From assembly GCA_963745035.1 (NCBI GenBank), contig CAVUVW010000017.1:128001-192000 (forward strand): 64,000 nt of DNA. Reading direction: 5' to 3'. Below are positions 1 to 64,000 of this stretch, piece after piece. The stretch is from an uncultured delta proteobacterium. GTDB taxonomy: Bacteria; Desulfobacterota; Binatia; UBA9968. Position 1 is the stretch's first letter. Each line of letters opens with the position of its first letter. The notes under the pieces were generated by a model, which was not told where the DNA came from, did no database searches, and worked only from the letters and a program-made list of their open reading frames with translations. The position numbers and the translations under genes are program-made.

Positions 1-158
1 TAGCCGGCTTTCGACATTCCCGAACACTTTCGAGTAATCGCAATCTGCGCTACAATCGAACGATTGCGCTTCTCTTGCAGGCATCAAAGCCGGTCGAGGC
101 AGCGTCTAAGCACAGGGAGTTTGGAAGGCGAAGGCATCGCTTATGGAATGGAGACAAC

Positions 159-1163
159 GTGACTAAGCAGAGACTCATCGTTAGCTTCCTGCTGGCATTC
201 CTTATTGGCTTGGCTCTCAGGCCGGCTCGCTGCGCAAGCGGACAAAGCGCTGTTGACCGGGGTTGCCGGGCCCGCGATCAGTCTAACTTATGCATTTGTG
301 GCTCAGGACGCCGGGCTTTGGAAAAAACACGGGCTGGACACTCGCGTGATCGTGTTCGAAGCCGGCTCGACCCTCGCTCAGGTGGCGCGCTCCGGCGATG
401 TGAAGTTTGCCATCAATTCCGGTCCGACCACGATCGCCGCCCGCACCCAGGGCGCCGACTCCGTGATCATCGCCTCTCTGGTCAACACGCTCCCGTACAG
501 CTTGGTGGTCGCGAAAGGAATAAGTAAATGGAGTGATCTCAAAGGGTAAGAAGATCGCGATCAGCCGTTTCGGTTCGGGAACCGATACGGCGATCCGTCT
601 CGTGTGCAAGAAATTCGGCCTCGATCCGGTAAAAGACATCATCATTCTACAGGGCGGCACCCAGCCGAGTCGCCTCCAGGCTCTGGCTGCGGGCGCCATC
701 GACGGGACATTGGTCTCCCCGCCGCTGGACTTGACCGCGAAGAAACAGGGCTATCCGATCATGGTCAATATTGCGGAGTTGGGCATTCCCTATCCTCAAC
801 TCGTGATCGAAACCACCGACCGGTTCAATCGGGAAAACCCCCACCTGGTCAAAAACTTTCCTCAAAGGCTTCATCGAAGGCGTTCACTACGTCGCGACGC
901 ACAAGGAAGAAACCAAGAAGATCATCACCAAGTATCTGAAGACCTCGGATCCCGAAATTCTCGAAGCAACCTATCAAAGTTTCATGCAAGTCACCGACTA
1001 CAGCGGCAATCCGAATATCGAAGGCGTGCGCAACGCCATCGACGAAGTGGCGCAGCGCGTTCCTGCGGCGAAATCGAAGAAACCCGAAGATTTCATCGAC
1101 ACGCGATTTTTAAAGGAGCTGGATAAGGAAGGTTTCTTCAAGCAGCTTCAACGTAAAAGCTAG
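159..1163 (+). CDS. NitT/TauT-family ABC substrate-binding protein (about 3 frameshifts)
   Basis: ORF pieces 75-527, 205-549 and 533-1126 plus a tail ending KKPEDFIDTRFLKELDKEGFFKQLQRKS* join into one SBP (signal peptide, DLKGKKIAISRFGSGT motif); GTG start after GGAG. Confidence 0.85.
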
Positions 1164-1354
1164 GAAATCTGGACTCCCCGCCCTTCAAGCACGTCGGCAT
1201 TCCTACCCAAACCCTCTTCGGCAATCCGGTCGCCGCCTCGTCCGGCAGAAGGCCGTCACACGCGCGGGTGAAGTAGCGGTAAAATAGCAGGAGATGAAAT
1301 TCGCATCCGGGCACTCGGTCACTTGCCTTGATGCAGATGCGAAATCAATAAAGG

Positions 1355-1501
1355 CTACCGATCGCGCGTGCGACGGAATGGTTTTCGCTGCGCTAGAAAT
1401 AGATTTTCCCTGATCTGATTCGGTTTTTCCACGAACATGCGGAGACCGGTAAAGACAAAGATAATCGCCAATAGCGCGTAAGCAATGATGTCTGAGAGCA
1501 T
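1355..1501 (-). CDS. small single-TM hypothetical protein (48 aa)
   Basis: GGAGGGG RBS before ATG at 1501; hydrophobic IIAYALLAIIFVFTGL followed by a basic tail. Confidence 0.45.
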   Translation of the reverse strand: MLSDIIAYALLAIIFVFTGLRMFVEKPNQIRENLFLAQRKPFRRTRDR

Positions 1502-1743
1502 GGCCCCTCCCTTGAGCTCAACGTAATTGCGGCCTAACGCAAGACGCGAGCCAGAAAAGAGGCAAGCCTCTACCAACCTAAGCCACCGGATATTCAAGAA
1601 TTCTGGCGCGAGCGGATCCGTTCAATTAACGGGCTGCACAATTGTTGAACAGAAGTGGACCACAAACGACAAAAACGCTTTCTGGCGAAGTTCTAACGCC
1701 ATAGCTCCAGAGTGTATTCGGATCGATGCGTGCGCCTCAAACA

Positions 1744-3714
1744 TCAACTCAAGGGTGCCTTTGCCTGCCTCGCGGCGGTAGTCTTTTCGCCGTTCTCTTG
1801 GCGCGCGAGCCATTCGATGCTCGCAAGCAAAATGGCCAACAAGAATCCGCTGCCGTTAATCACCCACGTCAGAGTTGCAAACTTTCCGCTCTCGATGACC
1901 GGTATCAGTAGCGCAGTCGCGGCCATCAGAAATAATGCGCGCTTAACCACACCGATCGGGCGGAAGAGATATCCTACTATGCCGACGCCGAGAAAGATCG
2001 CGCCGATAATCGCGGTAAAAACCGAAAGAACAACTTCATACCACTGGCCGACGAGCAAGAGCGCCGGCGAGAAAACAAACAGAAACGGGACAATATAAGC
2101 AATCGCGCACAGCCGCATGGCATGCCAGCCGGTTTTCACCGGATCGGTCTTGCCGATCGACGCTGCGGCATAGCTTGCCATGCACACTGGCGGTGTGACC
2201 ATGCTTAGCATGCCGAAGTAGAAAATGAACAGATGCGCGGCGATCGGCAGAATGCCGAGCTTGGCGAGGCCTGGCGCAACCAGCACGGCGAGCAGGACGT
2301 ACACCGCGGTCGTCGGCATGCCCATGCCAAGGATGATGCTGACGATAGCGGTAAGCACGAGCAGCAACAACGCGTTGCTCTGGCCGATGTTGAGCAAGGT
2401 CAACGTCAACGTAAAGCCGAGACCAGTAAGCTGCAAAACGCCGATGACCACCCCCGCTAAACCGGTAATCGCCGCGATCTCGAGCATGCCCCGCCCCGAG
2501 TTGATGAGAATTTTGAGCAGCTCTTGCCGGCCGATCCTCACGCCTGGAGTCAAAAAACCGATGATCAGGGCGGCTAGGGCCGCCATCAGCCCCGCCTCCT
2601 CGGGGCGGCGATTGAGAACGAACATCAGCACGATCAGTACCGCTAACGGGCCAACAAAAGTCGCCGAGCGTTTTAGCACCGGGAGTAATCGCGGCAGCTC
2701 GCTCGGCGGCAAGCCATGGATACCGCCGCGCGCAGCCAACAGGTCCACCTGGATAAAAAGCGCCACGTAATAGAGCACCGCCGGCACCAGCGCGGCGAGC
2801 GCGACACTCGCGTAAGGAATCTGCAGATACTCGGCGATCAAGAATGCCGCGGCGCCCATCACCGGCGGCATGATCTGGCCGCCGGTGGAAGCTACAGCCT
2901 CGACTGCGGAAGCGACCGGCGCCGGATAGCCCGCCCTTTTCATCATGGGAATCGTGAACGCGCCATCGACGACGACGTTGGCCACCGCGCTCCCGCTGAT
3001 ATTACCGAACAGGCTGGACGAGACGATGGCAATCTTGGCCTGGCCGCCGCGAAACCGGCCCATGAGCGCCAGCGAAAAATCACTCAGAAACTCGGCGCCC
3101 CCGACGACGTAAAGCACTTCACCGAAAATCACGAACACGACGACGATGCTCGCGCCGACCTGCAGCGCCTGGCCGAAGATCCCATTGGCGTCAAGGTAGA
3201 GATAAGTCGCAATCCGGCTGATCGACCAACCGCGGCCATAAAAATCGCCCGGGAAAATGTACGCGAACAATGCGTACACGAGAAAACATGCCGCGATGAT
3301 GACCAGCGGCCAGCCCACCAGCCGGCGCGACGCCTCGGCCAAAAGCAGCACCGTCACGCAGCCCAAGACCACCCGCTCCGTCGAAATGTCGCCGAGAGAG
3401 TTAACGATCGAAGGATAGTAGACAAAAATATAGAGACCGATGGTCAGACCGGCCAGGGCCGCGACCCGATCGTACCAGGGAAATGAGCGCAGGGCCGGCG
3501 CCGGCTTGCCGGGAATCAAGAGATAGGTCGAGCACAGGGCCAATCCGAGGAAGAGCCCCATGTACTGCTCGTTAAAAACCAGCCAGCCGACGTACTGCGG
3601 AATATTGAGCAGGAAGAAGATGCCGCACAGCGGAATCGCCATCAACAGCCCGCGGCCGACGATGTTGAGAATGCCGCTCAGCTCGCGGGCGCGTACGCTT
3701 TCTTCAGCTTCCAA
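1744..3714 (-). CDS. TRAP transporter fused 4TM/12TM permease (TAXI-associated)
   Basis: 656 aa; GSAVANVV, ASTGGQIMPPVMGAAAF, LGMGMPTT and TPPV motifs. Confidence 0.95.
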   Translation of the reverse strand: MEAEESVRARELSGILNIVGRGLLMAIPLCGIFFLLNIPQYVGWLVFNEQYMGLFLGLALCSTYLLIPGKPAPALRSFPWYDRVAALAGLTIGLYIFVYYPSIVNSLGDISTERVVLGCVTVLLLAEASRRLVGWPLVIIAACFLVYALFAYIFPGDFYGRGWSISRIATYLYLDANGIFGQALQVGASIVVVFVIFGEVLYVVGGAEFLSDFSLALMGRFRGGQAKIAIVSSSLFGNISGSAVANVVVDGAFTIPMMKRAGYPAPVASAVEAVASTGGQIMPPVMGAAAFLIAEYLQIPYASVALAALVPAVLYYVALFIQVDLLAARGGIHGLPPSELPRLLPVLKRSATFVGPLAVLIVLMFVLNRRPEEAGLMAALAALIIGFLTPGVRIGRQELLKILINSGRGMLEIAAITGLAGVVIGVLQLTGLGFTLTLTLLNIGQSNALLLLVLTAIVSIILGMGMPTTAVYVLLAVLVAPGLAKLGILPIAAHLFIFYFGMLSMVTPPVCMASYAAASIGKTDPVKTGWHAMRLCAIAYIVPFLFVFSPALLLVGQWYEVVLSVFTAIIGAIFLGVGIVGYLFRPIGVVKRALFLMAATALLIPVIESGKFATLTWVINGSGFLLAILLASIEWLARQENGEKTTAARQAKAPLS

Positions 3715-3814
3715 GAATCATTCTCCTGCCAGTCATCGATGACTTGCTCGGCACCGCTCGTGGACTCAATACGGATCGCACGGCGCTGCGCCGGATGGAT
3801 CGGCGCTTGCCGGG

Positions 3815-4861
3815 CTATTTCTGAGCACAAATTTCCTTGGTGCGGGCCTCGTGCTTGGCCGTCCATAGCCCCACCTCTTTGTAAAATCGCACCGCTCCCG
3901 AGTGATACGGCACAGTGAAATTCGTGAGCGCCTGCGTATCTTTGGTCCAGCGTTTCAGCAGCGGGTGAATGGTTTGAATCTCGGCTAAATTGTCCCACCA
4001 AGCTTTGAGCAAGGTCGCCACGGTCTTGTCGCTGACTTTGGCGGAGCTCACCAACTGAAGAGGATACCCGATCACATAAGTTTCGCCTTTAATCCCGGTG
4101 GCAGGGTCGGATTTGACCACAGAGGCGCCGTAGCGGCTGAGAATTTTATTGGCCGCCTCTGTGTTCGGCACGCTGAGAAAGCGAATCGGTTCCATAGCGT
4201 TGGCTTCTTCGACTACGCCGATACCGACCGCGGTGAACGAAGCATCCACCTTTCCCTCGGGCACGTTGCGGATGCCGTCGTTGAGATTCGACACACGCAC
4301 TTGCACGACGTCGGACGCTTTCAGACCACCCGCTTCCATCACAGCATTTTGCCATGTTTGGTTGATCGCATGGCCACCGTAATCCCACGCCATCCGCTTG
4401 CCTTTGAGATCACTGATCTGCTTCGCGTCCGATTTATCGCGCACAATCAGCCCCGCTGTAAACGGGAACACGCCGCCGGAAATGACGCGCACGCTGGGAT
4501 AAGCCGCTTTGTAGTTCCCGGTCCCGGTCGCGGCCATGTGAGAATCGAGAATATTGATGATGCCCATCTCCAACTCGCCGTTCTCCAGCAGCGGCATCCA
4601 GGCATTAGGGCCATTGTAGGGTTGCACTTTTGTGCCGATCGGCGTCGCTTTGCTCGCCACCGCAGCAAGCGCCGACGCGATCGCGTGCGCGCCGGTGCCG
4701 GCCGGATTGGTGCCGATGGCCGCCGTTCGCGGCAAGGCGTCGCTCTTGGTGGTCGACGGGCCGCAGTCGAGCTTCGCCTGAGCGAAAGGCGCCTGCGCCG
4801 CGAAAAACAATGCCACCGCGGCGAGCGCGGTAATTCTCTGGAACGGTTTTCTCTGAACCAT
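3815..4861 (-). CDS. TAXI-family TRAP solute-binding subunit
   Basis: Signal peptide; GTNPAGTG, DLKGKR and VPYHSGAVRFYKEVG motifs; next to the TRAP permease. Confidence 0.92.
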   Translation of the reverse strand: MVQRKPFQRITALAAVALFFAAQAPFAQAKLDCGPSTTKSDALPRTAAIGTNPAGTGAHAIASALAAVASKATPIGTKVQPYNGPNAWMPLLENGELEMGIINILDSHMAATGTGNYKAAYPSVRVISGGVFPFTAGLIVRDKSDAKQISDLKGKRMAWDYGGHAINQTWQNAVMEAGGLKASDVVQVRVSNLNDGIRNVPEGKVDASFTAVGIGVVEEANAMEPIRFLSVPNTEAANKILSRYGASVVKSDPATGIKGETYVIGYPLQLVSSAKVSDKTVATLLKAWWDNLAEIQTIHPLLKRWTKDTQALTNFTVPYHSGAVRFYKEVGLWTAKHEARTKEICAQK

Positions 4862-4893
4862 TACTCCATCACTCCTTTGCTCCAGTACTCCAG
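4862..4893. repeat. octamer-period repeat (ACTCCAnn)n
   Basis: tactccatcactcctttgctccagtactccag; same family as 42890-43140. Confidence 0.6.
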
Positions 4894-4902
4894 TTTATTT
4901 TT

Positions 4903-5946
4903 CTAACCGCAGATTTCCTTCGTGCGCGCGTCATGCTTGGCGGTCCAGACGCCAGCTTCGCGGTAAAACTTTACGGCTCCCGAATGATACGGCACGGTGA
5001 AGTTGGTGATCGCTTGAACGTCCTTGGTCCACTTTTTAAATTGCGGATGGATCGTTTGCAGCTCGGCGTGATTATCCCACCATGCCTTGAGCAAGGTCGC
5101 CACGGTGCGATCGCTGACTTTGGTCGAGGAGGCGAGATGCAGCGGATAGCCGATGACGTCGGTGTCACCGCGGATGCCGGTGGTAGGATCCTGCTTTACG
5201 ATCGATCCGCCGTATTTGGCAAGGATCTTGTTGGAGGCGTCGCCCGGCGGCAGGCTGAGAAAGCGAATCGGCTCCATGGCGTTGGCTTCCTCGTTGATAC
5301 CGATGCCGATGGCCGCGAAGGTCGCATCGACTCTGCCTTCAGGCACCGCGCGAATCGCGTCGTTCAAATTGGAGAAGCGCACCTGCACCACGTCGCTCGG
5401 CTTGAGACCGCTCACTTCCATGGCCGCGTTTTGCCAAGTTTGTGTGATCATGTGGCCGCCGAAGTCCCATGCCATGCGCTTGCCTTTCAAATCACTCGGC
5501 CGTTTGATCTCCGATTTGTCGCGCACCATGATGCTGCCGGTGAAGGGAAACACGCCACCGGAGACGATGCGTAGCATCGGATAGGCTTTCTTGTAATTGC
5601 CGCTGCCCGTCATCGCCATGTAGGAGTCGAGAATGTTGATGATGCCGAATTCGACCTCGCCGTTTTCCATGAGCGGCATCCAGGCATTTGGGCCGTTGTA
5701 GGGCTGCACTTTCGCGCCGATCGGCGTTGCCCGGCTCGCCACGGCCGATAAACCGGATGCCAAGGCGTGCGCGCCGGTGCCGGCCAGGTTCGAGGCAATC
5801 GCCACGGTGCGCGGCAAGTCATTGCTCGTGTTCACCACCGGGCTGCAATTGACTTTCGCCCAAGCTCGAGCTTGAAACTGGTGATGAGCCAGAAACAGAA
5901 AATTTACAGCGAGCGAAATGCGCAAGACCAAGTTTACGCGCTTCAT
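4903..5946 (-). CDS. TAXI-family TRAP solute-binding subunit (tandem paralog)
   Basis: Closely similar to 3815-4861 (KVQPYNGPNAWMPL, TNFTVPYHSGAV). Confidence 0.92.
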   Translation of the reverse strand: MKRVNLVLRISLAVNFLFLAHHQFQARAWAKVNCSPVVNTSNDLPRTVAIASNLAGTGAHALASGLSAVASRATPIGAKVQPYNGPNAWMPLMENGEVEFGIINILDSYMAMTGSGNYKKAYPMLRIVSGGVFPFTGSIMVRDKSEIKRPSDLKGKRMAWDFGGHMITQTWQNAAMEVSGLKPSDVVQVRFSNLNDAIRAVPEGRVDATFAAIGIGINEEANAMEPIRFLSLPPGDASNKILAKYGGSIVKQDPTTGIRGDTDVIGYPLHLASSTKVSDRTVATLLKAWWDNHAELQTIHPQFKKWTKDVQAITNFTVPYHSGAVKFYREAGVWTAKHDARTKEICG

Positions 5947-5975
5947 TTAATAACCGCCTCCTTTTCCGTTGCTCG

Positions 5976-7040
5976 TCAATCCTTCAGCCGGTAAAACCGC
6001 CGTGCGTTCTCGGCGAGAATCTTGCGCTTCGCTGAGTCCGAGATATCCGCGCGCGCCTCGATGCCGGGAATGTCTTCTAAATATTGCGCGCGTTGCCGCT
6101 CATGCGGGTAGTCCGAAGCGAAAAAGATATGGTCATCGCCGAAGAGTTCCAGCACATAGGGCAGTGTGCGCTCCTCGGACTCGAGCGAAGCGTAGACCTG
6201 CCCGCCCTTGATATACTCGCTCGGCATTCGTTTGAGTCGCGGCGCCCACTTCTTGCCGCGCCGCTCGAAGTCCTCGTCGAGCCGGTCCATCATGAAAGGG
6301 ATCCAGCCCGCGCCTGCTTCCAAATAGGCCACGCGCAATTGCGGAAACAGCTCGAAGACGCCTTGAAAAATCATGTTGGTGAGCTGGATCATCAGCGGCA
6401 GAGGGTGTTCCAGCGCATGCACTTCGACGAAACTCTCAAAAAAGTCGAAGCCCAGGCCGCGGCTCGGCGCGCCATGAATCGCGAGCGGCATGTCGAGCTT
6501 GCAAGCCTCTTCATAGATCGGAAAGAAACTCTCGTGGCCGTAACCTTTGCGCAGCCGCGTCACCGACGGCAGCATGGCGCCGGGCATGCCCAGCTCGTTT
6601 TTTACACGCCGCATCTCTTGGACGGCAGCCGAGACGTCGTGGATCGGGATCAGCGCAGCGCCGAGGATGCGCGGCGTTCGTTTCATATAAGTCGCGTGCA
6701 ACCAGGAATTATACGCGCGCGCGATATCGACGGCCCAAACCGGATCTTGGATCAGCCCGAACGCCAGGGCAGCGGTCGGATAGACGACGGTCGCTTGAAT
6801 GCCGCACTCGTCGAGAAAAGAAATCCAGGTATCGCAATCGGGATAATCGCGCAGCCCGGGCGAGCTCATGCCCGAAAGCCGCGCCCAGCCGTCGAGTGAG
6901 GGAAACGGCGAAAACGTATCCGCCCAACTCTCATCTTTGCTGGTGCCGCGATAGTTGCCGCCGAGATATTCGAGAATCTCCTTGCTGCGCTCGGTGATGT
7001 GACCATCACCGTCGATGACAGGAAAGCGATTTTGTCTCAT
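5976..7040 (-). CDS. amidohydrolase-2 family protein
   Basis: IDGDGHI, AYNSWL, LAIHG, YLEAGAGW and FASDYPH motifs. Confidence 0.92.
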   Translation of the reverse strand: MRQNRFPVIDGDGHITERSKEILEYLGGNYRGTSKDESWADTFSPFPSLDGWARLSGMSSPGLRDYPDCDTWISFLDECGIQATVVYPTAALAFGLIQDPVWAVDIARAYNSWLHATYMKRTPRILGAALIPIHDVSAAVQEMRRVKNELGMPGAMLPSVTRLRKGYGHESFFPIYEEACKLDMPLAIHGAPSRGLGFDFFESFVEVHALEHPLPLMIQLTNMIFQGVFELFPQLRVAYLEAGAGWIPFMMDRLDEDFERRGKKWAPRLKRMPSEYIKGGQVYASLESEERTLPYVLELFGDDHIFFASDYPHERQRAQYLEDIPGIEARADISDSAKRKILAENARRFYRLKD

Positions 7041-7207
7041 GCGGGTGGACTGCCCTCCATAGCACGGTCAAGCGCGCGCTATGCGCCGCTATGTATCTAC
7101 CGACTGCCGTCGCATTGTCAAGCTCGTCGAGTTAAAGAAGCCGGTTCGCTTTTGGAAATTGGTAATGGTGCAGTTTTGAGTCCGATGGACACATTGGACT
7201 CAGGGGA

Positions 7208-7281
7208 AAGATTCCTCACATCCGTTCGGAATGACGAACAAAAACAACGGACCTGTCATCTCGAACGAAGTGAGAGATCCT
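7208..7281. repeat. REP-like inverted pair (GTCAT..CGAACGAAGTGAGA family)
   Basis: aagattcctcacatccgttcggaatgac ... tgtcatctcgaacgaagtgagagatcct; related copy at 25294-25358. Confidence 0.7.
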
Positions 7282-7328
7282 TCTGAACTGAACCACGACC
7301 GGAAATCGGGTCTGCCGATGACTGCGGA

Positions 7329-8390
7329 CTAGATTTTGTAAAAGCGCCGCGCGTTTTCTCGCAAAACGGCGCGTTTATCCTCATCCGATATCGACGCTTC
7401 GGCGACCTCCTCGATCTCATGCATGATGTCGTCCGGGCCGATCTCATGGGGAAAATCGCTGGCGAACAAAAAGTGCTGATTGCCGGCTCGTTGAATTTGG
7501 TAGGGCAAGCCTTCTTCATTGCCCTCACAGCCGATGAACACCTGGCCGTTCTTGATGTAGTCGCTCGGGCGCTGCTCGGCGGACGGTCCCTTGTATTTGC
7601 CGCGCAGGTCAAGTTCCAGATGATAGGAATGCGACCGGTCCAGGCGGTCCATCCAGAACGTCACCCAACCGGCGCCGCCCTCCAAAAACCCCATGCGCAG
7701 CCGCGGAAACTGATCGAACACGCCGTGATACACCATGCCGGTAAATGCGATGATCAGGGACAACGGATGGCCGAGGCCGTGGATGGGAATAAAAGTCTCG
7801 AAGGTGTCCAGGCCCATGCCGTGATGGGCGCCGCCGTGCACTCCCAACGCGCAACCCAGACGCTCCGCTTCGGCGTAGATGGGCCAGTAGGTTTTGTGCC
7901 CGAGATCGAGCGGCAGCCCGCGCGACGGCAGCATGGCGCCGACGAAACCCAACTCGGTGATGGCGCGGCGCAACTCGACGACCGCTTCGTCGACGTCCTG
8001 CAGAGGCAGAAGCGCCATGCCCTTGAGCCGTGGACTCTGCTTCAAATAACGATCGTGCAGCCAATTGTTATAAGCGCGCGCCACGTAGCAAGCCCAATCG
8101 GGATGGCTGATGTTGCCGATGCGCAGCCCCTTGGTCGGGAACAGCACCGCGGATTCGATATCCGCCATCTCGACGAACTCCATCCACTCCTTCGGCCCGA
8201 CCCGCTTGCCGCCGCCGAAGGATTTCTTGTTCCGCGTGCTGTGCCCGCCGATATGATGAAAATCCAACGACGGGAACAACCGGTCCCAGCTCAACTGATG
8301 ATCCTGCTCCCGGTAAGATTTCTCCAAATAGTCGAACAGACTTTCGTCCTCGATCACATGCCCGTCCGCATCGATAATTTTATAATCCAT
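7329..8390 (-). CDS. amidohydrolase-2 family protein
   Basis: IDADGHV, AYNNWL, FLEGGAGW and FASDFPH motifs. Confidence 0.92.
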   Translation of the reverse strand: MDYKIIDADGHVIEDESLFDYLEKSYREQDHQLSWDRLFPSLDFHHIGGHSTRNKKSFGGGKRVGPKEWMEFVEMADIESAVLFPTKGLRIGNISHPDWACYVARAYNNWLHDRYLKQSPRLKGMALLPLQDVDEAVVELRRAITELGFVGAMLPSRGLPLDLGHKTYWPIYAEAERLGCALGVHGGAHHGMGLDTFETFIPIHGLGHPLSLIIAFTGMVYHGVFDQFPRLRMGFLEGGAGWVTFWMDRLDRSHSYHLELDLRGKYKGPSAEQRPSDYIKNGQVFIGCEGNEEGLPYQIQRAGNQHFLFASDFPHEIGPDDIMHEIEEVAEASISDEDKRAVLRENARRFYKI

Positions 8391-8439
8391 CGTTCCTCCG
8401 CAGCTTGTTGCTACCTAGTTCGAAAAGCAGGACGAGAAC

Positions 8440-8523
8440 TCACCGCAGAGGCGCGGAGAACGCGGAGGGCTTCTTAGTTAAAGAACACTCCGAAGCTCTG
8501 CGAACTCTGCGCCTCTGCGGTGA
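8440..8523. repeat. nonamer-period palindromic element (TCACCGCAGAG...CTCTGCGGTGA)
   Basis: Arms tcaccgcagaggcgcggagaacgcggag and ctctgcgaactctgcgcctctgcggtga; related copies at 32256 and 42965. Confidence 0.8.
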
Positions 8524-8555
8524 AATATCGTTTCGACTTTTTGGGTCTTTCGCCG

Positions 8556-9539
8556 CTACTTGCCATCTTTCAGCTCACGCAATGCCTCATTCAAATAATT
8601 CTCGTCGATGTATTTCGCCGGGCTCGGCAGCGGCCCCTTCGTCTGGTTTTGTTCCGCCGTCATCTGGATGACCGCTTTCATTCCCTCCAGGTTCACATGA
8701 CCATCGTAGTCCCATGCCTTGTTGCCGGCGTAATATTGCCAAGCCCGGCGCGCGTGCGCGGGCTTGAAACCAAATTCTTTGATCATGAAATCCGTCGCCG
8801 CGCTCTCGTTGTCCTGCAGCCAGCGCACCGCGCGCACCCAGCCTTTGAGAAAGCGCACCTGCAAGCGGCGATTTTTCTCCGACCATGCACGGCTTCCGGC
8901 CAGCACCGTCAGTTGATAATTCGGGAACACTTCCATGAAGCTGCCGATCGCATGATAGCCCAGCTCCTCGGCGGCGAAATTGTACGGCAGTGCCAGCGGC
9001 GCAGCCGCGATCTGATTGGAAGTGAGCGCGGTAAAAAGCTGCGGCGTGCCGCCGATGATAAGCAACTTGTAGTCGCGCGGATATTCCAGGCCCTTGGCCT
9101 TGAGCACATGGCGTAGCACCAGCCCGGTTCCCGCCGTTAAGCTGATCGTGCCCACCGTCGCGCCGCGCAGATCGTCGAACGTTTTGTAGTTTTTGCCGCC
9201 CAAAATCCAGTGCGCCAGCCGCTGCGTGTTGCCAGCGATGATGGCGGCATCCAAGCCGCGGTCGGCAGCGATCATGGGCGCATCGGGAGCTAAGAGCGCG
9301 GCATACACCGAGCCGCCGATCAGAGCCTGGATCGATCTATCGGAGCCGCGAATGACGATGGGTTGAACATCGAGGCCCTGCTGAGCAAAAAACCCCTGCC
9401 TCACCCCCGCCCACAGCGGACTGTAGCCCGCCGTCTTCGTCGAGGCCGCCACGGGAAATGTGATTTTCTCCTGGCCCATCGTGGGCGAGGCAGAACAGAC
9501 AAGCACGAAGACAAGAAGAAATTTCGTGAGCGCGGTCAT
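8556..9539 (-). CDS. NitT/TauT-family ABC substrate-binding protein
   Basis: Signal peptide MTALTKFLLVFVLV; QGFFAQQGLDV and DLRGATVG motifs; start may instead be 9572. Confidence 0.88.
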   Translation of the reverse strand: MTALTKFLLVFVLVCSASPTMGQEKITFPVAASTKTAGYSPLWAGVRQGFFAQQGLDVQPIVIRGSDRSIQALIGGSVYAALLAPDAPMIAADRGLDAAIIAGNTQRLAHWILGGKNYKTFDDLRGATVGTISLTAGTGLVLRHVLKAKGLEYPRDYKLLIIGGTPQLFTALTSNQIAAAPLALPYNFAAEELGYHAIGSFMEVFPNYQLTVLAGSRAWSEKNRRLQVRFLKGWVRAVRWLQDNESAATDFMIKEFGFKPAHARRAWQYYAGNKAWDYDGHVNLEGMKAVIQMTAEQNQTKGPLPSPAKYIDENYLNEALRELKDGK

Positions 9540-9575
9540 CACCACCTCGTCCCTTTGTCCTTGGCCGGGCATACT

Positions 9576-10634
9576 TCAGTTCCAAACCGTGATGCCCATC
9601 AAGTTCGTTCCAGCTTCCAAATCATGAAAGGCGTCGTTGATCTCGTCGAATCGATAGCGTTTGGAGATCAAGCCCGCGACATCGACCCGCTTGTCGCGCA
9701 CCATGTTGAGCACCTCGACGACATCGGTAGGGCGCCGCAGCGCCACGCCGGCGATTTTGATCTCTTGCATGGTGAAGCTGCCGTCGCTGATCGTGAACGG
9801 CACTTTGCCGAGACCGCCGATGATCGTCGCCGTGCCGCCCGGCCGGGTCGCTTGGATGATTTGATCGGCGGTCTTGACGTTGCCGAGCGCCTCGAAGGCT
9901 TTGTTCACGCCGCCGTCGGTCATGTCGCGCACCGCTTTCACCGGATCCTCTTTCGCGCCGTTGACCGTGTGAGTTGCGCCGAATCTTTTTGCGGCCTCGA
10001 GCTTGGCATCGAGGACATCGACGGCGATAATCGGATAGGCGCCGAAAATGCGCAGGAATTGAATCGTGTTGAGACCGACGCCGCCGCAGCCGATCACGAG
10101 AGCTGAATCGCCCGGTTTGATCTCGGCCGAATTTTTCACCGCGTTGTACGCCGTCGTCATGCGGCAGCCTACGACGCTCGCTTCGTCGATGGACAAGCCT
10201 TCCGGCAGCTTGAAAATCATGTAGCCCGGCAAAGCGAGATACTGCGAAAACCCGCCGACGTTCCAGCGGTAGATCTCCTGCCCGTCGGTCCGCTTCAAAG
10301 ACGCCGGCGCGGGTCGTGCCCGGCAGAGATTTTCCCGCCCCGAAACACAGTACTGACAATGGCCGCAACGATAGCGCGTGCCCACGATGACGGCATCGCC
10401 GGGCTTGAAAGCGCTTCGCTGGCTGCTTCCCACCTCTTCGATCGTACCGGAGACCTCATGTCCAATGATTGCCGGCATGCGACTCTGGATACGTCCTTCG
10501 ATGACCTTGTGGTCGGTGTGACAAACCCCGCAAGCCTTGACCTTGATCAGGACCTCATCCGGAGAAATCGCCGGTATCTCGAAATCTTCGATGCTCAACG
10601 AGCCGTGAACTTTGTGCAGAACCGCAGCTTTCAT
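9576..10634 (-). CDS. zinc-dependent alcohol dehydrogenase (MDR family)
   Basis: CGVCHTD, GHE, CGHCQYC...C structural Zn site and GCGGVG NAD-binding motif. Confidence 0.95.
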   Translation of the reverse strand: MKAAVLHKVHGSLSIEDFEIPAISPDEVLIKVKACGVCHTDHKVIEGRIQSRMPAIIGHEVSGTIEEVGSSQRSAFKPGDAVIVGTRYRCGHCQYCVSGRENLCRARPAPASLKRTDGQEIYRWNVGGFSQYLALPGYMIFKLPEGLSIDEASVVGCRMTTAYNAVKNSAEIKPGDSALVIGCGGVGLNTIQFLRIFGAYPIIAVDVLDAKLEAAKRFGATHTVNGAKEDPVKAVRDMTDGGVNKAFEALGNVKTADQIIQATRPGGTATIIGGLGKVPFTISDGSFTMQEIKIAGVALRRPTDVVEVLNMVRDKRVDVAGLISKRYRFDEINDAFHDLEAGTNLMGITVWN

Positions 10635-10759
10635 GCGCGCAGCCTCCTTCGGTGCAACTATGCGAACCTATGACAACAGCGTCAGCGCTTGTCAAACCAA
10701 TGAGACGTCGAGAAAGATTCCCTGCTCATTGGGTTACTTCTTCGAAACTAGGTACTTGA

Positions 10760-10787
10760 CCGTTCGCCCTGAGCCGTGTCGAAGGGC
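10760..10787. repeat. REP-like element (CCTGAGCnnGTCGAAGG family)
   Basis: ccgttcgccctgagccgtgtcgaagggc; related copy at 56464-56486. Confidence 0.6.
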
Positions 10788-10815
10788 TCCGGTAGAGTTT
10801 GAAACACTGCCACGG

Positions 10816-12052
10816 TTAAGCCGTCGGCTCCACGTTTTCCTTCAAGGGCGGCTTGGCGAGAAACATCAGCAGCAGTCGACAACAAACTCACGACTGCGAA
10901 GATGGTAAACGCGACCGAGTAGCTTTTCGTCAGATCATAAAATAGTCCGGCCACAATCGGCCCGACAAATGTTCCGGCGGTGGTAATAGAACGGCTCACG
11001 CCCTGAATCGTCGCAAACGCCTTGGTACCGAAATAATCGGCGCGAATCGGTTCCTGCAAAGACGCCAATCCGCCGTACGCCAATGAATAGATGATCATAA
11101 ACGCCGTGAAGGCGAACGAGCCAACCACCCAACCCATCGCGCAGACGGAAACGCTTAGCGCCAGCAATAGACTCATGACGAGTTTCCGCTTGTCGAGCAG
11201 GTCGCCCAACCAACCCATGCCGACGCGCGCCGGCGCGCCGATCAACGCCGACACTCCGAGCAAAGTGCTCGCAGCTTCCGTGGACCAGCCACGATCCACC
11301 AGCAGAATGACGAAGTGCACCGACACGCCTTCCGTGACCATATGGCGCAGCGCCATCGCCACCGAAAGAAACCAAAAGGCCTTGAGGCGCAGCACTTCTT
11401 TCAACGTGAACTGTGGATCCGAGGATCGATGCGGGATAGAGCCGCCTCCGGGATGACGCGCCATGGCCAGCTCGCGATCGGTTTCTTCGGCTTGTGCGAT
11501 TCTGTTGATCAGATAAGCGATCGGCAATCCGGCCGTCAAAAGCATCAAGCCCGAAGCCACCGCCGCAGTGCGCCAGCCCCACCACACGATCATGGCCCCG
11601 ACCAGAGGTACGATCGCCCCCGAGAGTCCCGGCCCCATGCGAAAGATTCCGAAGGCGAGACTGCGCCGTTCGTGAAAAATTTTGGCGATGAGCAAGCTGA
11701 TCGGCATGTGGTAGCCGAGACTCGAACCGAGCACGATGCCCAGCACGATCGCGGCATAGAGCATCGGTAATGAGTCGACGAAGCTGAGCGCGATAAACCC
11801 CAGGACGCAGATCACGATGCCGATGTACATGATCCGGCGCGGCCCGACCCGATCGATAAAGTATCCTTCGATGGGCCCCAGCAGTCCGGACTCGATCCGC
11901 GCCAGCGAAAAAGCCCCTGAAATAGCTGTGCGGCTCCATCCGAATTCGCGCTCGAAGGACGGAAAGAACGCGCTCATGCCGAAGTAACTAAACCCGGTGT
12001 TTACTGCGTGGGTAATGCAGCCGAGGATAACGAGCCACCATTTTCGGTCCAT
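10816..12052 (-). CDS. MFS transporter (OFA/MCT-like); frameshift near 3' end
   Basis: About 12 TM; EFGWSR and GYFIDRVGPRR motifs; a natural C-terminus (MFLAKPPLKENVEPTA*) lies in another frame and ends at 10816. Confidence 0.9.
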
Positions 12053-12320
12053 TACAGGTGTGACTTTCAGAGTGTGTCGGCAAACTTACGCAGACTAACG
12101 CATATTTCACGAGCGTGAAAGCCGCGATCTCTTCGATCTCTGGAAACACCCGGTGCGAGCCGGCCGCGCTGCAATAATTATGAGATCGTTGCATTCCGCG
12201 ATGAGAATTGAAAAATGTATGAAGCCGTCCGGCTCGCCGCTCGATCAGGCGCCGGCTGACCACGATGCTGCGCGCATGCGGGAAGCGTCGATTCTAAAAC
12301 GAAATGGAAATTCATCGTAG

Positions 12321-14024
12321 ATGCCGCACAGCGTTACACTGATCAGCACGATCGCCGCCGGGTTGGGCCTCGCGCTCGTCTTTGGCTTTCTCGCCGCGCG
12401 GATCAAGCTTCCGGCGCTGGTCGGTTACCTGATCGCGGGCATCGTCATCGGCCCGGCGACGCCGGGCTTCGTCGCCGATGTCGAGCTGTCGGCGCAGCTC
12501 GCCGAGATCGGCGTCATGCTGTTGATGTTCGGCGTGGGCTTGCATTTTTCGCTGAACGATCTCTTGGCCGTGCGGCGTATTGCCCTTCCCGGCGCCGTTG
12601 TCCAGATTACCGTCGCGACTCTGCTCGGTATCGCAATCACCTCGCTTTGGGGCTGGAGCCTCGCGAGCGGCATCGTCTTCGGACTTGCTTTGTCCGTCGC
12701 CAGCACCGTCGTGCTGTTGAAGGCGCTGGAAAGCCGCGGCGTTCTGGAAACCGTCAACGGCCACATCGCCGTCGGCTGGCTCGTCGTCGAGGATTTGGTA
12801 ACGGTCTTGGTGTTGGTGCTGCTGCCGCCGCTTTCGTTATGGCTCGGCAGCAATGCGCAGGTCGGCGATCGGAGTTTACTGACAACTCTCGCGTTCACCC
12901 TCGGCCAAGTCGCGGTCTTTATCGCGCTCATGCTGGTTGTCGGCCGACGGGTTTTCCCATGGCTGCTCTGGCAGGTTGCCGGCACCGGCTCGCGTGAGCT
13001 TTTTACTTTGTGCGTCGTTGCAGCGGCTCTCGGCATCGCCTACGGTTCCGCCGCGCTGTTCGGCGTCTCCTTTGCCCTCGGCGCTTTCTTCGCCGGCATG
13101 GTCATGAGGGAATCGCCGCTGAGCTACCGCGCCGCTGAAGAATCTTTGCCCCTCAGAGATGCTTTCTCGGTGCTGTTTTTTGTTTCGGTCGGCATGCTGT
13201 TCGACCCCCAGGTGTTGATTCGCGAGCCACTCCACCTTTTGGCCGTTCTCGCCATCATCATCTTCGGCAAATCGCTGGCCGCTTTTTTTCTCGTCCTGCT
13301 GTTCCGTTATCCGCTGAATACCGCGCTCACGGTATCGGCGAGCCTGGCCCAGATCGGCGAGTTCTCCTTCATCTTGGCCGGGCTGGGGGTTCAACTAGGC
13401 CTCATGCCGGAAGAAGGCCAAAGCCTCATTCTCGCAGGAGCCATCATCTCGATCGCGCTCAATCCTCTGGTCTTCCACGCCATCGAGCCGGCGCAGGCAT
13501 GGATTCGCTCGCGCTCCAAGCTCGCGCAAGCCCTGGAGCGCCCGGACGATCCCCTCGCCGTGCTGCCGATGACCGTCGAACTGACCCGCCTCACGGGTCA
13601 CGTCGTTCTGGTCGGCTATGGCCGCGTCGGCCGGCGCATCGGCGACGCGCTCACCGCCAACGGCATCTCTTTCGTCGTCGCTGAGGAGAATCGGGAAATC
13701 GTCGAGAAGCTGCGGGCAAGCAATATGCCGGCTGTCTCCGGCGACGCCGCCGATCCAAACGTGTTGATCCAGGCCCACGTGCACCGCGCGCGCATGCTGG
13801 TGATCGCTACACCCGACACGCTCGATGTCCGGCGCATGATCGAGATCGCGCGCACGGTCAACCCGCGCATCGAGACCGTCGTGCGCACCCACAGCGAAGA
13901 AGAAGCTGTGCTGCTCGAACAGGAAAACGCCGGCAAAGTATTTCTCGGTGAGCACGAACTTGCCGGCAGCATCATCGCACACGTCCTCGGCCGTTACGCC
14001 GGCGGAGAGCAGCGGCGCCGCTAG
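12321..14024 (+). CDS. ybaL: YbaL/RosB-like CPA2 cation:proton antiporter with TrkA-N domain
   Basis: LAEIGVMLLMFGVGLHFS, LAQIGEFSFILA and C-terminal VGYGRVG motifs. Confidence 0.92.
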   Translation: MPHSVTLISTIAAGLGLALVFGFLAARIKLPALVGYLIAGIVIGPATPGFVADVELSAQLAEIGVMLLMFGVGLHFSLNDLLAVRRIALPGAVVQITVATLLGIAITSLWGWSLASGIVFGLALSVASTVVLLKALESRGVLETVNGHIAVGWLVVEDLVTVLVLVLLPPLSLWLGSNAQVGDRSLLTTLAFTLGQVAVFIALMLVVGRRVFPWLLWQVAGTGSRELFTLCVVAAALGIAYGSAALFGVSFALGAFFAGMVMRESPLSYRAAEESLPLRDAFSVLFFVSVGMLFDPQVLIREPLHLLAVLAIIIFGKSLAAFFLVLLFRYPLNTALTVSASLAQIGEFSFILAGLGVQLGLMPEEGQSLILAGAIISIALNPLVFHAIEPAQAWIRSRSKLAQALERPDDPLAVLPMTVELTRLTGHVVLVGYGRVGRRIGDALTANGISFVVAEENREIVEKLRASNMPAVSGDAADPNVLIQAHVHRARMLVIATPDTLDVRRMIEIARTVNPRIETVVRTHSEEEAVLLEQENAGKVFLGEHELAGSIIAHVLGRYAGGEQRRR

Positions 14025-14072
14025 GGAAGCTCCCTAAGCGGCGCATTCGAGCGCTAAGCAAGCGCGAACGCC

Positions 14073-14101
14073 TTGCCACGCGGCATTGCCGTCTGTAGAA
14101 T
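14073..14101 (+). promoter_or_regulatory. sigma70-like promoter
   Basis: TTGCCA-N17-TAGAAT upstream of the dipeptidase gene. Confidence 0.55.
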
Positions 14102-14144
14102 CGTTGAGAGTCGGTGAATTTCGTCGAAGAGTTTGCTTCTGTTC

Positions 14145-15443
14145 ATGAGCACCGCCGGACGTCGCATATCAAACGACAAAAAAACAAAGGGAGACGACCC
14201 GCTACGGCAAGCGCGCGCGATTCACGAGAGAGTCATCACCCTCGACAGCCACATCGATTTCACCGCGGCCGATCTCACGAGCGAGCGAAACTACACGCAG
14301 CGTCTCGAGACGCAGTTCAATTTGCCGAACATGATTGATGGCGGGCTCGATGGACTCTTCTTCGTCATCTACGTCGGCCAAACCAGAGAATCGCAGAATC
14401 CGGAAGCGCTCAAACCCGCCAGCTACGAGCGCGCCTACAAGCTCGCCATCGAGAAATTCGACGCGGTTCATCGCTTCGCCCGCGAGATCGCGCCGGCCGC
14501 GCTGGAGTTGGCGCTCACCTCCGACGACGTGCGTCGGCTCGGCTCCCAAGGAAAGAAAATTGCTCTGATCGGCGTGGAGAACGGCTACCCGCTCGGCGAC
14601 GACGTCGCGCGCGTCGAGGAATTCTACGACCGCGGCGCCCGCTACCTCTCCCTCACCCACAACGGCCACAATCAACTCGCCGACTCGCACACCGGCGAGC
14701 GCGACGGCTGGAAGTGGAATGGCGTTTCGCCGCTCGGCAGAGAGGTCATCGCCGAGATGAATCGGCTCGGCATCATGGTGGACGTCTCGCACGCTTCCAA
14801 AGAGGCGATGATGCAAACCGCCGCGCTGTCCAAAGCGCCGATCATCGCGTCCCACTCCGGCGTAAGGGCGCTCTGCGACGTGAGCCGCAACATGGACGAC
14901 GAGCAGCTTCGCGCGCTCCAAGAAACCGGTGGTGTTTTCCATGCCGTCGCCTACGACGGCTTCGTGAAGAAAGTGAAAACCGATTCACCCGAACGAGCCG
15001 CCGCCCTCGCTGCGGTACGGCGAGAATTCGAGCTTCCGGATTTCAATCACCCAGGTCAACGCGCGCGGTTTCACTCCGCGTTCAAGCGACTCCCCGACGA
15101 GCGCCGCGCCGAATACGAGTCGAAGCTTGCCGAGATCGACAAGCAGCACCCCGGCGACCCGCCCGTCAATCTCAAAGACTTCGTCGACCACATCGACTAC
15201 GCCGTCAAACTCATCGGCATCGATCACGTCGGCATCTCGTCCGATTTTGACGGCGGCGGCGGCATAGCCGGCTGGAACGACGCCAGCGAAACGTTCAACG
15301 TAACCTTGGAACTGGTCCGCCGCGGCTACACCGAAGAACAAATCGAAAAACTCTGGAGCGGCAATCTGCTGCGTGTCATGGATCAAGTCGAACGCCTGGC
15401 GGCCGACCTCAGGAATAAACCGAACGCTGCTCAGTCGGACTGA
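14145..15443 (+). CDS. membrane dipeptidase (peptidase M19)
   Basis: DSHID, GVENG, LTHNGHN, DVSH, ASHSG and SSDFDGGG motifs. Confidence 0.93.
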   Translation: MSTAGRRISNDKKTKGDDPLRQARAIHERVITLDSHIDFTAADLTSERNYTQRLETQFNLPNMIDGGLDGLFFVIYVGQTRESQNPEALKPASYERAYKLAIEKFDAVHRFAREIAPAALELALTSDDVRRLGSQGKKIALIGVENGYPLGDDVARVEEFYDRGARYLSLTHNGHNQLADSHTGERDGWKWNGVSPLGREVIAEMNRLGIMVDVSHASKEAMMQTAALSKAPIIASHSGVRALCDVSRNMDDEQLRALQETGGVFHAVAYDGFVKKVKTDSPERAAALAAVRREFELPDFNHPGQRARFHSAFKRLPDERRAEYESKLAEIDKQHPGDPPVNLKDFVDHIDYAVKLIGIDHVGISSDFDGGGGIAGWNDASETFNVTLELVRRGYTEEQIEKLWSGNLLRVMDQVERLAADLRNKPNAAQSD

Positions 15444-15456
15444 AAAAGGACCTATC

Positions 15457-15870
15457 ATGACAATTCGAAGCTTTGATCACGTTGCGATCCCGATCGAGAA
15501 TACCGACGCGATGCTGGCGTTCTACCGGGCGCTGGGATTCGGCGTTAATGAGCGGGAGCACTTTTACTCGGTCCACTTCGGGGATCAGAAGATCAATTTT
15601 CATGCACCGGCACGATGGCAGAGCGGTCGCTTCACCCTACGCGGGCCGACCGCCGTGCCCGGCTGCGGCGACTTTTGTTTCGTATGGGAGGGTTCGGTCG
15701 AGTCGCTACGAGCGATGCTCGATCAAGCCGGCGCCACGATCATCGAAGGTCCGATAGAACGGCAAGGCGGCCGCGACGGCGGCCGAGCGAAGGGCACGAG
15801 CCTGTACGTACGCGATCCCGACTCGAATCTTTTGGAATTCATGATCTATTCGGAGGGAGCGTCGGTGTAA
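15457..15870 (+). CDS. VOC/glyoxalase family protein
   Basis: FDHVAI, QKINFH and SLYVRDPDSNLLE motifs; AAGGA RBS. Confidence 0.9.
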   Translation: MTIRSFDHVAIPIENTDAMLAFYRALGFGVNEREHFYSVHFGDQKINFHAPARWQSGRFTLRGPTAVPGCGDFCFVWEGSVESLRAMLDQAGATIIEGPIERQGGRDGGRAKGTSLYVRDPDSNLLEFMIYSEGASV

Positions 15871-15917
15871 CATGATGCTCAAGGAACCATGATCTATTTG
15901 AGCAAGAGACTGAAACC

Positions 15918-17081
15918 ATGAAGCACAGCACGGAACGCATACTCGCCACCCACTGCGGCAGTTTGGCACGGCCCAAGGATCTGCTCGATCTTATGAAAGC
16001 CAAGCTCAACAACGAGCCGTACGACTATGAAGTCTACGAGAAGCGGGTTCAGCGTGGGGTAGCGGACATTGTCCGCAAGCAAGTCGAGAGAGGCATCGAC
16101 GTTGTCACTGACGGCGAGCAAAGCAAGCCGGGGTTCTTTGCTTATGTGCGCGAGCGGCTGAGCGGCTTCGAAGCGAAGACGCCGACCCCCGGCGGTTGGA
16201 AACAGTGGGCAGCGGAAGTCGCGGCGTTTCCTGAGTATTACGAAAATTACTTTAGCCGGCGCATGATGGGCGGCAGCATCGCGCCGCGCACGCCGATGGT
16301 ATGCACCGGCCCGATCAGCTATCGCGGCCGGGACGCGATTCGAAAGGACATTGAGAATCTCAAAGCGGCACTGGTCGGATTGCAAACCGAGGACGTCTTC
16401 ATGCCCGCTGTGGCGCCGAGCGGAGTCGGAACCAACGAATATTACCGCAGCGATGAAGAATATCTGCAGGCCGTCGGTGACGCGTTGCGCACCGAATATC
16501 AGGCCATCGTCGATGCCGGTTTTATCCTGCAGATCGACGACCCGTGGCTCACGGAGATACACAGCCAGGATCCAACGATGAGCTTGGCCGAGCGGCGCAA
16601 GATCGCAGAACGATCCATCGAAGCGCTCAATCATGCGCTCCGCGGTATCCCGCCCGAGAAGGTGCGCTTCCACACTTGCTACGGCATCAACGAAGGCCCG
16701 CGGGTACATGACGCGCCGCTGAAGGACATCGTGGATCTCATCTTGAAAGTGAACGCTGGCGCCTATGCCTTCGAAGCCGCCAATCCGCGCCACGAGCACG
16801 AGTATCATGTGTGGGAAACCGCGAAGTTGCCGGCAGGCAAAGTGTTGATTCCGGGGGTCATCACCCACGCGAGCAACATCGTCGAACATCCGGAGCTTAT
16901 TGCCGAGCGAATCATGCGCTACGCGAAACTGGTCGGCCGCGAAAACGTGATCGCGGGAAGTGACTGCGGCTTTTCATCTCAGGCAACTTACAACCCTGAA
17001 GTTCACCCGAGCGTAGTGTGGGCAAAATTCCAAGCAATGGCCGAAGGCTGCCGCTTGGCGACCCAGCGGCTCTGGCGCTAA
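15918..17081 (+). CDS. cobalamin-independent methionine synthase II family (MetE C-terminal-like) protein
   Basis: THCGSLARP, VTDGEQ, QIDDP, HTC and DCG Zn-ligand motifs. Confidence 0.92.
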   Translation: MKHSTERILATHCGSLARPKDLLDLMKAKLNNEPYDYEVYEKRVQRGVADIVRKQVERGIDVVTDGEQSKPGFFAYVRERLSGFEAKTPTPGGWKQWAAEVAAFPEYYENYFSRRMMGGSIAPRTPMVCTGPISYRGRDAIRKDIENLKAALVGLQTEDVFMPAVAPSGVGTNEYYRSDEEYLQAVGDALRTEYQAIVDAGFILQIDDPWLTEIHSQDPTMSLAERRKIAERSIEALNHALRGIPPEKVRFHTCYGINEGPRVHDAPLKDIVDLILKVNAGAYAFEAANPRHEHEYHVWETAKLPAGKVLIPGVITHASNIVEHPELIAERIMRYAKLVGRENVIAGSDCGFSSQATYNPEVHPSVVWAKFQAMAEGCRLATQRLWR

Positions 17082-17202
17082 TGCTTCGTCCAACCGCTTG
17101 ACTCCTCGTCTGACGGAGCTTCACCGCAATCACTTCCTCGATCGCCGCGCGCAGAACGTTTAGCGTCTTGCGCGTGAGAACTCCGATGCAATAATCGGAA
17201 TC

Positions 17203-17593
17203 ATGGCAATTCGCGTCGTGCGGCTGGGAACGGCCCGCCGGAGAAAGGAAGGACTTCGCATCGGCACCGTACGCCGGCCGCCCCGCGGTGTTCGCAAAGC
17301 AAGATTACGCGAAACGTAACTACTTCGATGTCTGGCTTCCGGAGCTGGCGCCTAGCGCGCCGCTTGTATCATGGTTGTTTTCGGAACCGATCACGCCAGG
17401 CCGCTGGGCGCTCTACACAAAGCGCTATCGGAAGGAAATGCGTGAGCCGGCGGCGAGCCGTTTGATCGCGCTTCTCGCTGCCCTGTCATCGCAAACCAAT
17501 TTTTCAGTCGGCTGCTACTGTGAAGACGAGAGTCACTGCCATCGGTCGATACTAAAGAAACTCTTGCTCCATCGACGAGCAAAGATAATCTAA
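17203..17593 (+). CDS. DUF488 family protein (one frameshift)
   Basis: MAIRVVRLG...GTVRRPPRGV joined to DVWLPELAPS...GCYCEDESHCHRS. Confidence 0.85.
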
Positions 17594-17648
17594 TCTCCTC
17601 GAACCCGTGGGCACGGCGTCTTACATTATTTTCCTGTCCTCAATAAAC

Positions 17649-17674
17649 CAAGAGCGCAGCATGCTGCGCTCTTG
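17649..17674. terminator. perfect palindrome between convergent genes
   Basis: caagagcgcagca/tgctgcgctcttg, next to a (TGCCTAT)-type heptamer run at 17678-17707. Confidence 0.55.
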
Positions 17675-17711
17675 AACTGTTGCCGACTGCCTGTTGCCTA
17701 TTGCCTAGTCA

Positions 17712-18729
17712 CTATTCATCCAGCCACATGAGCTTCGGCGGGATTGTCTTTCAGCATCATCTTCACCTCGTCCGGTTTGATGCCGAAGCCGAGCAGCGCA
17801 CGGATAAAAACCCGCATGCCGTCGACGGCGTCCATGTGCAGCACCTGGCCGAAGTCGCTGCCGATGATGCAGCGGTCGGGGCCGATTTCTTTGATCGTGC
17901 GGATGGTTTCCATCGGATCGGCGACCGGCTGATACAAGCTCGGGATCATCGGCTGGCAATACGTGCCGACGTAGACGCCGAGGTCGCGCAGCTGCTTCAT
18001 CTCGTCGAGCAGAAGCTTGTTCAGTTCCAAGAGCGGATGATCCAAGGTCGCGCGCACGCCGACTTCTTTGGCCAAGCGCGCCAGCGGCAGCAGCTCTTCG
18101 AAATCGGTATGGCCGAAGCCGATGCCGACTTTCTTCTCCGCCGCCATTTCCATGATCTGTTTCACTTCCGGGAGCACTTTGCCGTCCTCACTGCACAGCC
18201 GCACGCCTTCATGGTCCGGATGGCCGGCGCCGCGCCAGAAACCGTATGAGGTGAACGTCGGAAACCAGATCATTTTGAAGTTCGGATACTGCAAGCCGAC
18301 GCGGACGTACTCCGGGCGCATGCCGAAGCACATGCCGACGCCGCCGTAGACTTCGACTCGATGGCTCAGCTCGCCGCGCGCGATCATGTCGTCGATGTGA
18401 CGCTGGGTCAGATAGGCCGACGTCGCGCTGATGTTCCAGTGATCTTTGAAGGCGATCGCGCGCATGCCGCACTTGGACGCCTCGATGGCGATCTGGATCA
18501 TGTCCTGCGAGCGGTGCACGAAGTCGGGAAACGCGTGGATGTGGCAATCGATGGCGCCTTCCAGCAATTCGTTTTCGATCCCCGGATAGATCTTCAGCAT
18601 CTCCGGGTTGTCTTTCAGCATCTGATAAAAATAGTCCTTGGCGTTGAGCTCGCGCACCCGCGCGACGGTCAACGTGCGGCCCACCATCAACTCCTCGGCG
18701 GCCTTCGCATCCGCGGCAAAATCACACAT
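17712..18729 (-). CDS. DUF6282-like amidohydrolase-fold metalloprotein (3' frameshift)
   Basis: IDCHIH, KDH, IWFPT, GFGH, DHP and GSDFGQ motifs; likely true end DNPAKLMWLDE*. Confidence 0.8.
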
Positions 18730-18756
18730 GGAAATTTCTCCTCCCGTCAAAATTTC

Positions 18757-18836
18757 GGTTCAACGTTCCAGGTTCAATGTTAAGACCGGTTCAGAATGCT
18801 TCGTCTGACTTTGAACCTTGAACGTTGAACCTTGAA
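18757..18836. repeat. heptamer-period inverted repeat (GTTCAAC / TTGAACC)
   Basis: ggttcaacgttccaggttcaatgtt ... ttgaaccttgaacgttgaaccttgaa. Confidence 0.75.
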
Positions 18837-18841
18837 ACCAC

Positions 18842-19843
18842 TTATGCATTTCCCCACGCTTCTAAGAACCGTCGCGCGTCTTCGACCACCGGCTCGGTCA
18901 CCGGCACGTAAGGAATCACCATCCGCGTCGCGCCCGCTTCTTCGAAGGCCTTCATCTTGTCCTTGATCTCGCGCACGTCGCTTGCCGGCACCACCGGCAG
19001 CTTGTCCATGTACTCGTCGGTGAGCGCGCCCATGGCCGCCTTGAAGCCGCCTTTCTGAAAGGCTTCGTGGATCGCGTTAACTTCTTTTTCGAAGCCCATG
19101 CCGCGCAGCATGTCGCTGTAATGATCGGCGATATTGTAGAAGGTCAGCACCTGGCGCAGCTTGGCGCGCGCAAGATTCTTGTCCGGATTGAGCGACACCC
19201 GCGACTTGGCGATGATCTCGATCTTGCTCGGGTCGCGTCCCGCTTCGACGGCACCCTCGCGCACCCGCGCGGCGATCTCTTTGACCTTCTCCGGCGTCGC
19301 CATATTGATGAACACGCCGTCGGAAATCTTGCCGACGAGCTTGGTCATCTGCGGCCCGAGGCCGGCAAGATAAACCGGCAGATCGGGATGACTCGGCTTC
19401 CACGACAGTTGAAAGCGTTTGCCGGTGTTGTAGATCTCGCCCTCGTACTCGACCCGCTCGCCGGCAGCGACTTTGCGCACGATGTCGATGTACTCGCGCG
19501 CTCTCTTCAGAGGACGATCGAACACGCCGCCGTGCCAGCCGGCAATCGCTTTGTTGGCGACGCCGAGGCCGAGCAGCAGCCGCCCACCGGAAAGATCCTG
19601 CAAGGTCGCCGACTGAATTCCCAACGTCACCGGGCTCCGGCCGTAAATGTGGTAGATCGCCGTGCCGAGCTTGATCGTCTTGGTGCGGCTCGCCACCGCC
19701 GAGAGCATGACGAGCGGGTCGGTGCTGTTCGATTCGCCCTTCCAGAACGCGCCGAAACCGACTTGCTCGGCCAAGACCACCAGCCCCGGCACATCGGCCG
19801 CCGGATAGTGCGCCGCCGAATTGATTTCCACGTCATAGATCAT
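18842..19843 (-). CDS. LLM-class flavin/F420-dependent oxidoreductase
   Basis: TKTIKLGTAI, LSGGRLLLGLG and VYLAGLGPQM motifs. Confidence 0.9.
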   Translation of the reverse strand: MIYDVEINSAAHYPAADVPGLVVLAEQVGFGAFWKGESNSTDPLVMLSAVASRTKTIKLGTAIYHIYGRSPVTLGIQSATLQDLSGGRLLLGLGVANKAIAGWHGGVFDRPLKRAREYIDIVRKVAAGERVEYEGEIYNTGKRFQLSWKPSHPDLPVYLAGLGPQMTKLVGKISDGVFINMATPEKVKEIAARVREGAVEAGRDPSKIEIIAKSRVSLNPDKNLARAKLRQVLTFYNIADHYSDMLRGMGFEKEVNAIHEAFQKGGFKAAMGALTDEYMDKLPVVPASDVREIKDKMKAFEEAGATRMVIPYVPVTEPVVEDARRFLEAWGNA

Positions 19844-19962
19844 TTCAGGTGGCTCCTCTGATTTCTTGAAACGCTGAATGTCGAGCGCCGAAAACGTTCG
19901 TAAACTAGCCAGCGGTCCCGTCTAAGTCAAACCGCGACCATTTGGACAGGTTGAGACAGGCT

Positions 19963-20940
19963 TCAGGGCTGGACCGCCTTGGCTTTTTGCGCCAGGCCGT
20001 CGAGCTCCTGTTTCAATTTTTGGCTGCGGTCGATGAATTCGTCGATGGAGCTGGTCGGCAGCCATGCCGCGTCGATCGGTTTGACGACGCCGGTGAACTC
20101 CATGACGTTGGAGAATTTGCTCCGGCCGGCGAAATCGGAGATCGCGCTGACGCCGGCGATCGCCGCGCTCACCGAAAGCGCCGCCCACAGACGCGAACGG
20201 CGGCGCAAGGTCGAGGCGAATTTGAGATGACCGTAGACTAATGCCGCCATCACCACCGCGGAGCCGAAAAGACCGGCAATCCAAAGCGTCGGAATAAACG
20301 GCCAGAGAAACTCCAGCCATTCGGAAAAAAAGCCCAGCAGGAAAAAGCCGACAATGGCGCCGCAGGCGATGGTGACATGCTGGGGGAAATGAGAACGGCT
20401 CACCACCACTCGGCTCGCCAGCGCCCACAGGCCGGCCCAAACGAGCAGCATGGCAAAGGTCGTGAGCGGCTCGGTAACGATGGCGGCGACGGTGGCGCGC
20501 TCGATGGTCGTCAAATAAGCGTCGAGGCAAAGCAGCAGGAAAACTGCCGCGCCGACGGCGACCGCGGCGGAGGGCGAATTGAGCCACAACCGCTTGCTTT
20601 CGCGATCCACCAACGTCGGCGCCATCGGATGATCGACGGCGCGGTAGCGCAGCTGGGTGTGGCCGATGCGGAACGGACTACCTGACTGAATTTCCAGGCT
20701 CGGCGCAGGCGCGTCCCGCGCCTCGGCGCGCAAACCGTTGACGCTCTCCAGATCGCGCGCGATCAGCCGGCCGCGTTCGTCGGGCGCGATTTCGAGATGC
20801 ATCGGACAGACGTAGGGATCGCCGAGAATCACGTGATTGGTATAGGCCCGGCCGATGCGAATCGGGAAAGATTCGATCGCAACGCGCTCGCTGACCGCGC
20901 CCTTGCCGTCGAGGACTTCGATGTAGCCTAACGGCGCCAT
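19963..20940 (-). CDS. FHA-domain membrane protein
   Basis: IGRAYTNHVIL...H...DLESVNG FHA signature followed by several TM helices. Confidence 0.88.
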   Translation of the reverse strand: MAPLGYIEVLDGKGAVSERVAIESFPIRIGRAYTNHVILGDPYVCPMHLEIAPDERGRLIARDLESVNGLRAEARDAPAPSLEIQSGSPFRIGHTQLRYRAVDHPMAPTLVDRESKRLWLNSPSAAVAVGAAVFLLLCLDAYLTTIERATVAAIVTEPLTTFAMLLVWAGLWALASRVVVSRSHFPQHVTIACGAIVGFFLLGFFSEWLEFLWPFIPTLWIAGLFGSAVVMAALVYGHLKFASTLRRRSRLWAALSVSAAIAGVSAISDFAGRSKFSNVMEFTGVVKPIDAAWLPTSSIDEFIDRSQKLKQELDGLAQKAKAVQP

Positions 20941-22211
20941 TGGATCTTTTCCATGTAGCGGCGCGAAAGCAGTTGAATATTGTCGAAGCTGGCACCGGAA
21001 AGACTCAGAGTCGAGACCAGCCCGGCGTTGCGCGCGCCGACGGCGGCCACCCGAAAGGCCGCGTCATAGAGCCCCGGCAGCTTCACGTATTGCCGCGCGC
21101 ACAGAATGGCTTTCACTTTTCCCGTCTGGGTGCGCACGTTGCGCGTCTGGCAGCGAAACGGCGTCACCTCCTCCTCGTTGCCGAAGACGGCGGTATTTCC
21201 GGCTTGGACTTGACTTGAGTAGAGCGTGAAGAACTGCGCCGGATTGAGCTCTGCGGTGGACAGCATCTGATGATAGAAGCGCACGATGCCCGAGGACTGC
21301 TCGCTCGACACGAACAGATAATCGTCGGTCGAGCAGTCGTGGGTCACGGCTACGTAGGGAATTTCCTTGCGGCGCAGCGCATCGGCCCAACAGCGAAAAA
21401 AATCCGCGGGCTTGGTCGGCAGCGAATACGGACCGACGCTCACACTTGGCGTTGTCGACGAGAACAGGCCTTCGAGATAGCGCGCCTGATTGGCGTAAAT
21501 TTGTTTGCCGACTTCGGCGAGAAAGGCTTGCGCCGGCGGCGCTTGAAGATTTACGGTCCGTTCGAGCAACGCGAACACGCGCTCGGCGGGAACCAAGTAG
21601 CTGATCTGCTCCCCTTCCGTGGCGACGTTGACGCCGACCACCCGCCCGGCCTGAGTGAGAGCCGGACCGCCGCTCATGCCCGGATTGAGCGAGCCGGTAA
21701 AATGCACTTTCGGATACAGCGTGTGCCTCAGCAGTCCATTGTACGTTCCCTCGACGATGGTCAGGCCGAGATCACGCGGATGGCCGAGAGAGTAAAGCCG
21801 AGTCCCCTGCTCGACCGGTTTGGATTCGAGGACGAGAAAGCTCTTGGGCCGGCGGTTGGTGCGCAGCACCGCGAGATCGTAGACCACGTCCACGCCGAGC
21901 ACACTGGCCTGGATGGGTTGCCCCGATCCATCGGTGATCTCGATGCGGTAACGATCCGGCGTGTGAATCAGCTTGGAGATCACATGATAGTTGGTGACGA
22001 TGTGCCCGCCCGCGCTGGCGTAAAAGCCCGTGCCGACGGAAGCCTTCGCCGCCGAGCCGGTTTCGACCACTTCGATCTTGACGACGTGCTCGGAAAATTG
22101 CTTGAAGATCTCCTGGGTCGTCGCGCCCGGGGTTTGGGCTCGAAGCAAACCCGGCGACACCGCTGTCAAGGTGAGAAGCAGCGCCGCCGACAAGGTAAGA
22201 ACTTTTTTCAT
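20928..22211 (-). CDS. secreted trypsin-like (S1C) serine protease
   Basis: Signal peptide; catalytic triad TNYHV, DLAVL, PGMSGGP; Cys-containing C-terminal domain. Confidence 0.9.
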   Translation of the reverse strand: MKKVLTLSAALLLTLTAVSPGLLRAQTPGATTQEIFKQFSEHVVKIEVVETGSAAKASVGTGFYASAGGHIVTNYHVISKLIHTPDRYRIEITDGSGQPIQASVLGVDVVYDLAVLRTNRRPKSFLVLESKPVEQGTRLYSLGHPRDLGLTIVEGTYNGLLRHTLYPKVHFTGSLNPGMSGGPALTQAGRVVGVNVATEGEQISYLVPAERVFALLERTVNLQAPPAQAFLAEVGKQIYANQARYLEGLFSSTTPSVSVGPYSLPTKPADFFRCWADALRRKEIPYVAVTHDCSTDDYLFVSSEQSSGIVRFYHQMLSTAELNPAQFFTLYSSQVQAGNTAVFGNEEEVTPFRCQTRNVRTQTGKVKAILCARQYVKLPGLYDAAFRVAAVGARNAGLVSTLSLSGASFDNIQLLSRRYMEKIQWRR

Positions 22212-22223
22212 AGTAGAATGAAT

Positions 22224-22334
22224 TCAGTTGATCACCGGCGCGCCGAGATCGGCGCGCCGCGCGGTTGCATGCGGCCCGGTAACGAAGGTCACGCACTCGA
22301 TGACCGTGATGCCTTCTAGAATTCTGACCGGCAT
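22224..22334 (-). pseudogene. 5' remnant of a class III (CaiB/BaiF) CoA-transferase
   Basis: Reads LEGITVIECVTFVTGPHATARRADLGAPVIN*, resembling the family N-terminus LxGIxV...GP...LADLGAxVIKVE. Confidence 0.7.
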
Positions 22335-22426
22335 AAAATTTTGTTTGATCAAATCTTTCACGGTTTGGTTCCCCTTGCAATGCGCTCGATCAGCTCAGCG
22401 TGACCCTTTGCTGGCAAGAGCAGTGA

Positions 22427-22630
22427 GTTGTCTGGCACACCAATCGCGGCGACATAATTCGGTCGTTGATGCGCGCGCGGCAACATCACACAGAGGAAAT
22501 GAAGCTGACTACGACATTGTGGCGGAGTACGAGCGAAGTACTCAGAGCGTTACCAGCAAGGCACCAACGTCATTCTGCTGGAACCCCGGATCTCGCCGCT
22601 GTCTTTCAGGACTCCCAGGCATCGGGTTGA
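22427..22630 (+). pseudogene. degenerate BrnT/BrnA-type toxin-antitoxin remnant
   Basis: With frameshifts reads VVWHTNRGDIIR-VDARAATSH (BrnT-like end), then EADYDI-GGVRAKYSERYQQGTNVILLEP-DLAAVFQDS (BrnA-like antitoxin). Confidence 0.65.
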
Positions 22631-22755
22631 TACGCGCACAAGTGGAGGACACATCGCGCTCGAGTTAGGAGCGAGTCCCATTTGCTAATAGCCGGATGAA
22701 GCGCGACCGAAATCCGGGATATCTCTCACTCGCTCACGTAGGTGCAGAGACTTTC

Positions 22756-24003
22756 TCACCGCGGCGCGACGAGAATCTCCTCGCGCGGAAAGTAGTCCAT
22801 GATCTCCGCGCCGCTTCTGGTGACGACCAGCATGTTTTCCAAGCGCACGCCGCCGACGCGGGTTTCGCCTTCGCGGCATTCGACCGCGATCGTCATGCCC
22901 TCTTCGAAAACTTGCGGATGGTCGAGCGACCAGAGACGATTGATGATCGGCGCATCGTAGCCCGTGCTCGTGCCGAGGCCGATGCCGTGGCCGATTTCGC
23001 TGGCGAGCACTTCGACCTCGCTCTTGTATCCCCATTTGGTAGCGGGCGGGAAATGCTTGGCGGCGTCGGCGGTGGTCTTGCCGGGCCTGATCTCGCCGAT
23101 AATCGCATCGATGCGCTCGCGCATGATCTTGTACCAGTCCTTCTCTTTGGGCGTCGCCTGGCGGCCGACGATGAAAGTTCGATACGTGCAGCTGCCGTAG
23201 CCCATGTAGGTCGCGCCGCAGTACGAACCGTAGACCAAGTCGCCGAACTGAATGACGCGGCTGGTCGCGTGCGGGCCGCGATCGAAAGTCGTCGGCCCGG
23301 TCCGCCAGCCGCCCGGAACCGCCGCTTCCAGGCCGATCTCGTAGCCGGCGCTTGCGCCAAGCGTCATCAAGTCGGTGTCGCGCATGCCGGGTTTGAGATT
23401 TTCCCAGACGCGAAACCACACGCCGTCGACCATCGCCGCGCAGGTCTTGAGACAGCCGATCTCGTCCTGATTTTTGATCATGCGCGCTTCGAGCATGAGA
23501 TTGCGCGTATCGACGATGTTTTTGACGCCGGCATTGACCAGCGCCTCGCGCGCGTTGCCGTCGAAGCTGCCAAGACCGAGCTTCTCGCCGAGCAAGCCGC
23601 GCTTCTCCAGCTCGGCTTTGATCTCGCCGGCGAAGGCTTTGGCCTCCAGCGCGCAGACCTCGGGTCCCGGAGCGCCGGTGAGCCAGGAGCGCGCCGGGCG
23701 CCATTCTTTGATCCAGGGACACTGGTCGGGCATCTGATGGTAGTAACCGTTGTGCTCGTACATCACCGGATCGTGCTCGGCGAAGAACAGCACGTAGCGG
23801 CACATGGGATAAGCAAAACCTTTGAGCGCGGTCAGGTAGCGGATGTTGTGATGATTGGCTTCGAGGATCGCCGCCACACCGTGCTTGCGCATGAGCATCT
23901 GCGCGCGCTCGACGCGCAAGCGGCGCATGCGCTCTGGGTTGAAGCGCTCTTGCCAATCCGCCGTCTCAGGACCGTAGGTGAGCTTCGGTGTGTATTGGAT
24001 CAT
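22756..24003 (-). CDS. Xaa-Pro peptidase/creatinase (M24) family protein
   Basis: NIRYLT, ARMIKNQDEI, GHGIG and GVRLEN motifs. Confidence 0.9.
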   Translation of the reverse strand: MIQYTPKLTYGPETADWQERFNPERMRRLRVERAQMLMRKHGVAAILEANHHNIRYLTALKGFAYPMCRYVLFFAEHDPVMYEHNGYYHQMPDQCPWIKEWRPARSWLTGAPGPEVCALEAKAFAGEIKAELEKRGLLGEKLGLGSFDGNAREALVNAGVKNIVDTRNLMLEARMIKNQDEIGCLKTCAAMVDGVWFRVWENLKPGMRDTDLMTLGASAGYEIGLEAAVPGGWRTGPTTFDRGPHATSRVIQFGDLVYGSYCGATYMGYGSCTYRTFIVGRQATPKEKDWYKIMRERIDAIIGEIRPGKTTADAAKHFPPATKWGYKSEVEVLASEIGHGIGLGTSTGYDAPIINRLWSLDHPQVFEEGMTIAVECREGETRVGGVRLENMLVVTRSGAEIMDYFPREEILVAPR

Positions 24004-24165
24004 GATCGCCCTCCTCTCGGGGATGGTCATTCGCCCTTGTCGCAAATCTAACGAGATCGACTCGCTGCTTCAACCCATCCGTCCATTAAATATGGATCGG
24101 CGGCCTTGTGTAAGTTTTCACGCGCGTGTGATAACAAAAGTCGTTGCTCTCGATCGCCGGAATTC

Positions 24166-25173
24166 ATGAACAGGAGCGTATGCACATCCGTGAAACAATT
24201 GATCACGCTCATCGCTGCCGGATCGATTTTCCTGCTCTCCCCTCCGCTCTCGGCGGCGGCGGAGCGAGTAACCGCGGTGTACACCAGCATCGCCGCCGCG
24301 TACGCGCCGTTCTGGGTGGCGAAGGACAAAGGGATCTTCGACAAGTACAATTTCGATACCAGCTTGGTGTACATGCGCGGCACCGTGCCGACGATCGCCG
24401 CGCTCGCCAATAACGACATCGAGTTCGTCCAATCGGGCGCCGCGCCGTTTATCAATTACGCCGCCAGGGGCGGCGACGTGGTGCTCTTGGGCTGCCTGGC
24501 GAACAAAGTCATTGATTATGTCCTCATCGCTCATCCGTCGATCAGCCGCATCGAGCAACTGCGCGGCAAGACCATCGCCATCAGCCGTCCCGGCGATCAG
24601 ACCTATTATTACGTGCGCGACATTCTCAAGCGCTACGGCATCAGCCTCAAAGAAGTGCGTTTGGTGCAAACCGGATTGCAGCCGGAACGAGTCGCGGCGC
24701 TGCGTCAAGGCTTGGTCATGGCGAGCATTCTCAATCGGCCGAATAATCTTGTGCTGGAACAGGAAGGCTATAAACGTCTGCTCGACATCGAGGATCTCAA
24801 GCTGCCCGCCGGCGTGCGTTGCCTGATCACGACGCGCAAATTGCTTAAATCGCGCCCCGCCACGGCGGAGAATTTCGCCATGGCGTGGCTGGAATCGATT
24901 CGCTTTATTCTGAGTCAGAAAAAGGAAACCAAACAGATCATCAGCAAGTACACGCGCAATACCGACGAGGTCCACCTGGAAGAAGCCTGGCGGAGCTTGT
25001 CGGCGCAAACCGAAGTGCCGCCCTACGTCTCGGTCAGCCAGTTGCAAGGCCAAGTGACCACGCTCGCCGAAGACCAACCCGATCTGAGCCGCTTCGACGC
25101 AAAATCCATGGTGGACAACAGCGTGATCAAGAAGCTCGACGATTCAGGCTGGATGAAAAAACTGTTTCGATGA
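24166..25173 (+). CDS. NitT/TauT-family ABC substrate-binding protein
   Basis: Signal peptide; WVAKDKGIF and LRGKTIAISRPG motifs. Confidence 0.88.
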   Translation: MNRSVCTSVKQLITLIAAGSIFLLSPPLSAAAERVTAVYTSIAAAYAPFWVAKDKGIFDKYNFDTSLVYMRGTVPTIAALANNDIEFVQSGAAPFINYAARGGDVVLLGCLANKVIDYVLIAHPSISRIEQLRGKTIAISRPGDQTYYYVRDILKRYGISLKEVRLVQTGLQPERVAALRQGLVMASILNRPNNLVLEQEGYKRLLDIEDLKLPAGVRCLITTRKLLKSRPATAENFAMAWLESIRFILSQKKETKQIISKYTRNTDEVHLEEAWRSLSAQTEVPPYVSVSQLQGQVTTLAEDQPDLSRFDAKSMVDNSVIKKLDDSGWMKKLFR

Positions 25174-25293
25174 TTCCACTGGAGCAAAACCCAAGTCGGA
25201 ACGACGATTTCACACGAAGGCCCGGTGCGGCAACCGTAATGAACGAGGAAAGAGGAATCTTCCAACGCATTTTTCAGCATCTGCGGGCGAGCG

Positions 25294-25358
25294 TCACATC
25301 GTTCGGAAACGACAACAAATAGTTAAACACCTGTCATTTCGAACGAAGTGAGAAATCT
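25294..25358. repeat. REP-like inverted pair (same family as 7208-7281)
   Basis: tcacatcgttcggaaacgac ... tgtcatttcgaacgaagtgagaaatct. Confidence 0.65.
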
Positions 25359-25413
25359 TTCTGCACCTGTTATTTTAATTTTAAAAGGATGCGCGAAGAG
25401 CACGGAGTTTTTC

Positions 25414-25433
25414 GTAGGGTGCGCTTGCGCACC
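25414..25433 (+). repeat. GTAG-type REP
   Basis: GTAG-GGTGCGC-TT-GCGCACC; exact reverse complement at 40531-40550. Confidence 0.75.
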
Positions 25434-25496
25434 GACAGCGACTCGAACGCAGTCGCTTGCAATATTCCGGCGGGGTGGATACAGAGCAACACAAGT

Positions 25497-26450
25497 ATGC
25501 GCGGGGGAATTTTACTCACCGTCGGCCATCTCTCGTGTTTGTTGCTGCTCGTCGCTGTGCAGAGCGCGGCGGCGGCGGAGCGTAGCTTCGAAAGAGTCCG
25601 CATCGCCGTGTCGTCGAAGTCGCTGGGATTCTTGGACACGTGGGCAGCAAAAGAGCGCGGCTTTTATCGCAAGCATGGCATCGAAGCGGAAATTATCGCC
25701 ATGCGGCCGCCGCTCACCATCGGCGCGATCCAGGCGGGCGAGATCGATTACGCCTTCGGCGCCAGCACGATCTCGCGCGGCAGCATTTCCGGCGCACCGG
25801 TGAAGTTGGTGAGCCTCGCGCTCAGAACTTCTTTTCACACACTCGTAGCCCGCCCGCAGGTGAAGTCGATCGCGGATCTCAAGGGCAAAACCATTGCGGT
25901 GACCGTCGGCGCCGCCGACGATTTCGTCGCACGCCATTTGATCCGGCGCGCCGGCCACGATCCGCGCGACTTTGCGTTCGTCAACATGGGCGGCTCGGAC
26001 ACGCGTTTCCCGGCGCTCCACGCCGGTAGCATCGAGGCGACGCCGCTGTCGCTGCCTTTCTTCATCATCGCCAAGCGCCAGGGCTTCACCTTGCTCGGCT
26101 CGGCCGCTGACGTATTTGACATGGCGACAGTCGGCATCGGCACTTCGACCCGGAAGATCCAGCAGGAACGCGAGCAGGTGAAAAAAATGCTGCGGGCTCA
26201 ACTCGACACCCTGCGCTGGATCAAGACCCAGAAAAATGAGGTCGTTCCTTTTCTCCAGAGGTTCTTCGGACTGGACGAAGAGGTCGCGCTGGAATCCCAC
26301 GCGATCTATGCCAAGCTGCTGATCGATGACGCCCGGCCGCTGGCCGACGCGGTGAGGACCGTGCTCGACCAGCAAGGGAAACCGGATTTGCCGCTCGATC
26401 GCGTCGTCGATGCGACGATCATCGAAGAAGTGCTGCGCGAACGGAGATGA
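25497..26450 (+). CDS. NitT/TauT-family ABC substrate-binding protein
   Basis: Signal peptide; AKERGFYRKHGI and DLKGKTIAV motifs. Confidence 0.88.
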   Translation: MRGGILLTVGHLSCLLLLVAVQSAAAAERSFERVRIAVSSKSLGFLDTWAAKERGFYRKHGIEAEIIAMRPPLTIGAIQAGEIDYAFGASTISRGSISGAPVKLVSLALRTSFHTLVARPQVKSIADLKGKTIAVTVGAADDFVARHLIRRAGHDPRDFAFVNMGGSDTRFPALHAGSIEATPLSLPFFIIAKRQGFTLLGSAADVFDMATVGIGTSTRKIQQEREQVKKMLRAQLDTLRWIKTQKNEVVPFLQRFFGLDEEVALESHAIYAKLLIDDARPLADAVRTVLDQQGKPDLPLDRVVDATIIEEVLRERR

Positions 26451-26451
26451 G

Positions 26452-27552
26452 ATGTCTGAAACGGGAATGAGAATCATCGATATCGACGGCCATGTGCGCG
26501 AGGCCGACGATCTCTTCGAGAAATATTTGGAACCCGCTTTTCGCGCGCGCGCGCCCAAGATCGAGAAAGTTGCCAACGGCCAGTTGTTATTTCGCCTGGA
26601 AGGCGACCGTCATCATCGCAGGCCGAACGAATCGCCGTTTCGGATCAAAGAAGACGGCTCACCGGTCAATGAGAATCGCCATCTCGCCACTCAGCCCAAG
26701 CAGCGGCTCGAAGCGATGGACCGCGACGAGATCGAGCGCGGCTTGCTGTTTCCTTCAGCGGGACTCTATTTGACGTCGGTGGAAGAAGAAGCCTACGCGG
26801 CCGCGCTTTGCCGCGCTTACAACAACTGGCTTTACGATTACTGCGGCGCGGATCGAAAACGACTCATGGGCGTCGGCGTGGTTCCCGTGCAAGACGTGAA
26901 GCTTGCCATGGACGAAGCGAAGCGCGTCGTCAAAGAACTCGGCTTCAAGGGCATCTTCGTCAGACCGAATCCGGTGAAGGGCCGCAACATCGACGATCCT
27001 TATTACGATCCGCTTTACAGAACCGTCGTCGAGCTCGGCGTGCCCCTGTTGGTGCACGAAGGATCGGGAGCTTTCTTGCCAACGGCAGGCGCCGACCGCT
27101 TCGCCGGCCAATGGTTCTTCACGCACACGATCTCCCATCCGCTCGAGCAAATGCTCGCGAGCCTCGCCTTAATCTGTCGCGGCGCTCTGGAGCGCAATCC
27201 CGAACTGCAGGTCGTCTTTCTCGAATCCGGCGCGGGCTGGCTGCCCTACTGGCTCTGGCGCATGGACGAGCATTACGAGATTCTGCCGTTTCAGGTGCCG
27301 TGGCTCAAGATGAAGCCGAGCGATTACTTTCGCCGGCAGTGCTTCACATCCTTCGAAGCGGATGAAACGCGTCTCGGCGATGTGATCCAAACGATCGGTG
27401 CCGACCGCGTTCTCTTCGCTTCCGACTACCCGCACTGGGACGCGACATTTCCTGGAGTCACGAAAATGATTCTCGACCGGAAGGACATGAGCGACGATAC
27501 CAAGAGAAAAGTGATGGGCGAAAACGCCGCAAAGCTGTTGAGATTGGACTGA
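26452..27552 (+). CDS. amidohydrolase-2 family protein
   Basis: IDIDGHV, AYNNWL, FLESGAGW and FASDYPHWD motifs. Confidence 0.92.
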   Translation: MSETGMRIIDIDGHVREADDLFEKYLEPAFRARAPKIEKVANGQLLFRLEGDRHHRRPNESPFRIKEDGSPVNENRHLATQPKQRLEAMDRDEIERGLLFPSAGLYLTSVEEEAYAAALCRAYNNWLYDYCGADRKRLMGVGVVPVQDVKLAMDEAKRVVKELGFKGIFVRPNPVKGRNIDDPYYDPLYRTVVELGVPLLVHEGSGAFLPTAGADRFAGQWFFTHTISHPLEQMLASLALICRGALERNPELQVVFLESGAGWLPYWLWRMDEHYEILPFQVPWLKMKPSDYFRRQCFTSFEADETRLGDVIQTIGADRVLFASDYPHWDATFPGVTKMILDRKDMSDDTKRKVMGENAAKLLRLD

Positions 27553-27559
27553 TCAAGAC

Positions 27560-27637
27560 AGTTTCCAGTTTCTGGTTTTGAGTTTCTAGTTATTGAAATC
27601 CGGAAACCAGAAACTAGGAACTGGAAACTAGAAACTA
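27560..27637. repeat. heptamer-period inverted repeat (AGTTTCT / AGAAACT)
   Basis: agtttccagtttctggttttgagtttctagtt ... aaaccagaaactaggaactggaaactagaaacta. Confidence 0.8.
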
Positions 27638-27654
27638 ATTTTACCGGAGGTTTT

Positions 27655-28431
27655 ATGGCCGAAACACCAAAACTCGTTTCATCGATGGGGCGGGCGGAGC
27701 TCGATCGTATCTTCGTGCGCGAATACGATCTGAACAAAGATCTGCTCGGCAAGATCACTTTTGCGCAGATGGTCTATCTGATGCTCGAGGGGCGCATGCC
27801 GACGCCGGAGCAGGGCCGCATGATCGACGCCATGCTGATCGTTCTCGTCGATCACGGCATGACAACCGGGGCCGCGGCGGCGCGCATGACGTTTCATTCC
27901 GCGCCGGAAGCGATTCAAGGCGCGGTCGCCGCCGCCATTCTCGGCGCGGGTAGCGTGCACCTGGGCTCGTCCGAGCATTGCGCGAGAATGCTCAACGACG
28001 CGCTGCCTAGAGAATCAAAAGAAACTGATCTCGACAGCGTCGCGCTAAAGACCGTCGAGAAGCGTCTGGCGAACAACCAGCTCATTCCCGGCATCGGCCA
28101 CGGCATTCACACCGGCGGCGACCCGCGCGCCGAGCGCCTGTTCGAAGTCGCCCAGGAAACCAAAGTCTACGGCCGCTACTGCGATCTGTTGCGCAAGATC
28201 GGCAAGATCGCCGACCAGAAAGTCGGCAAACATTTGCCCGTCAACGTCACCGGCGCCATCGCTGCGATCTCGCTCGACATGGGCATTCACTGGCAGATGT
28301 CGAAGAGCTTCGCGATCCTCGGCCGCGCGCTCGGCGGCTTGGCGCACGTCGGCGAAGAAATCCGCCGCCCGATCGCGCGCGGCTTGTCCAATTTGATTCG
28401 CGACAACTTGCAGTACGAGCCGGGGAAGTGA
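27655..28431 (+). CDS. citryl-CoA lyase / citrate synthase-like protein
   Basis: LVDHG, GSVHLG, PGIGH...GDPRA and PVNVTGA motifs. Confidence 0.85.
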   Translation: MAETPKLVSSMGRAELDRIFVREYDLNKDLLGKITFAQMVYLMLEGRMPTPEQGRMIDAMLIVLVDHGMTTGAAAARMTFHSAPEAIQGAVAAAILGAGSVHLGSSEHCARMLNDALPRESKETDLDSVALKTVEKRLANNQLIPGIGHGIHTGGDPRAERLFEVAQETKVYGRYCDLLRKIGKIADQKVGKHLPVNVTGAIAAISLDMGIHWQMSKSFAILGRALGGLAHVGEEIRRPIARGLSNLIRDNLQYEPGK

Positions 28432-28461
28432 ACCGGCCACGCGACATACTCTGCGAGTGAC

Positions 28462-30087
28462 ATGTCCCCCGCGGATACCGCCACGAGGACACCCGTCCTC
28501 ATTGCCGGCGCCGGTCCGGTTGGACTCACGCTCGCGCTCGAGCTCGGCTGGCGCGGCGTCCGCTGCCTGCTGGTCGAGCCCAACGAAGAGTTCAGCGGCA
28601 ATCCTAAAGCCAAGACAGTCCATCAGCGCACGCTGGAGCTGTTTCGCCGCTGGGGCCGAGCCGTGCCGGGCAAGCTGCGCGCGGCAGCGCCACTCGGCGA
28701 CGACTTCCCCTCCACCATCTTGTACGTCACGCGATTGACCGGCGAGATGATCACGGCCCTGCGCAATGCCACGCCGGCGGATACCGGCAACCGGCTGAGC
28801 CCGGAGAGAACGCTGCGCATCCCGCAATCGTTCCTGGAGCCCGTTCTACGCGAGGAAGTTCGGCAGGCGGCAGCCGTCGATTTCCGCCTCGGCTGGAAGC
28901 TCGAACGCTTCGAGCAAAATGCCCGCGAGGTCAGAGCGGAGATCGTGCAGGTGGCGAGCGGAGCGCGCGAAGTAGTTGCCGCCCAATATCTTGCCGGCTG
29001 CGACGGCGGCCGAAGCACGGTCCGCAAGCAACTGAACATCGGGCTGCACCGTTTGACGGCCGTAAAGCAAGCACTCGGCGGCGTCTTCCGGGCGCCGGCA
29101 CTCTGGTCGACGCTCGCCTTTGAAAAGGCCTTCCACTATAACGTCTTGAATGATGACTTGCCGCACCTCGCCGTCGTCGGCCCGCTGCATCCACCTGATG
29201 TGTGGTTCTTCGACCTGATGGGCGTCGATCCGAACGCGCTCGATCCAACCGAGGTTATCCGCAACGTCGTTGGCCGGCCGATCGCCTTCGAAATACGTGA
29301 CGTCGCGCCGTGGACGGTGCATAACGCCTTGGCCGAGCGCTATCGTGAAAACCGCGTCTTTCTGCTCGGTGATGCCGCCCACCTGCAGTCGCCCAGCGGT
29401 GGCTACGGCATGAACGGCGGCGTCGGCGATGCCGTCAACTTCGGTTGGAAGGTTGCGGCAGTCATTCAAGGTTGGGGCAGCGAAGATTTGCTGGACAGTT
29501 ATGAAATCGAGCGCCGGCAATTCCATGAGCGCGCGCTGGCGGAAACGATTCAGAATTCGGAGGATAACGAGTTAGTTACTCCCGGCCTCGAGGACCCGAT
29601 CCGCGGTGAAACTCTCCGGGCGACGCTGGGAGAACGTATTCAAAGCACCAAGCCCAAGAACTTCCAGAGCCTGGGCATCAGCCTCGGCTATCGCTACGAG
29701 AACTCGCCGGTCATCGTGCCCGACGGTACCCAACCTACGCCATACGAAACCTCGCGCTACATTCCCACGGCTCAGCCGGGCCATCGCGCACCTCATGCGT
29801 GGCTGCCCGACGGCGCGGCTTTGTTCGACCACTTCGGCCAGGGATTCACGCTCCTGGCTCTCGGGCCGCGCGAAGTAGACTGCTCTGGCCTAGAAAATGC
29901 TGCCGGCGCTCGCGGCGTGCCGCTCACCGTCCTGCGACGCGCCGAACCCGAGCTTCGCGATCTCTATCAGGCGGATCTTGTTCTCGTCCGTCCTGATCAG
30001 CACGTCGGCTGGCGTTCCGACTTCGAACCGGGTAATCCGAGTGCTGTCATCGACATTCTTTGCGGCGGCTCGCGCGTAGACTTGTAG
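28462..30087 (+). CDS. FAD-dependent monooxygenase (PheA/TfdB aromatic hydroxylase family)
   Basis: GAGPVG, GCDGGRS, GDAAH...GGYGMN, PGHRAPH and VRPDQHV motifs. Confidence 0.93.
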   Translation: MSPADTATRTPVLIAGAGPVGLTLALELGWRGVRCLLVEPNEEFSGNPKAKTVHQRTLELFRRWGRAVPGKLRAAAPLGDDFPSTILYVTRLTGEMITALRNATPADTGNRLSPERTLRIPQSFLEPVLREEVRQAAAVDFRLGWKLERFEQNAREVRAEIVQVASGAREVVAAQYLAGCDGGRSTVRKQLNIGLHRLTAVKQALGGVFRAPALWSTLAFEKAFHYNVLNDDLPHLAVVGPLHPPDVWFFDLMGVDPNALDPTEVIRNVVGRPIAFEIRDVAPWTVHNALAERYRENRVFLLGDAAHLQSPSGGYGMNGGVGDAVNFGWKVAAVIQGWGSEDLLDSYEIERRQFHERALAETIQNSEDNELVTPGLEDPIRGETLRATLGERIQSTKPKNFQSLGISLGYRYENSPVIVPDGTQPTPYETSRYIPTAQPGHRAPHAWLPDGAALFDHFGQGFTLLALGPREVDCSGLENAAGARGVPLTVLRRAEPELRDLYQADLVLVRPDQHVGWRSDFEPGNPSAVIDILCGGSRVDL

Positions 30088-30151
30088 CGAGCTCCAGATC
30101 GATAAAGTGTTCTTGGAAGGATGGAGTATCGGACTTAGAGAAGGAGAGCGG

Positions 30152-31153
30152 ATGAATCATAAAATGCGCACGACTGTTCTAATCATCTCATGTGCGTTCT
30201 TTGTCGCATTTCCCTTCATGGCTGGCGCTCAGCTCCGCAAAATCAACATCGCTTACACCGCGACGAGCCCTTATCAAGCAGTCTTGATCGTCGCTCAGGA
30301 AGTCGGCCTGTTCAAAAAGCACAATCTCGATCCGACCTTGGTGTTTACCACCGGCGGTTCGCTTGGCATTCAGGCCATGATCGGCGGCGACGTCGCGATG
30401 ACCTTGTCCGATGGCTCGTCGTCGGTGCTGAGCAAGTTGGCCGGCGTGGATATTCTCGTGATCGCGAGTTTGCTCAATACTTTTCCTTACAGCTTGATCT
30501 CTCTCCCCGAGATCAAGAAAGTCGACCAGCTCAAAGGCGCCAAGATCGCCGTCAGCCGTTTTGGCAGCGCGACGGATTTGAGCGTGAAGATGGCGCTCGC
30601 GAAAGTCGGCCTGAACGCCGAGAAAGACGTTACCTTGTTGCAGATCGGCGCGCAGACCGCGCGTTACGTTGCCTTGCAGTCGAGAAACGTCCAGGCGACG
30701 ATCATCACGCCGCCGTTCACGCTCACCGCGCGCAAAGCCGGCATGCAAACTCTGATCGACATGGCGGAGTTGAACATTCCGTTTCAATTGACCGCGTTGC
30801 TCGCCTTGCGCCCTTATCTCAAGAGCAATCCAGACACGGTGCTGGCGGTGATCCGCACCCTGTCCGAAGCCATCCATTTCTACAAACGCGAGAAGGAAAC
30901 GACGATCAAGATCCTCGGCAAGTATTTGAAGACGGACGACCGCGAAGCCCTCGAAGAAACCCACCGCGAGATCGCCGTCAAGTCGATGCCCGAAAAACCC
31001 TATCCGACCCTGCCGGGGATCAAGACAATTCTCGACGAAACGGCGCTGCGCAATCCGAAAGCGAAGGGGCTCAAGCCCGAAGACTTCGTCGACTCGAGCT
31101 TCGTCAAAAAAGTCGACGACGAAGGATTGTTCGGGCGGCTTTACAAGCGGTAG
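30152..31153 (+). CDS. NitT/TauT-family ABC substrate-binding protein
   Basis: Signal peptide; KIAVSRFGSATD and KPEDFVD motifs. Confidence 0.9.
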   Translation: MNHKMRTTVLIISCAFFVAFPFMAGAQLRKINIAYTATSPYQAVLIVAQEVGLFKKHNLDPTLVFTTGGSLGIQAMIGGDVAMTLSDGSSSVLSKLAGVDILVIASLLNTFPYSLISLPEIKKVDQLKGAKIAVSRFGSATDLSVKMALAKVGLNAEKDVTLLQIGAQTARYVALQSRNVQATIITPPFTLTARKAGMQTLIDMAELNIPFQLTALLALRPYLKSNPDTVLAVIRTLSEAIHFYKREKETTIKILGKYLKTDDREALEETHREIAVKSMPEKPYPTLPGIKTILDETALRNPKAKGLKPEDFVDSSFVKKVDDEGLFGRLYKR

Positions 31154-31211
31154 TCGCGATCTGAAGATGTATCATCTCGATACGTCTTCAACTATGGGAG
31201 ACGAGGCGCAC

Positions 31212-32243
31212 ATGCGAAAATTTGTTCTGATTACATCGACCTTCATCGGTTTGTTAGCGGCATCCGCAGTTAACGCCCAATCCGACTTTTTCAAAGGCAA
31301 GCAGATCAAGATCGTCGTCGGCTTTACCGCCGGCGGCATCATCGATCTCTGGGCGCGTCTGTATACTCAACATCTGGGCAAGTACATTCCCGGCAATCCC
31401 GATCTGATTGTACAGAACGTCGCGGGCGGCGGCTCGATGATCGCCGCCAATCAGCTCTACAACGTCGCGAAGCCGGACGGACTTACGCTTGCGATGATTT
31501 CGTCAGGCCTTTATTTCGACCAGTTGATCGGCGTTAAAGAAGTGCAGTTCGATTGGGCCAAGTACGGTTGGATCGGCTCGCCGGTGCGCAACTTCGAAGT
31601 CTTGACCATGCGCGCCGATACTCCTTACCGGAGCATCGAAGATATTCAGAAAGCAGCGCAGCCGCCGCGCTGCGGGACCACCGGCACCGGCGCGACCGGC
31701 CATTACTTTCCCAAATTCATCGAGCAAGCGCTCGGCGCCAAGATTCAGATCGTCTTAGGCTATCCGGGCAACCGCGACGTCGAGGTCGCCATCGAACGCG
31801 GCGAAGTACACTGCTACGCAATCACCAAGGAAGCTTTTTTGCGCGAGCCAGGGAGGTCGTGGTTGAAAAAAGGTTTCGTCCGAGTGTTGGTGCAAGGAGG
31901 ACAAAAGCGGGATTCTCTATTTCCCGAAACGCCGACCATCTATGAGCTAATGGAAAAGCATAAGACTCCGGACGCGCTCAAGCGGTTCGCTTCGGTGCTG
32001 CTGTCCCCTGGCTTGATCGGCCGGCCGCTTATCACGCCGCCCAATTTGCCGGCGGATCGACTGACAATTCTCCGCGACGGTTACGCCAAAATGGTCGCCG
32101 ATCCGGAATTCCTCGCCGAGGCAAAGAAGCGCGAATGGGATGTGGAATACGTGAGCGGCCCCGAGCTCGAAGCGATCGCCAAAAAGGCTGTCAACCAAAC
32201 GCCCGAAACCATCGCGCGCTTAAAGCAAATCCTCGCCGAGTAA
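31212..32243 (+). CDS. TctC/Bug tripartite tricarboxylate transporter substrate-binding protein
   Basis: VGFTAGG, YIPGNP, AKPDGLT and GYPG...ERGEV motifs. Confidence 0.9.
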   Translation: MRKFVLITSTFIGLLAASAVNAQSDFFKGKQIKIVVGFTAGGIIDLWARLYTQHLGKYIPGNPDLIVQNVAGGGSMIAANQLYNVAKPDGLTLAMISSGLYFDQLIGVKEVQFDWAKYGWIGSPVRNFEVLTMRADTPYRSIEDIQKAAQPPRCGTTGTGATGHYFPKFIEQALGAKIQIVLGYPGNRDVEVAIERGEVHCYAITKEAFLREPGRSWLKKGFVRVLVQGGQKRDSLFPETPTIYELMEKHKTPDALKRFASVLLSPGLIGRPLITPPNLPADRLTILRDGYAKMVADPEFLAEAKKREWDVEYVSGPELEAIAKKAVNQTPETIARLKQILAE

Positions 32244-32255
32244 AGCAAGCAGAAT

Positions 32256-32385
32256 TCACCGCAGAGGCACGGAGTTCGCAGAGTTCGGAGAATTTTTTCA
32301 CCGCAGAGACGCCGAGTACACGGAGTTCGGATATTTTCCTAATGAGAAACTTCTTTACTCCGCGACCTCTGCGTCTCCGCGATGA
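32256..32385. repeat. nonamer-period palindromic element with duplicated left arm
   Basis: Two tcaccgcagag arms followed by ctccgcgacctctgcgtctccgcgatga. Confidence 0.75.
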
Positions 32386-32394
32386 GCTATCCGA

Positions 32395-32830
32395 TTAAAC
32401 CGACAGCAGCCGCTCGAAGAACGATCGGTAACGCGTCAGCGCGACGCGCAAATCCTCGGTCGAAACGTTCTCGGATGCATCCCACTGATGCTCGAGGTTG
32501 TTGCGCTGCTGGGAGAAGCTCTGTGCCAGCTTTTGCATCAGCTCGGCCACCAGCTCATCGGCGCGCTCCACCGCGTTGCGCGGCTCGTCGACAAAACCCG
32601 CCTGAATTTCTCGCCAGCGGTTACGAAACTCGCCGTCGACGTTGCCCTCGAACAGCGGCTCGGGCTGCGAGCCGTCGCGGCGCCGTTGAATTTTAGCGTC
32701 GTCGTGAGCTTCGCGGCTTTCGTGTTCGACGTTGTGTTGCGCGGCGCCCGCGATGACGTCCGTCGACAGTTTGTTCTTGCCCTCGGCCGAAGGGTCGTTA
32801 GGGATATTGGATGTCTTTAGAAACCGTCAT
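32395..32830 (-). CDS. hypothetical protein, paralog of upstream gene (absent from ORF track; +1 frameshift near start)
   Basis: Hand translation gives RWREIQAGFVDEPRNAVERADELV...STEDLRVALTRYRSFFERLLSV*; its ATG overlaps the upstream TGA. Confidence 0.75.
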
Positions 32831-33453
32831 GCTCGGAAACCTCCTCGTGTACTTTTTAATCGCCGATTTGTCTGGCGCTCGCCGGCGCGCGATGCCGCGG
32901 CGCGCGTATTCGTCGAAGGCGCCTGCAATAGCTCGTGAAAAAGCGCGCGATAAAGCACCAGGGCTTGTCTCAAGTCCTCGGTGCTCGCTTCGCCCTGGCG
33001 ATTGCGCTCGGCGATCGACCTCGCCCCCCGATAGTTTTCCACCACCTCCGGATAATCGACCGACAGATCCGCCGCCGCCTGATCGAATCCTTTGACCGGA
33101 TAACCGCGCCTTTCCATGACCGCGAAGATGAGCTCGTCGCCCTCGAGGGTCGCCCCTCGGGGATCATCGACAAACCGGGTTTGTACCTGTTCCCAGGCGC
33201 GTTGATAATGCGTGCGGTCATGTTCGGAAAGCGGCACGATATTGTATTCGCTCACTCGTTCCTGGCGGCTTTGCAGCTCTGCCTCCGCCAAGTCACGGTC
33301 CTGCGTCCGGTTCACCGCGCGGTCATATTCAGCGCCGAAGTGCTGTTTCAATCTTTGCGATCGCATACGATTGTAGGCGATCCATGCGCCGACGCCGATA
33401 GCTGCGCAAATGACGACGGTTATCAAAATAATCAGCAAAGTTTGTGAATCCAT
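32827..33453 (-). CDS. membrane-anchored hypothetical protein
   Basis: GGAGG RBS; N-terminal TM; LKQHFGAEYDR, WEQVQTRFVDDP and STEDLRQALVLYRALF motifs. Confidence 0.85.
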   Translation of the reverse strand: MDSQTLLIILITVVICAAIGVGAWIAYNRMRSQRLKQHFGAEYDRAVNRTQDRDLAEAELQSRQERVSEYNIVPLSEHDRTHYQRAWEQVQTRFVDDPRGATLEGDELIFAVMERRGYPVKGFDQAAADLSVDYPEVVENYRGARSIAERNRQGEASTEDLRQALVLYRALFHELLQAPSTNTRAAASRAGERQTNRRLKSTRGGFRA

Positions 33454-33501
33454 TCTGCCTCCTACAGCCGGCATTGGGCTCGGCGTTAAAAAAGAAATCA
33501 A

Positions 33502-33516
33502 TCAAGGACCGTGCCA
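33502..33516 (-). promoter_or_regulatory. possible sigma54 promoter
   Basis: TGGCAC-GGTCC-TTGA on the minus strand about 50 nt upstream of ATG 33453; the -12 element is GA, not GC. Confidence 0.35.
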
Positions 33517-33788
33517 TAACAATAACACTCTCATTGCCTCTCAAGCTGTTAAACGAAGCAGAGAAATTGAAGGGATTTTTCTCTGAGAAGAACAGGTCGA
33601 CGACAGTGAAACTCCGACAGCTTCCAATCGGACCGGCGCGGTGAAATCCCGCTGGCCTAGGCGACCGGCGCCCTGGTCTCTGAATTGCTCAACAACATCT
33701 CATTGCCGAAGGATCAGAGTCCTGCGGCATCGTCCCCTGTGCGCCTACATGGGGCGCGGGGAATTGCTTGATCGGTCGGTGAAAAGCC

Positions 33789-34904
33789 ATGGTGAAAAAA
33801 CCGGGACATAAGATCCGCTATGCTGTCGTCGGACTGGGACATATCGCGCAAGTTGCGGTGCTCCCGGCATTCTCTCATGCGGCGCGCAATTCACACTTAG
33901 CCGCGCTCGTATCGGGTAATCGAAACAAATTGCGAGAGCTCAGCAGGCGCTATCGGGTGGAACATAGCTATACCTACGACGAATACGACGATTGTCTAAA
34001 TAGCGGGGAAATCGACGCGGTCTATATCGCCCTGCCCAACAGCATGCACGCGGAATATTCGATCCGCGCGGCGGAGGCGGGAATTCACGTATTAGTGGAA
34101 AAGCCCATGGCCGTGACCGAGAAAGAATGCCTGGCGATGATCCGGGCGGCGTCAAAGCATCGGGTCAAGCTGATGGTTGCCTACCGGCTCCACTTTGAAC
34201 AGGCGAACCTGAAAGCGATCGAGCTCGCGAATTCGGGCAAGCTCGGGAAGCCGCGCTTCTTCACTTCCGCGTTCTCACTGCAGGTTCGACCTGGGAACAT
34301 TCGCACCGAGGACGAGCTCGGCGGCGGGACCCTGTACGATTTGGGCGTTTACTGCGTAAATGCCGCGCGCTACCTTTTTCAAGACGAGCCGCGCGAGGTG
34401 ATCGCTTATAGCGCGGCCGGCAAGGATCGGCGCTTCAAAGAGATCGACGAGATGACGGCGGCCGTATTGCGCTTTCCGGATGACCGTCTTGCCACTTTCA
34501 CGAGCAGCTTCGGCGCCGCCGATGTATCCTCCTACGAACTCGTCGGAACGAAGGGAAGCGTGCGGCTCGACCCCGCATACGAATACGCCTTTCCGTTGAA
34601 GCTTCATCTGACGATCGACGGCAAGACTCGCTCCCAAACGTTTCCCAAGCGCGATCAATTCGCGCCCGAGCTTCTGCACTTTTCCGACTGTATTCTGAAG
34701 AATAGGGAACCCGAACCTTCGGGACTCGAAGGACTCGCTGACGTGCGCATCATCGAAGCATTGTACCGCTCGGCGAAAATTCGCAAGGCGGTCAAAGTCC
34801 GGCCAGTGGCGCTTAAGAAGCGACCGAGCCTGAAACAGGAAATCTACAGACCGCCGGTCAAAAAGCCCGCCATGGTGCAGGCGAAGAGTGGTTCTCTAGA
34901 ATAA
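33789..34904 (+). CDS. Gfo/Idh/MocA oxidoreductase (glucose-fructose oxidoreductase-like)
   Basis: VGLGHIA, DAVYIALPN, HVLVEKPMA and GGGTLYDLGVY motifs. Confidence 0.93.
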   Translation: MVKKPGHKIRYAVVGLGHIAQVAVLPAFSHAARNSHLAALVSGNRNKLRELSRRYRVEHSYTYDEYDDCLNSGEIDAVYIALPNSMHAEYSIRAAEAGIHVLVEKPMAVTEKECLAMIRAASKHRVKLMVAYRLHFEQANLKAIELANSGKLGKPRFFTSAFSLQVRPGNIRTEDELGGGTLYDLGVYCVNAARYLFQDEPREVIAYSAAGKDRRFKEIDEMTAAVLRFPDDRLATFTSSFGAADVSSYELVGTKGSVRLDPAYEYAFPLKLHLTIDGKTRSQTFPKRDQFAPELLHFSDCILKNREPEPSGLEGLADVRIIEALYRSAKIRKAVKVRPVALKKRPSLKQEIYRPPVKKPAMVQAKSGSLE

Positions 34905-35047
34905 GTTTTGCGCAGCCCATTCAGCGCAGTCCTGCGGCCGCATCCCGCACAATCGCCGGTCTTTTAAACACAGCGCGCGAGTAGAAATTCACTATTCTCC
35001 TGTGGTAGGAGGAGAGCATCAAATTCTATTAGCAAGGAAAGAATCTG

Positions 35048-35845
35048 ATGCTCACTTCGATCAAAATCGACAATCGTATGAACGGCTTTCTCGGCATTCC
35101 CGATGGCGCCGCCAAGAAGCCGGTCGTCATCCATTTGCATGAGCGGTACGGCATCGTAGAGCACACGACGGATCTCGGACAAAAGTTTGTGGACGCCGGC
35201 TATGTCACCATCGTTCCTGACTTCTTCTCGCGTTTCACCGGCGACCGAGCGGCGCTCGCGCGCGGCGATGACCGCTGCGAGTTGAGCGACGACGAGGTTT
35301 TGTTCGATCTTGACGCGGTCGTCGAGCATCTGAAGACCGTTCCTCAGGCGGATCTCAGCAAGGTCGCCATGTCGGGCGTGTGCCAAACCGGCCGGCAGCC
35401 CATATTAGTCGCCGCTAAACGCAAGCTGCTCAGCGCCGCGGTGGTGCTCTACGGCGCGGTCTATGACGCCGACTGGAAATCACACCCGCTCCGTCCCGAG
35501 CCGATCGACAAGCTCATGCAGGAAGTATCTTGCCCGATCGCCGCCGTCTTCGGCGAGCTCGACAATCTCATTCACCGAGACAATATCGTGCGCATGTTCA
35601 GCGTCTTGGCCGAAGCCAAGAAAAGTTTCGACATCCGCATGTACGCCGATGCGCCGCACGGTTTCTTGAACGACACCATGCCTGGCCGCTACCGGCCCGC
35701 GCAAGCCGAAGCTGCGTGGAATCAGATCACATCGTTTCTCGGGTCGGTTTTCGCGGGCAAGTGGCAAAAAGGCCGCGCAATCTGGCGCTTCGACGCTGAC
35801 AGTTCGCTGGATTATGATTTCTCCAAGATGAAGCGCTGGGAGTAG
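35048..35845 (+). CDS. dienelactone hydrolase family protein
   Basis: HERYG, GVCQTG nucleophile elbow, GELD and APHGF motifs. Confidence 0.88.
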   Translation: MLTSIKIDNRMNGFLGIPDGAAKKPVVIHLHERYGIVEHTTDLGQKFVDAGYVTIVPDFFSRFTGDRAALARGDDRCELSDDEVLFDLDAVVEHLKTVPQADLSKVAMSGVCQTGRQPILVAAKRKLLSAAVVLYGAVYDADWKSHPLRPEPIDKLMQEVSCPIAAVFGELDNLIHRDNIVRMFSVLAEAKKSFDIRMYADAPHGFLNDTMPGRYRPAQAEAAWNQITSFLGSVFAGKWQKGRAIWRFDADSSLDYDFSKMKRWE

Positions 35846-35950
35846 CGCGCGGCTCGCCGCGCGCATGCCCAATGACAAATTTCACATCTTAGAAGCATCC
35901 GGATTCGCGATTTGAAATTTGAGATCTGAGATTGCGAAGCGCTGCGCGCC

Positions 35951-35979
35951 TTGACAGCAATTAGGGCGCCGCATACAGT
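35951..35979 (+). promoter_or_regulatory. sigma70-like promoter
   Basis: TTGACA-N17-TACAGT upstream of the permease-SBP operon. Confidence 0.55.
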
Positions 35980-36092
35980 CGCCTCGACGCACGGCCAAGG
36001 AGAATCCCACGGCGCAAAACGAACAAGACGCGTTCGATCTCGTCTCGGTCGACGAATCCAATCCGCTGAGCACCAACCGTTCCTGGCAGCGT

Positions 36093-36851
36093 TTGCGCGA
36101 GATAACGTCGGACTGGCTCGGGGTCATCGGTGTCGTCTCATTCTTTCTCGCGTGGGAGCTTCTCACCCGCCTCGAGATCATCAATCCTTTTTATTTTCCG
36201 CCCATCAGCGCGATCCTTGTCAAAGGCTACGAGCTTTTCGCCAACGGCTCGATCTGGGAGCATGTTTGGTTCAGCCTGACGAACTTCACCATCGGCTTTT
36301 TCGTCTCGGTGGTTCTCGGCGTGGTTCTCGGCGTGCCGATGGGCTGGTACAAGAATGTCAGCAAAACTTTCGATCCGCTGCTGTCCGGCATTTATGCAAC
36401 CCCGCTGATTGCGCTGCTGCCGTTGATCATCATGATGTTCGGGCTCGGCGCGGTTTCCAAGATCATCATGACGATCCTCGCCGCGGTGTTTCCGATCCTG
36501 ATCAACACCATGGTCGGCATCGCCAATACCGATCACCGCCTGATCACCATGGCGCGCGCCTTCGGCGCCAAAGACAGCCAGATTTTTCTCAAAGTATCCC
36601 TGCCCGGTTCGCTGCCTTATCTCGTAGCCGGCATGCGTGTGGCTCTCGGCCGTGCTCTGGTCTACATCGTCGTCGCCGAGCAGTACGGCGCCGCCACCGG
36701 CTTGGGCTACTTGAGCTCCGTCGCGGCGCAGCGTTTTCAGATGGCGGCGATGTTCGTGCCGATCATCATCATCGCCGGGCTCGGCGCCGGCTTGAACGAG
36801 CTGCTCAAGACACTCGAGCGGCGCCTGGAAAAGTGGAAGCCGCAAAAATAA
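36093..36851 (+). CDS. NitT/TauT (SsuC-like) ABC permease; 5' end uncertain
   Basis: FFLAWE, TPLIALLP, EAA-like MARAFGA and VVAEQ...GLG motifs. Confidence 0.9.
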   Translation: MREITSDWLGVIGVVSFFLAWELLTRLEIINPFYFPPISAILVKGYELFANGSIWEHVWFSLTNFTIGFFVSVVLGVVLGVPMGWYKNVSKTFDPLLSGIYATPLIALLPLIIMMFGLGAVSKIIMTILAAVFPILINTMVGIANTDHRLITMARAFGAKDSQIFLKVSLPGSLPYLVAGMRVALGRALVYIVVAEQYGAATGLGYLSSVAAQRFQMAAMFVPIIIIAGLGAGLNELLKTLERRLEKWKPQK

Positions 36852-36882
36852 GCACCTGAATTTGGGCTACGCGGAGGAATAG

Positions 36883-37873
36883 ATGAAACTGACGGCGAAA
36901 ATAGTTTCCGCTTTGATTTTGCTCCGTGGCGCTGGCCGACGTCATCCATGCCGCCGATGCGCTTCGCAAGATGACGGTCGGCCAGGCGGGCGTCAATCCC
37001 GGCGCCGGCCTTTTCACGATCGCCGTCAATCAGGGCTACTACAAGAAACACGGCCTCGACGTCGAAATTATCAAAACCAATACCACCGCGGCTGTGCAGG
37101 CCATGCTCGCCGGTAAAATGCAGATGGCCACCGGCGCCGGCGCGGCGGCATTCGTAACCGCCACACTCGAAGGAGCGCCGCCGTTTGTGCTGGTCGGCTC
37201 ATGGGTCAATGTGTTCCCGTACAAAGTCATGGCCCACAAGGGCATAAAAAAGATCGAAGACCTGAAAGGTAAAACCGGCCACGTCGGCGCGCCTTTCGGT
37301 ACGATTCCCGACACCGCTTTGCGCTTCGCGCTCAACCGGCTGAAAATCGATCCCGAAAAAGACGTCAAGCTGGTGCAGCATTCGAATGCCGATCCGGCGA
37401 GCATTCTCGCGGCGATGGAAAAAGGCGAAGTCCAATTCGGCATTCTTGCGCCGCCATTCGATTTGATCGCGGAAAAACGCGGCTACGAAATGCTGCTCGC
37501 ATTGCCCGGCCTAGGAATTCCGTGGCAGCAGAACGGTGAAATCGTCAGAGCTTCGTATCTGAAAAGCGACCGCGACAACGTCATTCGTTTTTTAAGAGCG
37601 ACCGCCGAGGCCTCGAAATTCTATTTCGATCATAAGGACAAGACGGTCGAGATCATGAAGGAATATCTGGGACGCCCCGCCGACGAAACCGAATATGCCT
37701 ACAACCAGTACAACCGCTGGACCGATCGAGTTCATCGGCCGCAGGTCGAAACCATCAAGACGACTCTTGAAGCGATCAAGAAAAATACGCCCAAAGCGGC
37801 GAACGCGAATGCGGCATCATTCGTCGACACCAGCCTCGTCGATCAGCTGATTAAGGAAGGCTATTATAAGTAG
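36883..37873 (+). CDS. NitT/TauT-family ABC substrate-binding protein (frameshift in signal peptide)
   Basis: ATG 36883 after GGAGG; body is ORF 36926-37873 (QGYYKKHGLDV, DLKGK). Confidence 0.87.
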
Positions 37874-37960
37874 ACTGGACGCTGATCGAAGATAACAACT
37901 GAATAGAGGATGACGGATTACGATCCTCGATCCTCTATTCTCGATTTTCGATCGAATAGT

Positions 37961-37989
37961 TTGACCCAACTCCAAGCCGGTGTTAGCAT
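37961..37989 (+). promoter_or_regulatory. sigma70-like promoter with extended -10
   Basis: TTGACC-N17-TAGCAT with upstream TG; preceded by a (CGATCCT)-type heptamer run at 37919-37953. Confidence 0.45.
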
Positions 37990-38023
37990 CCCCGCGAGCT
38001 TTGACTGAAGGAGCAATCATTCC

Positions 38024-39157
38024 GTGAAACTTTATAACTTCGATCTGCTCGCCTATCCTCATGTTCCAAAAGAAGCGCCGCGCACGCCTGTTCCGAGCAG
38101 TTTTTTCGACCCCGCAAAGGGCGCTGCGAACTATGCCGAACATTTGGACGAGATGGCCTACTGTGAAGAACTGGGTTTCGACGGTGTGGTTTTCAACGAG
38201 CATCACTACAGCGCCTACGGCACGATGCCGTCGCCCAATTTGATTGCCGCCGCGCTCAGTCAGAAAACCAAGAAGATCAAGATCGGCGTGCTTGGCAATA
38301 TTCTCCCGCTGCGCAACCATCCGGTGCGCGTCGCGGAGGAGTACGCCATGATCGATTGTCTCAGTAATGGTCGCCTGATCGCCGGCTTCGTGCGCGGCAT
38401 TCCGCCGGAATATATTTGGTACGGCGTAAATCCAGAGGAATCGCGCGGCCGTTTCGAAGAGGCCTACGATCTTATCATGACCGCATGGACCGAGCCGGTG
38501 TGGAGCCATCAAGGAAATTTTTTCAAATTGAAGGACTGCGCGATCTGGCCGCGCCCGGTGCAGCAACCCCATCCGCCGATCTGGATCGCGGCCCGCAGCG
38601 CAGAATCGGTGGAATGGTGTGTCAAACGCCACCTTCCCTGCGCGCAGGTCTATCAGACCACTGGACAGATCGAAGACACGTTCAACTACTACCGAACCAA
38701 CGCCAAAGAAGCAGGCTGGGAGGCCGGTCGCGACAAGTTTATTCTCTGCCGGCACATCTTTATTGATGACAGTGAGCAAAAGGCCCGGGAATTCGCCGAC
38801 CCGGCCATGCGCTATTTTTTCACGGTCTTCAATCGCGGCTTCAACGAAGCGATCAACAAGAGCGCTGTCGATCAAAAATTGACGGCGGCGCTGATGAGCG
38901 AGCGCTCCTTCAGCTACTTCAGAGAAGGCAACCGCGAACGCCACGATTTCTCCAAGCTCGACTGGCAGGGTCTGCTGGACACGGGCTATCTGATCGCGGG
39001 AAATCCCGACAGCGTCGCGCGCCAAATTAAAAGTCAAATGAACCAAGTCGGCGCCGATCATTTCATGGGCATGTTCCATATCGGCAACCTGGCCCACGAA
39101 AAAGTCGTCAACTCGCTCAACCTCTTCAAGAAAGAGATCATGCCGCAACTGCAATAG
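38024..39157 (+). CDS. LLM-class (luciferase-like) flavin monooxygenase
   Basis: FNEHH, PVRVAEE, SNGRL and PRPVQQPHPPIW motifs. Confidence 0.92.
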   Translation: MKLYNFDLLAYPHVPKEAPRTPVPSSFFDPAKGAANYAEHLDEMAYCEELGFDGVVFNEHHYSAYGTMPSPNLIAAALSQKTKKIKIGVLGNILPLRNHPVRVAEEYAMIDCLSNGRLIAGFVRGIPPEYIWYGVNPEESRGRFEEAYDLIMTAWTEPVWSHQGNFFKLKDCAIWPRPVQQPHPPIWIAARSAESVEWCVKRHLPCAQVYQTTGQIEDTFNYYRTNAKEAGWEAGRDKFILCRHIFIDDSEQKAREFADPAMRYFFTVFNRGFNEAINKSAVDQKLTAALMSERSFSYFREGNRERHDFSKLDWQGLLDTGYLIAGNPDSVARQIKSQMNQVGADHFMGMFHIGNLAHEKVVNSLNLFKKEIMPQLQ

Positions 39158-39194
39158 GTCTTTCAGTAGCGGCGCCTTTGCGCCAATTCTATTG

Positions 39195-39230
39195 GATTGA
39201 CCTCAGCCAGCCGTACGGCTGAGGTCAATC
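39195..39230. terminator. hairpin downstream of the LLM gene
   Basis: gattgacctcagcc-N8-ggctgaggtcaatc, a 14-bp perfect stem. Confidence 0.55.
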
Positions 39231-39276
39231 ACCATCGATAAATTTTGCTAAGCAGCCGATCCTTGGGGGAGTCACC

Positions 39277-39687
39277 ATGGAGATGTTGATCAATATCGAC
39301 GTGGACGACTTGGAAAAGGCCGTGGCATTTTACCGCGATGCGCTCGGTTTGCGTTTGGAGCGGCGGCTTTTCGATGGGTCGGTCGCCGAGATGGGCGGAG
39401 CTTCTTCGAAGATACATCTCTTGGCAAAACCCCAGGACAGCGCTGCGTCATCCTCGCAAGCGAACATCTTCCGTTCTTATCGCCGGCACTGGACTCCGGT
39501 GCACCTCGACTTTCAAGTCGAAAATGTCGAGCGCGCGGTGAGCCGCGCGCTGGCCGCTGGCGCGACTCTGGAAGGCGAGATTCAATCTTTCAATTGGGGC
39601 CACATCGCGACTCTGAGCGATCCTTTCGGCCATGGCTTCTGCCTGCTGCAGTTTATCGGGAAAGGTTACGACGAGTTGAATGAATGA
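39277..39687 (+). CDS. VOC/glyoxalase family protein
   Basis: NIDVDDLEKA, RHWTPVHLDF and DPFGHGFCL motifs. Confidence 0.9.
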   Translation: MEMLINIDVDDLEKAVAFYRDALGLRLERRLFDGSVAEMGGASSKIHLLAKPQDSAASSSQANIFRSYRRHWTPVHLDFQVENVERAVSRALAAGATLEGEIQSFNWGHIATLSDPFGHGFCLLQFIGKGYDELNE

Positions 39688-39761
39688 CGCGCGCTTCCTA
39701 AACACGCTTGGAACCCCAAGAATGCATGTTATCCTTAGCCAACCTCAAGGAAGCTGCTCTT

Positions 39762-40507
39762 ATGGATCGATTCATTCGAAGTTATAGTCGGCGGCAGGTG
39801 ATTAGATCGTTGGGTCTCGGATCGGCAGCGATTCTTCTCGGCCAGGACCATCGGCGTTTGTGGAACGCCGCGCAGCATTTTGAGTCCGGCGCATGGGCGG
39901 CAACGACGCCCGCGTGCGTCGTTCGTCCGGAGCAAACCGAAGGGCCCTATTTCGTCGATGAGAAACTGAACCGCTCCGATATCCGCGTCGATCCGTCCGA
40001 TAAATCGATAAGGCCCGGAGTGCCGCTGCGCTTGGAGTTTCAGGTTTCCCGCCTCGCTGGTGCCGCCTGCTCGCCGCTTGCCCGCGCCATCGTCGACCTC
40101 TGGCACTGCGATGCCGGCGGAGTTTACTCGGACGTACATGACCGACAGTTCGACACTCGCGGCAGAAAGTTCCTGCGCGGGTATCAGCAGACCAATGCCA
40201 ATGGCATGGCGGAATTTCTGACGATCTATCCGGGATGGTACGAAGGCCGCGCGGTTCATATTCATTTCAAAATCCGCAGCGCTGTCGACGGCGGGCGCAA
40301 TCAAGAGTTCACGTCGCAGCTTTACTTCGACGAATCGGTGAACGATCAGGTATTCAACCAAACTCCTTATAACAGCAAGCGCGGCCGCCGGGTGATGAAC
40401 GATAGCGATTCTCTTTTTCGCCGCGGCGGTAAAGAACTGCTGCTGACGCCCACGAAGAACGCCAAGGGTACACAGCAAAGTTCGACATCGGCTTGCAAAT
40501 TCCCTGA
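39762..40507 (+). CDS. intradiol ring-cleavage dioxygenase-like protein with Tat-like signal (3' frameshift)
   Basis: SRRQVI, TEGPYF, WHCDAGGVYS and YPGWYEGRAVHIH motifs; likely true end KFDIGLQIP* at 40507. Confidence 0.88.
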
Positions 40508-40530
40508 CAAGCTGCGCCTTCGAGGTCGGC

Positions 40531-40550
40531 GGTGCGCAAGCGCACCCTAC
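40531..40550 (-). repeat. GTAG-type REP
   Basis: Reverse complement identical to 25414-25433. Confidence 0.75.
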
Positions 40551-40644
40551 GAACACGTTTGTGCCTTTCGCATGCTTTTTAATCTTCTGCGTGGGTCGAG
40601 TTCTTAGAGCTTGCTGCGTTATGTAAATTGCCTCGCAGAAGTCC

Positions 40645-40676
40645 GTCATTCCCGCATGCTTTAAGCGGGAATCCAG
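40645..40676. repeat. REP-like palindrome (GTCATTCCCGC...GCGGGAATCCAG)
   Basis: gtcattcccgcatgctttaagcgggaatccag. Confidence 0.65.
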
Positions 40677-40758
40677 GCGAGATTCCATCCGACCAACTGT
40701 TGACAAGCCGCGGGTCCCTCTCATATCTCCATCTGAGGTTCAAATCGAAAGGGAATTC

Positions 40759-42871
40759 ATGGCGGCAAGAAGCAAATACATCATTGGTGTCGATACCGGC
40801 GGCACCTTCACCGACGTCGTCGTCATGGGCGACGGCGGCCAGGTCTGGTCGGCGAAAGCGTCGACCACGCCGGACGATTTTTCCCGCGGGGTGATGGACG
40901 CGGTGGCGGAAGCGGCCAACGCCGTCGGCGTCGACACTTCCGAGCTGCTTACCCGAACAACGCTTTTCAAACACGGCAGTACCGTCGCGACCAATGCCTT
41001 GATTACTCACAGCGGCTGCAAAGTCGGTCTCATTACGACCAAGGGCTTCGAAGACACGACGGAGATCATGCGCGCCATCGGCCGGGTCGACGGCCTTTCC
41101 GATGATGAAATCAAGCACGTCACCTGGATCACCAAGCCCGAGCCGTTCGTCACCCGCGAGCGCGTGATCGGCGTGCGCGAGCGCATGGATTATCAAGGCA
41201 ACGAGATCGTGCCGCTCAATTGGGACGATGTCATGGACGCCATCCGGCGCCTGATGGAAGAAGAGAAAGTCGATGCCATCGCCGTCAGCCTGATGCATGC
41301 ATGGGCCAACCCAAAACACGAAGAAGAGATCCGCGCGCTCACCGCCGAAGCCGACCCGCATCGAAAAGTTTACTGGTCCTTCGGCAGCGCGCTTTCTCAA
41401 GTCGCCGGCGAGTACGCCCGCGCCAACACCGCGATCCTGAACAGCTACCTGGGCCCGACGGTCGAGCGCTATTTGAAAGGCCTCGAGACCAAGTTGCAGA
41501 GCGGAGGGCTCAGCGGACCGCTGCTGATCATGCAGGGCAACGGCGGCGTGGCGCACCGCGAGCACGTGAGCGCCATCGCCAATCTACAATCCGGCCCGGC
41601 CGGCGGTATGATCGCCTCGGCCTACGTCGCCGGCTTGCTCGGGCACAAGAACGTCATCACCACGGACATGGGCGGCACGAGCTTCGACGTCGGTCTCATC
41701 ACCGAAGGCTACTGGCGCTATGCGCAGGAACCGATCGTCGAGCGGTTTCGCATGCAACAGCCGATCATCGACATCGAATCCATCGGCGCGGGCGGCGGCA
41801 CGATCGCGCAGGTCGAGGCTGAGACCGGCCGGTTGCTGGTCGGCCCGCGCAGCGCCGGCGCCAGCCCCGGACCGGTTTGCTACGACGCCGGCGGAGAACA
41901 GGTCACCGTCACCGACTGCGATGTGGCACTCGGAATTATCGATCCAGATTATTTTCTCGGCGGGCGAAAAAGTTTGAACACGGAGAAAGCGCTGCGCGCT
42001 ATCGAGGAAAATCTCGCCAAGCCGCTCAAGCTCAAGATTCACGAAGCCGCCGCCGGTGTTCACGATATCGTCAACGCCAAGATGTCCGATCTGATTCGCC
42101 GCCAAGTCGTTCGCACCGGTTATCTGCCGGAAGAGTTCGTCATCTATGCCTTCGGCGGCGCCGGCCCGGTGCATGCTTCGGGTTTCGCCGCCGAACTGGG
42201 CATCCGGCAGATTTATATATTCGCCACCTCGCCGGTCTTCTCTGCTTTCGGTGCGGCGGCCGCCGACGTCATCCGCACGCGGGTCATGAGCTGCCAGTTC
42301 GTGTTGCCCGCCGATCCGGTGGTGATCAATGGACGGCTCGACGCCATCGAAAAAGAGATGGGCGGCGCCGTGGCGGCCGAAGGCTTTAAGCCGAGCCAGA
42401 TCGAATTTCGCCGCTACTTCACCATGCGCTACCGCCGTCAGAGCGCCGGCGTCGAGATGCCGGTGAGCTGGGAGCGTCTGAACGCCAAACGACTGAGCGA
42501 AATGCAATCGAGCTTCGAGAAAGAAATACGAAGAGCTTTACGGCGTCGGCGCCGGATACGCGAAAGCGGGAATCGAGATCAGTGAAATCCGCGTCGACGC
42601 GGTCGGCAAAGTCGCCAAGCCTAAACTGAGCGCCAAAAAGAAGTCCAATGGCGACAGCCGCGCCGCACGAAAAGGCAAGCGCCAGGTCTTCTTCACCCGG
42701 CCCGAGCGCAAGCTTATCGACACACCGATCTACGATTACGAGAGGCTCGGGGTCGGCGCCACCGTGCGCGGCCCCGCGATCGTCGAGCTACCGTTCACGA
42801 CGACCCTCGTACCGCCGGAGCATAAAGTTACCGTCGATCGGTATATGAATTTAGTGATGGAAGTGCCGTAG
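40759..42871 (+). CDS. hydantoinase A/oxoprolinase (acetone carboxylase beta-like) subunit; frameshift near 42525
   Basis: GVDTGGTFTD, SGPAGG, DMGGTSFDV, GAGGG and FGGAG motifs; shifted frame continues YGVGAGY...GPAIVELPFTTTLVPP...MEVP*. Confidence 0.92.
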
Positions 42872-42889
42872 GAAGATGGAGAGAAGAAA

Positions 42890-43140
42890 ACTGGAGTGAT
42901 GGAGTACTGGAGTGTTGGAGTGATGGGAGATGCGAATGCGCCGGCATTTCGTGGTCCGAAAGACTCACCGCGGAGGCGCGGAGTACGCCGAGACAAGTTT
43001 TGTTAATCAAGAATTATTCCGAACTCTGCGAACTTTGAGCCTCTGCGGTGGAATGTCCTTTTCTTGGGTTGCAGCTCTCATCATGCGGTTTATCAATCCG
43101 AACCCAATACTCCATCACTCCAACACTCCAGTACTCCAAC
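42890..43140. repeat. composite palindrome: octamer arms (TGGAGTnn / nnACTCCA) enclosing a nonamer element at 42965-43050
   Basis: ctggagtgatggagtactggagtgttggagtgatgg ... tactccatcactccaacactccagtactccaa. Confidence 0.8.
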
Positions 43141-43162
43141 TCAATGGCGTTAGGAGTTTCCC

Positions 43163-45430
43163 TTGAATAAAATCGATCCCATTCGCTACGAAATGTTCCT
43201 TCACCGTTTGTGGGCAATCGGTGAGGAAGGACGCATGACTCTCCAGCGCGTGACCGCTTCGCCGATCGTTTCCCAGGGCGGCGAATGCATGAGCTCGTTT
43301 TACGACGCCGAGGGCACCATGGTGCTGGCTTGTTCCGGTCATCTGCGCTTTGCCGCTGCAACCTCCGACGCGATCCGCGATCTCAAGCAACGGTTCGAAA
43401 AAGCTCCCGGTTTTTTTGACGGCGACCAGTTTTTCTTCAACGATCCTTACGTCGCCGGCTCCCATACCTATGACATGATGATCGTCAAGCCGATTTTCCA
43501 TCGCGGCGAGTTGATCGCGTGGACCGCCACCAGTACCCACACGGCGGACACCGGCGGAGTTCTACGCGGCGGCGCCTACGAAATTTTCCATGAGGGCATT
43601 TGTGTTCCGGGATTGAAGATCGTCGAAAAGGACGAATTTCGCGAGGACGTGTTTCAGACCCTCACCGGCATGTGCCGCGACCCGCAATATGTCGGTCTCG
43701 ATCTCAAGGCGATGATCGCCGGCAATAATATCTGCGCCAAGCGCTATCTCGGTCTGGTGGAAAAATTCGGCCTCAAGTTCGTCCAGCAAGCCGGCGAAAA
43801 AATGATCGAAGACTCCGAAGCAAAGTCGCGGGCCAAACTTCGCTCCATGCCCGACGGGACGTGGGTCACCCGGCAATACGTCACGACCCTCGACCGCAAA
43901 ACGCGCAAGTCGGTCGCGCAGCAGCTTTACTGCACAATGACCAAGAAGGGCGACTCGCTGACTTTCGACTTCGCCGGCACCAGTCCGCAGACCGACACCG
44001 ACCACAACTCCACCCTTCCCAGCACCATCGCGCATATCGCGCTGGCTTTGACCAACGCGCTCTTCTGGGACGTGCCGTGGAGCGACGGCAAGATGCGGCC
44101 GGTGAAAATTCTCGTGCCCGAAGGCAGCATTCTCAACTGCAAGTATCCCGCCGCGTGCGGCGCCGGCCCGCGCATCGGCAACGTGCTCGTCTCCACCGTC
44201 TGCGAGGCTGTGGCCAAGATGATCTACGCCTCGGGCCGGTACGACGACGTCAATGCGTCGACGACCGGCAATTTGGAATTCGTCGGCGGCCCCGGCTACT
44301 TCTACGGCGGCCACACGCGCGAAGGCATCGCCGTCGCCCAGGGACTCTACGACATTCACGGCTCCGGCATGGGCGCCGCGCCGCGCCGCGACGGCGTCAA
44401 CACCGGCGGGCACATGAATATTCCATCCGCCGGCATCAGCGACGTCGAGCGCATCGAAATGCAGTATCCGTTTCTCTACTTCACGCGCTCGCATAATCCC
44501 GACGGCAGCGGCTTCGGCCAATACCGCGGCGGCCTCGGCAGCCATCGCGTTTATTTCATCTACGGCTCAAAAGATTGCAGCGTCGACTACAAACCTTACG
44601 GCGGCGTCGCCCAAGGCGGGTTCGGTCTGGGCGGGGGATATCCCACCGGCAACGGCGCAACGCGGGTAATCATCGAAGCCGGACTCGGTATGCTCGACCG
44701 GGTCAAAAGCGGTGAGCACCCGACCGCCGAAGCCCTGCGCGAAGGCAAATGGGGCAAATCGATTCTGCCGGCTGGAGTGCCGGAGCGCGTGCCGCTCCCT
44801 GAAGGCAGCCTGCTCGTCGATTACGTTGCTGGCGGTGGCGGATTCGGCGATCCCATCGATCGCGATCCCCAGGCGGTGCTGAAGGATTTTGGCCGCGGAT
44901 GGGTGAGCCGCGGCGTAGCCGAGAATACGTATGGCGTCGTTCTAACCGACGACGGCAAAGCAGTAGACGCTCAGGCGACAGAGAATCGCAGACAGAAGAT
45001 TCGGGAGAAGCGAAAGCAGGGAGGCGAGCCGATCGCGAAACCTGCGGTCGCTGCCAATGATTCTGGGCAGAATGGCTGGAACACGCTGCTCAAGTTTCAT
45101 CGCGCCCTGGAAATCGCCACGAACGGAAAGCAAAAGGTCGTGCGCTGCACGCGCTGCGGCCATAGTTTCTGCAAGGCGGACGACAACTACAAGCTTTACG
45201 CTCTGCATCAGGTGACGCACTTGAACGAAATCATGCCGCCTTTGCCGTCGGGTGAGCCGTACATCGGCGAGTATCATATCTACTCCTGTCCGGGCTGCGC
45301 CACGCAACTGCAAGTGGACATGTTCAGCCCAAGCCTCGGCGGCGACGCCGTGCTATGGGATACGCGTATCGACGCGGACCGGCTGAAATTGAACAAAAGC
45401 AAAGTTATGGAAAGAGAGGCCCGAAAGTGA
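43163..45430 (+). CDS. hydantoinase B/oxoprolinase subunit fused to an acetone-carboxylase gamma-like Zn domain
   Basis: NDPY..GSH..D, HTADTGG, GQYRGG and GGGGFGDP motifs, then RCTRCG...SCPGC. Confidence 0.9.
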   Translation: MNKIDPIRYEMFLHRLWAIGEEGRMTLQRVTASPIVSQGGECMSSFYDAEGTMVLACSGHLRFAAATSDAIRDLKQRFEKAPGFFDGDQFFFNDPYVAGSHTYDMMIVKPIFHRGELIAWTATSTHTADTGGVLRGGAYEIFHEGICVPGLKIVEKDEFREDVFQTLTGMCRDPQYVGLDLKAMIAGNNICAKRYLGLVEKFGLKFVQQAGEKMIEDSEAKSRAKLRSMPDGTWVTRQYVTTLDRKTRKSVAQQLYCTMTKKGDSLTFDFAGTSPQTDTDHNSTLPSTIAHIALALTNALFWDVPWSDGKMRPVKILVPEGSILNCKYPAACGAGPRIGNVLVSTVCEAVAKMIYASGRYDDVNASTTGNLEFVGGPGYFYGGHTREGIAVAQGLYDIHGSGMGAAPRRDGVNTGGHMNIPSAGISDVERIEMQYPFLYFTRSHNPDGSGFGQYRGGLGSHRVYFIYGSKDCSVDYKPYGGVAQGGFGLGGGYPTGNGATRVIIEAGLGMLDRVKSGEHPTAEALREGKWGKSILPAGVPERVPLPEGSLLVDYVAGGGGFGDPIDRDPQAVLKDFGRGWVSRGVAENTYGVVLTDDGKAVDAQATENRRQKIREKRKQGGEPIAKPAVAANDSGQNGWNTLLKFHRALEIATNGKQKVVRCTRCGHSFCKADDNYKLYALHQVTHLNEIMPPLPSGEPYIGEYHIYSCPGCATQLQVDMFSPSLGGDAVLWDTRIDADRLKLNKSKVMEREARK

Positions 45431-46398
45431 CTCGACTGTTTATGTTCTCGTTATCGGTCCTATGGGTCGCATCGGTCTTAGCTGTCCCATTGAGCTTCGC
45501 TCAAGACCGCCTCACTTTCGGTCTGACGACACGAGCCGGCAGCACTTCGCTTCCCTTCGTGATCGCCGAAGAGAAGGGCTTTTTCAAAAGCGAAGGACTG
45601 AACGTCATCGTCGTCATCATGCAGAATCAAGTCGTCGTCAACGGCGTCGTCACGCGCAACGTCGATTACGGCGGCACTTTCTCCAACTTCGTCGGCGCGG
45701 CGATTTCCGGGCTGCCCGTGCGCATCGTGATGTCGGCCATGGACGGCTCGGATCACTACCTCGTCACAAGCGCCAATGTGAAAAGAGTCGAAGACTTGAA
45801 AGGCAAGACCTTCGGCATCAGCAGCTTCGGCGGCACGCCGCACAGCGAAGCGGTGATGATCCTGCGAAAGTACGGCATGAACCCGGAGAAAGACGTGACC
45901 TTTTTGCAGATCGGCGGCAGCTCGAGCCGCTACGCCGCCCTGGAGAGCGGCTCCATCCATGCCGCCATGCTGGTACCGCCTTTCAACAATTTCGCGAAGA
46001 AGCGCGGCTTCAATCAGCTCCTGTCGTTCAACGATATCATGAATATTCCCCTCGGCGGCATCGCGGTTCATACGCAGCAAATGAAGGAGAAGCCCGACGA
46101 GATCGTCAAGATGATCAAGGCGGTGCTCAAGGCCACGGATTACATCCGGAATCGGAAAGCGGACATCTTATCTCACCTGGAAGCCAAGTGGGGCATCAAG
46201 GAAGCCGACGTGCGCGAGAGCATCTACCGCGATATGGTCGGTCTGTTCAGCAAGGACGGCGTCGCGTCCGACCAAACCATGAACAACGTGTTGGGTTTGG
46301 TGCGCGACACGCGCAAAACCAAGGATGACAAAACGCTAGCGGATATCGTCGACTGGAGCTTCGCGAGAAAAGCGCAGGCGGAACTGAAGATTCGCTAA
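45427..46398 (+). CDS. NitT/TauT-family ABC substrate-binding protein
   Basis: GTG overlaps the upstream TGA; signal peptide; IAEEKGFFKSEGL and DLKGKTFGISS motifs. Confidence 0.88.
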   Translation: MTRLFMFSLSVLWVASVLAVPLSFAQDRLTFGLTTRAGSTSLPFVIAEEKGFFKSEGLNVIVVIMQNQVVVNGVVTRNVDYGGTFSNFVGAAISGLPVRIVMSAMDGSDHYLVTSANVKRVEDLKGKTFGISSFGGTPHSEAVMILRKYGMNPEKDVTFLQIGGSSSRYAALESGSIHAAMLVPPFNNFAKKRGFNQLLSFNDIMNIPLGGIAVHTQQMKEKPDEIVKMIKAVLKATDYIRNRKADILSHLEAKWGIKEADVRESIYRDMVGLFSKDGVASDQTMNNVLGLVRDTRKTKDDKTLADIVDWSFARKAQAELKIR

Positions 46399-46402
46399 GC
46401 TC

Positions 46403-46467
46403 CGTGTTCGTGTTCGTGACCGTGGTCGAATTTCTCGCTCCCTCACGAGCACGAGCCACGAACACGG
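46403..46467. repeat. hexamer-period inverted repeat between convergent genes
   Basis: cgtgttcgtgttcgtgaccgtgg ... cacgagcacgagccacgaacacgg. Confidence 0.65.
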
Positions 46468-47460
46468 CTACGATCCCAGCTTCTTGAAAAACCCTTCCTT
46501 CTCCAATTCGTCCAGCAGCGAGTGATCGACGAATTCCTCCGGCTTGCGGTTTTTGAAGTCCGGATTCTGCTCGGCGTAAAAGTTGATCGTGTCGCGCACG
46601 CCGTCCAAGTTCACCCGCGGCGGCAAGGAAAACCGCGGCGCGAAGTATTCGTAGGTCGTTCGCACGGTTTCCGGATCGTCGATGCGCATGCGATTTGCGA
46701 AGACCTTCATGGTCCGGACGCGGTCCATCTTGATGACATGGATCGCTTCGGCGTAGCCGCGCACGAAGCGCTTCACCTGGTCGCGGTTCTCCTTGAGCGA
46801 GCTGCCTTTCACGTACAGCGATGACTGTGTGAAGTTCGTGCTCATGTCGCCCATATCCGCCAAAACGCGATAGCCGGCCTTGACCGCGATGGTCAGGTGG
46901 GGCGGTGAAAGAATCGTCGCATCGATGCGTCCCGCCATGAGCGCGCCCATGCGCGTAGGAGCGTCGCCGCCGATGATCACTTGCACGTCGGAATGCTTTA
47001 AACCCCATTCCTTGAGGGCGAGTTGCAGCGCAAGATCGTTGGAGCCGCCGTAGTTGAGAATATTGACCCGCTTGCCGCGCAGGTCTTTGGGACTGCGAAT
47101 CTCGGGTTTGACGACGAATGCGTAGGGAAACTTGTTGTAGGACGCCGCAATGACTTTGATGTCCGATCCCCTGACCGCGGCCGCGAGGGGTCCGGTAGCC
47201 GATCCGGTGGAGAAATGCGTGCTGTTACCCAACAGCGCAGCGACGGAGCGTGCCGCTCCGGTGATCATGATGATTTCCACGTCGAGCCCATGCTTCGCGA
47301 AGATACCCAGATCCCGGCCGACCCACGTCGTGCTTTGAAATCCCGCGTGACCACCGTAATCCGCGATCAGTTTTTCCGCAGCGTAGCTGTTGCTTATCGG
47401 GGCGCAAAGGGCGATCAAAAAGATTATTTTGAAATATTGGATCACGGTGATTCTCTCCAT
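46468..47460 (-). CDS. NitT/TauT-family ABC substrate-binding protein
   Basis: Signal peptide; GIFAKHGLDV, DLRGKR and KPEEFVD motifs; TTGACC-N17-TAGTAT at 47516-47488. Confidence 0.9.
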   Translation of the reverse strand: MERITVIQYFKIIFLIALCAPISNSYAAEKLIADYGGHAGFQSTTWVGRDLGIFAKHGLDVEIIMITGAARSVAALLGNSTHFSTGSATGPLAAAVRGSDIKVIAASYNKFPYAFVVKPEIRSPKDLRGKRVNILNYGGSNDLALQLALKEWGLKHSDVQVIIGGDAPTRMGALMAGRIDATILSPPHLTIAVKAGYRVLADMGDMSTNFTQSSLYVKGSSLKENRDQVKRFVRGYAEAIHVIKMDRVRTMKVFANRMRIDDPETVRTTYEYFAPRFSLPPRVNLDGVRDTINFYAEQNPDFKNRKPEEFVDHSLLDELEKEGFFKKLGS

Positions 47461-47881
47461 AGCGATTTTAGCCTTCTTCGTGCCCGGATACTAAAGATCT
47501 AACAATCTTGGGTCAAGAGAACGGACCTATCGGGTCTGGGACCCGCGGAGGTCTTACTTGCCTGCAATCGAAAGCCCGGCGATCCTGCGCACGAACTGAA
47601 AAATACTTTACGAGAAAATCGCACTGAGAGGTGGTTCCCGATGTTTGTCGCCGAAAATTTTGGACGAATTGCGTAGATTGCGCAGAAGATTTACCGCAAA
47701 CGTACGTTGAGACTAATCAGTTACCTCAGCGCTACTTTTCAGGTTGTGCTGCTCGAGATATAAGGCCGAGATCTCATTTCAAACTCGACCCGTCATGGAT
47801 CTTCGGGGGGTGTTTTATCGTATTCACGCGTAAGTGTTTTACGCGTTCATCAAGTCTCTAAATTCATCGTCTTTGGCCAAA

Positions 47882-47896
47882 TGGCACCGGTTCTGC
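47882..47896 (+). promoter_or_regulatory. sigma54 (-24/-12) promoter
   Basis: TGGCACCGGTTCTGC with GG-N10-GC spacing; upstream palindrome ACGCGTAA-N5-TTACGCGT at 47826-47846. Confidence 0.55.
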
Positions 47897-47980
47897 GAGC
47901 GGTGAGGGAAGGACAGGAGGGAAGAACGCTCTAACAACAGGTTGTGGATCATTCGAGGTGCCGTCTCCGGCACCTCGAAT
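47897..47980 (+). ncRNA. candidate sigma54-driven small RNA
   Basis: No ORF follows the promoter; purine/GGA-rich segment, then a perfect 13-bp hairpin at 47951-47980. Confidence 0.3.
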
Positions 47981-48014
47981 ATGAGTGTGGCTTACCGCGG
48001 TAGGCGGCCATTCG

Positions 48015-48554
48015 CTAGTGTGAAATCTTCAAAGCGACGCCAAGCGGTAAAGCATGAGGTCCGGTGCTTAATGCCGTGCCCAGTCTTTCCAGTTCCCACG
48101 ATGAAACCTTTTCCGTGGAAGCGACTTCTTTTGTAGCCGCTTGCAACTTGTCAGCCTCGGGCAGCTTGATCAGGTATTTGACGTTGTTGCCATCGGCCAG
48201 TGTCAGTGACAAGACCATGTGCTTGCCTTCTTCTGTTGCCAGTGTTTGCATCGATGAGACTCGACTGGAAAGCCCGGTCTTGGTCACCGTATCGCTGTAC
48301 AACCAGATGAATGCCCCGATGAATGAGGCCATCACCAACCAGCCAAACTGGCCGATCCTTTTCTGCCGCTTCACTGATCGGCTTCTCTGTTGATCGAAAA
48401 ACTTGCGGTAAGATTCCTTTTCTGCCGTTAGTCGCTTAAGCGGATCCTGCTCCGGCGAGCTAGGCGGTTGATTGAAGCCGAGATCTAAGGTGTTCAGGAT
48501 CATGCCCACGATCAGCAACCCCAGTGGAACACCGATTATCAGTAGAGGGTTCAT
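48015..48554 (-). CDS. hypothetical membrane protein (2 TM)
   Basis: AAGGAG RBS; two hydrophobic segments; 179 aa. Confidence 0.7.
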   Translation of the reverse strand: MNPLLIIGVPLGLLIVGMILNTLDLGFNQPPSSPEQDPLKRLTAEKESYRKFFDQQRSRSVKRQKRIGQFGWLVMASFIGAFIWLYSDTVTKTGLSSRVSSMQTLATEEGKHMVLSLTLADGNNVKYLIKLPEADKLQAATKEVASTEKVSSWELERLGTALSTGPHALPLGVALKISH

Positions 48555-48922
48555 AACTCTCCTTTTTTCAGGCTCTCACTAGCCTTGGGAATTTGGAAGA
48601 GGGAGGGGTCTGGACCGGAGTACGTTCGCTTACCGGAGCCGAAGTCCTTGCCACCGCTGGTTATGGGTGCAGGCCTTCTACCTCTTGCGCGCCACTACAT
48701 CGGAAGGAATGAAGCGTTATCGACTCTATAGGAGGGGAAGCTTTGTAGCAAGGGTGCACTTCCGGCGGCTAACAGCAACCCAATGCCTCGAGCTGCGGTG
48801 GAGTTCGCTAAACAAAATCGGGAATGCTACGATACAGCTTCCTTTAGAGCTTTTTTCCACTTCTCGAACCGCCCCCCGAGCTTTAAACGAGCCGGGGGTT
48901 TTTGTTGCCGGAGGAGGTTTTT

Positions 48923-49381
48923 ATGGACGAAAGAATCAGTGTTAGTCTGCGCGACGGCACGTTGGTACGGCACAAAACAATCGGCTACGAGGGCAAGGTC
49001 GAAGGCACGACCGCCATTAAAGCCTGCTTTACAAAAGGCGGGACTTTACAAGGGGTAGCGGCGACCAAGGAACCGTTTCAATATCGCGTGGCGGTCGACG
49101 GCATGTCTCTACGCTATATCGCCCCGGTGGACGACCTGGAAATCATCGAGGCCGTGACCGAGATCAGATGCGTGCGCTGTAACCGGGCTTTCAGTACGAA
49201 ACCTAGTCTGACAGGCAAAGCGGGCGGACGCTGCGCCTGCGGCGCCTGGATCTGCCCCGCCTGTCTGGGGTGCCAGGCGGAAGAATCTGACAGTAGCAAC
49301 CTCAAGCCTTGCGCCAGCCAGCGCAAACGGCTTTTGAAGAAAGCCAGCAGCGAAAGCAAATCGCCTGTTCAACGCCGGTAA
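48923..49381 (+). CDS. hypothetical protein with an 8-Cys C-terminal cluster
   Basis: GGAGG RBS; CVRC...CACGAWICPACLGC...C. Confidence 0.75.
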   Translation: MDERISVSLRDGTLVRHKTIGYEGKVEGTTAIKACFTKGGTLQGVAATKEPFQYRVAVDGMSLRYIAPVDDLEIIEAVTEIRCVRCNRAFSTKPSLTGKAGGRCACGAWICPACLGCQAEESDSSNLKPCASQRKRLLKKASSESKSPVQRR

Positions 49382-49414
49382 ATGAGCCGAGGCGGGCAAG
49401 CTTTCCACCGAATG

Positions 49415-49491
49415 CCAACATTTTCGATTCCGATTGCCGATTTTGGATTGTCGGAGTCAGATCGAAATAGCCGTCTAATAATTTCACGCAT
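49415..49491 (-). pseudogene. orphan 5' leader of an array unit
   Basis: Reads MREIIRRLFRSDSDNPKS; near-matches the leader of copy 7 (MLEIIGQLFRSHSDNRRS, about 56495-56544). Confidence 0.65.
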
Positions 49492-49548
49492 CCTTCCCGT
49501 CTCTTCATCCCAACCGCTTACTCACGCCTCTCGCCTCACGGCTCACGC

Positions 49549-50545
49549 CTACTTGATCACCTTGTCCGCTCGCGCCAACACGTTAGGAGGAATCGTCAGA
49601 CCAATCTGCTTCGCCGCAATGAGGTTGATCACGCAGCTCGAACTTTGTCGGCTGTCGACCGGCAGGTCGGCGGGCTTGGCGCCTTTCAAAATCTTGTCCA
49701 CATACGTTGCGGCGTGCTTGCACAGGTCCGCGAAATCATCGCGTCCATAGGACATCAAGTCCGCCGGCTTCGACAAATTCTCTCTGGCTGTAAATCGGCT
49801 GGAAGCCGGTTCTTGCGCCATGAGTTCTACGACCTGGGTTACGGAATGTAAAAGGAGGACCGAGTTCCCCAGCGCAAGAATTGCCTAGCGCGCCCCTTGC
49901 TTGCGGCTCGGAAGGCGTCTCAATATCTTTCGGGACCTAGCATCTCAAGGTATTGAAGCTTCACTCCGAACGTCGGCGCGCGCAAAGCCGCTTTCCATCC
50001 TCTTAGGGACTCGTGGGTTACCCGGAATAGTCGAATTCCCGAGAACGGCCACGCGAGAGAGCCTGGGAACGATCTCTTTCAGAAGCTCCAATTGCTTTCC
50101 GCTTATCTCCGGCGAAAGGTTGAAGTCCTGTGACGTTCCCGCCAGGTCGCGCCAAGCTAGCGACGATGCCATTCCAACAGGATCGAAATCCTGTGCCATG
50201 ACAACGGGAATCGTATTGGTCGCCTCCCTGGCGGCACGGGTTGATCCCGGACCTCCCGTGACGATGATATCGACCTTGAGACGCACCAGTTCAGCCGCCA
50301 GTGCGGGAAGCCGTTCTGACTTTCCATCGCGTTTCGCCTCTCAATGACGATGTTTTTTCCCGGCACATATCCAAGCTCGCGCAGGCCATGGAGGAATGCG
50401 TCGTACCGATCCGAGATAGAGGAATGCGAGGGAGTCAGCGAGATAGCCTATCCGCGGAACTTTCTTCGGCTGCTGCGCCCCGAGCGGACGAGCAAAGCGC
50501 AAAGAGCATGGCGCAAAGCGCTACCGCAGAAATGTTTCGCTTCAT
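49549..50545 (-). pseudogene. ABC_sub_bind SBP copy 1 (many frameshifts; may be sequencing error)
   Basis: [18 protein letters not shown] leader; [11 protein letters not shown]; [12 protein letters not shown]...[10 protein letters not shown]. Confidence 0.85.
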
Positions 50546-50583
50546 TGTTCTCATCTCACGCCTTACGCCTCACGGCTCACGGC

Positions 50584-51570
50584 TCACTGAATCACTTTGA
50601 TCCGCCCGCGCCAGCACTTTCGGCGGAATCGTCACACCGATCTGCTTCGCCGTTTTTAGATTGATCACCAACTCGAACTTCGTCGGCTGCTCGACGGGAA
50701 GATCGGCGGGCTTGGCGCCTTTCAGAATCTTATCGACGTAAAAGGCGACGCGCCGGTAGCTGTCCGCGAGGTTCGCTCCGTAGGACATGAGCCCACCGGC
50801 ATCTACAGCTTCTCGGCTGTCATAAATCGACGGTAACCGGCTCTTTAACGCGAAGCTGCCGCAATGCGTTTTTGGTTATTTGTCTGCCCCTCGCGGGACC
50901 CGGAAAGTACGATCAAAGCGGCAGGGCGCTGCTTGAGCGCGGCGGAATATCTGCTCAGATATCACGCTCGCATCTCGTACCTCCAAAGGTTGGATAGTCA
51001 GCCCTAGGGCAAGGCGCGCTTGGAAGGAGCTTTTTCAATTCTCGTGCATTGGCTGCGGAGTGGCCGGCGGATCAGATAACAGCGACGCGGGCAACTTTGG
51101 GAACCGCTTCCTTGAGAAGCTCCAGCCTTTTACCGGTTATTTCCGCTGCAAGTTTGGAATGCCGGTAACGTTGCCGCCAGGTCGGGCAAGGCTGTCTACA
51201 AACAGGTCGCCGACAGGATCGGTACCCAGCGCCATAACGATGGGAATCGTCTTGGTCGCATCCTTGGCCGCTCGGAGTCCACTGGGTGCCCCTGTGATGA
51301 TGATATCGACCTTGAGACGCACGAGGTCAGCCGCAAGCTCCGGGCAGGCGATCGAGTTTCCCCTCTGCATAGCGGTACTCGATGGCGATGTTCTGTCCTT
51401 CGACGTAACCAATCTCGCGCAGAGCCATGCCGAAAAACCTCGAGACGACCGACATTCGCCGAAGCGGGGCTGTGCCAGATAAGCTATCCGGGGGATTTTC
51501 GTTGGCTTCTGCGCCTTGGCTGAAAAAAAGTTATCATCAAAGAGTAAGTAACCAGAATTTTTGAATTCAT
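50584..51570 (-). pseudogene. ABC_sub_bind SBP copy 2 (many frameshifts)
   Basis: MNSKILV start; [10 protein letters not shown]; [23 protein letters not shown]. Confidence 0.85.
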
Positions 51571-51619
51571 AGTTTTCGCTGTTTTCTACGACAACTGATT
51601 ACTGAACACTGGCACTGTT

Positions 51620-52622
51620 TCATTTGATTACCGATCCGCTCGCGCCAGGACATTCGGTGGAATCGTCAGACCGATCTGCTTCGCGGTTTTGAGATTGATC
51701 ACGAAATCAAATTTCGTCGGCCCCTCGACCGGTAGATCTGCGGGTTTTGTTCCTTTGAGGATTTTGTCCACGTAAGCGGCGACACGGCGATATATAAAGA
51801 TGTAGTCTGGTCCGTAGGACATGAGTCCGCCAGCTTCCACGAACTCCCTGTCTCCGTACATGGTTGGAAGGCGGCTCTTTCCCGCAAGTTCCGCGATCTG
51901 TGGGTGGTGAATAGCGGTAAGAGGATTCCTCAGAACGAGCAGTGCTTGAGCACGGCCCTTGCTGGCGGCTAGAATGCCGGTTCAATTTCCTTGGGAGTCT
52001 GTACATCTAGGTTTTGGATCTGCAGCCCGAACGTTTTGCGGCAACTTCCGTCTCTTTCAACACTTGTGGGTTGCCGGGGACTTTCGAATTACCGAAGAAA
52101 GCTACACGGGAGAGCTTGGGGATGGCCTCCTTCAGAACCTCCAGTCGCTTCCCGGCCAAGCTCGGCTGAAGTGAGGCAAGCCCCGTGATATTTCCGCCCG
52201 GCCGCGCCACGCTGGCGACGTAGCCCTGATCCGACAGGATCGCTAACGTTTGTAATGACGATGGGGATTGTTCTGGTAGCATTCTTAGCATGCGAGATTG
52301 CCGGACCTGCTGCCCAGATGACCTCAACATTGAGACGCACTAACTCCTCCGCAAGATTGGGTAGCCGGTCCACTTTTCCTTCGGCATAGCGGTATTCGAT
52401 GACGATATTCTTGCCTTCCAGGTAACCCAGATCGCGCATTGCCTGTTGAAATGTCTCGACCGGAAGAGTGCCAGGCGCATCGGCTCTCAGCACGCCTACT
52501 CTGCGGACCTTTGCAGGCTCCTGCGCCGACGCAGAATAGCTAAGCGCAAGGAGCATGGCGCAAAGCGCGATGGAGAAGAGGCTCTTGCTGACGACTGACC
52601 ACTGACTACTGACTACTTTCAT
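51620..52622 (-). CDS. ABC_sub_bind SBP copy 3 (frameshifted)
   Basis: ORF pieces 52089-52622, 52007-52330 and 51628-51861. Confidence 0.87.
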
Positions 52623-53605
52623 CGGATCACCTTATCCGCCCGCGCCAGCACATTCGGCGGAATCGTCAGGCCGATCTGCTTCGCCGCTTTCAGATTGATG
52701 ATCAACTCGAACTTCGTCGGTTGCTCCACCGGCAAGATCGGCGGGCTTGGCGCCTTTCAGAATCTTGTCCACGTAAGTGGCGGCGCGCCGGTACAAGTCG
52801 ATGATGCTCACGCCGTAGCTCATGAGCCCGCCGGCTTCCACAAACTGGCTCTGCGGATATATCGCCGGGAGCCGGCTCTTTACCGCGAGTTCTACAATCT
52901 GTGTTCGGTGAGAATGGAGACGCAGCTTGGCACCACATAAGGACTGCGTCAGCCCGCCCCTTGCCTGCGGCTCGGAATGCAGTCTCAATATCCTTTGGAA
53001 CCAGTACGTCTAGGTATTGAAGCTTGCACTCTGAACGCCCCTGCGGCGAGTTCCGTTTCTTTTAACGATTGTGCGTTGCCCGGCTGGGTCGAAGTCCCGA
53101 AGACGGCCACGCGGGAGAGCTTAGGAACGATCTCTTTCAAAAGCTCCAGTTGTTTTCCGCTTAGCTCCGGGCGCTGCGTTGACAATCCGGTAATGTTCCC
53201 GCCGGGTCGCGCAAGGCTGGCGACGAACCCGTTTCCAACCGGATCGGCATCCTGCGCCATGACAATGGGAATCGTAGTGGTTGCTTCCTTCGTGGCACGA
53301 GTCGGTAGCGGACCAGCCGTGACGATGACGTCTACCTTGAGACGCACTAGTTCGGCCGCAAGCGCGGGGAGGCGATCGAGTTTTCCCTCCGCATATCGAG
53401 TACTCAATGACAATATTTTTCCCCTCCACGTACCCAAGCTCGCGCAGACCCTGACGGAATGCCTCGATGCGGGCCGAGACAGTGGAAGGGCAGACAGCAT
53501 TAGGTATCCTATCCGGGGAACTTTCGTTGGCTGCTGCGCCTCGACAGACGAGCAAAGCGCAAAGAGCATGGCGCAAAGAGCAAGGACACGTGATTTTTTT
53601 TTCAT
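52619..53605 (-). CDS. ABC_sub_bind SBP copy 4 (frameshifted)
   Basis: ORF pieces 52985-53605 and 52632-52988; its TGA overlaps the ATG of copy 3. Confidence 0.87.
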
Positions 53606-53662
53606 GGCTTTTTCTCTGTCTCGATCTACTCGACCCTCGACACTCTGACACTCGCCTCCGTC

Positions 53663-54640
53663 TCACTTGATCACTTGATTCGCCCGCTCGAGCACGCGGC
53701 TCGGAATTGTCAGACCAATCTGTTTTGCCGCCTTAAGGTTAATGACGAATTCAAACTTCGTTGCCTGCTGCACCGGCAAATCAGCCGGTTTGGCGCCTTT
53801 CAAGATCTTGTCCACGTAAACAGCCGCGCGCCGATAGAGGTCATCGTAGTCCGCCCCGTAGGACATGAGACCGCCCTCATCGACAAACTCCTTCTGTGGG
53901 TAAATAGCCGGCAACCGGTATTTGCCGGCAAGCTCGACGATCCGCTTTCTTTCGGCGAAAAAGGGGCGAGTGGCGGTCGTCATAATCGCGTCGACCTGCT
54001 TCTGCTTTGCGGTTTGAAAGGCGCTCTCTAAACCTTTGGCGTCGGGTTGAGTCTCGATCTCCTCCAATTTTAGCTTCAGTGCCAGAGCCGCAGGCCTGAG
54101 CTCTTTCAGTTGGAGGTCTGCTGCTATGCCGCCTCCCGGCGGCCGCAGAAGTCCAACTCGGGCGAGCTTGGGGACCGCGTCCTTGAGTATCTCTAGCCTT
54201 TTGGTGTTTAGCTCGGGCGATAAACTCGAGAGCCCGGTGACATTGCCTCCCGGCCGCGCCAGACTGGCAACCAAACCTGCACCCACGGGGTCTCCAGCGT
54301 TCGTCATCACGATGGGGATGTCGTAGTGGTCGCTTTCTTGGCCGCCAACGCCGGCTGCCGTCCCTGCGACCACGATTAGATCAACCTTAAGACGAACCAG
54401 GTCCGCCGCAAGCTCAGGTAGGCGCTCATACTTTTGCTCGGCAAATCGGTACTCGATGGTGATATTCTTTCCCTCGATCCATCCAAGCTTGCTCAGCTCT
54501 TGCCGGAACGCCTCCACGAGGACCGCGCTACCAGAAGCAGTGCTTGTATCCAGGAAACCTATGCGGAAGATTTTCCCTGTCTGCTGCGCCTCGGCGGACG
54601 AGCAAAGCGCAAAGAGCATGGCGCAAAGCGCAGCAGACAA
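53663..54640 (-). CDS. ABC_sub_bind SBP copy 5 (continuous ORF; start uncertain)
   Basis: 325 aa; [32 protein letters not shown] and conserved tail. Confidence 0.93.
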   Translation of the reverse strand: MSAALCAMLFALCSSAEAQQTGKIFRIGFLDTSTASGSAVLVEAFRQELSKLGWIEGKNITIEYRFAEQKYERLPELAADLVRLKVDLIVVAGTAAGVGGQESDHYDIPIVMTNAGDPVGAGLVASLARPGGNVTGLSSLSPELNTKRLEILKDAVPKLARVGLLRPPGGGIAADLQLKELRPAALALKLKLEEIETQPDAKGLESAFQTAKQKQVDAIMTTATRPFFAERKRIVELAGKYRLPAIYPQKEFVDEGGLMSYGADYDDLYRRAAVYVDKILKGAKPADLPVQQATKFEFVINLKAAKQIGLTIPSRVLERANQVIK

Positions 54641-54693
54641 CGAGTTTCAGTTTCGTCCTGTTGCCTAATGCCTGTTGCCTGATCTGCCTGTTC

Positions 54694-55626
54694 TCACTTG
54701 ATCACCCTGTCCGCCCGCGCCAGCACGCTCGGCGGAATCGTCAGGCCGATCTGCTTCGCTGTTTTCAGATTGATCACCAGCTCGAATTTCGTCGGCTGCT
54801 CCACCGGCAGATCGGCAGGCTTGGCTCCCTTCAGGATCTTGTCCACGTAGATAGGCGACGCGCCGGTAGCTGTCCGCCAGGTCCGCCCCGTAGGACATGA
54901 GCCCACCGGCATCTACAGCTTCTCTGTTGGTGTACATCGACGGTAACCGGCTCTTTAACGCAAAGCCCACGATCCGTTTTGGTTAGCACTCATTAGCGCG
55001 CTCGCGGTCACATAGAGTCCATCCGGGCGCTCCTTGCTCAGCGCAGCAAATACCCTCTCGAAACCGTCCGCATCTCGTACCTCCCAAGACCGAACAGTCA
55101 ACCCCAGCGCACGCGCCGCGACCGGGAGAACCTCTTTCACCTCGACGTACACTGGCCGGATTGGCCGGATCGTAGAGAACCGCGACACGGGCAAGTTTGG
55201 GAACCGCTTCTTTGAGCAGCTCCAGCCGCTTCCCGCCTAGTTCTCTGGAAAGGTTGTAACGCCGGTGACGTTGCCGCCGGGACGGGCAAGGCTTTCAACC
55301 AGGCCTGCCTCGACAGGATCGGACCCAACGCCCAACATAACGATGGGAATCGTCTTGGTCGCATTCTTGGCCGCCCGGATCAGCAAGTCCCCTCCTGCTA
55401 CCACGATGATATCAACTTTGAGACGCACCAGCTCGGCCGCAAGCTCAGGGAACCGATCGAGCTTCCCCTCCGCATATCGGTACTCGATGGCGATGTTCTG
55501 TCCTTCGATGTAGCCGAGCTCGCGCAGAGCCAGCCGAATTGCCTCGGAACGGGTGGAATCGCTAGCTGGATCCGTCCCGATAGATACCCTATCCGCGGGA
55601 CTTTCTTCGGCTGCTGCGCCTCGGCG
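54694..55626 (-). CDS. ABC_sub_bind SBP copy 6 (leader deleted, fused to copy 7; frameshifted)
   Basis: Begins at [15 protein letters not shown] directly after SYRRV of copy 7; ends [10 protein letters not shown]. Confidence 0.85.
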
Positions 55627-56544
55627 ACGCGCCGGTAGCTGTCCGCGAGGTCCGCCCCGTAGGACATGAGCCCGCCGGCATCTACAGCTTCTCTGCTGCC
55701 GTACATCGACGGTAACCGGCTCTTTAACGCAAAGGCCGCGATCCGTTTTCCGTTAGCACCCATTAGCGGCCGCCCGGCGGCACATAGAGTCCATCCGGGC
55801 GCTGCTTGCCCATCGCAGCAAAAACACTCTCGAAACCGTCCGCAGCTCGTACCTCCCAAGGCTGAATAGTCAACCCCAGCGCACGCGCCGCGGCTGGGAG
55901 AACTTCTTTCACCTCGGGTACGCTGGCCGGATTGGTCGGATCGTAGAGAACCGCGACACGGGCAAGTTTGGGAACGGCTTCTTTGAGCAGCTCCAGCCGC
56001 TTACCGCCTAGTTCTCCGTAGTAATGTTTGTAACGCCGGTGACGTTGCCGCCGGGACGGGCAAGGCTTTCAACCAGGCCTGCCTCAACAGGATCGGACCC
56101 AGGGCCCACCATAACGATGGGAATCGTCTTGGTCGCATTCTTGGCCGCCTGGATCCACGGGTCCCCTCCTGCTACCACGATGATATCGACCTTGAGACGC
56201 ACCAACTCGGCCGCAAGCGCGGCGCCCGATCGACGCTTCCCCTCGGCATATCGGTACTCGATGGCGATGTTCTGTCCTTCAATGTGGCCAAGCTCGCGCA
56301 GAGCCAGCCGAATTGCCTCGGAACGGGTGGACTCAATAGCTGGATCGTCGCGACGATAGATACCCTATCCGAGGGACTTTCTTCGGCTGCTGCGCCTCGG
56401 CCACTGCCCCAGCAACGCGAACGCGACAGCGAGAGCGAGAATGCCCGCCATTTTGATTTTGGACCTTCGATAAGACTCAGAACAGGTTTTGGATCTTCGA
56501 TTGTCGGAGTGAGATCGAAATAGCTGCCCGATTATTTCAAGCAT
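55623..56544 (-). CDS. ABC_sub_bind SBP copy 7 (C-terminus deleted; frameshifted)
   Basis: Leader MAGILALAVAF at 56451 or extended start at 56544; body very similar to copy 6; stops at SYRRVA. Confidence 0.83.
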
Positions 56545-56591
56545 CTTCGCATCTACTCATCCAATCGTCTGACTTAACCTCTGCCTCTGGC

Positions 56592-57623
56592 TCACTTGAT
56601 CACCTGATTCGCCCGCTCCAGCACGCGACTCGGAATTGTCAGACCGATCTGTTTTGCCGCCTTGAGATTGATGATGAATTCAAACTTCGTTGCCTGCTGC
56701 ACCGGCAAATCAGCCGGTTTGGCGCCTTTCAAGATCTTGTCCACGTAACCAGCCGCGCGCCGATAGAGGTCATCGTAGTCCGCCCCATAGGACATGAGGC
56801 CGCCCTCATCGACAAACTCCTTCTGTGGGTAAATAGCCGGCAACCGGTATTTGCCGGCAAGCTCGACGATCCGCTTTCTTTCGGCGAAAAAGGGGCGAGT
56901 GGTGATCGTCATAATCGCGTCGACCTGCTTCTGCTTTGCGGTTTGAAAGGCGCTCTCTAAACCTTTGGCATCGGGTTGAGTCTCGATCTCCTCCAATTTT
57001 AGCTTCAGTGCCAGAGCCGCAGGCCTGAGCTCTTTCAGTTGGAGGTCTGCTGCTACGCTCCCGCCGGCCGCAGAAGTCCAACTCGGGCGAGCTTGGGGAC
57101 CGCGTCCTTAAGTATCTCTAGCCTTTTGGTATTTAGCTCGGGCGTTAAACTCGAGAGCCCGGTGACATTGCCTCCCGGCCGCGCCAGACTGGCAACCAAA
57201 CCTGCACCCACAGGGTCCGCAGCGTTCGTCATCACGATGGGGATGGTAGTAGTCGCTTTCTTCGCCGCTAACGCCGCGGTGTCCCTGAGACCACAATCAG
57301 ATCAACCTTAAGACGAACCAAGTCCGCCGCAAGCTCAGGCAGGCGCTCATTCTTTTGCTCTGCAAATCGGTACTCGATGGTGATATTCTTTCCCTCAATC
57401 CATCCAAGCTTGCTCAGCTCTTGCCGGAACGCGTCCACGAGGACCGCGCTACCGGAAGCAGTGCTATTATCCAGGAAACCTATGCGGAAGATTTTCCCTG
57501 TCTGCTGCGCCTCAGACGGCACCACAAAGCGCAAAGAGCATGAGCGCAAAACGCCGCCAGATCAAGATTTTGGATTTTAGATTCTGATTGCCGTAACTGA
57601 GCCTGATTTCCTCGTTGTCCTCA
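56592..57623 (-). CDS. ABC_sub_bind SBP copy 8 (frameshifted; near-identical to copy 5; start uncertain)
   Basis: ORF pieces 57268-57549, 57053-57235 and 56592-56996. Confidence 0.88.
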
Positions 57624-57628
57624 ATCGA

Positions 57629-58687
57629 TCACTTGATCACCTTATCCGCCCGCGCCAGCACGTTCTGCGGAATCGTCAGGCCGATCTGCTTCGCGGTTTT
57701 GAGATTGATCACCAGCTCGAACTTTGTCGGCTGCTCGACTGGCAGGTCGGCAGGCTTGGCGCCTTTCAGGATTTTGTCGACGTAGGTGGCGACGCGCCGG
57801 TAGCTGTCGGGGAGGTCCGCGCCGTAGGACATGAGCCCACCGCCATTTACATCTTCTCTGCTGTCTCGTCGATGGTAACCGGCTCTTTAACGCAAAGGCC
57901 ACAATGCGTTTTTGGTTAGCATTTAGGAGCGGGCCCCCCGCGACGTAAAGTCCATCCGGGCGCTCCTTACTTAGCGCCGCGAATACCTGCTCGAAACCGC
58001 CCGCAGCTCGTACCTCCCAAGCTTGGACAGCCAACTTCAGGGCGAGAGCCGCGACGTGGAAGGTCTTCTTTCACCTCGACATATTGGCTGGAGTGGCCGG
58101 CTGGTAGATAACCGCGACACGGGCAACTTTGGGAACTGCTTCCTTCAGGAGCTCCAGCCTCTTACCGCCTAATTTTCCGTCGAGATTTGTGAGCCCGGTA
58201 ACATTGACGCCCGGCCGGGCGAGGCTTTCAATTAGGCCTGCCTCAACAGGGTCGTTCCCGGCGCCCACCATAACGATGGGAATCGTCTTGGTCGCATCCT
58301 TTGCCGCCCTGATCCAATGGATCCCTCCCGCTATGATCATGATGTCGACCTTGAGACGCACCAAGTCGGCCGCAAGCTCGGGAAGCGCGCTCGGTTTTCC
58401 CCTCGGAATAGCGGTACTCGAAGTCGATATTCTGTCCTTCTATGTAGCCAAGCTCCCGCAGAGCCAACCGAATTCCCTCAGCGCGAGCGGACTCATGAGA
58501 TGGGTCCCGCGAAGATATGTAGCCAATCCGGGTGAGTTTCTTCGGCTGCTGCGCCAGTGCCACAGCCACAACCAACACGAGCATGTAAACGATTACCGAA
58601 AGCCCCAACCATTTTCGATTTTGGATTGCTCGATTTTGGATTAGCAGATAAAGAAATCAGAATTCGGAGCCACGAGTTTTCACTCAT
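57629..58687 (-). CDS. ABC_sub_bind SBP copy 9 (frameshifted)
   Basis: ORF pieces 58243-58608, 58071-58364, 57642-58034 and 57629-57832. Confidence 0.87.
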
Positions 58688-58731
58688 ACGTTTTTCTCTC
58701 AATCCAAAATCCAAAATCGAAAATCCAAAAT
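58611..58731. repeat. heptamer inverted repeat (GATTTTG / CAAAATC) bracketing the start of copy 9
   Basis: attttcgattttggattgctcgattttggatt ... aatccaaaatccaaaatcgaaaatccaaaat. Confidence 0.8.
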
Positions 58732-59726
58732 TCACTTAATGACCTTGTCCGCCCTGGCCAGCACATTGGGAGGAATTGTGAGACCGATCTGCTTTGCCGC
58801 TTTTAAGTTAATGACCAGCTCGAACTTCGTCGGCTGCTCTACTGGCAATTCGGCAGGTTTGGCGCCCTTCAAGATCTTGTCTACGTAGATTGCGGCACGT
58901 CGATACTGCTCTGGCTGGCTCGATCCATAGGACCATCAGACCGCCGGCGCGAATCCATTCCTGCTCCGGGTACATCGACGGCAGGCGGTACTTGCTGGCT
59001 AATTCGACCAGCCGCGTTCGGTGCCGATTGAAGACACCGCCCGTTCGAACTATCAGTGCTTGGGCTCGGCCCTTCGCTATCGATCGGAATGCATTGTCGA
59101 AATCGTCAGGCCCTAGCGCCACAACCGATTGAAGCTGAACACCGAACGCTCGGGCTGCTTCGTCGGCGTGTTTCTTTACCTCGCGTGTACGAGACTGGAT
59201 CTGATCCAAAAGAAGAGCCATGCGGGAAGCTTTGGGAACTACTTCTTTCAGCAGCTCTACACGTTTCCCTGCCAATTGACTGCTAATGTTGGTGAGGCCG
59301 GTGACGTTGGCGCCGGGTCGCGCCAAGTCGGCAACAAGCCCGCCCGTAACGGGATCATCGCCATTGCCCATAATAATGGGAATTGTGCTTGTTGCCTTTT
59401 GAGCTGCACGAGTTGTCGCGGTCCCGCTTGTGACGATAATGTCGACGTTCTGACGGACAGCTTCGGCGATGCGCTCATTAGCGCGTTCCGGCTGGAGCTC
59501 GAGCCATAAAAATCTCGACGAAAACATTTGTCCCTTCAATGTAACCGAGCTCGCGCAATCCCTGGAGAAAAGCTGCGATATTAACCTGTCCCCCTGGATC
59601 ACCGGAACGCTCGGGTCGTGTAAGCACGATCCTCGGAATCTTCTTCGTCGGCTGTTGCGCTTCGGCGTGAGAGGCAAAGCGCAAAGAGCATGGCGCAAAG
59701 AGCAAGGCAGAAATCTTTCGCTTCAT
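58732..59726 (-). CDS. ABC_sub_bind SBP copy 10 (frameshifted, divergent subtype)
   Basis: MKRKISAL leader; ORF 58808-59698 body; tail [10 protein letters not shown]. Confidence 0.87.
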
Positions 59727-59768
59727 CTGTTTCACCATCACTCTCTTACGCCTCGACGTGCTCCATTC

Positions 59769-60755
59769 TCACTTGATCACCTTATCCGCTCTCGCCAGCA
59801 CATTGGGAGGAATCGTCAGACCGATCTGCTTCGCCGCTTTCAGATTGATCACCAGCTCGAACTTCGTCGGCTGCTCCACCGGAAGATCGGCGGGCTTGGC
59901 GCCTTTAAGGATCTTGTCGACCATCGAAGCGGCGCGCCTGTAGGGTTCGTCCTGGTCGGCTCCGTACGACATCAAACCCCCGCTTTCGACAAAATCTCCC
60001 CGAAAGTACATCGCCGGCAGCCGGTTTTTTGTCGCCAAGTCCGCGATCAGTTTTTGATGAGAAGTCGCCAACGTGTGCTGCGTCACGGCGAGCGCTGCGC
60101 TACGCGCCTTGATCGCCTCTTTGAACGCGCCCTCGTATTGGTCGGCGCTGCTGACCTCCATGGAATGAAGTTGCAGACCCAGTTCTCGTGCCGGCAGTTG
60201 GCTTTCTTTCCATTGTTGCGCAGCGCCTGGATTTTGTGGATCCCACAGCACCGCAACGCGGGAGAGTTTGGGAACGGTTTCCTTGAGTAACTCCAGCCGT
60301 TTGCCCGCCAAAACCGCCGCAATGTTGGTGAACCCCGTGATATTTCCCCCAGGCCGCGCCAGGCTGTCCACTAGCCCAGCCGCAACGGGATCAGACACGG
60401 CTCCAATAAAAACGATGGGGATCGTCCTGGTAGCGTTCTTGAGAGCCAAGGCCCCATTCCCCCCGGGCGTGAGGAGCACATCAACTTTGAGACGAACCAG
60501 CTCATCAGCCAGGCCCGGGAGCCGGTCGAGCTTATCGTCAGCGGATCGACGCTCGAAAGTTATGTTCTTACCCTCAACATAGCCAAGTTTACGGAACTCT
60601 CGCAGGAATAGATCGATCCTAGCGGTTGAAGCAGCGGACCCGGGTGAGAGCCAGCCGATCTTCGGCATCTTTCCCTGCTGCTGCGCCTCGGCGTGCGAAG
60701 CAAAGCGCAAAGAGCAGGCGCCAAAAGCACAGAAGACCAAGATTCTTTTCTTCAT
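59769..60755 (-). CDS. ABC_sub_bind SBP copy 11 (continuous ORF)
   Basis: Full-length ORF from MKKRILVF to [10 protein letters not shown]. Confidence 0.93.
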   Translation of the reverse strand: MKKRILVFCAFGACSLRFASHAEAQQQGKMPKIGWLSPGSAASTARIDLFLREFRKLGYVEGKNITFERRSADDKLDRLPGLADELVRLKVDVLLTPGGNGALALKNATRTIPIVFIGAVSDPVAAGLVDSLARPGGNITGFTNIAAVLAGKRLELLKETVPKLSRVAVLWDPQNPGAAQQWKESQLPARELGLQLHSMEVSSADQYEGAFKEAIKARSAALAVTQHTLATSHQKLIADLATKNRLPAMYFRGDFVESGGLMSYGADQDEPYRRAASMVDKILKGAKPADLPVEQPTKFELVINLKAAKQIGLTIPPNVLARADKVIK

Positions 60756-60802
60756 CTGTTGCACGTCCCTCGTGCCTGACACTCTGACATTCGCTCACCT
60801 TC

Positions 60803-61771
60803 TCATTGATCACCTCGATCCGCTCTCGCCAAAACGTTCGGCGGAATCGTCAGGCCGATCTGCTTGGCTGTTTTTAGATTGATCACCAGTTCGAACTTCG
60901 TCGGCTGCTCCACCGGTAGGTCGGCGGGCTTGGCGCCTTTCAGAATTTTGTCGACATAGGTGGCTGCGCGGCGGAATGAGTCTAGCCGGTTCGCATCGTA
61001 GCTCATCAGAAAACCCGCATCCACGTCGTTGTACATTGCCGGTAAGCGGCTTTTTATCGCTAGCTCCGCAATACGTTTTTGATGAAAATTAACGAACGCT
61101 CCGGATCTCACTATCAAAGCGTCAGCACGCTCTCTGGCCGTGGCTCGAAATGCGTCATCGAGATCATCTGGAGTTCGGACCTCTAAGATTTGCAGTTTGA
61201 GCCCCAACGCCTGGGCCGTTGCTTTGAGCCTCTTTATTAGTGGGGTCCACACGGGTTTCCGGATTAAACAGGATAGCTACGCGGTTAGCTTTGGGAACGG
61301 CCTCTTTAAGGAGCTCTAGCCTTTTCCCAACTAACTCAGATGGGTGGCTGATTAGCCCCGTGATGTTTCCACCCGGCCGCGCGAGGCTCTTGACGAACCC
61401 AAGCCGCACAACATCGCCGCCGTTTGTCATCACAATGGGGATCTCTTTGGTCGCGTTTTTGGCAGCTGCGGTCGCCTCACTTCCGCGGCAACGATAAGGT
61501 CGAGCTTGAGACGGATTAGCTCGGATGCAAGGTTCGGCAGCCGTTCAAGCTTCCCCTCGGCGTATCGGTACTCAATAACGATGTCCTTCCCTCAACGTAA
61601 CCCAGGTCGCGCAGCCCTTGCCGCAATGCGTCGATGCGGGCCGAGAAAGTGGCAGAGGAACCAGGAACAAGAAAACCTAGGTGAGCCTATCTTTGATTGC
61701 TGCGCCGCGGAGAACGAGTAAAGCGCAAAGAGCGTAGCGCAAAGAGTGAGAAACGAGATTGTTTTCTTCAT
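60803..61771 (-). CDS. ABC_sub_bind SBP copy 12 (frameshifted)
   Basis: MKKTISFLTLCATLFAL leader; ORF pieces 61164-61433 and 60803-61252. Confidence 0.87.
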
Positions 61772-61816
61772 GTCTTTTTTCTTATTGCCTAGTGCCTATT
61801 GACAGGTGCCTTGGTG

Positions 61817-61861
61817 TCACTTGATCACCCTGTCCGCCCGCGCCAGCACATTTGCTGGAAT
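61817..61861 (-). pseudogene. isolated 3'-terminal remnant of an array gene ([14 protein letters not shown])
   Basis: att cca gca aat gtg ctg gcg cgg gcg gac agg gtg atc aag tga with no upstream gene body. Confidence 0.85.
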
Positions 61862-61871
61862 CCATCTAAAG

Positions 61872-62008
61872 AAAATCCGAAATCCGAATATCGAAATCCG
61901 AAACAAACGGACGCGAAAGCGGACTTTGAGTTCCCGAGCACCGTTTTAGAGTTTTGCCCTTGGTCGTTTCGATTTGTTTCGAGCTTCGGATTTCGAATTT
62001 CGGGTTTT
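61872..62008. repeat. heptamer-period inverted repeat (AATCCGA / TCGGATT)
   Basis: aaaatccgaaatccgaatatcgaaatccgaaacaaa ... tttgtttcgagcttcggatttcgaatttcgggtttt. Confidence 0.8.
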
Positions 62009-62015
62009 AAACAGA

Positions 62016-62998
62016 TCATCGGATTACTTTGTCGGCTCTAGCCAGAACATTGGGCGGAATTGTTAACCCGATCTGCTTGGCGGCTTTGAGATTAATCACC
62101 AGCTCGAACTTCGTCGGCTGCTCGATCGGCAAGTCCGCCGGCTTGGCGCCTTTCAGAATCTTGTCAACATACGTGGCGGCGCGCCGGACAAGTCGCGTAA
62201 TGCTCGCGCCATAGGTCATAAGCCCCCGGCTTCCACAAATTCTCAGTCTGGCTGTATATCGCCGGCAGCCGGTTCTTTGCCGCGAGCTCTACAATCTGTG
62301 TTCGCTGTAAAATTGATAACGGGTTCCCCAACACAAGGACTGCGTCAGCGCGCCCCTTCCTTGCGTCTCGGAATGCAGTCTCAATCTCCTTGGGATCAAG
62401 TACGTCAAGTACTGAAGCTTCACTCCGAACGCGCCTGCGGCCAGTTCCATCTCTCTTAACGACTGCGGGTTGCCCGAGGGTCGAATTCCCGAAAACGGCA
62501 ACGCGGGAGAGCTCCCGGAACGATTTCCTTCAGCAGCTCCAATTGCTTTCCGCTTATCTCCGGCGCAAGAGTTGACAATCCCGTGATGTTCCCGCCAGGC
62601 CGCGCCAAGGCTGGCTACAAGCCCCTTTCCAACCGGATCGAATCCAAGGCCATGACAATGGGAATCGTAGAGGTCGCGTCCTTGGCGGGGCGGGTTGATC
62701 TCGGACCCGCCGTGACGATGACCTCTACCTTGAGATGCACTAATTCAGCCGCCAGGTCAGGAAGCCGATCTTGTCTTTCCCTCGCCAGTTCGAAACTCAA
62801 TGACGATGTCTTTCCCCTCCACATATCCAAGCTCGCGCAGGCCCTGGCGGAATGCCTCGTACCGATCCGAGATAGAGGAATGCGAGGGAGTAGCGAGGAA
62901 TCCTATCCGGGGAATTTTCTTGACTGCTGCGCCTGAACGGACGAACAAAAAGCAAAGAGCATGGCGCAAATCGCAACCGCAGAAATCTCTCGCTTCAT
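62016..62998 (-). pseudogene. ABC_sub_bind SBP copy 13 (many frameshifts; 5' part close to copy 1)
   Basis: MKREISAVAICAMLFAF leader; shares cgtaccgatccgagatagaggaatgcgagggagt with copy 1; tail [10 protein letters not shown]. Confidence 0.85.
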
Positions 62999-63036
62999 TC
63001 TCCTCACCTCACGCCTTACGCCTCGCGACTCACGCC

Positions 63037-64000
63037 TCACCGAATCACCTTATCCGCCCGCGCCAGCACCTTCTGTGGAATCGTCACACCGATCTGTTTG
63101 GCGGTTTTCAGGTTGATCACCATCGTTAATTTTGTCGGGGCTTCAACCGGCAAATCAGCCGGCTTGGCGCCCTTGAGGATCTTGTCCACATACCTCGCGG
63201 CGCGCCGGTACGAATCGCTGGGGTCCCGCCCGTACGATATGAGCCCGCCAGCCTCGGTATCGAGATTCGTTGCCGAAACAACCCGTAGACGGCTTTTGGC
63301 TGCTAACTCCACGAACTGCTTGCGGTGAGCAGAGGGATACCGGGAGGCAGCCGGCTGAGAAGAGCTTCGGCCCGTTCTTTGATCGCAGCTCGAACGGTCT
63401 CGTCGTAGTCTTCCGGTCCCCGAACCAGCAGGGAGATAAGCTCTACTTTCAATCCGCGAGCGGGAACTTCTATCTCTTTGACAAAAAGTTTGTTCGCTGA
63501 GCCAAGCTCACGCGCTTGACCGCCTGGGATCACGAGCGCCACGCGCTTGATCTTCGAATCGATCTCCTTGAGCAGCTCCAGGAGTTTTCCCCCCAGCTCT
63601 CCGCTAATGCTTGTCAGTCCGGTGACGTTTCCACCCGGTCGCGCCAGGCTGGCGACGAGCCCGTTGCCCACAGGATCCGTGGTGGATGTCATGACAATGG
63701 GAATTGTGCCGGTCGCTTTCTTCGCGGCAACGGCCGGTCCAGTGCCATCCCCGATGATCACGTCAACTTTGAGGCGGATGAGGTCGGCAAGAAGGTCAGG
63801 GTACCGATCGCGGTTCGCTTCAGCATAGCGGTACTCGATGACAAGGTTCTTGCCCTCGACGTAACCGAGGTCGCGCAGCCCTTGCCGCAAGGCCTCGATG
63901 TCGGGCGAAGAACGGGGAAATCCCCCCGATAGAACAGCTATCCGGTGAAGTTTCGCCGGCTGCTGCGCCCTGACAGGCAAGCAAAGCGCAAAGAGCATGG
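63037..64000 (-). CDS. ABC_sub_bind SBP copy 14 (one frameshift; 5' end probably beyond the window)
   Basis: ORF pieces 63303-63998 and 63037-63312. Confidence 0.88.

Follow-up and report, generated by a model that had tools for sequence, protein, structure and literature searches.

A heptamer-built hairpin between two gene ends in a tandem array of solute-binding protein genes

Why should an array of genes hold, between two neighbours, nothing but a hairpin and a second copy of a gene's last fourteen codons? The locus that raises this question lies in the window, by which we mean the whole 64,000-nt stretch analysed here (positions 128001-192000 of contig C17 in the source genome, G000, 7.4 Mb). 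Paralogs run head to tail on the minus strand from about 49.5 kb to the window end and onward to C17:204486, making about 26 units. Their product is a solute-binding protein of family PF04392 (ABC_sub_bind; E = 7e-50 for the intact copy at 59769-60782), which has roughly 80 copies in the source genome. A protein-level count that leaves out contig-edge and frameshift-split copies gives 82 full copies and eight tail-only pieces versus about one head-only piece. The paralogs are old, and the closest copies are 68-82 per cent identical. Uncultured soil bacteria of this kind are characterized by having orphan binding-protein genes in large tandem families.

The locus and its support

The features of the locus, in window coordinates and in the reading direction of the genes, are the following.

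62016..62990, minus strand: copy 13 of the PF04392 array, full length in the DNA, frame broken in the assembly
62016..62060, minus strand: tail A, the final 14 codons and stop of copy 13, in an AT-rich synonymous version (…AATGTTCTGGCTAGAGCCGACAAAGTAATCCGATGA)
62016-62018, minus strand: TGA stop of copy 13, read from the sequence
61825..62019, minus strand: 64-aa ORF through the hairpin, starting at an ATG that overlaps the copy 13 stop
61862..62015, minus strand: foldback hairpin of 154 nt, built of heptamers, a member of a dispersed intergenic family
61817..61861, minus strand: tail B, an orphan of 14 codons and stop (45 nt) that reads ATTCCAGCAAATGTGCTGGCGCGGGCGGACAGGGTGATCAAGTGA, the canonical GC-rich version
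61772..61816, minus strand: ordinary spacer of 45 nt with heptamer-like units (…caataggcactaggcaataag…), preceding copy 12
60803..61771, minus strand: copy 12 of the array, ATG at 61769-61771, frame broken in the assembly

Copy 13 matches family residues 20-337 at 62984-62019 (tblastn), with its open reading frames in fragments, and shares 81 per cent DNA identity with C17:180619-181583; the closest paralog of copy 12 is 68 per cent identical in DNA. An ATG overlaps the copy 13 stop (ATGA, 62016-62019), and the 64-aa frame that it opens, the only ORF in the insert, is probably meaningless. At the orphan site tblastn finds family residues 324-337 only. Tail B begins at ATTCC, directly abutting the hairpin end, and it was recovered by nhmmer at profile positions 255-300 (E = 5e-7), with a profile built from the terminal 300 nt of 73 full copies. 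It also scores 35.2 bits on a weight matrix trained on the last 24 nt of 76 gene ends, a matrix for which 108 sites in the 7.4-Mb genome exceed 14 bits, versus none in the reversed genome. It is identical at 33 of 33 bases to the tail at C17:182694-182726. The match of tail B is far above chance. A spacer resembling the one at 61772-61816 stands after a truncated tail at C14:410702-410777. The orphan 45-nt end behind a heptamer-based inverted repeat, first reported in the preliminary description, is therefore confirmed, with the repeat now measured at 154 nt.

The junctions are covered piecewise by contigs from four other public metagenome runs, each of which contains at most 0.20 of the sampled words. 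One 643-nt contig (X2) covers 61500-61886, taking in copy 12, the spacer and the orphan and reaching into the hairpin arm, and two further pieces, X5 (61931-62081) and X1 (61978-62061), bridge the hairpin and the copy 13 tail. A full gene within the gap is absent from all of the covering pieces, none of which spans the entire stretch. Against the window, X2 has five single-base indels over 386 nt, and some of the frameshifts in copies 12 and 13 may therefore be assembly errors; the orphan structure is unaffected by these frame breaks. Joints in the public contigs that skip 199-240 were considered as a candidate empty site and rejected, because they are single-tail paralogs with less than 95 per cent likeness. 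Neither an empty-site nor a full-gene allele was seen in these piecewise contigs, so the change may have been an insertion or a deletion. Among 30 relatives the best match to copy 13 is 82 per cent and the stretch of hairpin and orphan has no match; no relative is close enough for filled and empty orthologous sites to be compared.

Isolated gene ends and the double-tail class

The profile search found 24 truncated tails in the source genome (one tail at a contig edge was not counted), and three further tails were found by the weight matrix only. Two pairs of orphan tails stem from a single region that is duplicated on C11 and C13. The truncated tails retain 28 to 172 nt. Among the 24, the start falls at profile positions 250-255 in seven cases (about -46 to -51 from the gene end), at positions 266-273 in another seven (about -28 to -35) and at 129-244 in the rest, so that orphan 5' ends form two clusters, near -45 and near -33, plus a smear. 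A set of 74 related loci (809 kb), mostly from MAGs labelled Candidatus Binatia or 'delta proteobacterium', yielded 251 full ends and 33 truncated tails clear of locus edges; ten of the 30 tails whose start is at position 194 at least begin at 245-255.

Isolated tails elsewhere, and unrelated cargo between full genes and orphan ends, had been set out as checks when the locus was first described, and both exist. In place of the gene body, several tails are preceded by a reverse-strand MazF/PemK pair, by an aspartyl-protease-like pair or by small genes. An insertion sequence (a frameshifted DDE_Tnp_1/DUF772 element, C14:390769-392078, or L004:4769-6078) lies about 51 nt before a binding-protein stop, beside CTAG, and the apparent orphan at C14:392141 is therefore the end of a split gene. 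Such cargo belongs to other loci, and at the present one only the non-coding hairpin lies between gene and orphan. Truncation is strongly biased, with eight long and about 17 short tail-only pieces versus about one head-only piece. The third codon positions of intact tails carry 0.3-1.0 bit, and this weak conservation points to constraint on the protein, not on a DNA site.

Within this census one arrangement recurs. Five loci of the source genome have it (C2:7228/7293, C2:11376/11420, C2:15712/15778, C14:394206/394252 and C17:190016/189862, the last being the present locus), as do eight in other Binatia-like MAGs (L030, L035, L041 twice, L048, L052, L054 and L082). Each opens with an intact gene; AT-rich synonymous codons make up its own, recoded tail, which mostly ends …ATCCGATGA. 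A heptamer element follows, starting 1-6 nt past the stop, and after it comes a canonical GC-rich tail (the last 15 codons) from (CG)ATTCC, then a normal spacer and the next gene. The preliminary description had asked whether orphan 5' boundaries cluster at one nucleotide; within the double-tail class the junction is constant at (CG)ATTCC (about -45), and orphan tails overall extend from -28 to -172 nt in two clusters plus a smear.

In the 12 other cases a half element is found, a run of AAAATC-type units 29-76 nt long, while at the present locus a full GAAATCC-type hairpin of 154 nt fills the gap exactly, from one base past the stop to the first orphan base. Because its element differs from those of the other 12 cases, this locus is assigned to the class by tail A, the ATGA and the junction. 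Intact members have a lysine-rich N-terminal leader coded by heptamers, which the element and a few following bases match as far as the Trp-x-Gly at the start of the signal peptide. Mini-ORFs from the stop-overlapping ATG at the other double-tail loci encode a K-rich peptide that is likewise heptamer-coded. Eleven units have a forward element right after the stop; nine of them have the stop-overlapping ATG and seven an orphan (whole, short or decayed). The intact parent arrangement, in which the overlapping ATG leads into a whole binding-protein ORF, was found in none of the 11. Relics in tandem arrays are ordinary. A literature survey of Binatia, PF04392 and IVS or heptamer repeats, conducted at a level short of full texts, found neither the recurrent double tail with its recoded first tail nor such arrays in print.

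Origin of the double tail

We compared the double-tail genes with their paralogs on a quick FastTree phylogeny of 945 nt of DNA, built from 318 gene bodies (those of 332 full ends with 990 nt available). One of 13 genes with a downstream orphan, C13_1123536, was dropped from the class because it is of another kind, and L054 is off the tree because it is cut by the locus edge. The 12 double-tail genes need 12 changes on the tree, compared with a mean of 11.9 and a minimum of 10 in 500 shuffles, and their common ancestor is the tree root; these figures are to be read with the caution that kin sequences in the tests are not independent and that conversion between paralogs could blur the tree. A single ancestral event inherited by a clade was rejected on this tree, as the number of changes is that of random labels.

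The tails behave differently from the bodies. Tail A copies of the class have A or T at 8.5 of 14 third positions, versus 3.9 of 14 in 305 other intact tails (p = 4e-8), and the same test in the source genome alone (5 versus 74 tails) gives p = 0.005, with body GC differing little. In copy 13 the count is 8 of 14. The identity of its tail A to other tail A copies is 0.788, versus 0.673 to all other tails (p = 5e-5), and the genes that carry those other copies rank from 30th to 314th of 317 by body distance from copy 13. Among double-tail genes identity is raised in the last 45 nt only (0.782 versus 0.653 and 0.696); a rise between -95 and -45 is no more than hinted at, and the AT excess begins near -54. 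At L041, two non-sister genes have 45 of 45 bases in common in tail A and 66 of 68 in the element, versus 14 of 19 immediately upstream and some 30 of 45 in tail B. The recoded tail accompanies the element, independently of the gene body. The gene together with a flanking segment had been put forward as the mobile unit, an idea that the gene tree contradicts, since the bodies do not travel with the module.

Heptamer elements that lack an orphan also have AT-rich tails next to them (6.5 of 14, n = 6, p = 0.04), and several of the 15 tails most like that of copy 13 stand beside such elements, so selection acting convergently, perhaps for a start region free of structure, could mimic co-inheritance.

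Tails A and B at this locus match at 28 of 39 aligned bases. Across the class, tail pairs are 0.702 identical within loci and 0.688 between loci (p = 0.15), and the two tails of one locus are not copies of each other. Duplication in situ, or a long target-site duplication, was rejected on this p value and because other hairpins of the family have no clearly similar flanks. Tail B has an identity of about 0.73 to the tails of its gene's nearest relatives, against a background of 0.72 and a calibration value of 0.78. It is closer to tail A than ordinary tails are, in all three thirds and with no polarity, so one simple crossover does not fit.

Our leading reading, which we hold tentatively and at a little short of an even chance, is that recombination at the conserved tail carries a small non-coding module from one paralog to another. 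The recoded tail and the heptamer element would be copied together from paralog to paralog, the conserved gene end providing the homology, by gene conversion, by template switching or by illegitimate joining facilitated by homology at GATT microhomology. Each copying would push the recipient's native tail downstream, where it would become an untranslated orphan and then decay. The founder probably arose when a downstream paralog lost an internal segment, because the element and the bases that follow it match the N-terminal leader (…K-W…) of intact members. A dedicated recombinase would not be needed. Counting against the recombination reading, 45 nt at 70-85 per cent identity is a poor RecA substrate. 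If it is correct, the gene end would be a portable recombination handle, allowing non-coding elements to spread free of a recombinase while the genes they enter are not killed, and many of the stray gene ends met by annotation pipelines in such genomes would be accounted for.

The chief rival is a plain relic, in which a paralog between copies 13 and 12 was removed by one deletion, reaching from the hairpin end in its upstream spacer to 45 nt before its stop; after that the array only decays, and nothing moves. Spacers behind stops ordinarily contain heptamer elements and hairpins, tail B leads into a usual spacer and the start of a gene, and GATT-type microhomology is present at junctions. 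The 24 truncated tails form a continuum from 28 to 172 nt, many of them behind cargo that replaces the gene body, and one supposed orphan (C14:392141) is a gene split by an insertion sequence. The two tails here are no more alike than tails of different loci, and tail-only fragments are far commoner than head-only ones. Unequal crossing-over and deletion in tandem arrays leave comparable remnants, with diverged paralogs, fragments and inserted toxin-antitoxin or S23p modules; the double-tail class differs from such remnants in that its junction recurs and its recoded tail is shared independently of the gene tree. A deletion leaves unexplained why 13 loci, in different paralogs and genomes, have the same junction, why unrelated gene bodies share the recoded tail A, and why the intact parent arrangement is seen in none of 11 units. 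We regard the relic as somewhat unlikely but as a serious contender. Were the structure a mere deletion relic it would be ordinary, yet it would still document a marked bias for keeping gene tails over heads.

A bolder form of the copying model is that an enzyme-less 'homing' module, made of a recoded replacement tail and a heptamer hairpin, copies into the 3' end of any paralog throughout Binatia-like genomes, with the tail-coding DNA as attachment homology; the host protein would stay intact and the native end would be stranded as the orphan, and the module would be a repeat dedicated to a single gene family. We consider this generalization unlikely. Group I introns and inteins home with co-conversion of flanking markers. 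The proposed resemblance is that an insert is copied into an empty homologous site along with some flank, leaving the host product unchanged; the differences are that there is neither endonuclease nor splicing here, and that the frame is kept by a duplicated end and not by removal of the insert.

A true att-like scar was the reading first proposed for this DNA. It would require a site-specific recombinase acting on elements that carry a replacement tail, with the hairpin as an element remnant. Islands and phages that integrate at tRNA or tmRNA genes target the gene 3' end and bring a replacement end, and the architecture here (gene, replacement tail, insert, native tail) fits, in that a direct repeat of the gene end flanks the insert, which supplies the new end and orphans the old one downstream. 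The common junction near -45 and the cargo between full genes and orphan tails at other loci are in its favour, as are an integron integrase elsewhere in the genome and tails that occupy attC-like positions in cassette-like arrays on C11 and C13. The differences are substantial. Inserts of the class are 29-154 nt, non-coding and devoid of an integrase; near-identical direct repeats, as expected of an att core, do not flank the insert here (28 of 39 bases), the repeats being about 70 per cent alike; orphan junctions are generally not at one nucleotide, with boundaries from -28 to -172 nt; and tail third codon positions are free to vary. A search of C17 for the integron integrase model TIGR02249 gave no match, and the array in the window consists of binding-protein copies only. 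The only full match in the genome (G000:C6:42134-43036, minus strand; 445 bits versus a cut-off of 265) has no repeated sites beside it, and by eye no attC boxes (RYYYAAC … GTTRRRY) occur in the tail and spacer of the present locus. We think a scar of this kind very improbable. The original idea that tail DNA is an integration or crossover site survives in part: the pattern is crossover-like and the first tail follows the insert, as expected of an insert that brings its own replacement end, but identical repeats and an integron integrase match on C17 are lacking, and the constraint on tails points to the protein. 'Att-like' overstates the case, and the tail does look like a crossover point.

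We would be similarly surprised if the tails were retained for function, with the last 25-45 nt of the tail and the spacer serving as an expression signal of the next gene, so that deletions stop there, and with the hairpin as a putative RNase III or terminator element. Short tails do pile up, orphan tails stand before the first gene of an array or after foreign genes (C2:19209, C11:45585, L051:1964 and L063:5195), and an open frame and the consensus are kept in most tail B copies. Hairpins of the IVS type are cut by RNase III (PMC4990558). However, relics shorter than about 20 nt are undetectable and this detection limit alone yields a pile-up, and most array genes are preceded by a full gene and not by an orphan, so that this reading looks the same as ordinary array structure. 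Predictions of sigma-70-like promoters and intrinsic terminators in 61400-62400 both number zero, versus 0.5 and 1.4 expected. A diversity-generating retroelement was set aside by reasoning, as the repeat is 45 nt and its differences are not confined to adenines.

The hairpin family and cassette-like surroundings

The hairpin arms (61872-61916 and 61964-62008) are 45 nt each and 73 per cent complementary, with 47 nt between them. They contain period-7 arrays, AAATCCG repeated 4.4 times (61873-61903) and TTCGGAT repeated 3.3 times (61985-62007). The predicted RNA fold has an energy of -49 kcal/mol (z = -3.3), and none of 200 shuffles is as stable. Allowing up to five mismatches, the arm has 23 sites in the genome versus none in the control. 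The 19 copies inspected are foldbacks 100-200 nt long, in which the arms are conserved and the centres vary, and they lie between genes of all kinds. Of 30 relatives searched, 20 have the family, namely 15 of 18 in the same genus (14 of 17 when the unpublished genome G005 is excluded), five of five in a second family and none of seven in a third. Rfam has no matching family for the hairpin, and the sole match in that search was a group II intron piece elsewhere.

Similar flanks are clear at only one of the 19 hairpins, namely this locus with its two tails, and one other has a weak gapped match; the duplication of the tail therefore belongs to the gene family and not to the hairpin. Several hairpins of the family (L103:1500-1530, minus strand; L105:1530-1560, plus strand; C11:38.7 kb) are followed after 10-20 nt by the motif TCTTGGCGCGAnAAA, which loosely resembles the CTGGCGCGG core of the gene tail.

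Bacterial genomes contain several kinds of small palindromic repeats placed just after stop codons, among them REP/BIME, Correia, RUP and ERIC elements and MITEs. The present family is like these in consisting of dispersed intergenic foldbacks of about 150 nt with conserved arms and dozens of copies. It is unlike them in that its arms are made of 7-nt units and no linked transposase was identified; inverted repeats, as in a MITE, are present, but a clear target-site duplication is absent among the 19 copies.

A second comparison is with the intervening sequences (IVS) of 23S rRNA, which occur with or without an S23p gene. In Coxiella burnetii the stem formed by the terminal repeats of the IVS is cut by RNase III and the number of heptamer repeats is variable (PMC4990558). 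The hairpin has two features of this type, a long terminal-repeat stem and arms of tandem 7-nt units. The same array also contains a gene of the S23p family between heptamer arms:

C17:199767-200165 (L099:368-766), minus strand: PF05635 (S23p) gene, E = 1.4e-18

The arms of this cassette are of the GATTTTC flavour. Unlike an IVS, the hairpin described here lies between protein genes, and it has no S23p ORF. By analogy with the rRNA elements, its role is probably in the RNA, where it would serve as an RNase III or stability element separating genes.

Heptamers are widespread in the spacers of the array, which consist of tandem units in several flavours (AGTCAGG, GGCGTGA, CAACAGG and GATTTTC; e.g. 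window positions 57580-57630, 58560-58735 and 60783-60803). Some of these spacers continue into the coding N-terminus as a lysine-rich leader (…SKIQNPKSKI-W-x-G…).

Several integron-like observations were made elsewhere in the source genome. Classic-looking attC sites (GTCTAAC…TTCAAGCC…GTTAGCG) lie at C11:149.3 kb, C13:1122.3 and 1125.7 kb, C26:96.6 kb and C17:2.8 kb. An inverted-repeat element of about 90 nt (AGGATTGAACTGAATTCTCCATCAA … TTCAGTTCAATCCT) occurs at 19 sites, for example C11:148044, C13:1122373, C14:130786 and C1:1257, and it stands directly after attC-like sites and equally after binding-protein tails ('aaGTAACGCC|AGG' versus 'GTTAGCGCC|AGG'). This element has no Rfam match and contains no tRNA; the possibility that the AGGATTGAA element is tRNA-like was dropped because ARAGORN finds none.

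Cassette-like units of one gene each, all in one orientation, make up L002 (C13:1118000-1128000) and L001 (C11:141-149 kb), and their genes include SnoaL/DUF4440, TENA/PqqC-like, methyltransferase and binding-protein genes. A TENA-like gene stands between two short orphan tails of 28 and 33 nt, and the same unit is found at L031, a locus of a related MAG. At the edge of one cassette-like array lies a fragment of a group II intron (D1-D4-6; RF02005, 62 bits, E = 1.4e-15) at L002:1120-1261 (C13:1119119-1119260).
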